This document shows positions 1 to 46,725 of a stretch of DNA of 46,725 nucleotides, in pieces; positions within the stretch are counted from its first letter, which is position 1; each line of letters begins with the position of its first letter. The DNA comes from a virus. Lineage: Duplodnaviria > Heunggongvirae > Uroviricota > Caudoviricetes. A model generated the notes under the pieces. The model was not told where the DNA came from. It did no database searches and worked only from the letters and a program-made list of their open reading frames with translations. The DNA lies in the IMG/VR virus record IMGVR_UViG_2684622578_000003. One strand, 5' to 3'. A program made the translations under genes and the position numbers.

Positions 1-19
1 CTATTTGATAAATATTAAA

Positions 20-1315
20 TTAATTTTTCATTGCTTCGTTATGGGGCATGGTTGGGGCAAACTCGCTTAACTGTGTATTTAACAAAGCTACCTGTGCATT
101 ATTGTTTTCAGACATCCATTTTCCGTATACCTGAAATACCATTTGCGCATCTGCATGGCCCATCTGGTTTGCTATAAATGCCGGGTTAGCACCAGCTGTC
201 AGCGACCAGCAGGCATAAGTATGTCTCGACTGATATGATTTTCGATGGCGGAGTCCGGCACGTTTTATCGCTGCGTCCCACATCTGCCTTATTGAGTCAA
301 CGGTAAAATGGTCACCATAATTTTTTACTCTCGCTGACACTTCAGGTTGAAAAACAAAGGTGCATTTTTGTTTTTCTGTTCTGCCATACTCTCTGAGGTG
401 AACATCAATGATATGCTCTTTGCTCAGTCTCGTTAATGTCATCTGACTCCGGAGAGCGTCGATTGCTGGCTTAATAAGATGAATGACCCGATTGGTTCCC
501 GCCTGTGTTTTTGGTACCGTGAAACGGTCTTTTGCTAAATTTCTCCTGATCATCATTGTTCCATTTTTCAGATCTATGTCCTCCCATCCAAGTGCACACA
601 GCTCACCAGGGCGAACGCCAGTATAAACAGAAACACACCATAAATTTTTTGCTTGCTGATTTCTGCACGCATCGATAAGACGGATAAATTCTTCCCGCGA
701 AAGAGGATCCGGAATGGTTCTTGATTCCTTTAATGGCGAGATCCCCTTAAACGGATTATCTGCCAGGTAACCGTTATCAACACCAAACTGGAACACGGCG
801 TTAAGATTTGTCATGTAATTATTTACAGTTACAGCCGATCTCCCTGGTTGTGTAACAATATAGTTACTTTTGGGGATCTGGTATCCAGTCAGTAACTCTT
901 TACGAGCCTCCAGTAATTTTTCTTTATTAATCGATGAGGCAAGATTTTTTTCACCGATTATGCTCAGGATATTTTTGATGACGGCACGGTATGTGTTGAG
1001 TGATGTTTTGGCGACTTCAGTTTCTTTCAGTGCCAGAAATTTTTCAGCCAGTTCTTTTATGGTTAAATCTTGTCGGGCCTCACCAAATTTTTCCAGATTG
1101 CGTGAGGAGGGAAACTGTTTTGCATAGTCGAAAACACCAGTTTTTATTGCGTAACAAACAGAGGAGCGTAGTTCACCTGCAACGCGCCTGTTTTTTGCTG
1201 TGTCAGGAACCCCCAGATTTTCCCTGACTCTTACGCCTTTATAAACAAACCAGATACGTAATTTCCCTCCATGGTTTTCCACGCCTGTCGGATATTTCAT
1301 TTCAACTTCTCTCAT
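20..1315 (-). CDS. int: Phage tyrosine integrase (site-specific recombinase)
   Basis: 431-aa ORF with C-terminal catalytic region ending in an RHTYACW-type tyrosine motif; adjacent to an excisionase-like gene; likely true start at MKYPTG (nt 1300). Confidence 0.9.
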   Translation of the reverse strand: MREVEMKYPTGVENHGGKLRIWFVYKGVRVRENLGVPDTAKNRRVAGELRSSVCYAIKTGVFDYAKQFPSSRNLEKFGEARQDLTIKELAEKFLALKETEVAKTSLNTYRAVIKNILSIIGEKNLASSINKEKLLEARKELLTGYQIPKSNYIVTQPGRSAVTVNNYMTNLNAVFQFGVDNGYLADNPFKGISPLKESRTIPDPLSREEFIRLIDACRNQQAKNLWCVSVYTGVRPGELCALGWEDIDLKNGTMMIRRNLAKDRFTVPKTQAGTNRVIHLIKPAIDALRSQMTLTRLSKEHIIDVHLREYGRTEKQKCTFVFQPEVSARVKNYGDHFTVDSIRQMWDAAIKRAGLRHRKSYQSRHTYACWSLTAGANPAFIANQMGHADAQMVFQVYGKWMSENNNAQVALLNTQLSEFAPTMPHNEAMKN

Positions 1316-1334
1316 TAGTTAGTGTGGCTTTTAG

Positions 1335-1586
1335 TCAAGTAAGATGACGTCTTGGTCTCGCTGATGCCTGGCGCTCAATCCAGCGATCAATTTCTTCCAG
1401 GTTGTAAAAGCATGGACTGTTATCCCATGGCATACCGTCATGAGCGACATGCTTATATTCCCTTCCTTCCATAAACGATTTTTCCCGGGCCTTTTTTAAC
1501 GTACCTTTTTTTATTCCTTTCAGCGCAATTAACTGCTCTTCGGATACCCATTTGCCGGGAGAGACAATCATGATTACTTCGCTCAT
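1335..1586 (-). CDS. xis: Excisionase-like small DNA-binding protein
   Basis: 83-aa basic ORF immediately upstream of int on the same strand, 19 nt gap; position and size typical for Xis. Confidence 0.55.
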   Translation of the reverse strand: MSEVIMIVSPGKWVSEEQLIALKGIKKGTLKKAREKSFMEGREYKHVAHDGMPWDNSPCFYNLEEIDRWIERQASARPRRHLT

Positions 1587-1658
1587 CGATTTCTTTATCT
1601 CTTACATCAGACGAGCGCCGGTTGCAGAATACCAGTCACAACCGGCGACAGTTGAACA

Positions 1659-4136
1659 TTAAGAATCAGCCTGACTCGGGATCAGTTTTTGCCAGATAAC
1701 TGAAACGTATTTTGCCTGGTAACGGGCGTCATCAAGTGCATTATGGCGCTCACCTTCGAATGGAATAGCCGTTCTGGCATCGAAGTCTATGGCTTTCCCC
1801 AGCTCAACGATTGTGCGTACATCGCGATCGTTGTAGTAACGCCACGGGCAGGGGATCCCCTGCCGCTCGTATGAACGGCGCAAAATCGTGTTGTCGAAGT
1901 TGGCTCCATTTCCCCAGACCTGAACAAAAAATTCACCGGAGTTTTCGTCGATAAATTCCCGCAATTGTAACAGTGCATCATCTAACGGGATTTCATCGGT
2001 CATAATGGCAGATTGCGCTTCGCGGGATTGCTTAAGCCACCATTTAATGGTGTCCCGATCAATGACTCCGCCAGCAGTTTCCAGATCGATAGTCTTACTA
2101 AATTCCGGTCCCATATCTCCGGTTTGCGGATCGAAAAATATTGCACCTATTGAGATGATCGGGGCATCAGGATTTTTTCCCATGGTTTCAAGGTCGATCA
2201 TTAGATGGTCACACGTCCTGCTGGTGGATGTGATTTCGTGATGACCGTTCACCTTAATTGAGCGATCTGCCGTCTCGCCAGTTTCATTATCGCTATTGTG
2301 ATGCTGATTGCCGCCAGTGTTCTCCTTGTGTGGATGTTCAGCGCCTTCCATTTCCTCCGGATCATCTTCCTGAACTTCAACCTGATACTCTTCATCGAAT
2401 GTTTCTTGGTATGTTGCGTCGCCCATCACCGCGCCACAATCAGGGCAGTTGCCGCCGCCGGTCTGACCGCAGGCGGTGCAGACTTTTTCCACTTCCTGTT
2501 GCGCCACTGGTTCAGGCTGTTTCGTTTCTGGCTCGTTTTGTAACGCATTTGGACTGTTTTGTTCCGCTTTTTGGTAGTTCCGTTCCGATTCATGCTGGTT
2601 CTGGTTCACAGAATCGCGGGTCTGGATCCCCTTAACCCATTTCGGATCATTCGGGTCACTAATCCCTTCAACAAATTCACCACGTGATGCAGCAAGCAAC
2701 TTATCGGCGTCAGGCTGGCTGATATTGGCTGCCTGCATAATTTTGTTTACTTCGTCAGCGGTAACTTTTATCGGCTCTGGTTGTTCTGAATCTTCAGCGG
2801 TATCTACATTTTGCGGTAAGCCCGTGTATGTGCCATTTTTTCGGGCAAAATATTCTTCTTTTGTGATTTCAGTGGCGCCAGCAGCCAGTGCCTTATCCAG
2901 ACCAGAAAGTTTGTTTGCGCGACCGTATTTTTCTCCGTCCTTATCTGCGAAGAGGAAATAGAACGGCCCCTCACGCTCTACAGATGGTTCAGCTTCCGGC
3001 GCGGTTTCATTTTTTGGGATATCAGATACCTCAGTTTCCACTGCATCAGTTTGTGTTTCTGATGACTGGAGAACATCAACAGTGCTCAGGTCTGTTTCTT
3101 CATTCTCAAACACGCCCTTTGTCGTCAGGTATTCGCAGATATATTTGTTCAGTGCTACGGGATCTTTGTGAATGTCGATCGGACGCTCACGGACAAGGCC
3201 AAAAATAGTTTGGCGGTCGTAGCGAAGGGCATCAGGCTGTTTGCGCATTGATGCCGAGATACGCTTCCAGTCTTCGCGGTCGTTGTCGATAACTTCTTTT
3301 TTTGCCCAGCGATGGATGCTGCCGTCAATGTTTCCGGCATCCACATCACCAGGCCAGAGAGCGTAGGCCAGTTCGTCATCCAGTGTTTTCCATGTCTGCT
3401 TGTATTCGCGATGAATGGCAGCAATGACCGGGCTGATTTTTCCTGTTGAATTTTCAGTGTACTGTTGATTGGCTTTGGCGCGGGCGAGATCAACAACAGA
3501 CGTGTATTTTCCGGTTTCCTTGCGTTCACCTTCGCGACGTTTTTTCCAGATGCGCATCTCTGCCTGAATTTCGGGCCATTTAGCACCAGGAATACATTTA
3601 TGCTTAACCCACCCAATGGCGTGCAACTTAAGCTCCGGATACATGGCGTTAACTTCTGGCATTTTCATCAACGCTTCAACGATATGTCCGTCGAATGTTG
3701 CCATGTCTTCCTGCAACAATTCCTGTGCGCTAATAACCATATCAACGGTGATGTTTTCACATGTGTCGAACTTAACCATGACAGCGTTCTGTACTTCAGG
3801 GGCCAGCTTGTCAAAAGTGACGTTCATCGGATCGGATTCAGTCTCAACCGGGACAAAAGAAGCAGACTCCTCATCCCAGCGGTTTTCCTGCATATATTCA
3901 GCATCCCATGAATCGAGGGCAGGGCGGGGTATGCCAGGTTTATCCTCGCAGACAATAAATTTATAAGCGCAGTCCTGAGCAGCCGGATAATGTTCCAGGA
4001 ACTGCCAGTGAAATTTTGCTCGAGCACGGCGTTCGTCGCCAGCTTCAATGGCTGTGGCTACAGCCACAGCCACAGCGCCTTCTTCCCTTGTTGCCAGTTC
4101 GTCAGGAATAGCGGCGCAAATAAAGACTTTACTCAT
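1659..4136 (-). CDS. Large exonuclease, RecE/ExoVIII-like central region with C-terminal DEDDh-type 3'-5' exonuclease signature (full-length ydfE-like)
   Basis: 825-aa ORF; central segment KLLAASRGEFVEGISDPNDPKWVKGIQTRD recalled from RecE; C-terminus has DLETMG ... HNALDDARY motifs typical of DnaQ-like exonucleases; CTACGQTGGGNCPDCG zinc-ribbon-like motif. Confidence 0.7.
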   Translation of the reverse strand: MSKVFICAAIPDELATREEGAVAVAVATAIEAGDERRARAKFHWQFLEHYPAAQDCAYKFIVCEDKPGIPRPALDSWDAEYMQENRWDEESASFVPVETESDPMNVTFDKLAPEVQNAVMVKFDTCENITVDMVISAQELLQEDMATFDGHIVEALMKMPEVNAMYPELKLHAIGWVKHKCIPGAKWPEIQAEMRIWKKRREGERKETGKYTSVVDLARAKANQQYTENSTGKISPVIAAIHREYKQTWKTLDDELAYALWPGDVDAGNIDGSIHRWAKKEVIDNDREDWKRISASMRKQPDALRYDRQTIFGLVRERPIDIHKDPVALNKYICEYLTTKGVFENEETDLSTVDVLQSSETQTDAVETEVSDIPKNETAPEAEPSVEREGPFYFLFADKDGEKYGRANKLSGLDKALAAGATEITKEEYFARKNGTYTGLPQNVDTAEDSEQPEPIKVTADEVNKIMQAANISQPDADKLLAASRGEFVEGISDPNDPKWVKGIQTRDSVNQNQHESERNYQKAEQNSPNALQNEPETKQPEPVAQQEVEKVCTACGQTGGGNCPDCGAVMGDATYQETFDEEYQVEVQEDDPEEMEGAEHPHKENTGGNQHHNSDNETGETADRSIKVNGHHEITSTSRTCDHLMIDLETMGKNPDAPIISIGAIFFDPQTGDMGPEFSKTIDLETAGGVIDRDTIKWWLKQSREAQSAIMTDEIPLDDALLQLREFIDENSGEFFVQVWGNGANFDNTILRRSYERQGIPCPWRYYNDRDVRTIVELGKAIDFDARTAIPFEGERHNALDDARYQAKYVSVIWQKLIPSQADS

Positions 4137-4229
4137 TTTGTTTTAACCTCATGACAGATTTAAGGATGAACAAATCCCTGCCATTGCTGGCATATAAGAA
4201 TGAAACCGGATATTTATTACGGAACTGTT

Positions 4230-4421
4230 TTAAAGACCTGCCGGGATTTCGATATTATCCTGGTGAATAACTTTATCGACCGGGTAACAGTTACCGGGAA
4301 TTTTCTGTTCGGTTGCTGCAGTCATACACTCCTGCATTGTCCTGTGAACACTGACTGCAATATCAACTGGCTCTCCGGAAACAAGAAAAACTGTCAGAAC
4401 AAGCGCAAATGCTGAATTCAT
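4230..4421 (-). CDS. ydfD: YdfD-like small membrane lysis protein
   Basis: 63-aa product from internal Met (MNSAFALVLTVFLVSGEPV...) with N-terminal hydrophobic helix; start ATG overlaps dicB stop (ATGA). Confidence 0.6.
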   Translation of the reverse strand: MNSAFALVLTVFLVSGEPVDIAVSVHRTMQECMTAATEQKIPGNCYPVDKVIHQDNIEIPAGL

Positions 4422-4606
4422 TGTGCACATCCTTTTGGCATCAGACGTAAACGAGCCAGCATTGAAACAATGCATATTTTATTTAATAGCTCCCGTTCTT
4501 GTTTTCTCTTGTTAATGGCATCTTCAGTAAATACAGGGTTACTGATAGTGACACCAATTTCAAAACAACCTTCAGACGTATTAACGTTTGGTAATAACGT
4601 TTTCAT
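4418..4606 (-). CDS. dicB: Cell division inhibitor DicB (MinC-activating)
   Basis: 62-aa product MKTLLPNVNTSEGCFEIGVTISNPVFTEDAINKRKQERELLNKICIVSMLARLRLMPKGCAQ matches my recollection of DicB; GAGGA RBS upstream of ATG at 4606. Confidence 0.8.
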   Translation of the reverse strand: MKTLLPNVNTSEGCFEIGVTISNPVFTEDAINKRKQERELLNKICIVSMLARLRLMPKGCAQ

Positions 4607-4780
4607 TATCGCGTCCTCAACAATGAATTTTGTGATGCAGTGCCTGGTGCCTCCAGGTGACGTTAACCAGTTAACAATTAACGCCGGATACAGAGAATCC
4701 ACCCATAACACTGTTTTTGGTTTTAACTGTTCCGCGTGCGCTTAGCCGCATTCACCGCATCACAAAATTCACTTTAAAAA

Positions 4781-4833
4781 CGGCGGTAGAGCAGTCACGG
4801 AGTAAAACTGATACTGCCAAACGTCACCAGAAA
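4781..4833 (-). ncRNA. dicF: DicF small RNA (ftsZ-targeting sRNA processed from the dicB operon transcript)
   Basis: Minus-strand sequence TTTCTGGTGACGTTTGGCAGTATCAGTTTTACTCCGTGACTGCTCTACCGCCG followed by a T-run; near-identical to recalled 53-nt DicF; located upstream of dicB as in Qin. Confidence 0.7.
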
Positions 4834-5092
4834 ATTGATAACAGAGGGCGTTGCAGCGGGGTTGTCACTTAAGCGTATGGTCAACCTGACAACTCGGTGT
4901 CCTCAACGGGGAAGGAATAACCCCGCCATACTTACCGCCGCGCCATTTCGCGGGTTGCCACAACCGGAAGCGCACGGTCGAATTAAATTTAACGACACCG
5001 TACAGTGAGACGAACTTCGCCGTGCGCTTTCGTGTTGTGTGCCTGCTTTTAACCACGTCAGGCGAGGTGGTATCCTTAAAATCACCACAGTT

Positions 5093-5668
5093 TTAAGGAT
5101 TCATTAAGCAATGTCGCAACCACCAATAAATCCGCTTAAGAACATGAAAATTGATTACTGGTATAAAGCGCTTACAGTTGTTGGCGCTGCGTTGTTTGTC
5201 TTTAATGGAACGTCTTTTTTTGACAGATATCCCGTTGTTCCATTGGGTTTTTTGTCCTCCGGCATCTTTTTTATTGGTTTGGGGGAGTGGATTAATCACC
5301 CTCTCAAGGTGAGATTTATTGGTCCTGGAGTTTGGACTCGTGGATATAATCGTTCTTCGTGCGCACTCGGTATCATCTTCGACATACTTGGTTGTTTCCT
5401 GATTGTTACAGGAGTCGTCAAGTTCTTCTGATGTAAAACCGCAAATGGGGCACGTAACGGGAATTTTGAAAAGCGTTTCTCCGGGTTCCAGAACAAAATT
5501 TTCTGCGGTCTGATTTTGCTTCTCATATTTGTGCTCCGCGTCATTGTGAGAGCACATTCTTATTCTGAGTGCCTGTTTAAACTCACTGAAGCTGAGAGCT
5601 TCTTCGCCTTCGGCAAGGCCTTCGAAGTATTCTTCGTAAGCCTTTTCCATGATTGTGTCGAAATCCAT
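5093..5668 (-). CDS. Hypothetical protein of the dicB operon (ydfB/ydfC region), with CPICGF...C motif
   Basis: ORF in operon orientation; AGGTGA RBS before ATG at 5668 (MDFDTIMEKAYEEYF...), start 1 nt after ydfA stop; C-terminal half is low complexity and overlaps an antisense TM-like ORF, so extent is uncertain. Confidence 0.4.
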   Translation of the reverse strand: MDFDTIMEKAYEEYFEGLAEGEEALSFSEFKQALRIRMCSHNDAEHKYEKQNQTAENFVLEPGETLFKIPVTCPICGFTSEELDDSCNNQETTKYVEDDTECARRTIISTSPNSRTNKSHLERVINPLPQTNKKDAGGQKTQWNNGISVKKRRSIKDKQRSANNCKRFIPVINFHVLKRIYWWLRHCLMNP

Positions 5669-5669
5669 A

Positions 5670-5825
5670 TCACTCACCTGAGTTTCTTTCCAGCCAGCGA
5701 CGGGCACCATTTTCGGTTTTAAACGTTTTGCTTTTGGTATACGTCATCGCGGTGAACGTGCCGTCCTGGTTGGGGAACACGCCACATACCAGAGATTCGC
5801 TGTTGCCAAGATCGATAGTATCCAT
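5670..5825 (-). CDS. ydfA: YdfA-like small protein, first gene of the dicB operon
   Basis: 51-aa product MDTIDLGNSESLVCGVFPNQDGTFTAMTYTKSKTFKTENGARRWLERNSGE; size and position match recalled ydfA. Confidence 0.6.
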   Translation of the reverse strand: MDTIDLGNSESLVCGVFPNQDGTFTAMTYTKSKTFKTENGARRWLERNSGE

Positions 5826-5829
5826 GCTG

Positions 5830-5990
5830 ACCTCATTTCCCCTTAACGCCGGGGTGGCGGAACTGTTTGCTGAGAACACCGTGCGGTGTGTTGATGTAAA
5901 CAAGATTAGCCATGACTAACATATTGGTCAAGTGATTTTGTATGTTATGGCTAACATAATTGATATAATAAAAGATAACTCATTGATGAT
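5830..5990 (-). promoter_or_regulatory. PdicB-like leftward early promoter region with DicA operator palindrome
   Basis: Near-palindrome TTAGCCATGACTAA at 5906..5919 plus related half-site GGCTAACAT at 5945..5957, between dicA 3' end and ydfA; same motif recurs in the dicA-dicC intergenic region. Confidence 0.5.
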
Positions 5991-5991
5991 G

Positions 5992-6399
5992 TTATCTTTT
6001 ATTTGTCCGCTGACGGGCTTTTAGTAATTCTTCAAAGAGTTTATTGAAATTTTTTACTCGAGCTCGCATTTCGGCGAGCTGGGTATCCTGTTCTGATTCT
6101 GGCAGTGCATTAAACAGCTCAAGGAGCTCTAGTTCTTTGGGGGCTAAGGCAACCGGCTTCTCAACAGGTGGTGTTGGTTGCTTGTCTTCATCGCCAAATA
6201 GAATCCATGTTGGTGAGCATTGCAATACTTTGCTGAGGGCAAAAAGGTTCTTCCCTGTAGGTTCACTATCATCCCGTTCCCATTGTGATACAGACACATG
6301 GGAGATTTTCAGGGCTTTAGCAAGAGACCTTTGGGTGTGTTTGAGGTTTTTCCGACGATACCTAATGCGTTCGCCGATGGTTAAATTTTTTGTATCCAT
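5992..6399 (-). CDS. dicA: Prophage repressor DicA (XRE-family HTH)
   Basis: 135-aa ORF MDTKNLTIGERIRYRRKNLKHTQRSLAKALKISHVSVSQWERDDSEP... with HTH; matches recalled DicA; divergent from a Cro-like gene. Confidence 0.85.
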   Translation of the reverse strand: MDTKNLTIGERIRYRRKNLKHTQRSLAKALKISHVSVSQWERDDSEPTGKNLFALSKVLQCSPTWILFGDEDKQPTPPVEKPVALAPKELELLELFNALPESEQDTQLAEMRARVKNFNKLFEELLKARQRTNKR

Positions 6400-6482
6400 A
6401 GTTAGCTAATGCTAAATCGTATTAACTATGTTTTTGTTAACATCTATTTTGTTAGTCATGACTAACATCTAAGGTGTTTTAA
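6400..6482. promoter_or_regulatory. Divergent dicA/dicC promoter-operator region
   Basis: Perfect 14-bp palindrome TTAGTCATGACTAA at 6452..6465 and related TTAGCTAATGCTAA near 6405..6418 between divergent repressor genes. Confidence 0.55.
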
Positions 6483-6713
6483 ATGCTTAAAACTGACGCT
6501 CTTTTGTATTTCGGTTCAAAAACAAAACTTGCACAAGCAGCAGGTATTCGTTTGGCTTCGCTTTATAGCTGGAAAGGGGATTTAGTTCCCGAAGGTCGCG
6601 CGATGCGTCTACAGGAGGCATCTGGCGGGGAGCTTCAGTATGATCCCAAAGTTTATGACGAATATCGTAAGACGAAGCGGGCGGGGCGGTTGAACAATGA
6701 AAATCACTCCTGA
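6483..6713 (+). CDS. dicC: Cro-like regulator DicC
   Basis: 76-aa ORF divergent from dicA; sequence and length match recalled DicC. Confidence 0.8.
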   Translation: MLKTDALLYFGSKTKLAQAAGIRLASLYSWKGDLVPEGRAMRLQEASGGELQYDPKVYDEYRKTKRAGRLNNENHS

Positions 6714-7218
6714 ACAGGCTCGTGAGGCTCTGGATGCCTGGATATGTCGACCAGGAATGACACAGGAGCAGGCGACGATATTAATCACTGAAGCATTCTG
6801 GGCTTTGAAAGAGCGCCCGAACATCGATGTTCAGCGTGTCACATATGAAGGTGGCGCGGTTGATCAGCGAGCGCTTAGCGTTAATCGAGTGAAGATATTT
6901 GAACGCTGGAAGGCTATCGACACCAGGGATAAGCGTGAAAAGTTCACAGCGCTAGTGCCTGCAATTATGGAGGCTATCCGGATTAGTGATTTCAGGTTGT
7001 ATCGTGAAATTAGTGACGGAAAGAGCATTACGTACATGATCGCTGGGTTAAATAAAGAATATGGCGATGTGGTGGAGTCCGGACTGCTTTTTGCAGATCC
7101 TGCCGTTGTAGATCGTGAAACTGACGAACTTATAGAAAAAGCAATTGCTTTCAAGCTTGCGTATCGACAGCAATACCAACAAAAAGCTGGATGGAATTAT
7201 GAGTCTTCTTTTTGCTGA
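6697..7218 (+). CDS. Hypothetical early protein in the cII position (possibly YdaT-like)
   Basis: 173-aa ORF overlapping dicC end by 17 nt; no motif recognised; position analogous to cII. Confidence 0.45.
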   Translation: MKITPEQAREALDAWICRPGMTQEQATILITEAFWALKERPNIDVQRVTYEGGAVDQRALSVNRVKIFERWKAIDTRDKREKFTALVPAIMEAIRISDFRLYREISDGKSITYMIAGLNKEYGDVVESGLLFADPAVVDRETDELIEKAIAFKLAYRQQYQQKAGWNYESSFC

Positions 7219-8164
7219 ACGCCCACTGGTTATAAACACGCAGCTGGCAATGAAAATCGGCTTAAACGAAGCCATTGTTTTGCAACAACTGCACTACTGG
7301 TTGAGAGATACCAACTCCGGTATGGAATGTGATGGTGTTCGCTGGATTTATAACACAACGGAACAATGGCTGGAACAGTTCCCATTCTGGTCAGAGTCAA
7401 CGTTAAAGCGCGCGTTTGCAAGTCTGAAAACGCTGGGGCTTTTGCGTTGTGAAAAGCTCAATAAATCAAAGCGCGACATGACCAATTTCTACACGATCAA
7501 CTATGGGAGCGAGCTTTTAGATGGTGGCAAATTGAACGAATCCATCGGTTCAAAATGCGCCGCTCCATCAGGTCAAAATGACACGATGGAAGAGGTCAAA
7601 ATGAAACGCTCCATTGGTTCAAAACGACCCAATGTCATCGGGTCAAAATGGCCTGATGATCTTACAGAGAATACAACAGAGATTACTACAGAGAATAAAA
7701 ACACTTTTCGTCCGGAAGCTTCGCAACCGGACCCGCAGACGACTGAACAGGATTTTTTAACCCGGAACCCCGACGCGGTTGTGTTTAGTGTGAAAAAACG
7801 CCAGTGGGGTAGCAGGGAGGATTTGGCGTGTGCGCAGTGGATTTGGGGGCGGATCGTGAACCTTTACGAACAGGCTGCCAGCGACGATGGAGAGATCATG
7901 CGACCAAAAGAGCCTAACTGGACAGCCTGGGCCAATGACGTGCGCACAATGCGGATGCTGGATGGCAGAAGCCATAGACAAATTTGCGAAATGTTTGGTC
8001 GGGTACAGCGGGATCCATTCTGGGTAAAAAACATCATGAGCCCGTCAAAACTCCGCGAAAAATGGGACGAACTGGTCATCCGCCTGGGACGTTCACCTGA
8101 ACAGCGTTGTGTGAATCATATTTCTGAACCGGATACAGAAATTCCGCCTGGTTTCAGAGGATAA
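7199..8164 (+). CDS. Replication initiation protein (lambda O-like, origin embedded in coding sequence)
   Basis: N-terminal region resembles phage replisome-organizer proteins; gene contains 5 direct iteron repeats encoding ESIGSK/RSIGSK/NVIGSK; start taken at MSLLFAERP (ORF track starts at 7145). Confidence 0.65.
   Translation: MSLLFAERPLVINTQLAMKIGLNEAIVLQQLHYWLRDTNSGMECDGVRWIYNTTEQWLEQFPFWSESTLKRAFASLKTLGLLRCEKLNKSKRDMTNFYTINYGSELLDGGKLNESIGSKCAAPSGQNDTMEEVKMKRSIGSKRPNVIGSKWPDDLTENTTEITTENKNTFRPEASQPDPQTTEQDFLTRNPDAVVFSVKKRQWGSREDLACAQWIWGRIVNLYEQAASDDGEIMRPKEPNWTAWANDVRTMRMLDGRSHRQICEMFGRVQRDPFWVKNIMSPSKLREKWDELVIRLGRSPEQRCVNHISEPDTEIPPGFRG
7541..7651 (+). repeat. Replication origin iterons (5 direct repeats, about 17-18 bp, consensus near TCCATCGGTTCAAAATG)
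   Basis: Copies at about 7541, 7563, 7587, 7609 and 7634, followed by an AT-rich tract with ACAGAGA repeats (7661..7710); arrangement like lambda ori within O. Confidence 0.65.
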
Positions 8165-8204
8165 GTTTTGATTTCAGGTCATGAGGTAATTTTAAGGGGG
8201 ACTT

Positions 8205-8606
8205 GTGGCAAAAGTTTTTACACAAGAAGAGCGGGAAAAAATTAAAGGGCAGGTGGTGGAACTCGTGCGCCAGAGTGGTCGTGAGACGTTACGGCAACTG
8301 GAAGCTAAAACAGGTGCGACTAGATATCTGATGAGCGTTCTTGCCAGAGAGCTGGTAGCCAGTGGCGATGTATACAACTCCGGCTACGGGTTATTCCCGT
8401 CTGAACAGGCGCGTAAGGACTGGCAAAACGCCCGCAAAAAACTATCGAGGGCAAAGGTGAAGAAAACAGCTGTGGTTGATCCGGACCTTATCTGGTCGTT
8501 ACCTGATGGAGAAATACGTCGCTACGACAGTCGCCTAAACATAATCTGTCGCGAGTGCCGGATGAGTGAAGTTATGCAGCGCATACTGGCATTTTATCAG
8601 GGATAA
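8205..8606 (+). CDS. Hypothetical protein (GTG start)
   Basis: 133-aa ORF with strong RBS AAGGGGGA 5 nt upstream of GTG; follows the replication gene; no motif recognised. Confidence 0.5.
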   Translation: MAKVFTQEEREKIKGQVVELVRQSGRETLRQLEAKTGATRYLMSVLARELVASGDVYNSGYGLFPSEQARKDWQNARKKLSRAKVKKTAVVDPDLIWSLPDGEIRRYDSRLNIICRECRMSEVMQRILAFYQG

Positions 8607-8788
8607 TGTTAGGTATTTTAGACGTTACTAGATTAAAAAGCATTAGTTCAGGAGTGAATTGACATTCTCATTTTTCATGGCACAGGGTAGATCTGGCGTG
8701 GTTGTCCGCTTTGTGCCAATAGGAGACGCTAGTGACATTATGCTATGTTAACGTATTGCACTAATCCATATTTCGATGGTCAAGATAT

Positions 8789-9259
8789 ATGAAAGTCAGT
8801 CAACTCAAAATCATATCTCACAATGATATATTACCTGCTCTTTTAGGAAGAGTGTTCCATGTTACGCCTGAAAATAATATGTCTCTCATAAAACAGTCCG
8901 GCGCTTTGATCCCAAACTCGGAATTATTGCAGATGTCAAGATTTGGAAACTCATCAAATGGTTTTTTCAGACGGCGTAACTGTGTTTCCTTTTTTGACTA
9001 CAGATGTTATGGGACTAAGCATTGGGAAGAACATGCCTATAAATGTTTTCCAACTCAGTTTATAAAACATGTGCCTAATGATAGAATTTCAATACTATTT
9101 CTTCATGAAAGCAAATTCGATAAATTGATCCCCTGGACTGCATGGAAAGCAGAAGAGGCATGGAGTGATAGGGTGGTCCCATACGTTGAAACTGGATATA
9201 AAGGCATAGTCTCCTTAAGTGAGATTACTGAAGAGTTAATTGTTGGGTTTGACTGCTAG
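8789..9259 (+). CDS. Hypothetical protein, low-GC accessory gene (cassette gene A)
   Basis: 156-aa ORF; about 34% GC over the first 100 nt by hand count, versus about 50% nearby; no motif recognised. Confidence 0.6.
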   Translation: MKVSQLKIISHNDILPALLGRVFHVTPENNMSLIKQSGALIPNSELLQMSRFGNSSNGFFRRRNCVSFFDYRCYGTKHWEEHAYKCFPTQFIKHVPNDRISILFLHESKFDKLIPWTAWKAEEAWSDRVVPYVETGYKGIVSLSEITEELIVGFDC

Positions 9260-9363
9260 CAAAGTCAAAAAATCGCTAACGAATGCAGAAGGTACCTACT
9301 TATGGACCGGTCTTTTATGGTCTGCTTGCCGCTATCTTTAGGCTCATTAAGTGAGACTTTTCG

Positions 9364-10782
9364 ATGACTCCCATTCCGTCTTGTGTATTCGATGTATATG
9401 CCTTATCGCTTCCCCGAGGTCTGGGATTTGGGGATGATCCTCCAGTTAGCGCTTGGGGTAGTCATGATCATGTCACAGTCTGTGCACTGACACGTAATTG
9501 TCACAGCGGAAAGCATGGCATTCTTATAATGCGGCGTCGTGAGGACGATGTATGGGCAGTGCTACGCTGGGAGTCAGATTCATATAGTGAAGAAGAGGCT
9601 TTCACAATTATACGTGAGGCATGCGATGAATCTGCGAGTCGCGTCCCTTTGCCTCCGGGTACACGCAGGCGCGCACCGCTTTGGGATGTTGAAGGTAGAC
9701 AACCAAGTAACATATTCAAACTACTTGGACATCCTTGTAGAGCACCTGGCGCATGGATGCTTAATCAATTGTATCTTGCAATGCCAAATCCGGATACTCA
9801 CTGGGCAAGAGAGTGCCAGACTGATAACTTTCATACACGTATTTGGGAAGCCATGCTCCTGGCCAGTTTCCGTGAACAGGGGTTGTTAGTCACTCAGGAG
9901 TACCCCTCTCCTGATTTTCACGTAATAAACAGGTCAGGTGGAGAAGCCTGGATTGAAGCTGTGACAGTTAATCCATCGGACCGTTACGACCATGCCAGGG
10001 CTGAACCTCTGACGTTTCCTTTAAACCGACAAGACAGGGTATCGGGAATTGCGGCTGAACGTTATGCGCGGACCCTAAGGAATAAACTGCGCAAGAATTA
10101 CACTAGTCTCACTCATGTCGAAGGAAAGCCGTTTGCCATTGCTATCGCGGACTTTCACGCTCCCGGTTCAATGATGTGGAGCCGTGAGGCTCTAATTACC
10201 TATCTCTATGGATTTTATGGAAGAGAAAAAGAAATAGATGGGAAGGTTGTGGCTGTAGCAGAAACTGTCGACTGCCTCAAAAGCGACCCCAAAATCCGTG
10301 CTGGTTTGTTTAATTCACACGATAACATTGCTCTCTCGGCGGTTATTTTTTCTAATTCTGCGACTTTATCCAAGCTGAGCAGAGTACCTGTTTCTTCCGG
10401 CGCCTTGATCAAAGGCTACCGGTACATAAGGATTGGTGAGTTCGCTAATGACTCGGCGGGAGCCTTACGTGGCATCCCCTTCAGTATGGATGTAGCCAGT
10501 GACCAATATCGTCGTCTTTGGGAACCCTATAGTTATGAGCCATGGACTTCAGAAATTGAAATTTTTCATAACCCAAACGCGGAAAACCCTATAAATTCTA
10601 CGCTATTTCCAGAGGCCACGCATTGGCTTCCAGTTAACGGTGAGATAATTTGCAAACGCTTTTTCAAGCAAAGCATTTTAAAAAGCCAAACCATTATTCA
10701 ACACGCAGATGATCCAGTTCCTAATGCAAATAGCCTCACGTTTCAGGAAACTTATGAGGCAGACGATAAATTATTTGACTGA
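9364..10782 (+). CDS. Hypothetical protein (cassette gene B), Trp-rich, no recognisable motif
   Basis: 472-aa uninterrupted ORF 104 nt downstream of gene A on the same strand; about 51% GC over the first 100 nt. Confidence 0.7.
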   Translation: MTPIPSCVFDVYALSLPRGLGFGDDPPVSAWGSHDHVTVCALTRNCHSGKHGILIMRRREDDVWAVLRWESDSYSEEEAFTIIREACDESASRVPLPPGTRRRAPLWDVEGRQPSNIFKLLGHPCRAPGAWMLNQLYLAMPNPDTHWARECQTDNFHTRIWEAMLLASFREQGLLVTQEYPSPDFHVINRSGGEAWIEAVTVNPSDRYDHARAEPLTFPLNRQDRVSGIAAERYARTLRNKLRKNYTSLTHVEGKPFAIAIADFHAPGSMMWSREALITYLYGFYGREKEIDGKVVAVAETVDCLKSDPKIRAGLFNSHDNIALSAVIFSNSATLSKLSRVPVSSGALIKGYRYIRIGEFANDSAGALRGIPFSMDVASDQYRRLWEPYSYEPWTSEIEIFHNPNAENPINSTLFPEATHWLPVNGEIICKRFFKQSILKSQTIIQHADDPVPNANSLTFQETYEADDKLFD

Positions 10783-11304
10783 CCTGCTTGATTCGCACAG
10801 AACGCTGTTAGCAATGTCCGCTCCTCGCTCAAAGCGGACTAGAAGGTTAGCTTGTGTCGGACTTTGCGTATTAAATGACTAGTGGTTGAGCCCCATTTCC
10901 ACAGAAAAAATCAGAGAAACTATACCCAATAGTTGTATTGAATCACTGACGAGACAGCCTCATATTCATCAGGACTGGTGTACGTCCAATACAGGAGGTT
11001 GTGGTGCTGGTTCTCAAATGTGCGCTGGCTATTACGGCTGTAATGGCGATTTATTGTCTTGCTATTGTTCTTATGGATCGCCTTTCTGACTGATTTCACA
11101 TTGGCGAGGTAACGGTAGTTAAGTAGAATGGCTGCGGGTGCTTGAGGCTATCTGCCTCGGGCATGAACACCAACGGCAGATAGAGAAAAGCCCCAGTTAA
11201 CATTACGCGTCCTGCAAGACGCTTAACATTAATCTGAGGCCAATTTCATGCTAGACATATGTAGGTTAGCCTCTTACGTGCCGAAAGGCAAGGAGAAGCA
11301 GGCT

Positions 11305-11460
11305 ATGAAGCAGCAAAAGGCGATGTTAATCGCCCTGATCGTCATCTGTTTAACCGTCATAGTGACGGCACTGGTAACGAGGAAAGACCTCTGCGAGGTA
11401 CGAATCCGAACCGGCCAGACGGAGGTCGCTGTCTTCACAGCTTACGAACCTGAGGAGTAA
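11305..11460 (+). CDS. hokD: Hok-family type I toxin HokD/RelF
   Basis: 51-aa product MKQQKAMLIALIVICLTVIVTALVTRKDLCEVRIRTGQTEVAVFTAYEPEE with a TM helix and conserved Cys; GGAG RBS; followed by a stem-loop and terminator. Confidence 0.8.
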   Translation: MKQQKAMLIALIVICLTVIVTALVTRKDLCEVRIRTGQTEVAVFTAYEPEE

Positions 11461-11528
11461 GAGACCCGGCGAGGGAGAAATCCCTCGCCACCTCTGATGT
11501 GGCAGGCATCCTCAACGCACCCGCACTT

Positions 11529-11551
11529 AACCCGCTTCGGCGGGTTTTTGT
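11529..11551 (+). terminator. Rho-independent terminator after hokD
   Basis: AACCCGC-TTCG-GCGGGTT hairpin followed by a T-run. Confidence 0.6.
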
Positions 11552-11676
11552 TTTTATTTTCAACGCGTTTGAAGTTCTGGACGGTGCCGGAATAGAATCA
11601 AAAATACTTAAGTAGCGCGCAGGGATAAGAGGGATGGTCCCTTAAAGGGGAGAGCTAATTATCCGGAAGGATTCTG

Positions 11677-11928
11677 ATGATGAACATCGAAGAACTGCGT
11701 AAAATTTTTTGTGAAGATGGCCTCTATGCTGTGTGCGTTGAAAATGGAAATCTTGTTAGTCATTACCGCATTATGTGTTTGCGAAAGAATGGGGCTGCGT
11801 TAATTAATTTTGTGGATGGTCGAGTGACAGACGGATTTATCTTGCGCGAAGGTGAGTTTGTCACTTCATTACAGGCACTGAAAGAGATCGGAATAAAAGC
11901 AGGCTTTTCAGCTTTTGCAGAAGAATAA
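11677..11928 (+). CDS. rem: Rem-like small protein
   Basis: 83-aa ORF MMNIEELRKIFCEDGLYAV...; size, sequence and position (between hokD and ydfU) match recalled Qin rem. Confidence 0.55.
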   Translation: MMNIEELRKIFCEDGLYAVCVENGNLVSHYRIMCLRKNGAALINFVDGRVTDGFILREGEFVTSLQALKEIGIKAGFSAFAEE

Positions 11929-11994
11929 ACTCATCTACAATCTTGCGCGGGGCTGAACTCCCGCTGAGTAACACCGTGCCACCGGAGAAAACCG

Positions 11995-12273
11995 ATGGCA
12001 CGCAACGTAAAATATTACAATTCTGATAATTCGCCCGTTCTTGTCTGCACGCACGAGCGGTATTCTCACGCATTCAAGTCTGAATGGTTCCAACACCCTC
12101 CATGCACTGAAGAGCAGGCTGAATGGATAATTCAGTGTTACCGCAGGCGCGGATACGAGGTTAAGAAAGCCCTTAGCCTCGACTACCGTCACTGGATAAT
12201 CTCAGTCAGATTGCCTTACTCCGAACGCCCACCACGTGCGTCCCGCACTTTCCAGCAACGGATCTGGAGGTAA
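11995..12273 (+). CDS. Hypothetical protein
   Basis: 92-aa ORF with GGAGA RBS; stop 1 nt before the ydfU GTG start. Confidence 0.4.
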   Translation: MARNVKYYNSDNSPVLVCTHERYSHAFKSEWFQHPPCTEEQAEWIIQCYRRRGYEVKKALSLDYRHWIISVRLPYSERPPRASRTFQQRIWR

Positions 12274-12274
12274 C

Positions 12275-13324
12275 GTGCGGGTATTACTTAGACCTGTTCT
12301 GGTGCCTGAGCTTGGGCTGGTGGTCCTTAAGCCGGGCCGTGAATCCATACAGATATTTCATAATCCTCGAGTGCTGGTGGAACCGGAACCAAAAAGCATG
12401 CGTAATCTGCCATCCGGAGTCGTTCCTGCCGTTCGCCAGCCGCTGGCGGAAGACAAAACATTGCTGCCGTTTTTTAGTAACGAACGGGTGATTCGTGCTG
12501 CTGGCGGTGTTGGCGCATTGTCTGACTGGCTATTACGTCATGTTACATCCTGCCAGTGGCCTAATGGCGATTACCATCACTCTGAAACAGTCATTCACCG
12601 TTATGGTACCGGCGCAATGGTGTTGTGTTGGCACTGCGACAACCAACTGCGTGACCAGACATCGGAATCACTGGAGCTGCTTGCTCAACAAAATCTGACA
12701 GCATGGGTGATTGACGTCATCCGTCACGCAATAAGCGGTACGCAGGAGCGGGAATTATCTTTGGCTGAATTATCCTGGTGGGCGGTCTGCAATCAGGTGG
12801 TGGATGCACTACCTGAGGCTGTATCGCGTCGTTCGCTGGGATTACCAGCGGAAAAAATCTGCTCGGTGTACCGCGAAAGCGACATCGTACCGGGAGAGCA
12901 GACCGCCACCAGCATATTGAAACAACGCACAAAAAATCTTGCACCGTTGCCTTACGCCCACCAGCAACAAAAAACACCACAGGAAAAGACGGTGGTAAGC
13001 ATCACCGTTGATCCAGAGTCTCCGGAATCTTTCATGAAGCTGCCTAAACGTCGCCGCTGGGTTAAGGAGAAATACACACGTTGGGTTAAGACACAGCCGT
13101 GTGCTTGCTGCGGTATGCCAGCCGACGATCCGCATCATCTGATTGGTCACGGGCAGGGCGGAATGGGAACAAAAGCACATGATCTCTTTGTGTTGCCTTT
13201 GTGCAGAAAGCATCACAACGAGCTGCATACGGATACAGTGGCATTTGAAGAGAAGTATGGCTCCCAACTGGAGCTGATATTTCGTTTTATCGATCGCGCG
13301 CTGGCAATTGGCGTACTGGCGTAA
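12275..13324 (+). CDS. ydfU: YdfU-like protein (DUF968-type, C-terminal His/Cys-rich HNH-like motif)
   Basis: GTG start with GGAGG RBS gives 349 aa; C-terminus CACCGMPADDPHHLIGHGQGGMGTKAHDLFVLPLCRKHHNELH; ORF track begins at an upstream GTG (12236). Confidence 0.65.
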   Translation: MRVLLRPVLVPELGLVVLKPGRESIQIFHNPRVLVEPEPKSMRNLPSGVVPAVRQPLAEDKTLLPFFSNERVIRAAGGVGALSDWLLRHVTSCQWPNGDYHHSETVIHRYGTGAMVLCWHCDNQLRDQTSESLELLAQQNLTAWVIDVIRHAISGTQERELSLAELSWWAVCNQVVDALPEAVSRRSLGLPAEKICSVYRESDIVPGEQTATSILKQRTKNLAPLPYAHQQQKTPQEKTVVSITVDPESPESFMKLPKRRRWVKEKYTRWVKTQPCACCGMPADDPHHLIGHGQGGMGTKAHDLFVLPLCRKHHNELHTDTVAFEEKYGSQLELIFRFIDRALAIGVLA

Positions 13325-13337
13325 GTGGAGAACGAGC

Positions 13338-14090
13338 ATGAACCTTGAAGCCTTACCAAAATATTACTCCCCAAAATCTCCAAAATTGAGCGATGACGCT
13401 CCAGCGACAGGCACCGGTTGTTTAACAATTACGGATGTAATGGCAGCGCAGGGGATGGTGCAGTCGAAAGCACCACTTGGGTTGGCCTTATTTCTGGCAA
13501 AAGTTGGTGTTCAGGACGCTCAGTTTGCGATTGAAGGCCTGCTAAATTACGCGATGGCACTGGATAACCCGACATTGAACAAATTGAGTGAAGAAATCCG
13601 GTTACAGATTATTCCTTACCTCGTGAATTTTGCCTTTGCTGATTACTCCAGGTCTGCGGCAAGTAAGGCTCGCTGTGAGCATTGTTCAGGTACGGGATTT
13701 TATAATGTATTGCGCGAAGTGGTGAAACACTACAGACGCGGGGAATCTGTAATCAAGGAAGAATGGGTGAAGGAACTATGTCAGCATTGCCATGGTAAGG
13801 GCGAAGTCAGCACAGCGTGCAGAGGGTGTAAGGGTAAAGGGATTGTTCTGGATGAAAAAAGAACCCGGTTTCATGGCGTACCGGTATATAAGATTTGTGG
13901 GCGTTGTAATGGAAACCGGTTTAGTCGTTTACCGACCACGCTGGCACGACGTCATGTCCAGAAGCTGGTACCAGACCTGACCGATTATCAGTGGTATAAG
14001 GGGTATGCGGACGTCATTGGTAAACTGGTAACAAAGTGCTGGCAGGAAGAAGCATACGCGGAAGCGCAATTGAGGAAGGTGACGAGATAA
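13338..14090 (+). CDS. quuQ: Late gene antiterminator Q
   Basis: 250 aa from ATG at 13338 (GGAG RBS); CxxC...CxxC...CxxC zinc-binding motifs; located just upstream of a promoter-terminator pair and the lysis genes. Confidence 0.8.
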
Positions 14091-14121
14091 ATGATTTTTG
14101 CTGAAGATGGCGACATGATGT

Positions 14122-14150
14122 TTGCATTTTTCAAAAAACATGGATAAGAT
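14122..14150 (+). promoter_or_regulatory. Candidate late promoter PR' (TTGCAT-N17-TAAGAT)
   Basis: Sigma70-like -35 and -10 hexamers with 17-nt spacing, 32 nt downstream of the Q stop. Confidence 0.4.
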
Positions 14151-14196
14151 TTTCTCAACGATGGGCTTTGTGTATCCGACGTTTAGAAAAAAGTAG

Positions 14197-14222
14197 AAAA
14201 CCCGCTTATAAGCGGGTTTTTG
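14197..14222 (+). terminator. tR'-like intrinsic terminator downstream of Q
   Basis: Palindrome AAACCCGCTTATAAGCGGGTTT followed by a T-run; expected target of Q antitermination. Confidence 0.6.
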
Positions 14223-14765
14223 TGCTTTAAATGGGGCAATAGAGATATTGAATCTCATCCCGGGATAAACATTGGCAGTTGAAGGTCCACGCGAACCATT
14301 TATCCAGCAAAATTCCACGCGTAATCCTGTGGTAATTTCTTCTGCATCTCGAAGATTGAGAGCTGAAACGTGAAGCTGGGCATCGATACGCCATCGGATG
14401 GGAATATAAGACCTTTGCTGCTTTTGTAGTCAAAGTTTTTGACAATTCCTGTCATTTTAGGGGACAGAAAAACTCCTTAATACTGATAACCTGGTGCACC
14501 ATACACACGTTCCTGGAGAAAACTACTTTTTTGATAGGGTTGAAGGTGGCTGGATGTCTAAAATAAACATTGCTTCATATGTTCAACTATGAGTTAATGA
14601 CTGTGTCGGTTTGAAGAACAGACGATATACGAAGTAGTTTACTAAAGCAGTTCTCATTTCAGGTGTTATTCACTTATTCCTTCTTTGAGTCTCTCCAATT
14701 AAGTACGAAGTCGTTTCTGTTATGCAAACCATTTATGCCGAAAGGCTCAAGTTAAGGAATGTAGA

Positions 14766-14981
14766 ATGTCAAATAAAATGACTGGTTTAGTAAAATGGTT
14801 TAACGCTGATAAAGGTTTCGGCTTTATTTCTCCTGTTGATGGTAGTAAAGATGTGTTTGTGCATTTTTCTGCGATTCAGAATGATAATTATCGAACCTTA
14901 TTTGAAGGTCAAAAGGTTACCTTCTCTATAGAGAGTGGTGCTAAAGGTCCTGCAGCAGCAAATGTCATCATTACTGATTAA
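14766..14981 (+). CDS. cspB: Cold-shock protein (CspA family, CspB-like)
   Basis: 71-aa [24 protein letters not shown]...VFVHFSAI with RNP1/RNP2 motifs; long upstream leader typical of csp genes; symbol assignment less certain than family. Confidence 0.85.
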
Positions 14982-15262
14982 AATTCATCGCTCGTCTGTA
15001 TACGATAACGAAGAAGGCTGATGCCTGAGTAGAGATACGGACAGAGTAGTGAATATTGGATCTCTTTAATAAAAAGTAAGGAGGTCCAATACATGAAACA
15101 ATGGCCAGCATATTTGGCAAAATCTTAATCAGGAAAAGTATGCTAACCATTGTGGTGAAGTGCAGGTTTGCTGCATGAATAGTTTCACAGCAGAAGCTAA
15201 CTGCTGGCATCGCAAAACAAAGTGCGTAAGTGGATGACTCCCACAAAAAGCACCACAATCTC

Positions 15263-15288
15263 AAACCCGCTCAGGCGGGTTTTTTATT
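15263..15288 (+). terminator. Rho-independent terminator
   Basis: AACCCGC-TCAG-GCGGGTT hairpin plus T-run. Confidence 0.55.
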
Positions 15289-15344
15289 ATCTGCTTTAAA
15301 TATATTATTAAAATATAAAAAATACTTGTTACTAATAAAATCAA

Positions 15345-15566
15345 TCAGGCTACAGCTTTAAGATTTGTCTGGAATACTTTGTTGCAATGAGGGCAGATCA
15401 AAAGGGCACCTTTTTGTACTCTTGAAAAACTGTGTTCTGACTCTTGGGTGCAGTTTGGGCAGGAACATTTAACGAGATAATTACGGCGTGATTTTGAGTC
15501 TTTACGTTCTGACATAGGCTTTTCCTGTATAAATGGCCGTATACAGTACACTAAATATGAAAACAT
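15345..15566 (-). CDS. Hypothetical zinc-ribbon protein
   Basis: ORF with two CxxC pairs (CSCPNC ... CPHCNK); likely start at MSERKD; no strong RBS seen. Confidence 0.3.
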   Translation of the reverse strand: MFSYLVYCIRPFIQEKPMSERKDSKSRRNYLVKCSCPNCTQESEHSFSRVQKGALLICPHCNKVFQTNLKAVA

Positions 15567-15734
15567 TTCTCGTATTATTATTTTATATATGACTTTCTTT
15601 CAAAATAATTACCCACATTTTTAATGTGTATGTTTTTTTAGCGCCGTTGAGAACAACGTGTGCTGTCAAAACTACCCCGTAGACTCCGATCTTTTCAAAC
15701 ATATTGCACCATCCGTGTACATCGGGGTGAGGAT

Positions 15735-15950
15735 ATGAAATCAATGGATAAGTTAACAACAGGTGTTGCCTATGGCACATCGGCGGGTAATGCTGGTTTC
15801 TGGGCATTGCAGTTACTCGATAAAGTAACTCCGTCACAGTGGGCTGCAATCGGTGTGCTGGGTAGCCTGGTTTTTGGCCTGCTGACGTATCTGACAAATC
15901 TTTATTTCAAGATTAAAGAAGACAGGCGTAAGGCTGCGAGAGGAGAATAA
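15735..15950 (+). CDS. essQ: Class II holin (phage 21 S21-type pinholin)
   Basis: 71 aa from [30 protein letters not shown]... with two TM segments and dual-start Met-Lys-Ser-Met; GGTGAGGA RBS. Confidence 0.8.
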
Positions 15951-16261
15951 TCCAATGACTCAAGACTATGAACTGGTTGTGAAAGGAGTCCGTAATTTTG
16001 AGAATAAAGTTACGGTAACTGTAGCCTTACAGGACAAAGAACGCTTTGACGGTGAAATTTTTGGCCTGGATGTCGCCATGGACCGTGTTGAAGGAGCTAC
16101 GCTGGAGTTTTATGAGGCAGCAGCCAGAATGAGCGTCCGGCAAGTCTTCCTGGAAGTAGCAGAAAAATTGTCAGAAAAGTTGAGTCTTATCTGCAGCATC
16201 AGTACTCCTTTAAGATTGAAAATCCTGCCAATAAGCACGAGCGTCCTCATCATAAATATCT

Positions 16262-17289
<1,028 letters not shown>

Positions 17290-17651
17290 GGTAATATTAA
17301 ATCGGAACATTTACATCGCGGAATGTAAAATTTAAATAAAAAGGACTCTTCCATGAGCCAAAATTCCTGAAATCTTAAGGGTAAGATAAAAGGTCTTAAT
17401 CAGAATGACACGTTTTATTAATAAATAAAGCTATTCTTTCATTGCTGTGTTTTTCTTTACAAAAGTAATCCTTGCTATGGGTGGTTAATCATGCGTTAAT
17501 GGTGTTCTGGTTTGTTACAAATTTATCTGAAGCAGTCATTGTTATAATTTTATTATTTGTACCTCTTGAGATTTCCTTGTTGGTTTTTCTCTCTGATATT
17601 TTTTTTCGGACCATTCTGCCCAAGGGCTAATTTCTTCAAAAGGTAATAATT

Positions 17652-17864
17652 ATGTCTAACAAAATGACTGGTTTAGTAAAATGGTTTAACCCTGAAAAAG
17701 GTTTTGGTTTCATCACGCCGAAAGATGGCAGCAAAGATGTGTTTGTCCATTTCTCAGCAATTCAGAGCAACGATTTCAAAACATTAACTGAGAATCAGGA
17801 AGTTGAATTTGGTATTGAGAACGGACCTAAAGGTCCTGCCGCTGTTCATGTAGTGGCGCTTTGA
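17652..17864 (+). CDS. cspI: Cold-shock protein (CspI-like)
   Basis: 70-aa [40 protein letters not shown]...; matches recalled CspI; long 5' leader. Confidence 0.8.
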
Positions 17865-18067
17865 GGTAGACAATATTACAAACCATATTCACTTTAGATG
17901 CCCGTGTTGTCATGGTTCCCAGTATAGAACATCATCTTTTGATGTTTCTGACATGAATCCTTTCGGGGCAAAATGTATCTTTTGTAAATCAATGATGATT
18001 ACATTTGATAATATTTCACAATACTTAAATGCCAGCCGTCTGTCGTTGGATTTAAAAAAGTGAAAAT

Positions 18068-18091
18068 GAAGGCTCCTTCGGGAGCTTTTTG
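18068..18091 (+). terminator. Rho-independent terminator
   Basis: GGCTCC-TTCG-GGAGC hairpin followed by TTTTT. Confidence 0.5.
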
Positions 18092-18135
18092 GCTTGGTGT
18101 CTATTCGATGGATACTCACATACTACGGTAACATC

Positions 18136-18366
18136 ATGAAAAAAATCATAGTTTTTTTTAACTCTGAACCAGCAGTGGTAGTGCCAGCGATGACTGGAGT
18201 TAACACCATCATGCGTGAATATCCAAATGGCGAAAAAACACACCTTACTGTAATGGCCGCAGGGTTTCCATCTCTGACCGGAGATCATAAAGTCATTTAT
18301 GTAGCCGCGGATCGACATGTTACTTCAGAAGAAATTCTGGAAGCAGCAATAAGGCTCTTGAGTTGA
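18136..18366 (+). CDS. Hypothetical protein
   Basis: About 76 aa from MKKIIVFF; no motif recognised. Confidence 0.3.
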   Translation: MKKIIVFFNSEPAVVVPAMTGVNTIMREYPNGEKTHLTVMAAGFPSLTGDHKVIYVAADRHVTSEEILEAAIRLLS

Positions 18367-18534
18367 TTTGATGCTATTGCATTGATAATTCAGGAAAATT
18401 CTCTTTGTCTGTTTGTGTAAAATTTAGACTATCGTATGTTGATTATTGCGATGTTTCATCTTATCTTTTACACGTTTGCACCATATAATCGACTTACTGT
18501 GTAACTGGAAAGTCATAACAGACTAAAAGAGGAA

Positions 18535-18711
18535 ATGATGAATATTGAAAACTTAAAAACAAAAGCAGAAGCAGATATTTCTGAATATATAACAAAAAAA
18601 ATTATTGAACTTAAGAAAAAGACCGGGAAAGAAGTTACCAGTATTCAGTTTACCGCACGGGAAAAAATGACGGGTCTTGAAAGCTATGATGTCAAGATTA
18701 ATTTAATCTGA
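18535..18711 (+). CDS. gnsB: GnsB-like small protein
   Basis: 58-codon ORF MMNIENLKTKAEADISEYITKKIIELKKKTGKEVTSIQFTAREKMTGLESYDVKINLI with AAGAGGAAA RBS; below the ORF-track size cutoff; matches recalled GnsA/GnsB family. Confidence 0.7.
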   Translation: MMNIENLKTKAEADISEYITKKIIELKKKTGKEVTSIQFTAREKMTGLESYDVKINLI

Positions 18712-18862
18712 TGTATTCAATAATAAAATTTATCCATAAACCTCGTTTTTACGGGGTTTTGTTATATTTGAATGGTTCCGAATATCTAAATCACAATTGT
18801 TGATGGTTTTTATTAAACCAATGCAGTCCGGCTCAGGAGTGAGAGAAGCCGGACGTTATGGT

Positions 18863-19273
18863 TTAGCGTGGTAAGATCTGTGTAGTTTTCTGGATGCTTT
18901 CAGTAAATAGTAATGAATTATCAAAGGTATAGTAATATCTTTTTTGTTCGTGGATATTTGTAACCCACCGAAAAACTCCTGCTTTAGCAAGGTTTCTTCT
19001 GTATTCCTGAAATGTGATCTCTCTGGATTTCAGCTTATTAGAGGTCGTTTCTATAAGATGCCTATCCTTTGAAAATTTGACAGACACAATGTTTTTTAGG
19101 CCCTTTAATAACACTGTATTATCATTTTTTAATACAATATGAACATTCTCTGTGGCTAAATAGTAAATGTAATGTGAGACATTGTGACGTTTTAGCTCAG
19201 AATAAAACCATTGATAGTTTAAATCGTTTCGAACTTTATCAAATATTTGTTTAAAAATGACTACCTGATCCAT
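18863..19273 (-). CDS. ydfO: YdfO-like protein (DUF1398 family)
   Basis: 136 aa from [23 protein letters not shown]...; size and position match recalled ydfO. Confidence 0.65.
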
Positions 19274-19330
19274 AGATAAACCTTCCATGTGATATGAGGG
19301 GGCGTAGTCTGCACGATTATCTAAATTGCT

Positions 19331-19564
19331 TCAATCTGGTCTGACCTGTTTTCTGAGCAATTCAGTAATGTCACTCTTTTCTTTGTTTGCTTCAGAAGAA
19401 ACTCTTTTTTCTGAGCACAGTCTCCGGCGGCAGGCTTCAATGACCCAGGCTGAGAAATTCCCGGACCCTTTTTGCTCAAGAGCGATGTTAATTTGTTCAA
19501 TCATTTGGTTAGGAAAGCGGATGTTGCGGGTTGTTGTTCTGCGGGTTCTGTTCTTCGTTGACAT
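19331..19564 (-). CDS. Small basic protein upstream of cos (YnfO-like)
   Basis: 77-aa ORF, Arg/Thr-rich N-terminus. Confidence 0.45.
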   Translation of the reverse strand: MSTKNRTRRTTTRNIRFPNQMIEQINIALEQKGSGNFSAWVIEACRRRLCSEKRVSSEANKEKSDITELLRKQVRPD

Positions 19565-19763
19565 GAGGTTGTCCCGTATTCAGTGTCGCTGATTTGTATT
19601 GTCTGAAGTTGTTTTTACGTTAAGTTGATGCAGATCAATTAATACGATATCTGCGTCATAATTGATTATTTGACGTGGTTTGATGGCGTAGATGCACGTT
19701 GTGACATGCAGATGATAATTATTATCATTTTGCGGGTCCTTTCCGGCGATCCGACAGGTTACG

Positions 19764-19775
19764 GGGCGGCGACCT
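19764..19775 (+). other. cosN cohesive-end site (GGGCGGCGACCT), with flanking cosQ/cosB
   Basis: CGACAGGTTACG-GGGCGGCGACCT-CGCGGGTTTTCGCTATTTATGAAAATTTTCCGGTTTAAGGCG matches my recollection of the lambda genome ends; lies directly upstream of Nu1. Confidence 0.85.
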
Positions 19776-19952
19776 CGCGGGTTTTCGCTATTTATGAAAA
19801 TTTTCCGGTTTAAGGCGTTTCCGTTCTTCTTCGTCGTAACTTAATGTTTTTATTTAAAATACCCCCTAAAAAGAAAGGAAACGACAGGTGCTGAAAACGA
19901 ACTTTTGGGCCTCTGTCGTTTCCTTTCTCTGTTTTTGGCCGTGGAATGAACA

Positions 19953-20472
19953 ATGGAAGTCAACAAAAAGCAGCTGGCTGACATTTTCGGTGCGAGTATC
20001 CGTACCATTCAGAACTGGCAGGAACAGGGAATGCCCGTTCTGCGAGGCGGTGGCAAGGGTAATGAGGTGCTTTATGACTCTGCCGCCGTTATAAGATGGT
20101 ATGCCGAAAGGGATGCTGAAATTGAGAACGAAAAGCTGCGCCGGGAAGTTGAAGAACTGCGGCGGGCCAGCGAGACAGATCTCCAGCCAGGGACTATTGA
20201 GTACGAACGCCATCGACTTACGCGTGCGCAGGCCGACGCACAGGAGCTGAAAAATGCCAGAGACTCCGCTGAAGTGGTGGAAACCGCATTCTGTACTTTC
20301 GTGCTGTCGCGGATCGCAGGTGAAATTGCCAGTATTCTCGACGGGATCCCCCTGTCGGTGCAGCGGCGTTTTCCGGAACTGGAAAACCGACATGTTGATT
20401 TCCTGAAACGGGATATCATCAAAGCCATGAACAAAGCAGCCGCGCTGGATGAACTGATACCGGGGTTGCTGA

Positions 20473-20498
<26 letters not shown>
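19953..20498 (+). CDS. nu1: Terminase small subunit Nu1
   Basis: 181 aa MEVNKKQLADIFGASIRTIQNWQEQGMPV..., near-identical to recalled lambda Nu1. Confidence 0.95.
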
Positions 20499-24179
<3,681 letters not shown>

Positions 24180-24199
<20 letters not shown>

Positions 24200-25499
24200 T
24201 CTCCCGCATATTGCCAGCATGGCCTTTAATGAGCCGCTGATGCTTGAACCCGCCTATGCGCGGGTTTTCTTTTGTGCGCTTGCAGGCCAGCTTGGGATCA
24301 GCCGCCTGACGGATGCGGTGTCCGGCGACAGCCTGACTGCCCAGGAGGCACTCGCGACGCTGGCATTATCCGGTGATGATGACGGACCACGACAGGCCCG
24401 CAGTTATCAGGTCATGAACGGCATCGCCGTGCTGCCGGTGTCCGGCACGCTGGTCAGCCGGACGCGGGCGCTGCAGCCGTACTCGGGGATGACCGGTTAC
24501 AACGGCATTATCGCCCGTCTGCAACAGGCTGCCAGCGACCCGATGGTGGACGGCATTCTGCTCGATATGGACACGCCAGGCGGAATGGTGGCGGGGGCAT
24601 TTGACTGCGCTGACATCATCGCCCGTGTGCGTGACATAAAACCGGTATGGGCGCTGGCCAACGACATGAACTGCAGTGCAGGTCAGCTGCTTGCCAGTGC
24701 CGCCTCCCGGCGTCTGGTCACGCAGACCGCCCGGACAGGCTCCATCGGCGTCATGATGGCTCACAGTAATTACGGTGCTGCCCTGGAGAAACAGGGTGTG
24801 GAAATCACGCTGATTTACAGCGGCAGCCATAAGGTGGATGGCAATCCCTACAGCCATCTTCCGGATGACGTCCGGGAGACACTGCAGTCCCGGATGGACG
24901 CAACCCGCCGGATGTTTGCACAGAAGGTGTCGGCATATACCGGCCTGTCTGTGCAGGCTGTGCTGGATACCGAGGCTGCAGTGTACAGCGGTCAGGAGGC
25001 CATTGATGCCGGACTGGCTGATGAACTTGTTAACAGCACCGATGCGATCACCGTCATGCGTGATGCACTGGATGCGCGTAAATCCCGTCTCTCAGGAGGG
25101 CGAATGACCAAAGAGACTCAATCAACAACTGTTTCAGCCACTGCTTCGCAGACTGACGTTACTGACGTGGTGCCAGCGACGGAGGGCGAAAACGCCAGCG
25201 CGGCGCAGCCGGACGTGAACGCGCAGATCACCGCAGCGGTTGCGGCAGAAAACAGCCGCATTATGGGGATCCTCAACTGTGAGGAGGCTCACGGACGCGA
25301 AGAACAGGCCCGCGTGCTGGCAGAAACCCCCGGTATGACCGTGGAAACGGCCCGCCGCATTCTGGCAGCTGCACCACAGAGTGCACAGGCGCGCAGTGAC
25401 ACTGCGCTGGATCGTCTGATGCAGGGGGCACCGGCACCGCTGGCTGCAGGTAACCCGGCATCTGATGCCGTTAACGATTTGCTGAACACACCAGTGTAA
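24180..25499 (+). CDS. C: Head maturation protease C (with nested in-frame scaffold Nu3)
   Basis: GTG start at 24180 preceded by GAGGAGG RBS gives 439 aa (VTAELRNLPHIASMAF...); ORF track shows a longer upstream extension that I do not accept. Confidence 0.9.
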
Positions 25500-25508
25500 G
25501 GGATGTTT

Positions 25509-25841
25509 ATGACGAGCAAAGAAACCTTTACCCATTACCAGCCGCTGGGCAACAGTGACCCGGCTCATACCGCAACCGCGCCCGGCGGATTGAGTGCGAA
25601 AGCGCCTGCAATGACCCCGCTGATGCTGGACACCTCCAGCCGTAAGCTGGTTGCGTGGGATGGCACCACCGACGGTGCTGCCGTTGGCATTCTTGCGGTT
25701 GCTGCTGACCAGACCAGCACCACGCTGACGTTCTACAAGTCCGGCACGTTCCGTTATGAGGATGTGCTCTGGCCGGAGGCTGCCAGCGACGAGACGAAAA
25801 AACGGACCGCGTTTGCCGGAACGGCAATCAGCATCGTTTAA
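25509..25841 (+). CDS. D: Head decoration protein D
   Basis: 110 aa [27 protein letters not shown]..., matches recalled lambda gpD. Confidence 0.9.
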
Positions 25842-25896
25842 CTTTACCCTTCATCACTAAAGGCCGCCTGTGCGGCTTTTTTTACGGGATTTTTTT

Positions 25897-26922
25897 ATGT
25901 CGATGTACACAACCGCCCAACTGCTGGCGGCAAATGAGCAGAAATTTAAGTTTGATCCGCTGTTTCTGCGTCTCTTTTTCCGTGAGAGCTATCCCTTCAC
26001 CACGGAGAAAGTCTATCTCTCACAAATTCCGGGACTGGTAAACATGGCGCTGTACGTTTCGCCGATTGTTTCCGGTGAGGTTATCCGTTCCCGTGGCGGC
26101 TCCACCTCTGAATTTACGCCGGGATATGTCAAGCCGAAGCATGAAGTGAATCCGCAGATGACCCTGCGTCGCCTGCCGGATGAAGATCCGCAGAATCTGG
26201 CGGACCCGGCTTACCGCCGCCGTCGCATCATCATGCAGAACATGCGTGACGAAGAGCTGGCCATTGCTCAGGTCGAAGAGATGCAGGCAGTTTCTGCCGT
26301 GCTTAAGGGCAAATACACCATGACCGGTGAAGCCTTCGATCCGGTTGAGGTGGATATGGGCCGCAGTGAGGAGAATAACATCACGCAGTCCGGCGGCACG
26401 GAGTGGAGCAAGCGTGACAAGTCCACGTATGACCCGACCGACGATATCGAAGCCTACGCGCTGAACGCCAGCGGTGTGGTGAATATCATCGTGTTCGATC
26501 CGAAAGGCTGGGCGCTGTTCCGTTCCTTCAAAGCCGTCAAGGAGAAGCTGGATACCCGTCGCGGCTCTAATTCCGAGCTGGAGACAGCGGTAAAAGACCT
26601 GGGCGAAGCGGTGTCCTATAAGGGGATGTATGGCGATACGGCGATCGTCGTGTATTCCGGACAGTACGTGGAAAACGACGTCAAAAAGAACTTCCTGCCG
26701 GACAACACGATGGTGCTGGGGAACACTCAGGCACGCGGTCTGCGCACCTATGGCTGCATTCAGGATGCGGACGCACAGCGCGAAGGTATTAACGCCTCTG
26801 CCCGCTACCCGAAAAACTGGGTGACCACCGGCGATCCGGCGCGTGAGTTCACCATGATTCAGTCAGCACCGCTGATGCTGCTGGCTGATCCTGATGCGTT
26901 CGTGTCCGTACAACTGGCGTAA
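25897..26922 (+). CDS. E: Major capsid protein E
   Basis: 341 aa starting MSMYTTAQLLAANEQKFKFDPLFLRLFFRESYPF..., matches recalled lambda gpE; a GC hairpin plus T-run sits at 25862..25886 between D and E. Confidence 0.95.
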   Translation: MSMYTTAQLLAANEQKFKFDPLFLRLFFRESYPFTTEKVYLSQIPGLVNMALYVSPIVSGEVIRSRGGSTSEFTPGYVKPKHEVNPQMTLRRLPDEDPQNLADPAYRRRRIIMQNMRDEELAIAQVEEMQAVSAVLKGKYTMTGEAFDPVEVDMGRSEENNITQSGGTEWSKRDKSTYDPTDDIEAYALNASGVVNIIVFDPKGWALFRSFKAVKEKLDTRRGSNSELETAVKDLGEAVSYKGMYGDTAIVVYSGQYVENDVKKNFLPDNTMVLGNTQARGLRTYGCIQDADAQREGINASARYPKNWVTTGDPAREFTMIQSAPLMLLADPDAFVSVQLA

Positions 26923-26963
26923 TCATGGCCCTTCGGGGCCATTTTCTCTCTGTGGAGGAGTCC

Positions 26964-27359
26964 ATGACGAAAGATGAACTGATTGCCCGTCTTCAGGTGC
27001 TGGGTGAGCAACTGAACCGTGATGTCAGCCTGACGGGGACGAAAGAAGAACTGGTGCTCCGTGTGGCAGAGCTGGAAGAAGAGCTTGATGACACGGATGA
27101 CGCTGCCGGTCAGGACACATCTGTCAGCCCGGAAAATGCGCTGACCGGACATGAAAATGAGGTGGTATCAGCGCAGCCGGATACCGTGATTGATACGGCT
27201 GCTCTGGTCACGGTCGTGGCACTGGTGACGCTGCATACTGATGCACTTCACGCCACGCGGGATGAGCCTGTGGCATTTGTGCTGCCGGGAACGGCGTTTC
27301 GTGTCTCTGCCGGTGTGGCAGCCGAAATGACAGAACATGGCCTGGCCAGAATGCAATAA
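26964..27359 (+). CDS. FI: DNA packaging protein FI
   Basis: 131 aa from MTKDELIARLQVLGEQLNRDVSLTG... with GGAGGA RBS. Confidence 0.85.
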   Translation: MTKDELIARLQVLGEQLNRDVSLTGTKEELVLRVAELEEELDDTDDAAGQDTSVSPENALTGHENEVVSAQPDTVIDTAALVTVVALVTLHTDALHATRDEPVAFVLPGTAFRVSAGVAAEMTEHGLARMQ

Positions 27360-27370
27360 CGGGAGGCGCT

Positions 27371-27724
27371 GTGGCTGATTTCGATAACCTGTTCGATGCT
27401 GCCATTGCCTGCGCCGATGAAACGATACGCGGGTACATGGGAACGTCAGCCACCATGACATCCGGTGAGCAGTCCGGTGCTGTGATACGTGGTGTTTTTG
27501 ATGACCCTGAAAATATCAGCTATGCCGGACAGGGCGTGCGCGTTGAAGGCTCCAGCCCGTCCCTGTTTGTCCGGACTGATGATGTGCGGCAGCTGCGGCG
27601 CGGCGACACGCTGACCATCGGTGAGGAAAACTTCTGGATAGACCGGATTTCGCCGGATGATGGCGGAAGCTGTCATCTCTGGCTTGGGCGGGGCGTACCG
27701 CCTGCCGTTAACCGTCGCCGCTGA
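27371..27724 (+). CDS. FII: Head-tail connector protein FII
   Basis: 117 aa MADFDNLFDAAIACADETIRGYMG..., matches recalled lambda gpFII. Confidence 0.9.
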   Translation: MADFDNLFDAAIACADETIRGYMGTSATMTSGEQSGAVIRGVFDDPENISYAGQGVRVEGSSPSLFVRTDDVRQLRRGDTLTIGEENFWIDRISPDDGGSCHLWLGRGVPPAVNRRR

Positions 27725-27735
27725 AAGGGGGATGT

Positions 27736-28314
27736 ATGGCCATAAAAGGTCTTGAGCAGGCCGTTGAAAACCTCAGCCGTATCAGCAGAACGGCGGTGCC
27801 CGGTGCCGCCGCAATGGCCATTAACCGCGTTGCTTCATCCGCGATATCGCAGTCGGTGGCACAGGTTGCCCGTGAGACAAAGGTACGCCGGAAACTGGTA
27901 AAGGAAAGGGCCAGGCTGAAAAGGGCCACGGTCAAAAATCCGCAGGCCAGAATCAGGGTTAACCGGGGGGATTTGCCCGTAATCAAGCTGGGTAACGCGC
28001 GGGTTGTCCTTTCCCGCCGCAGACGTCGTAAAAAGGGGCAGCGTTCATCCCTGAAAGGTGGCGGCAGCGTGCTTGTGGTGGGAAACCGTCGTATTCCCGG
28101 CGCGTTTATTCAGCAACTGAAAAACGGCCGGTGGCATGTTATGCAGCGTGTGGCCGGGAAAAACCGTTACCCCATTGATGTGGTGAAAATCCCGATGGCG
28201 GTGCCGCTGACCACGGCGTTTAAACAAAATATTGAACGGATACGGCGTGAACGTCTTCCGAAAGAGCTGGGCTATGCGCTGCAGCATCAACTGAGAATGG
28301 TAATAAAGCGATGA
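27736..28314 (+). CDS. Z: Tail completion protein Z
   Basis: 192 aa MAIKGLEQAVENLSRISRTAVPG..., matches recalled lambda gpZ. Confidence 0.9.
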   Translation: MAIKGLEQAVENLSRISRTAVPGAAAMAINRVASSAISQSVAQVARETKVRRKLVKERARLKRATVKNPQARIRVNRGDLPVIKLGNARVVLSRRRRRKKGQRSSLKGGGSVLVVGNRRIPGAFIQQLKNGRWHVMQRVAGKNRYPIDVVKIPMAVPLTTAFKQNIERIRRERLPKELGYALQHQLRMVIKR

Positions 28315-28706
28315 AACATACTGAACTCCGTGCAGCCGTACTGGATGCACTGGAGAAGCATGACACCGGGGCGACGCTTTTTGATGGTCGCCCCGCTGTT
28401 TTTGATGAGGAAGATTTTCCGGCAATTGCCGTTTATCTCACCGGCGCTGAATACACGGGCGAAGAGCTGGACAGCGATACCTGGCAGGCGGAGCTGCATA
28501 TTGAAGTTTTCCTGCCTGCTCAGGTGCCGGATTCAGAGCTGGATGCGTGGATGGAGTCCCGGATTTATCCGGTGATGAGCGATATCCCGGCACTGTCAGA
28601 TTTGATCACCAGTATGGTGGCCAGCGGCTATGACTACCGGCGCGACGATGATGCGGGCCTGTGGAGTTCAGCCGATCTGACTTATGTCATTACCTATGAA
28701 ATGTGA
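28311..28706 (+). CDS. U: Tail terminator protein U
   Basis: 131 aa [26 protein letters not shown]..., matches recalled lambda gpU. Confidence 0.9.
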
Positions 28707-28713
28707 GGACGCT

Positions 28714-29454
28714 ATGCCTGTACCAAATCCTGTAATGCCGGTGAAAGGTGCCGGGACCACCCTGTGGGTTTATAAGGGGAGCGGTGACCCTTATGCGAAT
28801 CCGCTTTCAGACGTTGACTGGTCGCGTCTGGCAAAAGTTAAAGACCTGACGCCCGGCGAACTGACCGCTGAGTCCTATGACGACAGCTATCTCGATGATG
28901 AAGATGCAGACTGGACTGCGACCGGGCAGGGGCAGAAATCTGCCGGAGATACCAGCTTCACGCTGGCGTGGATGCCCGGAGAGCAGGGGCAGCAGGCGCT
29001 GCTGGCGTGGTTTAATGAAGGTGATACCCGTGCCTATAAAATCCGCTTCCCGAACGGCACGGTCGATGTGTTCCGTGGCTGGGTCAGCAGTATCGGTAAG
29101 GCGGTGACGGCGAAGGAAGTGATTACCCGCACGGTGAAGGTCACCAATGTGGGACGTCCGTCGATGGCAGAAGATCGCAGCACGGTGACGGCGACAACCG
29201 GCATGACTGTGACGCCTGCCAGCACCTCGGTGGTGAAAGGGCAGAGCACCACGCTGACCGTGGCATTCCAGCCGGAAGGCGCAACCGACAAGAGCTTCTG
29301 TGCGGTGTCTGCGGATAAAACAAAAGCCACCGTGTCGGTCAGTGGTATGACCATCACCGTGAAAGGTGTTGCTGCAGGCAAGGTCAACATTCCGGTCGTA
29401 TCCGGTAATGGTGAACTTGCTGCGGTTGCAGAAATCACCGTCACCGCCAGTTAA
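28714..29454 (+). CDS. V: Major tail tube protein V (C-terminal Ig-like domain)
   Basis: 246 aa from [22 protein letters not shown]... with GAGGA RBS; ORF track start 28684 is an upstream extension. Confidence 0.9.
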
Positions 29455-29469
29455 TCCGGGGAGTCAGAG

Positions 29470-29892
29470 ATGTTCCTGAAAACCGAATCATTTGAACATA
29501 ACGGTGTGACCGTCACGCTTTCTGAACTGTCAGCCCTGCAGCGTATTGAGCATCTTGCCTGGTTGAAAGAGCAGGAAAAAAAGGCTGAATCCAGTGGCAA
29601 CCTGCAGGTGTCTGTAGAGGAGCTTATCAGAGGCGGGGCGTTTCTGGTGGCGATGTCTCTGTGGCATAGCCATCCACAGAAGACAAAGCTGCCGTCCATG
29701 AATGAAGCCATTACGCAGATTGAGCAGGAAGTGCTTACCACCTGGCCCACGGAGGCAATTGCTCAGGCTGAAAACGTGGTGTTACGTCTGTCCGGAATGT
29801 CTGAGTTTGTGGTGAATAATGCCCCTGAACAGACAGAGGACGCCGGGCCTGCAGAGCCTGTTTCTGCGGGAAAGTTTTCGACGGTGAGCTGA
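29470..29892 (+). CDS. G: Tail assembly chaperone G
   Basis: 140 aa MFLKTESFEHNGVTVTLSELSALQRIEHL..., matches recalled lambda gpG. Confidence 0.9.
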   Translation: MFLKTESFEHNGVTVTLSELSALQRIEHLAWLKEQEKKAESSGNLQVSVEELIRGGAFLVAMSLWHSHPQKTKLPSMNEAITQIEQEVLTTWPTEAIAQAENVVLRLSGMSEFVVNNAPEQTEDAGPAEPVSAGKFSTVS

Positions 29893-30308
29893 GTTTTGCC
29901 CTGAAACTGGCGCGTGAGATGGGGCGACCCGACTGGCGTGCCATGCTTGCCGGGATGTCATCCACGGAGTATGCCGACTGGCACCGCTTTTACAGTACCC
30001 ATTATTTTCATGATGTTCTGCTGGATATGCACTTTTCCGGGCTGACGTACACCGTGCTCAGCCTGTTTTTCAGCGATCCGGATATGCATCCGCTGGATTT
30101 CAGTCTGCTGAACCGGCGTGAGGCTGACGAAGAGCCTGAAGATGATGTGCTGATGCAGAAAGCGGCAGGGCTTGCCGGAGGTGTCCGCTTTGGCCCGGAC
30201 GGGAATGAAGTTATCCCTACTTCCCCGGATGTGGCGGACATGACGGAGGATGACGTAATGCTGATGACAGTATCAGAAGGGATCGCAGGAGGAGTCCGGT
30301 ATGGCTGA
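29470..30308 (+). CDS. T: Tail assembly chaperone G-T fusion made by programmed -1 ribosomal frameshift
   Basis: Slippery heptamer G GGA AAG at 29868..29874 in the G zero frame; the -1 frame from 29868 is in frame with the T ORF (29919..30308). Confidence 0.8.
29868..29874 (+). other. Programmed -1 frameshift slippery site GGGAAAG
   Basis: Heptamer positioned X XXY YYZ relative to the G frame, 6 codons before the G stop; identical to the lambda G/T slip site as I recall it. Confidence 0.8.
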
Positions 30309-32880
30309 ACCGGTAGGCGATCTGGTCGTTGATTTGAGTCTGGATGCGGCCAGATTTGACGAGCAGATGGCCAGAGTCAGGCGTCATTTTTCCGGTACGG
30401 AAACTGATGCGAAAAAAACAGCGGCAGTCGTTGAACAGTCGCTGAGCCGGCAGGCGCTGGCTGCACAGAAAGCGGGGATTTCCGTCGGACAGTATAAAGC
30501 CGCCATGCGTATGCTTCCTGCACAGTTCACCGACGTGGCCACGCAGCTTGCAGGCGGGCAAAGTCCGTGGCTGATCCTGCTGCAACAGGGGGGGCAGGTT
30601 AAGGACTCCTTCGGCGGGATGATCCCCATGTTCAGGGGGCTTGCCGGTGCGATCACCCTGCCGATGGTGGGGGCCACCTCGCTGGCGGTGGCGACCGGTG
30701 CGCTGGCGTATGCCTGGTATCAGGGCAACTCAACCCTGTCCGATTTCAACAAAACGCTGGTCCTTTCCGGCAATCAGGCGGGACTGACGGCAGATCGTAT
30801 GCTGGTCCTGTCCAGAGCCGGGCAGGCGGCAGGGCTGACGTTTAACCAGACCAGCGAGTCACTGACGGCGCTGGTGAATGCCGGTGTGCGTGGTGGTGAG
30901 CAGTTTGAGGCGATCAGCCAGAGTGTGGCGCGTTTCTCCTCTGCATCCGGCGTGGAGGTGGACAAGGTCGCTGAAGCCTTCGGGAAGCTGACCACAGACC
31001 CGACGTCGGGACTGACAGCGATGGCACGTCAGTTCCATAACGTGACGGCGGAGCAGATTGCGTATGTTGCTCAGTTGCAGCGTTCCGGCGATGAAGCCGG
31101 GGCATTGCAGGCGGCGAACGAGGCCGCAACGAAAGGGTTTGATGACCAGACCCGCCGCCTGAAAGAGAACATGGGCACGCTGGAGACCTGGGCAGACAGG
31201 ACAGCACGGGCATTCAAATCCATGTGGGATTCGGTGCTGGATATTGGTCGCCCGGACACTGCCCAGGGAATGCTGGAGAAAGCAGAAAAGGCTTTTGATG
31301 AGGCGGACAAAAAATGGCAGTGGTATCAGAGCCGGAGCCACCGGCGCGGTAAAACCTCAGCATTTCTTGCCAATCTCCGGGGAGCATGGGAGGACAGAGC
31401 GAATGCGCAACTTGGACTTTCAGCCGCCACGTTGCAGGCCGATCTTGAAAAGGCCAGAGAGATGGCAGCAAAGGACTGGGTCGAGTCTGAGGCATCACGG
31501 CTGAAATATACCGAAGAGGCGCAGAAGGCTTACGAACGCCTGCAGACGCCGCTGGAGAAATATACCGCCCGTCAGGAAGAACTGAATAAGGCACTGAAAG
31601 ACGGGAAAATCCTGCAGGCAGATTACAACACGCTGATGGCGGCAGCGAAAAAGGATTATGAAGCGACGCTGAAAAAGCCGAAGCAGTCCGGCGTGAAAGT
31701 GTCTGCAGGCGATCGCCAGGAAGACAGTGCTCATGCTGCCCTGCTGACGCTTCAGGCAGAACTCCGGACGCTGGAGAAGCATGCCGGAGCGAATGAGAAA
31801 ATCAGCCAGCAGCGCCGGGATTTGTGGAAGGCGGAGAGTCAGTTCGCTGTACTGGAGGAGGCGGCACAACGTCGCCAGCTGTCCGCACAGGAGAAATCCC
31901 TGCTGGCGCATAAAGATGAGACGCTGGAGTACAAACGCCAGCTGGCTGCACTTGGCGACAAGGTTACGTATCAGGAGCGCCTGAACGCGCTGGCGCAGCA
32001 GGCGGATAAATTCGCACAGCAGCAACGGGCAAAACGGGCCGCCATTGATGCGAAAAACCGGGGGCTGACTGACCGGCAGGCAGCGCGGGAAGCCACAGAA
32101 CAGCGTCTGAAGGAACAGTATGGCGATAATCCGCTGGCGCTGAATAACGTCATGTCAGAGCAGAAAAAGACCTGGACGGCTGAAGACCAGCTTCGCGGGA
32201 GCTGGATGGCAGGCCTGAAGTCCGGCTGGAGTGAGTGGGAAGAGAGCGCCACGGACAGTATGTCGCAGGTTAAAAGTGCAGCCACGCAGACCTTTGATGG
32301 TATTGCGCAGAATATGGCGGCGATGCTGACCGGCAGTGAGCAGAACTGGCGCAGCTTCACCCGTTCCGTGCTGTCCATGATGACAGAAATTCTGCTTAAG
32401 CAGGCAATGGTGGGGATTGTCGGGAGTATCGGTAGCGCCATTGGCGGGGCTGTTGGTGGCGGCGCATCCGCATCAGGCGGTACAGCCATTCAGGCAGCTG
32501 CGGCGAAATTCCATTTTGCGACCGGAGGATTTACGGGAACCGGCGGCAAATATGAGCCAGCGGGGATTGTTCACCGTGGTGAGTTTGTCTTCACGAAGGA
32601 GGCAACCAGCCGGATTGGCGTGGGGAATCTTTACCGGCTGATGCGCGGCTATGCCACCGGCGGTTATGTCGGTACACCGGGCAGCATGGCAGACAACCGG
32701 TCGCAGGCGTCCGGGACGTTTGAGCAGAATAACCATGTGGTGATTAACAACGACGGCACGAACGGGCAGATAGGTCCGGCTGCTCTGAAGGCGGTGTATG
32801 ACATGGCCCGCAAGGGTGCCCGTGATGAAATTCAGACACAGATGCGTGATGGTGGCCTGTTCTCCGGAGGTGGACGATGA
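30301..32880 (+). CDS. H: Tail tape measure protein H
   Basis: 859 aa, long alpha-helical/Ala-rich protein following G-T; matches recalled lambda gpH. Confidence 0.95.
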   Translation: MAEPVGDLVVDLSLDAARFDEQMARVRRHFSGTETDAKKTAAVVEQSLSRQALAAQKAGISVGQYKAAMRMLPAQFTDVATQLAGGQSPWLILLQQGGQVKDSFGGMIPMFRGLAGAITLPMVGATSLAVATGALAYAWYQGNSTLSDFNKTLVLSGNQAGLTADRMLVLSRAGQAAGLTFNQTSESLTALVNAGVRGGEQFEAISQSVARFSSASGVEVDKVAEAFGKLTTDPTSGLTAMARQFHNVTAEQIAYVAQLQRSGDEAGALQAANEAATKGFDDQTRRLKENMGTLETWADRTARAFKSMWDSVLDIGRPDTAQGMLEKAEKAFDEADKKWQWYQSRSHRRGKTSAFLANLRGAWEDRANAQLGLSAATLQADLEKAREMAAKDWVESEASRLKYTEEAQKAYERLQTPLEKYTARQEELNKALKDGKILQADYNTLMAAAKKDYEATLKKPKQSGVKVSAGDRQEDSAHAALLTLQAELRTLEKHAGANEKISQQRRDLWKAESQFAVLEEAAQRRQLSAQEKSLLAHKDETLEYKRQLAALGDKVTYQERLNALAQQADKFAQQQRAKRAAIDAKNRGLTDRQAAREATEQRLKEQYGDNPLALNNVMSEQKKTWTAEDQLRGSWMAGLKSGWSEWEESATDSMSQVKSAATQTFDGIAQNMAAMLTGSEQNWRSFTRSVLSMMTEILLKQAMVGIVGSIGSAIGGAVGGGASASGGTAIQAAAAKFHFATGGFTGTGGKYEPAGIVHRGEFVFTKEATSRIGVGNLYRLMRGYATGGYVGTPGSMADNRSQASGTFEQNNHVVINNDGTNGQIGPAALKAVYDMARKGARDEIQTQMRDGGLFSGGGR

Positions 32881-33206
32881 AGACCTTCCGCTGGAAAGTG
32901 AAACCCGGTATGGATGTGGCTTCGGTCCCTTCTGTAAGAAAGGTGCGCTTTGGTGATGGCTATTCTCAGCGAGCGCCTGCCGGGCTGAATGCCAACCTGA
33001 AAACGTACAGCGTGACGCTTTCTGTCCCCCGTGAGGAGGCCACGGTACTGGAGTCGTTTCTGGAAGAGCACGGGGGCTGGAAATCCTTTCTGTGGACGCC
33101 GCCTTATGAGTGGCGGCAGATAAAGGTGACCTGCGCAAAATGGTCGTCGCGGGTCAGTATGTTGCGTGTTGAGTTCAGCGCAGAGTTTGAACAGGTGGTG
33201 AACTGA
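32877..33206 (+). CDS. M: Minor tail protein M
   Basis: 109 aa MKTFRWKVKPGMDVASVPSVRKVRFGDGYSQRAP..., matches recalled lambda gpM. Confidence 0.9.
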   Translation: MKTFRWKVKPGMDVASVPSVRKVRFGDGYSQRAPAGLNANLKTYSVTLSVPREEATVLESFLEEHGGWKSFLWTPPYEWRQIKVTCAKWSSRVSMLRVEFSAEFEQVVN

Positions 33207-33904
33207 TGCAGGATATCCGGCAGGAAACACTGAATGAATGCACCCGTGCGGAGCAGTCGGCCAGCGTGGTGCTCTGGGAAATCGACCTGACAGAGGTCGG
33301 TGGAGAACGTTATTTTTTCTGTAATGAGCAGAACGAAAAAGGTGAGCCGGTCACCTGGCAGGGGCGACAGTATCAGCCGTATCCCATTCAGGGGAGCGGT
33401 TTTGAACTGAATGGCAAAGGCACCAGTACGCGCCCCACGCTGACGGTTTCTAACCTGTACGGTATGGTCACCGGGATGGCGGAAGATATGCAGAGTCTGG
33501 TCGGCGGAACGGTGGTCCGGCGTAAGGTTTACGCCCGTTTTCTGGATGCGGTGAACTTCGTCAACGGAAACAGTTACGCCGATCCGGAGCAGGAGGTGAT
33601 CAGCCGCTGGCGCATTGAGCAGTGCAGCGAACTGAGCGCGGTGAGTGCCTCCTTTGTACTGTCCACGCCGACGGAAACGGATGGCGCTGTTTTTCCGGGA
33701 CGTATCATGCTGGCCAACACCTGCACCTGGACCTATCGCGGTGACGAGTGCGGTTATAGCGGTCCGGCTGTCGCGGATGAATATGACCAGCCAACGTCCG
33801 ATATCACGAAGGATAAATGCAGCAAATGCCTGAGCGGTTGTAAGTTCCGCAATAACGTCGGCAACTTTGGCGGCTTCCTTTCCATTAACAAACTTTCGCA
33901 GTAA
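33206..33904 (+). CDS. L: Minor tail protein L
   Basis: 232 aa with C-terminal Cys cluster (CSKCLSGC); lambda gpL-like. Confidence 0.9.
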   Translation: MQDIRQETLNECTRAEQSASVVLWEIDLTEVGGERYFFCNEQNEKGEPVTWQGRQYQPYPIQGSGFELNGKGTSTRPTLTVSNLYGMVTGMAEDMQSLVGGTVVRRKVYARFLDAVNFVNGNSYADPEQEVISRWRIEQCSELSAVSASFVLSTPTETDGAVFPGRIMLANTCTWTYRGDECGYSGPAVADEYDQPTSDITKDKCSKCLSGCKFRNNVGNFGGFLSINKLSQ

Positions 33905-33909
33905 ATCCC

Positions 33910-34653
33910 ATGACACAGACAGAATCAGCGATTCTGGCGCACGCCCGGCGATGTGCGCCAGCGGAGTCGTGCGGCTTCGTGGTAAGCACGTCGGAGGGGG
34001 AAAGATATTTTCCCTGCGTGAATATCTCCGGTGAGCCGGAGGCGTATTTCCGTATGTCGCCGGAAGACTGGCTGCAGGCAGAAATGCAGGGTGAGATTGT
34101 GGCGCTGGTCCACAGCCACCCCGGTGGTCTGCCCTGGCTGAGTGAGGCCGACCGGCGGCTGCAGGTGCAGAGTGATTTGCCGTGGTGGCTGGTCTGCCGG
34201 GGGACGATTCATAAGTTCCGCTGTGTGCCGCATCTCACCGGGCGGCGCTTTGAGCACGGTGTGACGGACTGTTACACACTGTTCCGGGATGCTTATCATC
34301 TGGCGGGGATTGAGATGCCGGACTTTCATCGTGAGGATGACTGGTGGCGTAACGGCCAGAATCTCTATCTGGATAATCTGGAGGCGACGGGGCTGTATCA
34401 GGTGCCGTTGTCAGCGGCACAGCCGGGCGATGTGCTGCTGTGCTGTTTTGGTTCATCAGTGCCGAATCACGCCGCAATTTACTGCGGCGACGGCGAGCTG
34501 CTGCACCATATTCCTGAACAACTGAGCAAACGAGAGAGGTACACCGACAAATGGCAGCGACGCACACACTCCCTCTGGCGTCACCGGGCATGGCGCGCAT
34601 CTGCCTTTACGGGGATTTACAACGATTTGGTCGCCGCATCGACCTTCGTGTGA
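33910..34653 (+). CDS. K: Tail assembly protein K (JAB/MPN and NlpC/P60-like)
   Basis: 247 aa with HSHPGG motif; lambda gpK-like. Confidence 0.9.
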   Translation: MTQTESAILAHARRCAPAESCGFVVSTSEGERYFPCVNISGEPEAYFRMSPEDWLQAEMQGEIVALVHSHPGGLPWLSEADRRLQVQSDLPWWLVCRGTIHKFRCVPHLTGRRFEHGVTDCYTLFRDAYHLAGIEMPDFHREDDWWRNGQNLYLDNLEATGLYQVPLSAAQPGDVLLCCFGSSVPNHAAIYCGDGELLHHIPEQLSKRERYTDKWQRRTHSLWRHRAWRASAFTGIYNDLVAASTFV

Positions 34654-35222
34654 AAACGGGGGCTGAAGCCATCCGGGCACTGGCCACACAGCTCCCGGCG
34701 TTTCGTCAGAAACTGAGCGACGGCTGGTATCAGGTACGGATTGCCGGGCGGGACGTCAGCACGTCCGGGTTAACGGCGCAGTTACATGAGACTCTGCCTG
34801 ATGGCGCTGTGATTCATATTGTTCCCAGAGTCGCCGGGGCCAAGTCAGGTGGCGTATTCCAGATTGTCCTGGGGGCTGCCGCCATTGCCGGATCATTCTT
34901 TACCGCCGGAGCCACCCTTGCAGCATGGGGGGCAGCCATTGGGGCCGGTGGTATGACCGGCATCCTGTTTTCTCTCGGTGCCAGTATGGTGCTCGGTGGT
35001 GTGGCGCAGATGCTGGCACCGAAAGCCAGAACTCCCCGTACACAGACAACGGATAACGGTAAGCAGAACACCTATTTCTCCTCACTGGATAACATGGTTG
35101 CCCAGGGCAATGTTCTGCCTGTTCTGTACGGGGAAATGCGCGTGGGGTCACGCGTGGTTTCTCAGGAGATCAGCACGGCAGACGAAGGGGACGGTGGTCA
35201 GGTTGTGGTGATTGGTCGCTGA
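34551..35222 (+). CDS. I: Tail assembly protein I
   Basis: 223 aa MAATHTLPLASPGMARICLYGDLQRFGRRIDLRV...; overlaps K 3' end as in lambda. Confidence 0.9.
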   Translation: MAATHTLPLASPGMARICLYGDLQRFGRRIDLRVKTGAEAIRALATQLPAFRQKLSDGWYQVRIAGRDVSTSGLTAQLHETLPDGAVIHIVPRVAGAKSGGVFQIVLGAAAIAGSFFTAGATLAAWGAAIGAGGMTGILFSLGASMVLGGVAQMLAPKARTPRTQTTDNGKQNTYFSSLDNMVAQGNVLPVLYGEMRVGSRVVSQEISTADEGDGGQVVVIGR

Positions 35223-35282
35223 TGCAAAATGTTTTATGTGAAACCGCCTGCGGGCGGTTTTGTCATTTATGGAGCGTGAGGA

Positions 35283-38200
35283 ATGGGTAAAGGAAGCAGT
35301 AAGGGGCATACCCCGCGCGAAGCGAAGGACAACCTGAAGTCCACGCAGTTGCTGAGTGTGATCGATGCCATCAGCGAAGGGCCGGTTGAAGGTCCGGTGG
35401 ATGGATTAAAAAGCGTGCTGCTGAACAGTACGCCGGTGCTGGACACTGAGGGGAATACCAACATCTCCGGTGTCACGGTGGTGTTCCGTGCCGGTGAGCA
35501 GGAGCAGACACCGCCGGAGGGGTTTGAATCCTCCGGCTCCGAGACGGTGCTGGGTACGGAAGTGAAATATGACACGCCGATCACCCGCACCATCACGTCT
35601 GCAAACATCGACCGTCTGCGCTTTACCTTCGGCGTGCAGGCACTGGTGGAAACCACCTCAAAGGGGGACCGGAATCCGTCGGAAGTCCGCCTGCTGGTTC
35701 AGATCCAGCGTAATGGTGGCTGGGTGACGGAAAAAGACATCACCATTAAGGGCAAAACCACCTCGCAGTATCTGGCCTCGGTGGTGGTGGGTAACCTGCC
35801 GCCGCGCCCGTTCAATATACGGATGCGCAGGATGACGCCGGACAGCACCACAGACCAGCTGCAGAACAAAACGCTCTGGTCGTCATACACCGAAATCATC
35901 GATGTGAAACAGTGCTACCCGAACATGGCACTGGTCGGCGTGCAGGTGGATTCGGAGCAGTTCGGCAGCCAGCAGGTGAGCCGTAATTATCATCTGCGCG
36001 GGCGCATTCTGCAGGTGCCGTCGAACTATAACCCGCAGACGCGGCAATACAGCGGTATCTGGGACGGAACGTTTAAGCCAGCATACAGCAACAACATGGC
36101 CTGGTGTCTGTGGGATATGCTGACCCATCCGCGCTACGGCATGGGGAAACGTCTTGGTGCGGCGGATGTGGACAAATGGGCGCTGTATGTCATCGGCCAG
36201 CATTGCGATCAGTCGGTGCCGGACGGTTTTGGCGGCACGGAGCCGCGCATCACCTGTAATGCGTACCTGACCACACAGCGCAAGGCGTGGGATGTGCTCA
36301 GTGATTTCTGCTCTGCGATGCGCTGTATGCCGGTATGGAACGGGCAGACGCTGACGTTCGTGCAGGACCGACCGTCGGATAAGGTGTGGACCTATAACCG
36401 CAGTAATGTGATGATGCCGGATGATGGTGCGCCGTTCCGCTACAGCTTCAGCGCCCTGAAGGACCGCCATAATGCCGTTGAGGTGAACTGGATTGACCCG
36501 AATAACGGCTGGGAGACGGCGACAGAGCTTGTGGAGGACACGCAGGCCATTGCCCGTTACGGTCGTAACGTCACGAAGATGGATGCTTTTGGCTGTACCA
36601 GCCGGGGGCAGGCACACCGCGCCGGGCTGTGGCTGATTAAAACAGAACTGCTGGAAACGCAGACCGTGGACTTCAGCGTGGGTGCCGAAGGGCTTCGCCA
36701 TGTACCGGGCGATGTCATTGAAATCTGCGATGATGACTATGCCGGTATCCGCACCGGCGGGCGCGTGCTGGCGGTAAACAGCCAGACCCGGACGCTGACG
36801 CTCGACCGTGAAATCACGCTGCCATCTTCCGGCACCACGCTGATAAGCCTGGTTGACGGGCAGGGGAGTCCGGTCAGCGTGGAGGTTCAGTCCGTCACCG
36901 ACGGCGTGAAGGTGAAAGTGAGCCGTGTTCCTGACGGCGTTGCTGAATACAGCGTATGGGGGCTGAAGCTGCCGACGTTGCGCCAGCGCCTGTTCCGCTG
37001 CGTGAGTATCCGTGAGAACGACGACGGCACGTATGCCATCACCGCCGTGCAGCATGTACCGGAAAAAGAGGCCATCGTGGATAACGGGGCGCACTTTGAC
37101 GGCGACCAGAGCGGCACGGTAAATGGTGTCACGCCGCCAGCGGTGCAGCACCTGACCGCAGAAGTCACCGCAGACAGCGGGGAGTATCAGGTGCTGGCCC
37201 GCTGGGACACGCCGAAGGTGGTGAAGGGCGTGAGCTTCCTGCTTCGCCTGACCGTGGCAGCGGATGACGGCCGTGAGCGGCTGGTCAGCACGGCCCGGAC
37301 GACGGAAACCACTTACCGCTTCACACAACTGGCTCTGGGGAACTACAGGCTGACAGTCCGGGCAGTAAATGCGTGGGGGCAGCAGGGCGATCCGGCGTCG
37401 GTATCGTTCCGGATTGCCGCACCGGCAGCGCCGTCGCGGATTGAGCTGACGCCGGGCTATTTTCAGATAACCGCCACGCCGCATCTTGCGGTTTATGACC
37501 CGACGGTACAGTTTGAGTTCTGGTTCTCGGAAAAACGGATTGCGGATATCAGGCAGGTTGAAACCAGCGCGCGTTATCTTGGTACGGCACTGTACTGGAT
37601 AGCCGCCAGTATCAATATCAAACCGGGCCATGATTATTATTTTTACGTTCGCAGTGTGAACACCGTTGGCAAATCGGCATTCGTGGAGGCTGTCGGTCAG
37701 CCGAGTGATGATGCATCAGGCTATCTGGATTTTTTCAAAGGCGAGATAGGGAAAACCCATCTGGCTCAGGAGCTGTGGACGCAGATTGATAACGGTCAGC
37801 TTGCGCCTGACCTGACTGAAATCAGGACGTCCATAACGGATGTCAGCAATGAAATAACACAGACCGTCAATAAGAAACTGGAAGACCAGAGTGCAGCGAT
37901 CCAGCAGATACAGAAGGTTCAGGTTGATACAAATAATAACCTGAACAGCATGTGGGCAGTGAAGCTGCAGCAGATGCAGGACGGACGCCTTTATATTGCG
38001 GGTATCGGTGCCGGTATTGAGAACACCCCCGACGGCATGCAGAGTCAGGTGCTGCTGGCGGCAGACAGGATTGCGATGATTAATCCTGCAAATGGCAACA
38101 CAAAACCGATGTTTGTTGGTCAGGGTGATCAGATATTCATGAACGACGTGTTCCTGAAACGCCTGACGGCTCCCACCATTACCAGCGGTGGAAATCCGCC

Positions 38201-38762
38201 GGCATTTTCCCTGACACCAGACGGAAAGCTGACCGCTAAAAATGCGGATATCAGTGGCAGTGTGAATGCGAACGCCGGGACGCTCAACAATGTCACGATT
38301 AATGAAAACTGTCAGATTAAGGGGAAACTGTCAGCCAATCAGATTGAAGGCGATATTGTCAAAACAGTGGGTAAGGCTTTCCCGCGGGACTCCCGGGCAC
38401 CGGAGCGGTGGCCATCAGGGACCATTACCGTCAGGATTTATGACGATCAGCCGTTTGACCGGCAGATTGTTATTCCGGCGGTGGCATTCAGCGGTGCTAA
38501 ACATGAGAGAGAGCATACTGATATTTACTCCTCATGCCGCCTGATAGTGAAGAAAAATGGTGCTGAAATTTATAACCGTACCGCGCTGGATAATACGCTG
38601 ATTTACAGTGGTGTTATTGATATGCCAGCTGGTCACGGCCACATGACGCTGGAGTTTTCGGTGTCAGCATGGCTGGTAAATGACTGGTATCCCACAGCAA
38701 GTATCAGCGATTTGCTGGTTGTGGTGATGAAGAAAGCCACCGCAGGCATCAGTATCAGCTGA
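35283..38762 (+). CDS. J: Tail tip host-specificity protein J
   Basis: 1159 aa [37 protein letters not shown]...; N-terminal about 1000 aa match recalled lambda gpJ; C-terminal region differs. Confidence 0.95.
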
Positions 38763-38780
38763 ATTTTATAACCCATATAC

Positions 38781-38806
38781 GGGCGCCAGAAATGGCGCCT
38801 TTTTTA
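38781..38806 (+). terminator. Rho-independent terminator after J
   Basis: GGCGCC-AGAAAT-GGCGCC hairpin followed by TTTTTT. Confidence 0.65.
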
Positions 38807-38829
38807 TTGCAGAAAAGCGAGAGGTAATT

Positions 38830-39429
38830 ATGCGTAAAGTTTGTGCAGCCATTTTGTCCACAGCCATCTGTCTGGCCGTATCCGGTGCGCCTGCATGGGC
38901 GTCTGAGCAGCAGGCCACACTGAGCGCAGGGTATCTTCATGCCCGTACGAACGCTCCCGGCAGCGATAATCTGAACGGGATTAACGTGAAATACCGTTAT
39001 GAGTTTACGGACACGCTGGGGCTGATTACGTCATTCAGTTATGCCAACGCTGAAGATGAGCAAAAAACGCATTACAGCGATACCCGCTGGCATGAAGATT
39101 CCGTGCGTAACCGCTGGTTCAGCGTGATGGCGGGGCCGTCTGTGCGCGTGAATGAATGGTTCAGCGCGTATGCGATGGCGGGTATGGCTTACAGCCGTGT
39201 GTCGACTTTCTCCGGGGATTATATCCGCGTAACTGACAACAAGGGGAAAACGCACGATGTGCTGACCGGAAGTGATGACGGTCGCCACAGCAACACGTCT
39301 CTGGCGTGGGGAGCTGGCGTGCAGTTTAACCCGACCGAATCCGTGGCCATTGATATTGCTTATGAAGGCTCCGGCAGTGGTGACTGGCGCACTGACGGTT
39401 TCATCGTGGGTGTCGGTTATAAATTCTGA
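38830..39429 (+). CDS. lom: Outer membrane protein Lom (Ail/Lom family)
   Basis: 199 aa with signal peptide ([11 protein letters not shown]) and beta-barrel-like alternating pattern ending in GYKF. Confidence 0.9.
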
Positions 39430-39455
39430 TTAGCCAGGTAACACAGTGTTATGAC

Positions 39456-39482
39456 AGCCCGCCGGTTCAGGCGGGCTTTTTT
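39456..39482 (+). terminator. Rho-independent terminator after lom
   Basis: AGCCCGCC-GGTTCA-GGCGGGCT hairpin followed by a T-run. Confidence 0.6.
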
Positions 39483-39487
39483 GTGGG

Positions 39488-42400
39488 GTGAATATGGCAG
39501 TAAAGATTTCAGGTGTACTGAAAGACGGCACAGGAAAACCGGTACAGAACTGCACAATCCAGCTGAAAGCAAAACGTAACAGTACCACTGTGGTGGTGAA
39601 CACGCTGGCCTCAGAAAATCCGGATGAAGCCGGGCGTTACAGCATGGACGTTGAGTACGGTCAGTACAGCGTTATTCTGTTGGTGGAAGGATTCCCGCCG
39701 TCACATGCCGGGACCATCACCGTGTATGAAGATTCTCAACCCGGTACGCTGAATGATTTTCTCGGTGCCATGACGGAGGATGATGCCCGTCCGGAGGCAC
39801 TGCGTCGTTTTGAACTGATGGTGGAAGAGGTGGCGCGTAACGCGTCCGTGGTGGCACAGAACACGGCAGCCGCAAAGAAGTCAGCCAGTGATGCCAGCAC
39901 ATCTGCCAGTGAGGCGGCAACCCGTGCGACTGATGCTGCAGATTCAGCACGTGCAGCCAGCACGTCAGCCGGACAGGCCGCGTCGTCGGCTCAGTCAGCG
40001 TCTTCCAGCGCAGGAACGGCATCAACAAAGGCCACTGAAGCATCAAAAAGTGCTGCCGCTGCAGAGTCCTCAAAAAGCGCGGCGGCTACCAGTGCCGGTG
40101 CGACGAAAACGTCAGAAACGAATGCGGCAGCGTCAGAACAATCAGCCGCCACTTCTGCATCCACCGCGACCACGAAAGCGTCAGAAGCTGCCACCTCAGC
40201 CAGGGATGCGTCGGCTTCAAAAGAGGCGGCAAAATCATCAGAAACGAACGCATCATCAAGCGCCAGTAGTGCAGCTTCCTCGGCAACGGCGGCAGGAAAT
40301 TCCGCGAAGGCGGCAAAGACGTCTGAGACAAACGCCAGGTCCTCTGAAACGGCAGCAGCACAGAGTGCCTCCGCAGCAGCAGGCTCAAAAACAGCGGCTG
40401 TGTCGTCGGCCAGTGCCGCGTCAACAAGTGCCGGGCAGGCCTCAGCCAGTGCCACCGCCGCCGGAAAATCGGCAGAAAGCGCCGCGTCGTCCGCTTCAAC
40501 AGCCACAACGAAGGCTGGCGAAGCCGCTGTACAGGCCAGCGCAGCAGCGAGGTCTGCTTCCGCAGCGAAGACATCCGAGACGAACGCGAAAGCGTCGGAA
40601 ACCAGCGCAGAATCCTCAAAAACGGCTGCCGCATCGTCCGCCAGTTCGGCGGCGTCATCGGCATCATCTGCGTCTGCTTCAAAAGATGAGGCGACCAGAC
40701 AAGCGTCCGCAGCGAAGGGCAGCGCCACGACGGCATCCACGAAGGCGACAGAGGCAGCTGGCAGTGCGACGGCGGCAGCTCAGAGCAAAAGTACGGCGGA
40801 ATCCGCGGCAACGCGGGCTGAGACAGCGGCAAAACGGGCAGAGGATATTGCATCCGCCGTGGCGCTTGAGGATGCGAGCACGACGAAAAAGGGGATAGTA
40901 CAGCTCAGCAGTGCGACCAACAGCACTTCCGAGTCACTGGCGGCAACGCCAAAGGCAGTAAAATCAGCCTATGACAATGCAGAGAAACGTCTGCAGAAAG
41001 ACCAGAACGGCGCTGATATACCCGATAAGGGACGCTTCCTGAACAACATTAACGCGGTCAGTAAAACAGACTTTGCTGATAAGCGTGGTATGCGTTATGT
41101 GCGGGTTAACGCTCCTGCAGGTGCAACATCTGGAAAATATTACCCTGTTGTTGTTATGCGTTCTGCTGGCTCAGTAAGCGAACTGGCATCAAGGGTCATT
41201 ATCACCACGGCAACGCGAACCGCAGGCGATCCGATGAATAACTGCGAGTTTAACGGATTTGTTATGCCTGGCGGCTGGACTGACAGGGGGCGTTATGCTT
41301 ATGGAATGTTCTGGCAATATCAAAATAATGAACGAGCCATCCACTCAATAATGATGAGTAATAAGGGCGATGATTTGCGCTCTGTGTTCTATGTTGATGG
41401 CGCAGCTTTCCCTGTTTTTGCGTTTATCGAAGATGGCCTGTCAATATCCGCACCTGGTGCTGATCTCGTTGTTAATGATACGACCTATAAGTTTGGGGCA
41501 ACAAATCCGGCGACTGAATGTATCGCGGCGGACGTTATCCTTGATTTTAAGAGTGGGCGTGGTTTTTATGAGTCTAATTCGTTAATCGTTAACGATAACT
41601 TGTCGTGCAAAAAACTTTTTGCCACAGACGAAATTGTAGCGCGTGGTGGTAATCAGATTCGAATGATAGGTGGGGAGTATGGTGCATTATGGCGTAATGA
41701 TGGCGCTAAAACTCACCTGCTGCTTACCAATCAAGGTGATGTTTATGGTGGCTGGAATACATTAAGACCGTTTTCTATTGATAACGCAACCGGCGAACTG
41801 GTTATTGGAACCAAACTGTCCGCAAGTCTGAACGGTAATGCATTAACAGCAACAAAGCTGCAAACGCCAAGACGGGTTTCTGGTGTTGAGTTTGATGGTT
41901 CCAAAGATATTACTTTAACCGCCGCGCATGTGGCTGCTTTTGCCAGAAGGGCAACGGATACATATGCCGATGCGGATGGTGGCGTTCCATGGAATGCCGA
42001 ATCAGGCGCTTACAATGTCACTCGCTCTGGCAACAGCTATATTCTGGTTAACTTCTATACCGGAGTCGGAAGTTGCCGGACCCTGCAGATGAAGGCGCAT
42101 TACAGAAATGGTGGTCTGTTCTACCGTTCTTCAAGAGACGGTTATGGTTTTGAGGATGACTGGGCAGAAGTTTATACCTCGAAAAATCTTCCACCAGAAA
42201 GCTACCCAGTCGGCGCACCAATCCCGTGGCCATCAGATACCGTTCCGTCTGGCTATGCCCTGATGCAGGGGCAGACTTTTGACAAATCTGCATACCCGAA
42301 ACTTGCAGTGGCTTATCCGTCAGGCGTTATTCCTGATATGCGTGGCTGGACGATTAAGGGCAAGCCCGCCAGTGGTCGTGCCGTATTGTCTCAGGAACAG

Positions 42401-42844
42401 GACGGCATTAAATCGCACACCCACAGCGCCAGCGCATCCAGTACGGATTTGGGGACGAAAACCACATCATCGTTTGATTACGGCACTAAATCCACGAATA
42501 ACACTGGTGCACATACCCATAGTGTTAGCGGTACGGCTGCTTCAGCCGGTGCACATACCCATTCGATGACATTTGTTTCAGGTGGTTCCAGTGGTGCTCC
42601 GGGAAGTGGATCACCTGATTATTCTAAATACAGTGTTAACACTTCTTCTGCAGGCGCTCATACGCACTCTGTATCGGGTACTGCTGCAAGCGCAGGTGCA
42701 CACGCACATACTGTCGGTATTGGTGCTCATACGCACTCCGTTGCGATTGGCTCACATGGACACACCATCACCGTTAACGCTGCTGGTAACGCGGAAAACA
42801 CCGTCAAAAACATCGCATTTAACTATATTGTGAGGCTTGCATAA
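39488..42844 (+). CDS. stf: Side tail fibre protein Stf
   Basis: 1118 aa; long Ala/Ser/Thr-rich repeat region (about aa 130-450) and C-terminal GAHTHS His-x-His repeats typical of phage tail fibre tips; followed by tfa. Confidence 0.9.
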
Positions 42845-43419
42845 TGGCATTCAGAATGAGTGAACAACCACGGACCATAACAATTTATAATCTGCTGGCC
42901 GGAACTAATGAATTTATTGGTGAAGGTGATGCATATATTCCGCCTCATACAGGTCTGCCAGCAAACAGTACCGATATTGCACCGCCAGATATTCCGGCTG
43001 GCTTCGTGGCTGTTTTCAACAGTGATGAGTCATCGTGGCATCTCGTTGAAGATCATCGGGGTAAAACGGTTTATGACGTGGCTTCCGGCGACGCGTTATT
43101 TATTTCTGAACTCGGTCCGTTACCGAAAAATGTTACCTGGTTATCGCCGGAAGGGGAGTTTCAGAAGTGGAACGGCACAGCCTGGGTGAAGGATACGGAA
43201 GCAGAAAAACTGTTCCGGATCCGGGAGGCGGAAGAAACAAAAAACAACCTGATGCAGGTAGCCAGTGAGCATATTGCGCCGCTTCAGGATGCTGCAGATC
43301 TGGAAATTGCAACGGAGGAAGAAATCTCGTTGCTGGAAGCATGGAAAAAGTATCGGGTATTGCTGAACCGTGTTGATACGTCAACTGCACAGGATATTGA
43401 ATGGCCAGCACTGCCGTAG
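42844..43419 (+). CDS. tfa: Tail fibre assembly protein Tfa
   Basis: 191 aa [48 protein letters not shown]...; ATAATGG overlap with stf. Confidence 0.9.
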
Positions 43420-43516
43420 GGTAAAACATATAAATTCTTTAATTAGATGTATCTTTCCATTTACGGCAAGGAAGGGGGCTTGGAAGACGTAAAGCATCTC
43501 ACACCGAGATTATTTT

Positions 43517-44107
43517 TTATATGTCAGGTGTCTGAAGTTTTGCTTTGGCTCTTAAAATGGTTTGCCGCGAGGTTTTGAATTCCCGGGCAATGGCACTTAT
43601 ACTTACACCTGACTTAATTCGTTCGAATACCACCTGTTTCTGTTCTTCATTTAACACAGGTGGTCGACCAAAACGTTTCCCTGCGCCGCGGGCTCTTACT
43701 ATCCCGGAATGAGTGCGTTCAAGTAAAAGGTCTCGTTCAAATTCAGCAACTGCTGAAATTACTTGCATCATCATTTTTCCTGTTGGACTGGTCAAGTCAA
43801 TGCCCCCCAATGCTAAGCAATGCACTCTGATACCTGTTTCGGTCAGTTGTTCCACTGTTTTCCTGATATCCATTGCATTACAACCAAGGCGATCCAGTTT
43901 TGTCACAATCAATTGATCACCACATTTCAGGCGAGCAAGCAACCGGTTAAAACCAGGACGCTCACTGGTTGCTGCTGAGCCGCTAATGTGTTCTTCGATT
44001 ATTTGCTGAGGTTTGATTTTAAAACCTGCACTTTCGATTTCCCGGCGTTGATTTTCGGTGGTCTGATCCAGCGTTGATATCCGACAGTAAGCAAAAATTC
44101 GAGACAT
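43517..44107 (-). CDS. pin: Serine recombinase, Pin/Gin/Hin-type DNA invertase
   Basis: 196 aa [25 protein letters not shown]... with catalytic Ser in the CRISTLDQ motif and C-terminal HTH. Confidence 0.9.
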
Positions 44108-44423
44108 AGTGAGACTCTATACGAAATTGGTGTTCATATCATAATGCATCGCAGAAAATAATTTTGATTATTTTTGTGCATATTTGTATGTACACGTTCG
44201 AAAATAAACGAATGCGTATGCAACCCCGTAATTTTGGTGAGACCCAAAATCGATTTTGTGAAAAATGGCTTTAACTCGGTTTGTTTTTCGAGTTCCGGGC
44301 GGACTCAAGGAAGAAGAATAGTGTTTCGTGTTATTTTAACCAGATTTTAAGTTGTTTGGTCGTGGAAAAGTGGAGCAAAATGTTGTTAAAGTGGAAAAAT
44401 GATAAAAAAGTAAGTTTATTATA

Positions 44424-44657
44424 TTACATTTTACCATTTAAATTTTGGTTGTCTTTAAGAACTGATATCGCTGTTTGTAATAATTCTTTGTTATCCAGCC
44501 ATGATTTTTTCTTTATATTTCCTTCAATGTAATCAAGCAATGTTCTGGTATTGATAGGTCTTCCCTGTTTTGCTACTTCCACTACAGCATCCCCTAGGAT
44601 AATTCTTACTTCAGGAAGCTGCGCAGGGAACCACTTTAGGGTGTCTTTTGATTTCAT
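44424..44657 (-). CDS. ydfK: YdfK/YnaE-family prophage protein
   Basis: 77 aa from MKSKDTLKWFPAQLPEVRIILGDAVVEVAKQGRP...; matches recalled YdfK/YnaE. Confidence 0.7.
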   Translation of the reverse strand: MKSKDTLKWFPAQLPEVRIILGDAVVEVAKQGRPINTRTLLDYIEGNIKKKSWLDNKELLQTAISVLKDNQNLNGKM

Positions 44658-45441
44658 GAAGATATTCCTTAAAATATTATTGATTTTCATTGCGATATTG
44701 TATGTCTGATTCAGGATATGTTGACTTATACATCGGTTTTGTCTGGGTTATTGGATATGCCAATCCCTAATTTTATTAGGGCATGACTAAAAATGCTGAA
44801 TATGATAAGGAGAGAAGTGATTATCAGTATGCTGTTCATATAGCCTCGAATTAGTAATGTGTTATATATGATATAGTTGACAATTTTTATCTTGGGTGTT
44901 CTTAAAGTTCGTAGATAAACATTGTCGTTTCAGGTATACAGGAATGCTAACAGGTGGCAGCAAAAATCAGGCGGTTATGGCGCAAGCTGAAGCGGCAACT
45001 GCAAACTATCTTATGCAGAGACTCTACACGGATTGGGTTTAAAAGTATACATAGATAACAGTTTTTATCTGAAAAAGAAAAATATCAAGGTGATATAGCC
45101 TATATGCCTTTGATGCGGAGGAATGAATGTGATGGGAGTGATGTATCTGAATAGTTGAAAAACCGCAGACACGCCTTATGCAAGAACGTGCTGCGGTTGG
45201 CTGGTAAATTTTTCGATAGTGTGAGTATTGAATGATTTCCAGCCGTTCTTGATTTTACGCATAAATCCATGAAAAAACTACTTATCTGTTGGGGAGTTTT
45301 TTTGGGGCATATATGGGACAGAAATAGGCCCCAGATAGACACTGAGATCGAACTTAGGATGCTTTTTAAAAAATGCAACTATCTGAAAAAACCTAGAAAA
45401 CGCCAAGGAAACCACAGGATGGGAAAAAACACCTGTGAATT

Positions 45442-46725
45442 ATGGATTTCCAGTTATATTCGCTCGGCGCAGCGTTAGTGTTTCATGAAATATTTTTTCC
45501 TGAATCATCAACGGCAATGGCGTTAATTCTGGCAATGGGAACCTACGGTGCAGGTTATGTGGCGCGTATTGTCGGAGCATTTATTTTCGGCAAAATGGGC
45601 GACAGAATAGGGCGTAAAAAAGTGCTCTTTATTACCATCACCATGATGGGGATCTGTACCACCTTAATTGGTGTGTTACCGACCTATGCACAGATTGGTG
45701 TTTTTGCACCCATCTTGCTGGTGACGTTGCGTATTATTCAGGGGTTGGGTGCAGGTGCGGAAATTTCCGGTGCCGGTACGATGCTGGCGGAATATGCGCC
45801 AAAAGGTAAGCGCGGAATTATCTCCTCATTTGTGGCTATGGGAACTAACTGCGGAACCTTGAGCGCAACGGCAATCTGGGCCTTTATGTTCTTCATTCTC
45901 AGTAAAGAGGAACTGCTGGCGTGGGGATGGCGTATACCGTTCCTGGCGAGCGTTGTCGTGATGGTCTTTGCTATCTGGTTACGTATGAATCTGAAAGAAA
46001 GCCCGGTCTTTGAGAAGGTTAATGACAGCAACCAACCCACAGCAAAACCTGCACCTGCTGGTAGCATGTTCCAGAGCAAATCCTTCTGGCTGGCAACAGG
46101 GCTGCGTTTTGGTCAGGCGGGTAACTCCGGGTTAATTCAGACTTTCCTTGCAGGCTATTTAGTGCAGACGTTATTGTTTAACAAAGCAATTCCAACAGAT
46201 GCATTGATGATTAGTTCGATTCTCGGCTTTATGACCATTCCGTTCCTTGGTTGGTTATCCGATAAAATTGGTCGCCGGATCCCGTATATTATTATGAATA
46301 CCTCCGCGATTGTGCTGGCATGGCCAATGCTTTCTATCATTGTAGATAAAAGCTATGCCCCGAGCACCATTATGGTTGCACTGATTGTGATTCATAACTG
46401 TGCGGTGCTGGGATTATTTGCTCTGGAAAACATTACCATGGCAGAAATGTTCGGCTGTAAAAACCGCTTTACCCGGATGGCTATTTCTAAAGAAATTGGT
46501 GGTCTTATCGCTTCCGGTTTTGGTCCTATCCTGGCGGGTATTTTCTGCACCATGACGGAATCCTGGTATCCGATCGCCATTATGATCATGGCATATTCAG
46601 TAATTGGTTTAATCTCTGCGCTGAAAATGCCAGAGGTGAAAGACCGTGATTTAAGTGCGCTGGAAGACGCTGCGGAAGATCAACCGCGTGTTGTAAGAGC
46701 TGCGCAACCTTCCAGAAGTCTGTAA
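45442..46725 (+). CDS. ydfJ: MFS metabolite:H+ symporter family transporter (ShiA/KgtP-like), apparently lacking the first TM helix; YdfJ-like
   Basis: 427-aa ORF with multiple TM helices and GxxxDRxGRK(K) MFS motif (GKMGDRIGRKK) near its N-terminus; compared with ShiA the first about 40 aa are missing; ORF ends at the window end with a stop. Confidence 0.8.
   Translation: MDFQLYSLGAALVFHEIFFPESSTAMALILAMGTYGAGYVARIVGAFIFGKMGDRIGRKKVLFITITMMGICTTLIGVLPTYAQIGVFAPILLVTLRIIQGLGAGAEISGAGTMLAEYAPKGKRGIISSFVAMGTNCGTLSATAIWAFMFFILSKEELLAWGWRIPFLASVVVMVFAIWLRMNLKESPVFEKVNDSNQPTAKPAPAGSMFQSKSFWLATGLRFGQAGNSGLIQTFLAGYLVQTLLFNKAIPTDALMISSILGFMTIPFLGWLSDKIGRRIPYIIMNTSAIVLAWPMLSIIVDKSYAPSTIMVALIVIHNCAVLGLFALENITMAEMFGCKNRFTRMAISKEIGGLIASGFGPILAGIFCTMTESWYPIAIMIMAYSVIGLISALKMPEVKDRDLSALEDAAEDQPRVVRAAQPSRSL

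Follow-up and report, generated by a model that had tools for sequence, protein, structure and literature searches.

A mobile module in the hokD-proximal cargo slot of a Qin-like lambdoid prophage carries a predicted PD-T7-1-family nuclease and a DarT-like ADP-ribosyltransferase-fold protein

Temperate phages and their satellites carry morons and have known cargo hotspots, such as the P2/P4 hotspots and the ren/nin region of lambdoid phages. The E. coli prophage described here, contained in a stretch of 46,725 nucleotides (the window), raises the question what the two genes are that lie in the slot between its replication/DUF977 genes and hokD, and whether they belong together. The original prediction presented them as a two-gene cassette that occupies, in an otherwise conserved prophage, the place where K-12 Qin carries relBE. 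Both of its open reading frames, encoding 156 and 472 aa on the same strand with a 104-nt spacer, proved real, as did the arrangement in MG1655, where relE-relB adjoin hokD, followed by ydfV and flxA. The suspected swapping was borne out as well. In K-12 the slot contains relBE, many prophages and phage mEp460 have canonical PD-T7-1 there, phage Tritos has a PDC-S15 candidate, and other genomes have unknown genes. The slot is a cargo-swapping site and a defence hotspot of the Qin-like lambdoid prophage. It resembles the P2/P4 and ren/nin hotspots in being a fixed site in a conserved backbone that receives alternative defence cargo, but differs from them in being flanked by a specific 24-nt hairpin that also moves with the cargo.

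By nucleotide comparison, the cargo was delimited as a discrete unit of 2.1 kb (8704..10839, + strand), composed of a boundary element, a gene A mini-module, gene B and a second boundary element, and copies with the same edges occur outside its own prophage. Other E. coli islands (loci L001 and L050) match positions 8708-10839 at ~100% identity, and 8704-10839 are present at 92% nucleotide identity in Pantoea (L016 and L014). The module was found in 10 of 5,426 complete E. coli genomes, two of these 10 carrying it in the present slot; one copy resides in a non-prophage island, adjoining a restriction-modification (R-M) system. Related prophages have the flanks in common up to 8728 and from 10809 and differ in their cargo, and because backbone homology with these other-cargo prophages restarts at 10809, 31 bp are common to module and backbone. 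Both edges carry a 24-nt hairpin element, GTCCGCT-N10-AGCGGAC, of which we have encountered no earlier description. The right boundary element (10816..10839, no strand assigned) is the intact hairpin GTCCGCTCCTCGCTCAAAGCGGAC, the left one (8704..8727, no strand assigned) is a degenerate copy, here GTCCGCTTTGTGCCAATAGGAGAC, and the two pair as inverted repeat I1. Intact hairpin copies bracket other cargo in L003, L075 and L077, and in L074 the same half-element stands upstream of a gene B homolog that lacks gene A. A 10-mer of the boundary element occurs three times in the window compared to 0.17 expected occurrences. Its third copy, GTCCGCTTTG at 30183, is not matched by a hairpin partner in the sequence around it and was therefore taken as unrelated.

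Gene B (9364..10782, + strand) encodes a 472-aa, divergent PD-T7-1/PD-T7-5-family protein. RefSeq/PGAP annotates it as a protein of 341 aa starting at window position 9757, which is 131 codons short; since homologs from many Proteobacteria align over 96-100% of the 472-aa reading at 51-93% identity and invariant residues are present from F9 onward, the longer reading is the correct one. Neither gene had been credited with a recognisable motif, but gene B contains a predicted PD-(D/E)XK core (E162, P183-D184 and E198-A-V200), preceded by an N-terminal beta-sheet and helix (aa 1-~110) and followed by a C-terminal beta-rich region, and it strongly matches the PADLOC profiles of PD-T7-1 (E 2.8e-69, 232 bits) and PD-T7-5 (E 2.6e-35). 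Its fold likewise matches PD-(D/E)XK, the best structural match being a tRNase toxin, and the core fold predicted for its central domain is that of the toxin and restriction folds CdiA-CT Bp1026b, EC869 CdiA-CT, HindIII, NucC and HamA. PD-T7-1 is an experimentally validated anti-phage defence family (PMC9519451), described by Vassallo et al. 2022 from ECOR46 (RCQ85672.1) and labelled 'Nuclease', which, cloned alone with 45 nt upstream, defends as a single gene against T-even phages and T7 and is also active against a Teseptimavirus. Through homology to this family, the claim that the cassette represents defence cargo holds at least for gene B.

Gene B has the same ~330-aa nuclease plus C-terminal region as canonical PD-T7-1, including the E...PDF...EAV core, and resembles both PD-T7-1 and PD-T7-5 in being a single large protein of prophages and defence islands; the canonical gene even occupies this slot in other strains and in mEp460, running there in the direction opposite to gene B. 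In BLASTP, the two proteins align over aa 110-445 with 29% identity. Gene B aligns with positions 120-447 of the 452 of the PD-T7-1 profile (72% of the profile), compared to positions 2-448 for the canonical protein from L003 (E 4e-157); its N-terminal ~112 aa fall outside the profile alignment, and colinearity with canonical PD-T7-1 does not extend over the full length, the N-terminal ~119 aa being unaligned. Judged by homology, gene B joins the known PD-T7-1/PD-T7-5 defence family as a new subfamily member, and this predicted subfamily is large, divergent and proteobacterial, with an N-terminal domain of its own. Its ExK motif reads E-A-V, lacking the lysine at the canonical position, which leaves it uncertain whether gene B is active as a nuclease and whether DNA or RNA would be its substrate.

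Whether genes A and B work together is a separate matter. A single two-gene system, in which for example an ADP-ribosyltransferase (ART) encoded by A modifies or licenses the nuclease, or both act sequentially on phage nucleic acid, would agree with the recurrence of the A-B pair, bounded in the same way, in E. coli islands, IMG/VR prophage contigs and Pantoea; nucleotide identity between the genera is 92%. It would also agree with the position of the genes, which share a strand and are separated by 104 nt that hold no terminator-like site (spacer 9260..9363, + strand); the spacer scan found no promoter-like site on the + strand either, and as the counts of both scans did not exceed the level of shuffled sequence, they are uninformative on co-transcription. 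Such a system is nevertheless quite unlikely, even if some functional interaction within this module is conceivable, given that gene B was missing within 6 kb of A at all 29 diverse A loci, that relatives of A at 74-77% identity and of B at 75-76% identity are unlinked, and that PD-T7-1 works as a single gene. Homologs of B without A are found in L017, L019, L064 and L074, the last of which has the B cassette with boundary element and B leader but misses A, and A-less homologs also occur in defence islands next to Gabija/OLD-type genes. Moreover, gene B was disrupted three times independently, by IS3, by IS911 and by a frameshift (Pantoea), with A intact each time. Finally, gene A is clearly AT-rich (GC 0.376, GC3 0.350) compared to gene B (GC 0.468) and the flanking backbone (0.47-0.48), a foreign composition that agrees with the horizontally acquired look ascribed to it earlier on account of its low GC.

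The expectation of a co-conserved functional pair was thus not upheld, the linkage being confined to one recent module. On balance, the module is probably a composite of two independent conflict genes. Its make-up can be followed at the nucleotide level: 78% homology with the A-only loci L069 and L056, where B is absent, extends over 8736..9264 (+ strand), a mini-module consisting of gene A and its own 53 nt upstream, and homology with the A-less B loci L064 and L074 begins at 9342-9344, the last ~20 nt of the spacer (9344-9363) forming the conserved leader of gene B. Genomic context, together with the cloning of PD-T7-1 alone, indicates that B would act on its own and need no partner. In a separate comparison, a 143-aa gene upstream of a Burkholderia B homolog was considered as a diverged A and rejected (hhalign probability 0.08%).

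Gene A (8789..9259, + strand) encodes a standalone protein of 156 aa with the ADP-ribosyltransferase fold, having the DarT toxins as nearest structural relatives and a conserved H...D...E core. The DarT toxins of DarTG1 and DarTG2 are ssDNA guanine/thymine ADP-ribosyltransferases. Their catalytic set comprises H-x-T...N on beta1, a catalytic Arg, an aromatic residue in motif II, a residue of the ARTT loop that locks the base, and a catalytic Glu. The H-x-T-x3-N spacing in gene A equals that of H13-I14-T15...N19 in DarT2 and, of the DarT catalytic set, H24-V-T26...N30, R61 and E134 are present and conserved, these equivalences being assigned via spacing and secondary structure, not superposition; together with D70, they are the candidate catalytic residues (H24-x-T26...N30, R61, D70, E134). 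In 116 sequences, with identities as low as 24%, D70 and E134 are invariant and at least 90% keep F23, H24 and T26, which are invariant in close relatives. One of two weak leads in the original prediction, a hydrophobic-His-hydrophobic-Thr segment (FHVT), therefore marks a true motif, but the other, an Rx5H stretch (RCYGTKH), does not, R72 being conserved solely in close relatives and H78 being variable.

Gene A differs from DarT in its length (156 compared to about 210 aa), in a much shorter substrate (ARTT) loop and in having the invariant Asp D70 in place of an obvious motif-II Tyr. It also differs at the level of sequence profiles, searches of Pfam, PADLOC and NCBIfam, libraries that include DarT models, having returned no family at E <= 1; neither phmmer nor a profile search matched it to PDB chains. 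The second structural match is the uncharacterised mini-ART CC0527/DUF952. To it and to Tpt1/KptA, likewise a minimal ART-fold protein, gene A has no significant sequence relationship; with E. coli KptA, the A-family profile aligned over a 20-aa beta1-alpha1 segment alone (hhalign probability 0.7%). Tpt1, an RNA 2'-phosphotransferase, is defined by an Arg/His tetrad. Gene A might have the ART fold but no catalysis or no transferase activity, serving for example as an NAD+/ADP-ribose binder or an NADase and not in the ADP-ribosylation of macromolecules. The fold does not by itself prove transferase activity, the CC0527/DUF952 match is uncharacterised, and the Y of the canonical H-Y-E does not stand out. 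We consider this reading very unlikely, because the (near-)invariance of H24, D70 and E134 in about 116 divergent sequences, combined with the purifying selection acting on the gene, argues for an active site.

The DarT-like reading of gene A raises the issue of an antitoxin, as, to our knowledge, every characterised DarT needs one that removes the modification. Given that its closest structural relatives are toxins of toxin-antitoxin (TA) modules, A could be such a toxin whose antitoxin went unrecognised, be it a small ORF, gene B itself or an RNA from the spacer or the 53-nt leader, and some A homologs are indeed tightly preceded by a gene, of 130 aa in L004 and of 282 aa in L006. Neighbour clustering of 36 non-redundant loci yielded no recurring partner family, no macrodomain or NADAR was listed beside A in the Pfam scans of its neighbours, and neither DarG macrodomain nor NADAR was identified next to A in any locus examined, a further difference from DarTG. 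In the window, the DUF977 gene and gene B are the sole neighbours of A. An all-against-all BLAST of the neighbours gave as candidate partners just antisense shadow ORFs of A and sister-genome pairs, which were rejected. Gene B is not the antitoxin, since A is intact where B is destroyed. As for RNA, the mini-module of A ends 5 nt past its stop codon, and the region holds no RNA-antitoxin-like repeat array, just a 13-nt repeat in two copies inside gene A. A TA toxin is consequently a highly improbable identity for A, and the A family is an undescribed, DarT-like family without antitoxin. It comprises about 670 clusters at 50% identity, and in 10 of its longer members, of up to 295 aa, Pfam scans found no fused domain.

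Without antitoxin, A could also serve the phage, as a host-takeover or counter-defence ART in lytic growth comparable to T4 Alt, ModA and ModB. Modification of host proteins by phage ARTs is well established (PMC9503650), A would need no antitoxin in such a role, and its location in the early region of a lambdoid prophage, following the replication genes, would suit it. The distribution of the family makes it unlikely: gene A is absent from 50,697 genome records of cultured phages and present in 9 of 2.9 million viral contigs, mostly as the present module. Its homologs occupy cargo positions of prophages and satellites or lie near TA, Gabija or Hachiman genes, many of them on chromosomes outside any phage context, with TA or defence genes next to them (housekeeping genes are also among the neighbours), and the same module stands beside the R-M system in the non-prophage island mentioned above.

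We propose that the 2.1-kb module recombined into the defence hotspot that lies between replication/DUF977 genes and hokD-sok in the Qin-like lambdoid prophage, the slot being bounded by short hairpin-containing sequences that the backbone shares, and that A had probably entered an older hairpin-B-hairpin cassette, in front of B, as a mini-module of its own. Gene B is predicted to be a PD-T7-1/PD-T7-5-family nuclease that acts against phages as a single protein. Its N- and C-terminal domains may serve to detect or bind nucleic acid or a cue of infection, whereupon the PD-(D/E)XK core would cut nucleic acid and halt phage replication. Gene A would ADP-ribosylate a target in phage-host conflict with NAD+ as donor; as with DarT, the target is most likely a nucleic acid. 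Lacking an antitoxin, it would have to recognise a substrate of the phage and not of the host, or else be kept inactive until infection. As a more tentative possibility, gene A may represent a hitherto undescribed, widespread clade of minimal, antitoxin-less, DarT-like putative ARTs, each acting alone as a phage-defence or counter-defence effector on a nucleic acid or protein target present only during infection, and hence without need for DarG or NADAR.

Gene B extends the validated, mechanistically unexplained PD-T7-1 to a large proteobacterial subfamily with another N-terminal domain, and comparing it with canonical PD-T7-1 could show which part senses infection; the RefSeq shortening by 131 codons would mislead its cloning. 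The hairpin-bounded junctions of the slot offer a sequence handle to find more cargo in lambdoid prophages. Gene A presents a conserved DarT-like fold of 156 aa, partnerless in prophage, satellite and defence-island cargo, and poses the questions of what it targets and how it avoids self-toxicity, for which this small gene is easily cloned and directly testable.

The region is a Qin-like lambdoid prophage, with dicA/dicC-type regulators, a YdaT-family gene, a replication-module gene and a DUF977 gene 5' and sok, hokD, rem and ydfU 3' of a discrete, mobile module (8704-10839) that lies in a cargo-swapping slot. The two plus-strand ORFs of this module had been placed exactly by the original prediction: gene A (8789..9259, 156 aa) and gene B (9364..10782, 472 aa), separated by a 104-nt spacer. 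The AT-richness ascribed to gene A was borne out as well (GC 0.376 and GC3 0.350, compared to a GC of 0.468 for gene B and 0.47-0.48 for the backbone on both sides of the module), and the statement that relB-relE sits beside hokD in K-12 Qin was correct, because the equivalent position of MG1655 holds relB-relE adjoining hokD, followed by ydfV and flxA. Since the sok model (Rfam RF01794, 112.7 bits) matches at 11136-11310, immediately 5' of the mok/hokD frame, with which it overlaps, the type I toxin-antitoxin system hok/sok adjoining the slot looks complete. The DUF977 gene corresponds to a 133-aa ORF at 8205-8606; it is annotated as frameshifted in WP8-S18-CRE-02 and GSH8M-2 (L002 8806-9231), the two genomes that have the module in this exact slot arrangement.

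By megablast, the module was detected in 10 of 5,426 complete E. coli genomes. Two of these carriers hold it in the DUF977-hokD slot and the other eight hold ~100% identical copies in other islands, either where a type II R-M system adjoins paoD or at an HTH/ImmA pair with an integrase. The segment common to the E. coli islands spans 8708-10839, and the Pantoea copy spans 8704-10839 with 92% nucleotide identity and unchanged ends. The same flanks, ending at 8728 and resuming at 10809, enclose different cargo in many Qin-like prophages and in the cultured phage mEp460. Canonical PD-T7-1, on the opposite strand, often occupies the slot (full-profile PADLOC match, E 4e-157), as it does in mEp460, while phage Tritos carries the PADLOC candidate PDC-S15, FDAARGOS_497 an unannotated 340-aa protein between two intact hairpins, phage HannyBb a methyltransferase fragment and a 228-aa protein without known identity, and further strains genes of unknown kind. 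The hairpin concerned is a 24-nt element, GTCCGCT-N10-AGCGGAC, lying within 21-bp and 31-bp stretches common to backbone and module; its left copy (8704-8727) is degenerate and its right copy (10816-10839) intact. Comparison locus L003 has copies at 3305-3328 and 5246-5269, with the one at the left cargo end intact, the FDAARGOS_497 locus has intact copies at both cargo ends (605-628 and 2312-2335) and in mEp460 the copy at the left cargo end is intact. This element brackets the slot in Qin-like prophages and also moves with cargo into unrelated islands and Pantoea; it may be a recombination handle, or a terminator, that defines the hotspot.

Gene B yielded no family match in Pfam or NCBIfam, and it matched PD-T7-1 (2.8e-69) and PD-T7-5 (2.6e-35) in PADLOC and phrog_8571 (1.3e-52) in PHROGs. 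Functional selection identified PD-T7-1 in ECOR46 as one gene of 450 aa, labelled 'Nuclease' and cloned with 45 nt of upstream DNA; it protects more strongly against T-even phages than against T7 (PMC9519451). It is placed under PD-(D/E)XK in a review (PMC10952713) and was active against a Teseptimavirus in a later study (PMC12409345). Judged by sequence comparison, B belongs to this family as a remote member, with 29% identity to canonical PD-T7-1 over aa 110-445, whereas its first ~112 aa are unalignable with it. These N-terminal residues are coding and conserved: B homologs have invariant residues from F9 onward, the best 120 of more than 800 relatives (51-93% identity) nearly all span at least 95% of the length of B, and dN/dS compared to Pantoea is 0.26 for the N-terminal domain and 0.15 for the whole gene. 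Since this N-terminus is coding and conserved in homologs, the RefSeq/PGAP version (WP_000934335.1, 341 aa, start at 9757), which leaves a false 500-nt 'intergenic' gap, is on these alignments a truncation of a true 472-aa product. Some database records of B-family proteins (P0072, H62) carry the name 'glycosaminoglycan attachment site', which looks like a spurious pattern-derived label. Cultured phages lack the subfamily of B; the only related genes in them are PD-T7-1-like ones of the canonical type, about 29% identical.

The evidence speaks against A and B being a pair. A followed by B occurs only within the module, in E. coli, Pantoea and four IMG/VR prophage contigs, and 0 of 29 further A loci in a species-level genome collection have a B homolog within 6 kb. 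Close relatives are unlinked in both directions: B at 75-76% identity is found without A (L064, L074), and A at 72-77% identity always lacks B, whether it follows a satellite-type AlpA/DUF5906 primase (Salmonella), comes immediately behind a prophage integrase (E. coli, a Morganella-like contig) or belongs to a Citrobacter prophage. In locus L074, an exact 18-nt copy of the left boundary half-element is preserved together with the conserved B leader, and A is missing from between the two; the homology of A with A-only loci spans 8736-9264. These data suggest that an older hairpin-B-hairpin cassette took up A as a mini-module, in line with the GC step from A to B. An imperfect inverted repeat of 22 nt, 73% complementary, links 9259-9280, just 3' of the gene A stop, to 10846-10867, immediately beyond the right edge of the module; it may have arisen by chance or be left over from the insertion of A. 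Moreover, at least three independent events have inactivated B, affecting 5 of 10 E. coli carriers and some Pantoea: an IS3 at 9434-9436 (four genomes including L050), an IS911 mid-gene at about 10197 (strain CH4799) and a frameshift in Pantoea (L014/L015), each time with A intact. B thus does not serve A as an antitoxin, and A can do without B; B may be costly to the host.

More distantly related A proteins are encoded behind P2-type tail genes (gpU, X, D) and a set of cargo genes, beside a PIN/Phd pair or near a terminase gene. An all-against-all comparison of A-locus neighbours revealed no recurring family, and Pfam and PADLOC, run in bulk on 150 neighbours, returned defence and toxin-antitoxin genes (Gabija, HamB, PIN, HipA, MADS) mixed with housekeeping genes; Gabija lies directly downstream of A in two Pseudoalteromonas loci. 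Pairs of a Gabija/OLD-type ATPase-nuclease and a UvrD-helicase were seen directly beside B homologs (L017, L019, L074) and, separately, A homologs (L035, L047). In two unrelated loci, a DUF2971 protein is encoded near an A homolog (L072 4657-5385 and L009 8106-9068); the L072 copy matches PADLOC candidate PDC-S31 at 2e-97. None of 50,697 cultured phage records contains gene A, and plasmids gave two partial Vibrio matches only.

No match to gene A was obtained at E <= 1 in Pfam, NCBIfam, PADLOC or PDB sequences, PHROGs gave a single insignificant one (E 0.41), and a literature search found no description of the family. A word-indexed search retrieved 38 relatives; with a full HMMER profile search, 671 cluster representatives were recovered, nearly all of them 155-185 aa long and 375 with E <= 1e-10. 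Close relatives share invariant F23-H24-x-T26, V66-S-F-F-D-Y71, C86-x-P88 and V130-P-x-x-E134; over 116 family sequences down to 24% identity, D70 and E134 are invariant and F23, H24, T26, I34, L113, P131 and G136 at least 90% conserved. Foldseek ranked DarT first, and the residue positions would fit ART motifs: the first core strand carries H24, the second has D70 at its end and the fifth has E134 at its start. The H24-V-T26...N30 spacing equals that of the NAD-contacting H13-I14-T15...N19 of DarT2 (PMC9967889); in DarT1, the motif-II tyrosine is replaceable, and Arg and Asp take part in catalysis (PMC11543638). The sole segment paired by hhalign with E. coli KptA, A 22-41 with KptA 103-122, is the same beta1-alpha1 motif, in a match that was not significant. 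Given this spacing and position, we infer that the conserved hydrophobic-His-hydrophobic-Thr segment, earlier offered as a weak lead, is the motif through which an ART fold binds NAD; the companion Rx5H lead is not conserved. Gene A most likely represents a previously undescribed ART family, DarT-like in fold, and it failed the DarT membership tests that were run, as it had no sequence-model match and no DarG or NADAR partner.

Taken together, the module most likely carries two independent conflict genes that landed in a defence hotspot, B being most likely a new subfamily member of a known defence family. Known biology accounts for one half of what had been noted as an unknown two-gene defence cassette. 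The unexplained half is gene A, an apparently toxin-like enzyme whose tolerance without an antitoxin might be due to specificity for an infection-specific substrate, to autoinhibition, or to a role that serves the phage rather than the host. Gene A is the interesting and easily testable half of the original finding.

Follow-up and report, generated by a model that had tools for sequence, protein, structure and literature searches.

The window analysed here, the whole 46,725-nucleotide stretch of IMG/VR record IMGVR_UViG_2684622578_000003, is a lambdoid prophage of E. coli in integrated order, bounded by an integrase gene on the left and, on the right, by a probable MFS transporter gene of the host. 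Plaque-forming phages, among them PhiR42_1, Kati, and PhiR34_1, match it over its entire length at 96-98% identity. The tail genes are arranged as in lambda (tape measure, K, I, J, lom, stf, tfa; Table 1), and the genes around J (K, I, lom, stf, and tfa) are intact. The order J-lom is common to lambda, 434, VT1-Sakai, and PhiR55_1, and the terminator-like hairpin present here after J has an annotated counterpart at the same spot in phages 21 and 434. Together, stf and tfa give this tail a second determinant of host range. After tfa comes a resolvase-family gene; an invertible tail-fibre segment near this gene was considered and rejected, as positions 41500-44300 contain no inverted repeat of at least 14 nt.

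Table 1. Positions of gene J, its parts, and its neighbours in the window.
Feature	Position	Strand	Evidence or remark
Tape-measure gene	30301-32880		Upstream of J
K-like gene	33910-34653		Upstream of J
I gene	34551-35222		Directly upstream of J
Gene J, tail tip attachment / central tail fibre protein	35283..38762	+	Intact ORF, 1159 aa; ORF list, Pfam, phmmer
J aa 1-820, hub domains and two FNIII/Ig domains, lambda-type	35283..37742	+	97.6% aa identity to lambda J; DNA 92-99% to lambda, 434, PhiR30_1, PhiR55_1
J aa 821-870, alpha-helical shaft with 28-aa insertion relative to lambda, phage-21 type	37743..37892	+	28 gap columns in alignment with lambda J
J aa 872-1000, beta-prism central straight fibre (Phage_Tail_Tip)	37896..38282	+	PF09327, 106 bits
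J aa 1029-1159, Ig-like RBD of the 1A2 / VT1-Sakai / PhiR55_1 allele class, predicted OmpC binder	38367..38759	+	PF12421, identity matrix, AF2, Foldseek
Terminator-like hairpin and T-run right after the J stop codon	38781..38805	+	Terminator scan and sequence read
lom (Ail/Lom outer-membrane protein), downstream neighbour of J	38830..39429	+	PF06316, 416 bits
stf, side tail fibre, 1118 aa, intact	39488-42844	+	Pfam phage_tail_N, Gp34_trimer, Collar, Phage_fiber
tfa, tail-fibre assembly gene	42844-43419	+	Pfam Caudo_TAP

The product of J has the full domain set of a lambda-type gpJ. Comparison with lambda J from PDB entry 8iyk (8iyk_J) by phmmer gives E=0, and six Pfam models (FNIII-A_GpJ, Phage-tail_3, Ig_J, Ig_J_second, Phage_Tail_Tip, and Ig_GpJ_C) all score above their curated cut-offs in the expected lambda-J order, which runs from the hub (Phage-tail_3, FNIII-A) through two Ig/FNIII domains, the helical shaft, and the Phage_Tail_Tip prism to Ig_GpJ_C. 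The last of these models, PF12421, has the title [quoted passage not shown] and matches aa 1029-1159 over profile positions 1-135 of 135, with 127.2 bits against a cut-off of 26.2. The naming of aa 821-870 as the shaft is taken from the domain map of Ge & Wang 2024 (PMC11101478). Relative to lambda J (P03749; 8iyk, 8xcj, 8xck), which binds LamB, the domain order and the fold of the receptor-binding domain (RBD) are the same, but the shaft is 28 aa longer.

When aligned with the lambda reference (NC_001416, 15505-18903; also P03749), J is 97.6% identical over aa 1-820. Identity is then 41% over the 22 aligned positions of aa 821-870, which also hold the 28-aa insertion, 68.5% over aa 871-1000, 60% over aa 1001-1030, and 41.9% over aa 1031-1159 (43.3% over the last 150 aa). 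A sequence-only reading of this DNA had pointed to divergence from lambda in about the last 150 residues, citing a peptide that is the exact C-terminus of the J ORF, and this divergence is real. Within one gene, identity falls from 98% to 42% in protein and from 92-99% to 51-59% in DNA, which is far beyond chance. The same reading took about the first 1000 residues to match lambda; this is correct for approximately the first 820, but the break comes already at about aa 821, where the insertion lies. The region it had marked, 38200-38762, does span aa 973-1159, although position 38200 is not codon-aligned.

Sliding DNA identity against six reference J genes shows that J is a mosaic. Nucleotides 1-2400 of the gene have lambda as their best match (92-99%), while nt 2401-2880, including the 28-aa insertion, best match phage 21 (OL657228) and PhiR55_1 (PV340571) at 91-97%, compared to 19-73% for lambda. 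In the part encoding aa 821-870, identity to phage 21 and PhiR55_1 is 95-97%, against 19-68% to lambda; the shaft insertion is common to phage 21, to which the DNA for aa 801-960 is 92-96% identical. Phage 21-type sequence extends from aa 821 to about aa 960 and is followed by a short lambda/A8-like island at aa 961-1000 (nt 2881-3000, 94-95% DNA identity) before the swapped RBD, for which nt 3121-3480 best match VT1-Sakai and PhiR55_1 (93-100%, with lambda at 51-56%). The phages closest over the remaining genome match J only to nt 3041-3100, which indicates that the RBD module was exchanged by recombination near aa 1014-1040. The last approximately 130 residues of J are best explained as a recombinationally swapped RBD module that has lambda's Ig-like fold but comes from another natural allele class, a very common one. 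That lambdoid prophages exchange the specificity region of J as a module was described in 2018 from 1207 homologues, mostly in prophages, with clades defined by indels at lambda residues 1012, 1048/1049, 1077/1078, and 1107 (PMC6646904).

The allele classes of the RBD are well separated. In a tblastn search of 50,697 phage records with the last 156 aa of J, matches to the tip were found in 243 records and fell into discrete identity bands (57 records at >=80%, 88 at 60-80%, and 98 at <60%). Over aa 1030-1159, the RBD is 99.2% identical to that of PhiR55_1, which has no reported receptor, and 96.2% identical, with no gaps, to that of J from the VT1-Sakai prophage, which uses OmpC in the form of gpJ 1A2; the window protein and 1A2 have the same Ig_GpJ_C domain and are placed in the same allele class. 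The next nearest class, at 63.5%, is that of phage 21, a LamB user, whose RBD is set apart from this one by a 5-residue insertion and a 4-residue deletion. A8 gpJ, an OmpC user that corresponds to the J C-terminus of PhiR30_1, has the same fold and is 97.8% identical over aa 985-1029, but its RBD is only 60.3% identical and there are two indels in aa 1030-1159. The RBD of phage 434 (OL657226) is 41.7% identical, 5 aa longer, and in a separate allele class; 434, cited as an OmpC user (PMC12502783), has a lambda-type J with a swapped RBD that targets OmpC. Identity to the lambda class (lambda, HK630, DE3) is 41.5%, and one residue is missing from the loop at lambda A1106/D1107.

J of PhiR55_1 resembles the window protein in its length of 1159 aa, in the 28-aa shaft insertion, and in the gene order J-lom-stf. 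The two RBDs differ only at K1090R, nine more differences lie in aa 955-1025, and the J genes are 95.3% identical in DNA. Since PhiR55_1 is a plaque-forming phage, its nearly identical RBD indicates that this RBD allele is functional. In a search for receptor data on the PhiR panel, the only paper naming PhiR55.1 gives ManYZ and SNIPE phenotypes and no outer-membrane receptor. The recorded hosts of the PhiR phages that carry this RBD class are E. coli C or ECOR13 and never K-12, which is a circumstantial observation; 434-type PhiR phages do have K-12 as a recorded host.

The AF2 monomer model of aa 990-1159 has a mean pLDDT of 79.3, with block means of 86-97 over most of the beta-sandwich core. 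The homologous protein set used for its alignment consists mostly of C-terminal fragments and served for this alignment and for polymorphism counts, not for counts of full-length genes. Foldseek matches the model to 9wca, 9wcb, 8xck, and 8xcj with probability 1.00 and TMq 0.68-0.72, consistent with an Ig-like beta-sandwich, and the E values against 9wcb and 8xcj are 1e-15 to 1e-18. The predicted fold of the tip domain therefore matches the solved tips of both lambda and A8 gpJ. These entries include lambda J closed, without LamB (8xck), lambda J bound to LamB (8xcj), and closed A8 gpJ without OmpC (9wca), while 9wcb is known here by its entry title, [quoted passage not shown].

The receptor use of the 1A2 allele has been determined in delivery experiments. 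Brodel et al. 2024 replaced the C-terminus of lambda J from residue 964 with the natural prophage variants A8 and 1A2 in order to redirect lambda particles from LamB to OmpC (PMC11338833). In MG1655 delta-lamB delta-ompC supplied with one of 23 OmpC variants in trans, 1A2 particles showed delivery of >75% with 20 of the 23 variants, including G17 (EDL933), and <=2% with G1 (the MG1655 / K-12 variant), G2, and G40; on wild-type MG1655, in which LamB is present, delivery was 5.2% at MOI 50. A8 accepts K-12 OmpC, while 1A2 does not (PMC11338833). The 1A2 chimera is also the basis of an anti-O157 delivery vector (bioRxiv 2025.02.28.640725).

The C-terminus of gpJ 1A2 comes from J of the E. coli O157:H7 Sakai Stx1 prophage (VT1-Sakai, AP000400). 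The gpJ 1A2 DNA in the supplement is recoded (68% DNA identity) and was machine-read with many small indels; tblastn split it into three frames, which were stitched by hand for translation. Over aa 985-1159 this translation matches VT1-Sakai J at 100% identity, which shows that the stitching is sound and the comparison valid, and that 1A2 is the O157 Sakai-type allele. The 1A2 data are direct evidence that this allele class uses OmpC, not LamB, and discriminates among OmpC variants. Given an RBD nearly identical to one whose use of OmpC was measured, the most likely receptor of this J is predicted, with good confidence, to be OmpC and not LamB, and the K-12 variant of OmpC is probably a poor receptor for the class. 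The possibility of an outer-membrane receptor other than LamB, raised in the sequence-only reading, is supported but not proven by this comparison, since the argument is one of homology and five substitutions separate J from 1A2. Two other sources were considered for the receptor. A 2026 receptor-prediction preprint is of no help here, as it covers GpJ of Drexlerviridae and omits lambda's C-terminal domain, and the EHEC siphophage phi330, which uses OmpC on K-12, is not direct evidence, as the closest phage, WGPS6, has a 434-type J tip.

The five substitutions in the RBD relative to 1A2 are I1052V, R1076K, K1090R, D1134N, and S1157T (window residue first), and two of them are at specificity hot spots of lambda: R1076 aligns with V1048, a hot spot of both indels and mutations, and D1134 aligns with D1107. 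Among the residues corresponding to lambda 997, 1012, 1048, and 1107, only P1040 (lambda 1012) is identical in the window protein and 1A2, while I1025, R1076, and D1134 are L, K, and N in 1A2. Upstream of the RBD, aa 992-1029 are A8/lambda-like rather than 1A2-like (86.7% to 1A2), and identity over the full 1A2 graft, from lambda residue 964 onward, is approximately 93.5%. Lambda gains OmpF only with three changes, two of them at residues 1012 and 1107, and D1107 is one of two residues indispensable for the switch (PMC6646904). The native receptor of phage 21 is LamB, and one J mutation enables it to use OmpC; the RBDs of phage 21 (LamB) and A8 (OmpC) are 80% identical. Receptor use in the J family is labile, in that a few mutations can suffice to change the receptor. 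This lability, together with the two hot-spot differences, keeps the assignment to OmpC at likely, and leaves a small chance that the receptor profile is shifted and a very small one that the receptor is LamB.

A shifted profile would mean that R1076 and D1134, plus I1025, give receptor use unlike that of 1A2, extending to K-12-type OmpC, to OmpF, or to two porins. The two RBD positions are those that in lambda are critical or hot spots for receptor switching, position 1134 is polymorphic within the class (D in 9, N in 11, and G in 13 of 33 cluster representatives), and the receptor range of phage 21 is altered by single mutations. However, all five changes are conservative or are common natural polymorphisms within one class, and there are zero indels relative to 1A2/VT1-Sakai. 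In addition, A8 and 1A2 are only 59% identical, yet both use OmpC, which shows that OmpC use is robust over far larger distances than the one considered here. A shift of this kind is accordingly improbable, and the five substitutions would be expected to leave the receptor unchanged. A related suggestion, offered tentatively and still doubtful, is that D1134 (D/N/G in the class) and R1076 may influence which of the natural OmpC variants can serve as receptor. If this is true, the host range of the D/R allele would be measurably unlike that of 1A2, the characterised N/K allele, and might extend to K-12-type OmpC or to a second porin, and the class would be a natural record of an arms race between J and OmpC at the positions that drive lambda's receptor switch in the laboratory.

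It is very unlikely that the C-terminal domain is only a functional variant of the lambda type that continues to use LamB, in the manner of phage 21. The domain family and fold are the same as those of lambda's RBD, and the phage 21 RBD, which uses LamB natively, is 47.6% identical to lambda's and closer than that to this one (63.5%, as given above). Against this, the 96%-identical 1A2 RBD supported only the low delivery described above on MG1655 with LamB, and 1A2 works in delta-lamB cells given a suitable OmpC; the low RBD identity to lambda and the indel at the lambda 1106/1107 hot spot point the same way. Least probable of all, to the point of being nearly negligible, is that J belongs to a decaying prophage and that its divergent end no longer serves a function. 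Defective lambdoid prophages are frequent in E. coli and VT1-Sakai's own J is split by mutation, but J and its neighbours are intact here, viable PhiR55_1 carries an RBD one substitution away, and the whole window is close to plaque-forming phages.

With OmpC as the predicted receptor, the solved complexes of lambda with LamB and of A8 with OmpC offer an analogy for how this J might act. In lambda, four bottom loops of the trimeric RBD enter the LamB trimer; the RBDs then move apart, the beta-prism twists, and the shaft flips, followed by dissociation of the FNIII strings and opening of the tip (PMC11101478). The J trimer of the window phage would similarly present three Ig-like domains at the tail tip, and these would engage a trimeric porin, here OmpC, by docking their bottom loops into its extracellular mouth. 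Porin binding would spread the three domains, twist the beta-prism fibre, and flip the helical shaft, and the tail tip would then open for DNA ejection. The conformational trigger would thus be the same as in lambda and A8.

In annotation, the tail tip of this prophage is best described as an adsorption device of the OmpC type and not of the LamB type. An OmpC-type tip predicts a host range that tracks OmpC variants and the side tail fibre, not expression of the maltose regulon. The polymorphism at the position equivalent to lambda 1107 is a small, testable lead for engineers of J chimeras for DNA delivery. The differing receptor-binding end itself is real but ordinary, being a widespread and catalogued allele: the exact protein is in RefSeq, the receptor of the class was determined in 2024 (PMC11338833), and exchange of J modules was described in 2018 (PMC6646904). 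The exact 1159-aa J is WP_053276144.1, a member of a 90%-identity cluster of 34,633 members, and is encoded on the E. coli draft assembly GCA_001268385.1. When a 1.2-kb probe running from the last part of J into the first part of lom was compared with 5,426 complete E. coli genomes, 2,848 of them gave an alignment spanning at least 80% of the probe, so that roughly half hold sequence matching this J end.

The whole window (1-46725) is a complete-looking lambdoid prophage with the gene order of the integrated form, and the MFS transporter ORF at its end is probably host flank. Its closest phage is PhiR42_1, with an early region that is 98.6% identical. Since the PhiR42_1 match within the tail-tip gene J ends at J nt 3041, the receptor-binding module has been exchanged relative to this nearest relative. 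The α-helical shaft of J carries an insertion of four heptads' worth of residues relative to lambda; phage 21, PhiR55_1, and the VT1-Sakai prophage have this insertion too, and the shaft that flips at tail opening would be correspondingly longer. The VT1-Sakai J gene is annotated as split by mutation, and its C-terminus is also that of the engineered, OmpC-targeting lambda chimera gpJ 1A2; therefore, the allele used in engineering matches one that the VT1-Sakai prophage itself carries in broken form.

Features of the tail region and prophage ends, with the VT1-Sakai J gene
Feature	Location	Strand	Basis or annotation
Integrase	window 20-1315	-	
J shaft insertion, 28 residues	window 37779-37877 (J aa ~833-865)		comparison with lambda J
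Side tail fibre gene, intact, long, 1118 aa	window 39488-42844	+	
Resolvase/DNA-invertase family gene	window 43517-44107	-	Pfam Resolvase + HTH_7
MFS transporter ORF	window 45442-46725		
VT1-Sakai prophage J gene	L004 (AP000400) 999-4471		two truncated CDSs

In phages with switchable fibres, Pin/Gin/Cin-type invertases are located just after the tail-fibre assembly gene, and here a resolvase/DNA-invertase family gene directly adjoins that gene, following it. A search of window 41500-44300 found no inverted repeats of at least 14 nt, and hence nothing to indicate an invertible segment. In the side tail fibre, the conserved N-terminal domain is followed by an Ala/Ser/Thr-rich low-complexity stretch (~350-400 residues), and repeats rich in histidine (GAHTHS and variants) lie towards the C-terminus. 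In lambda PaPa the corresponding gene, stf, is frameshifted, whereas the one in the window is intact; the tail of this phage therefore probably has working side fibres, which would co-determine host range.
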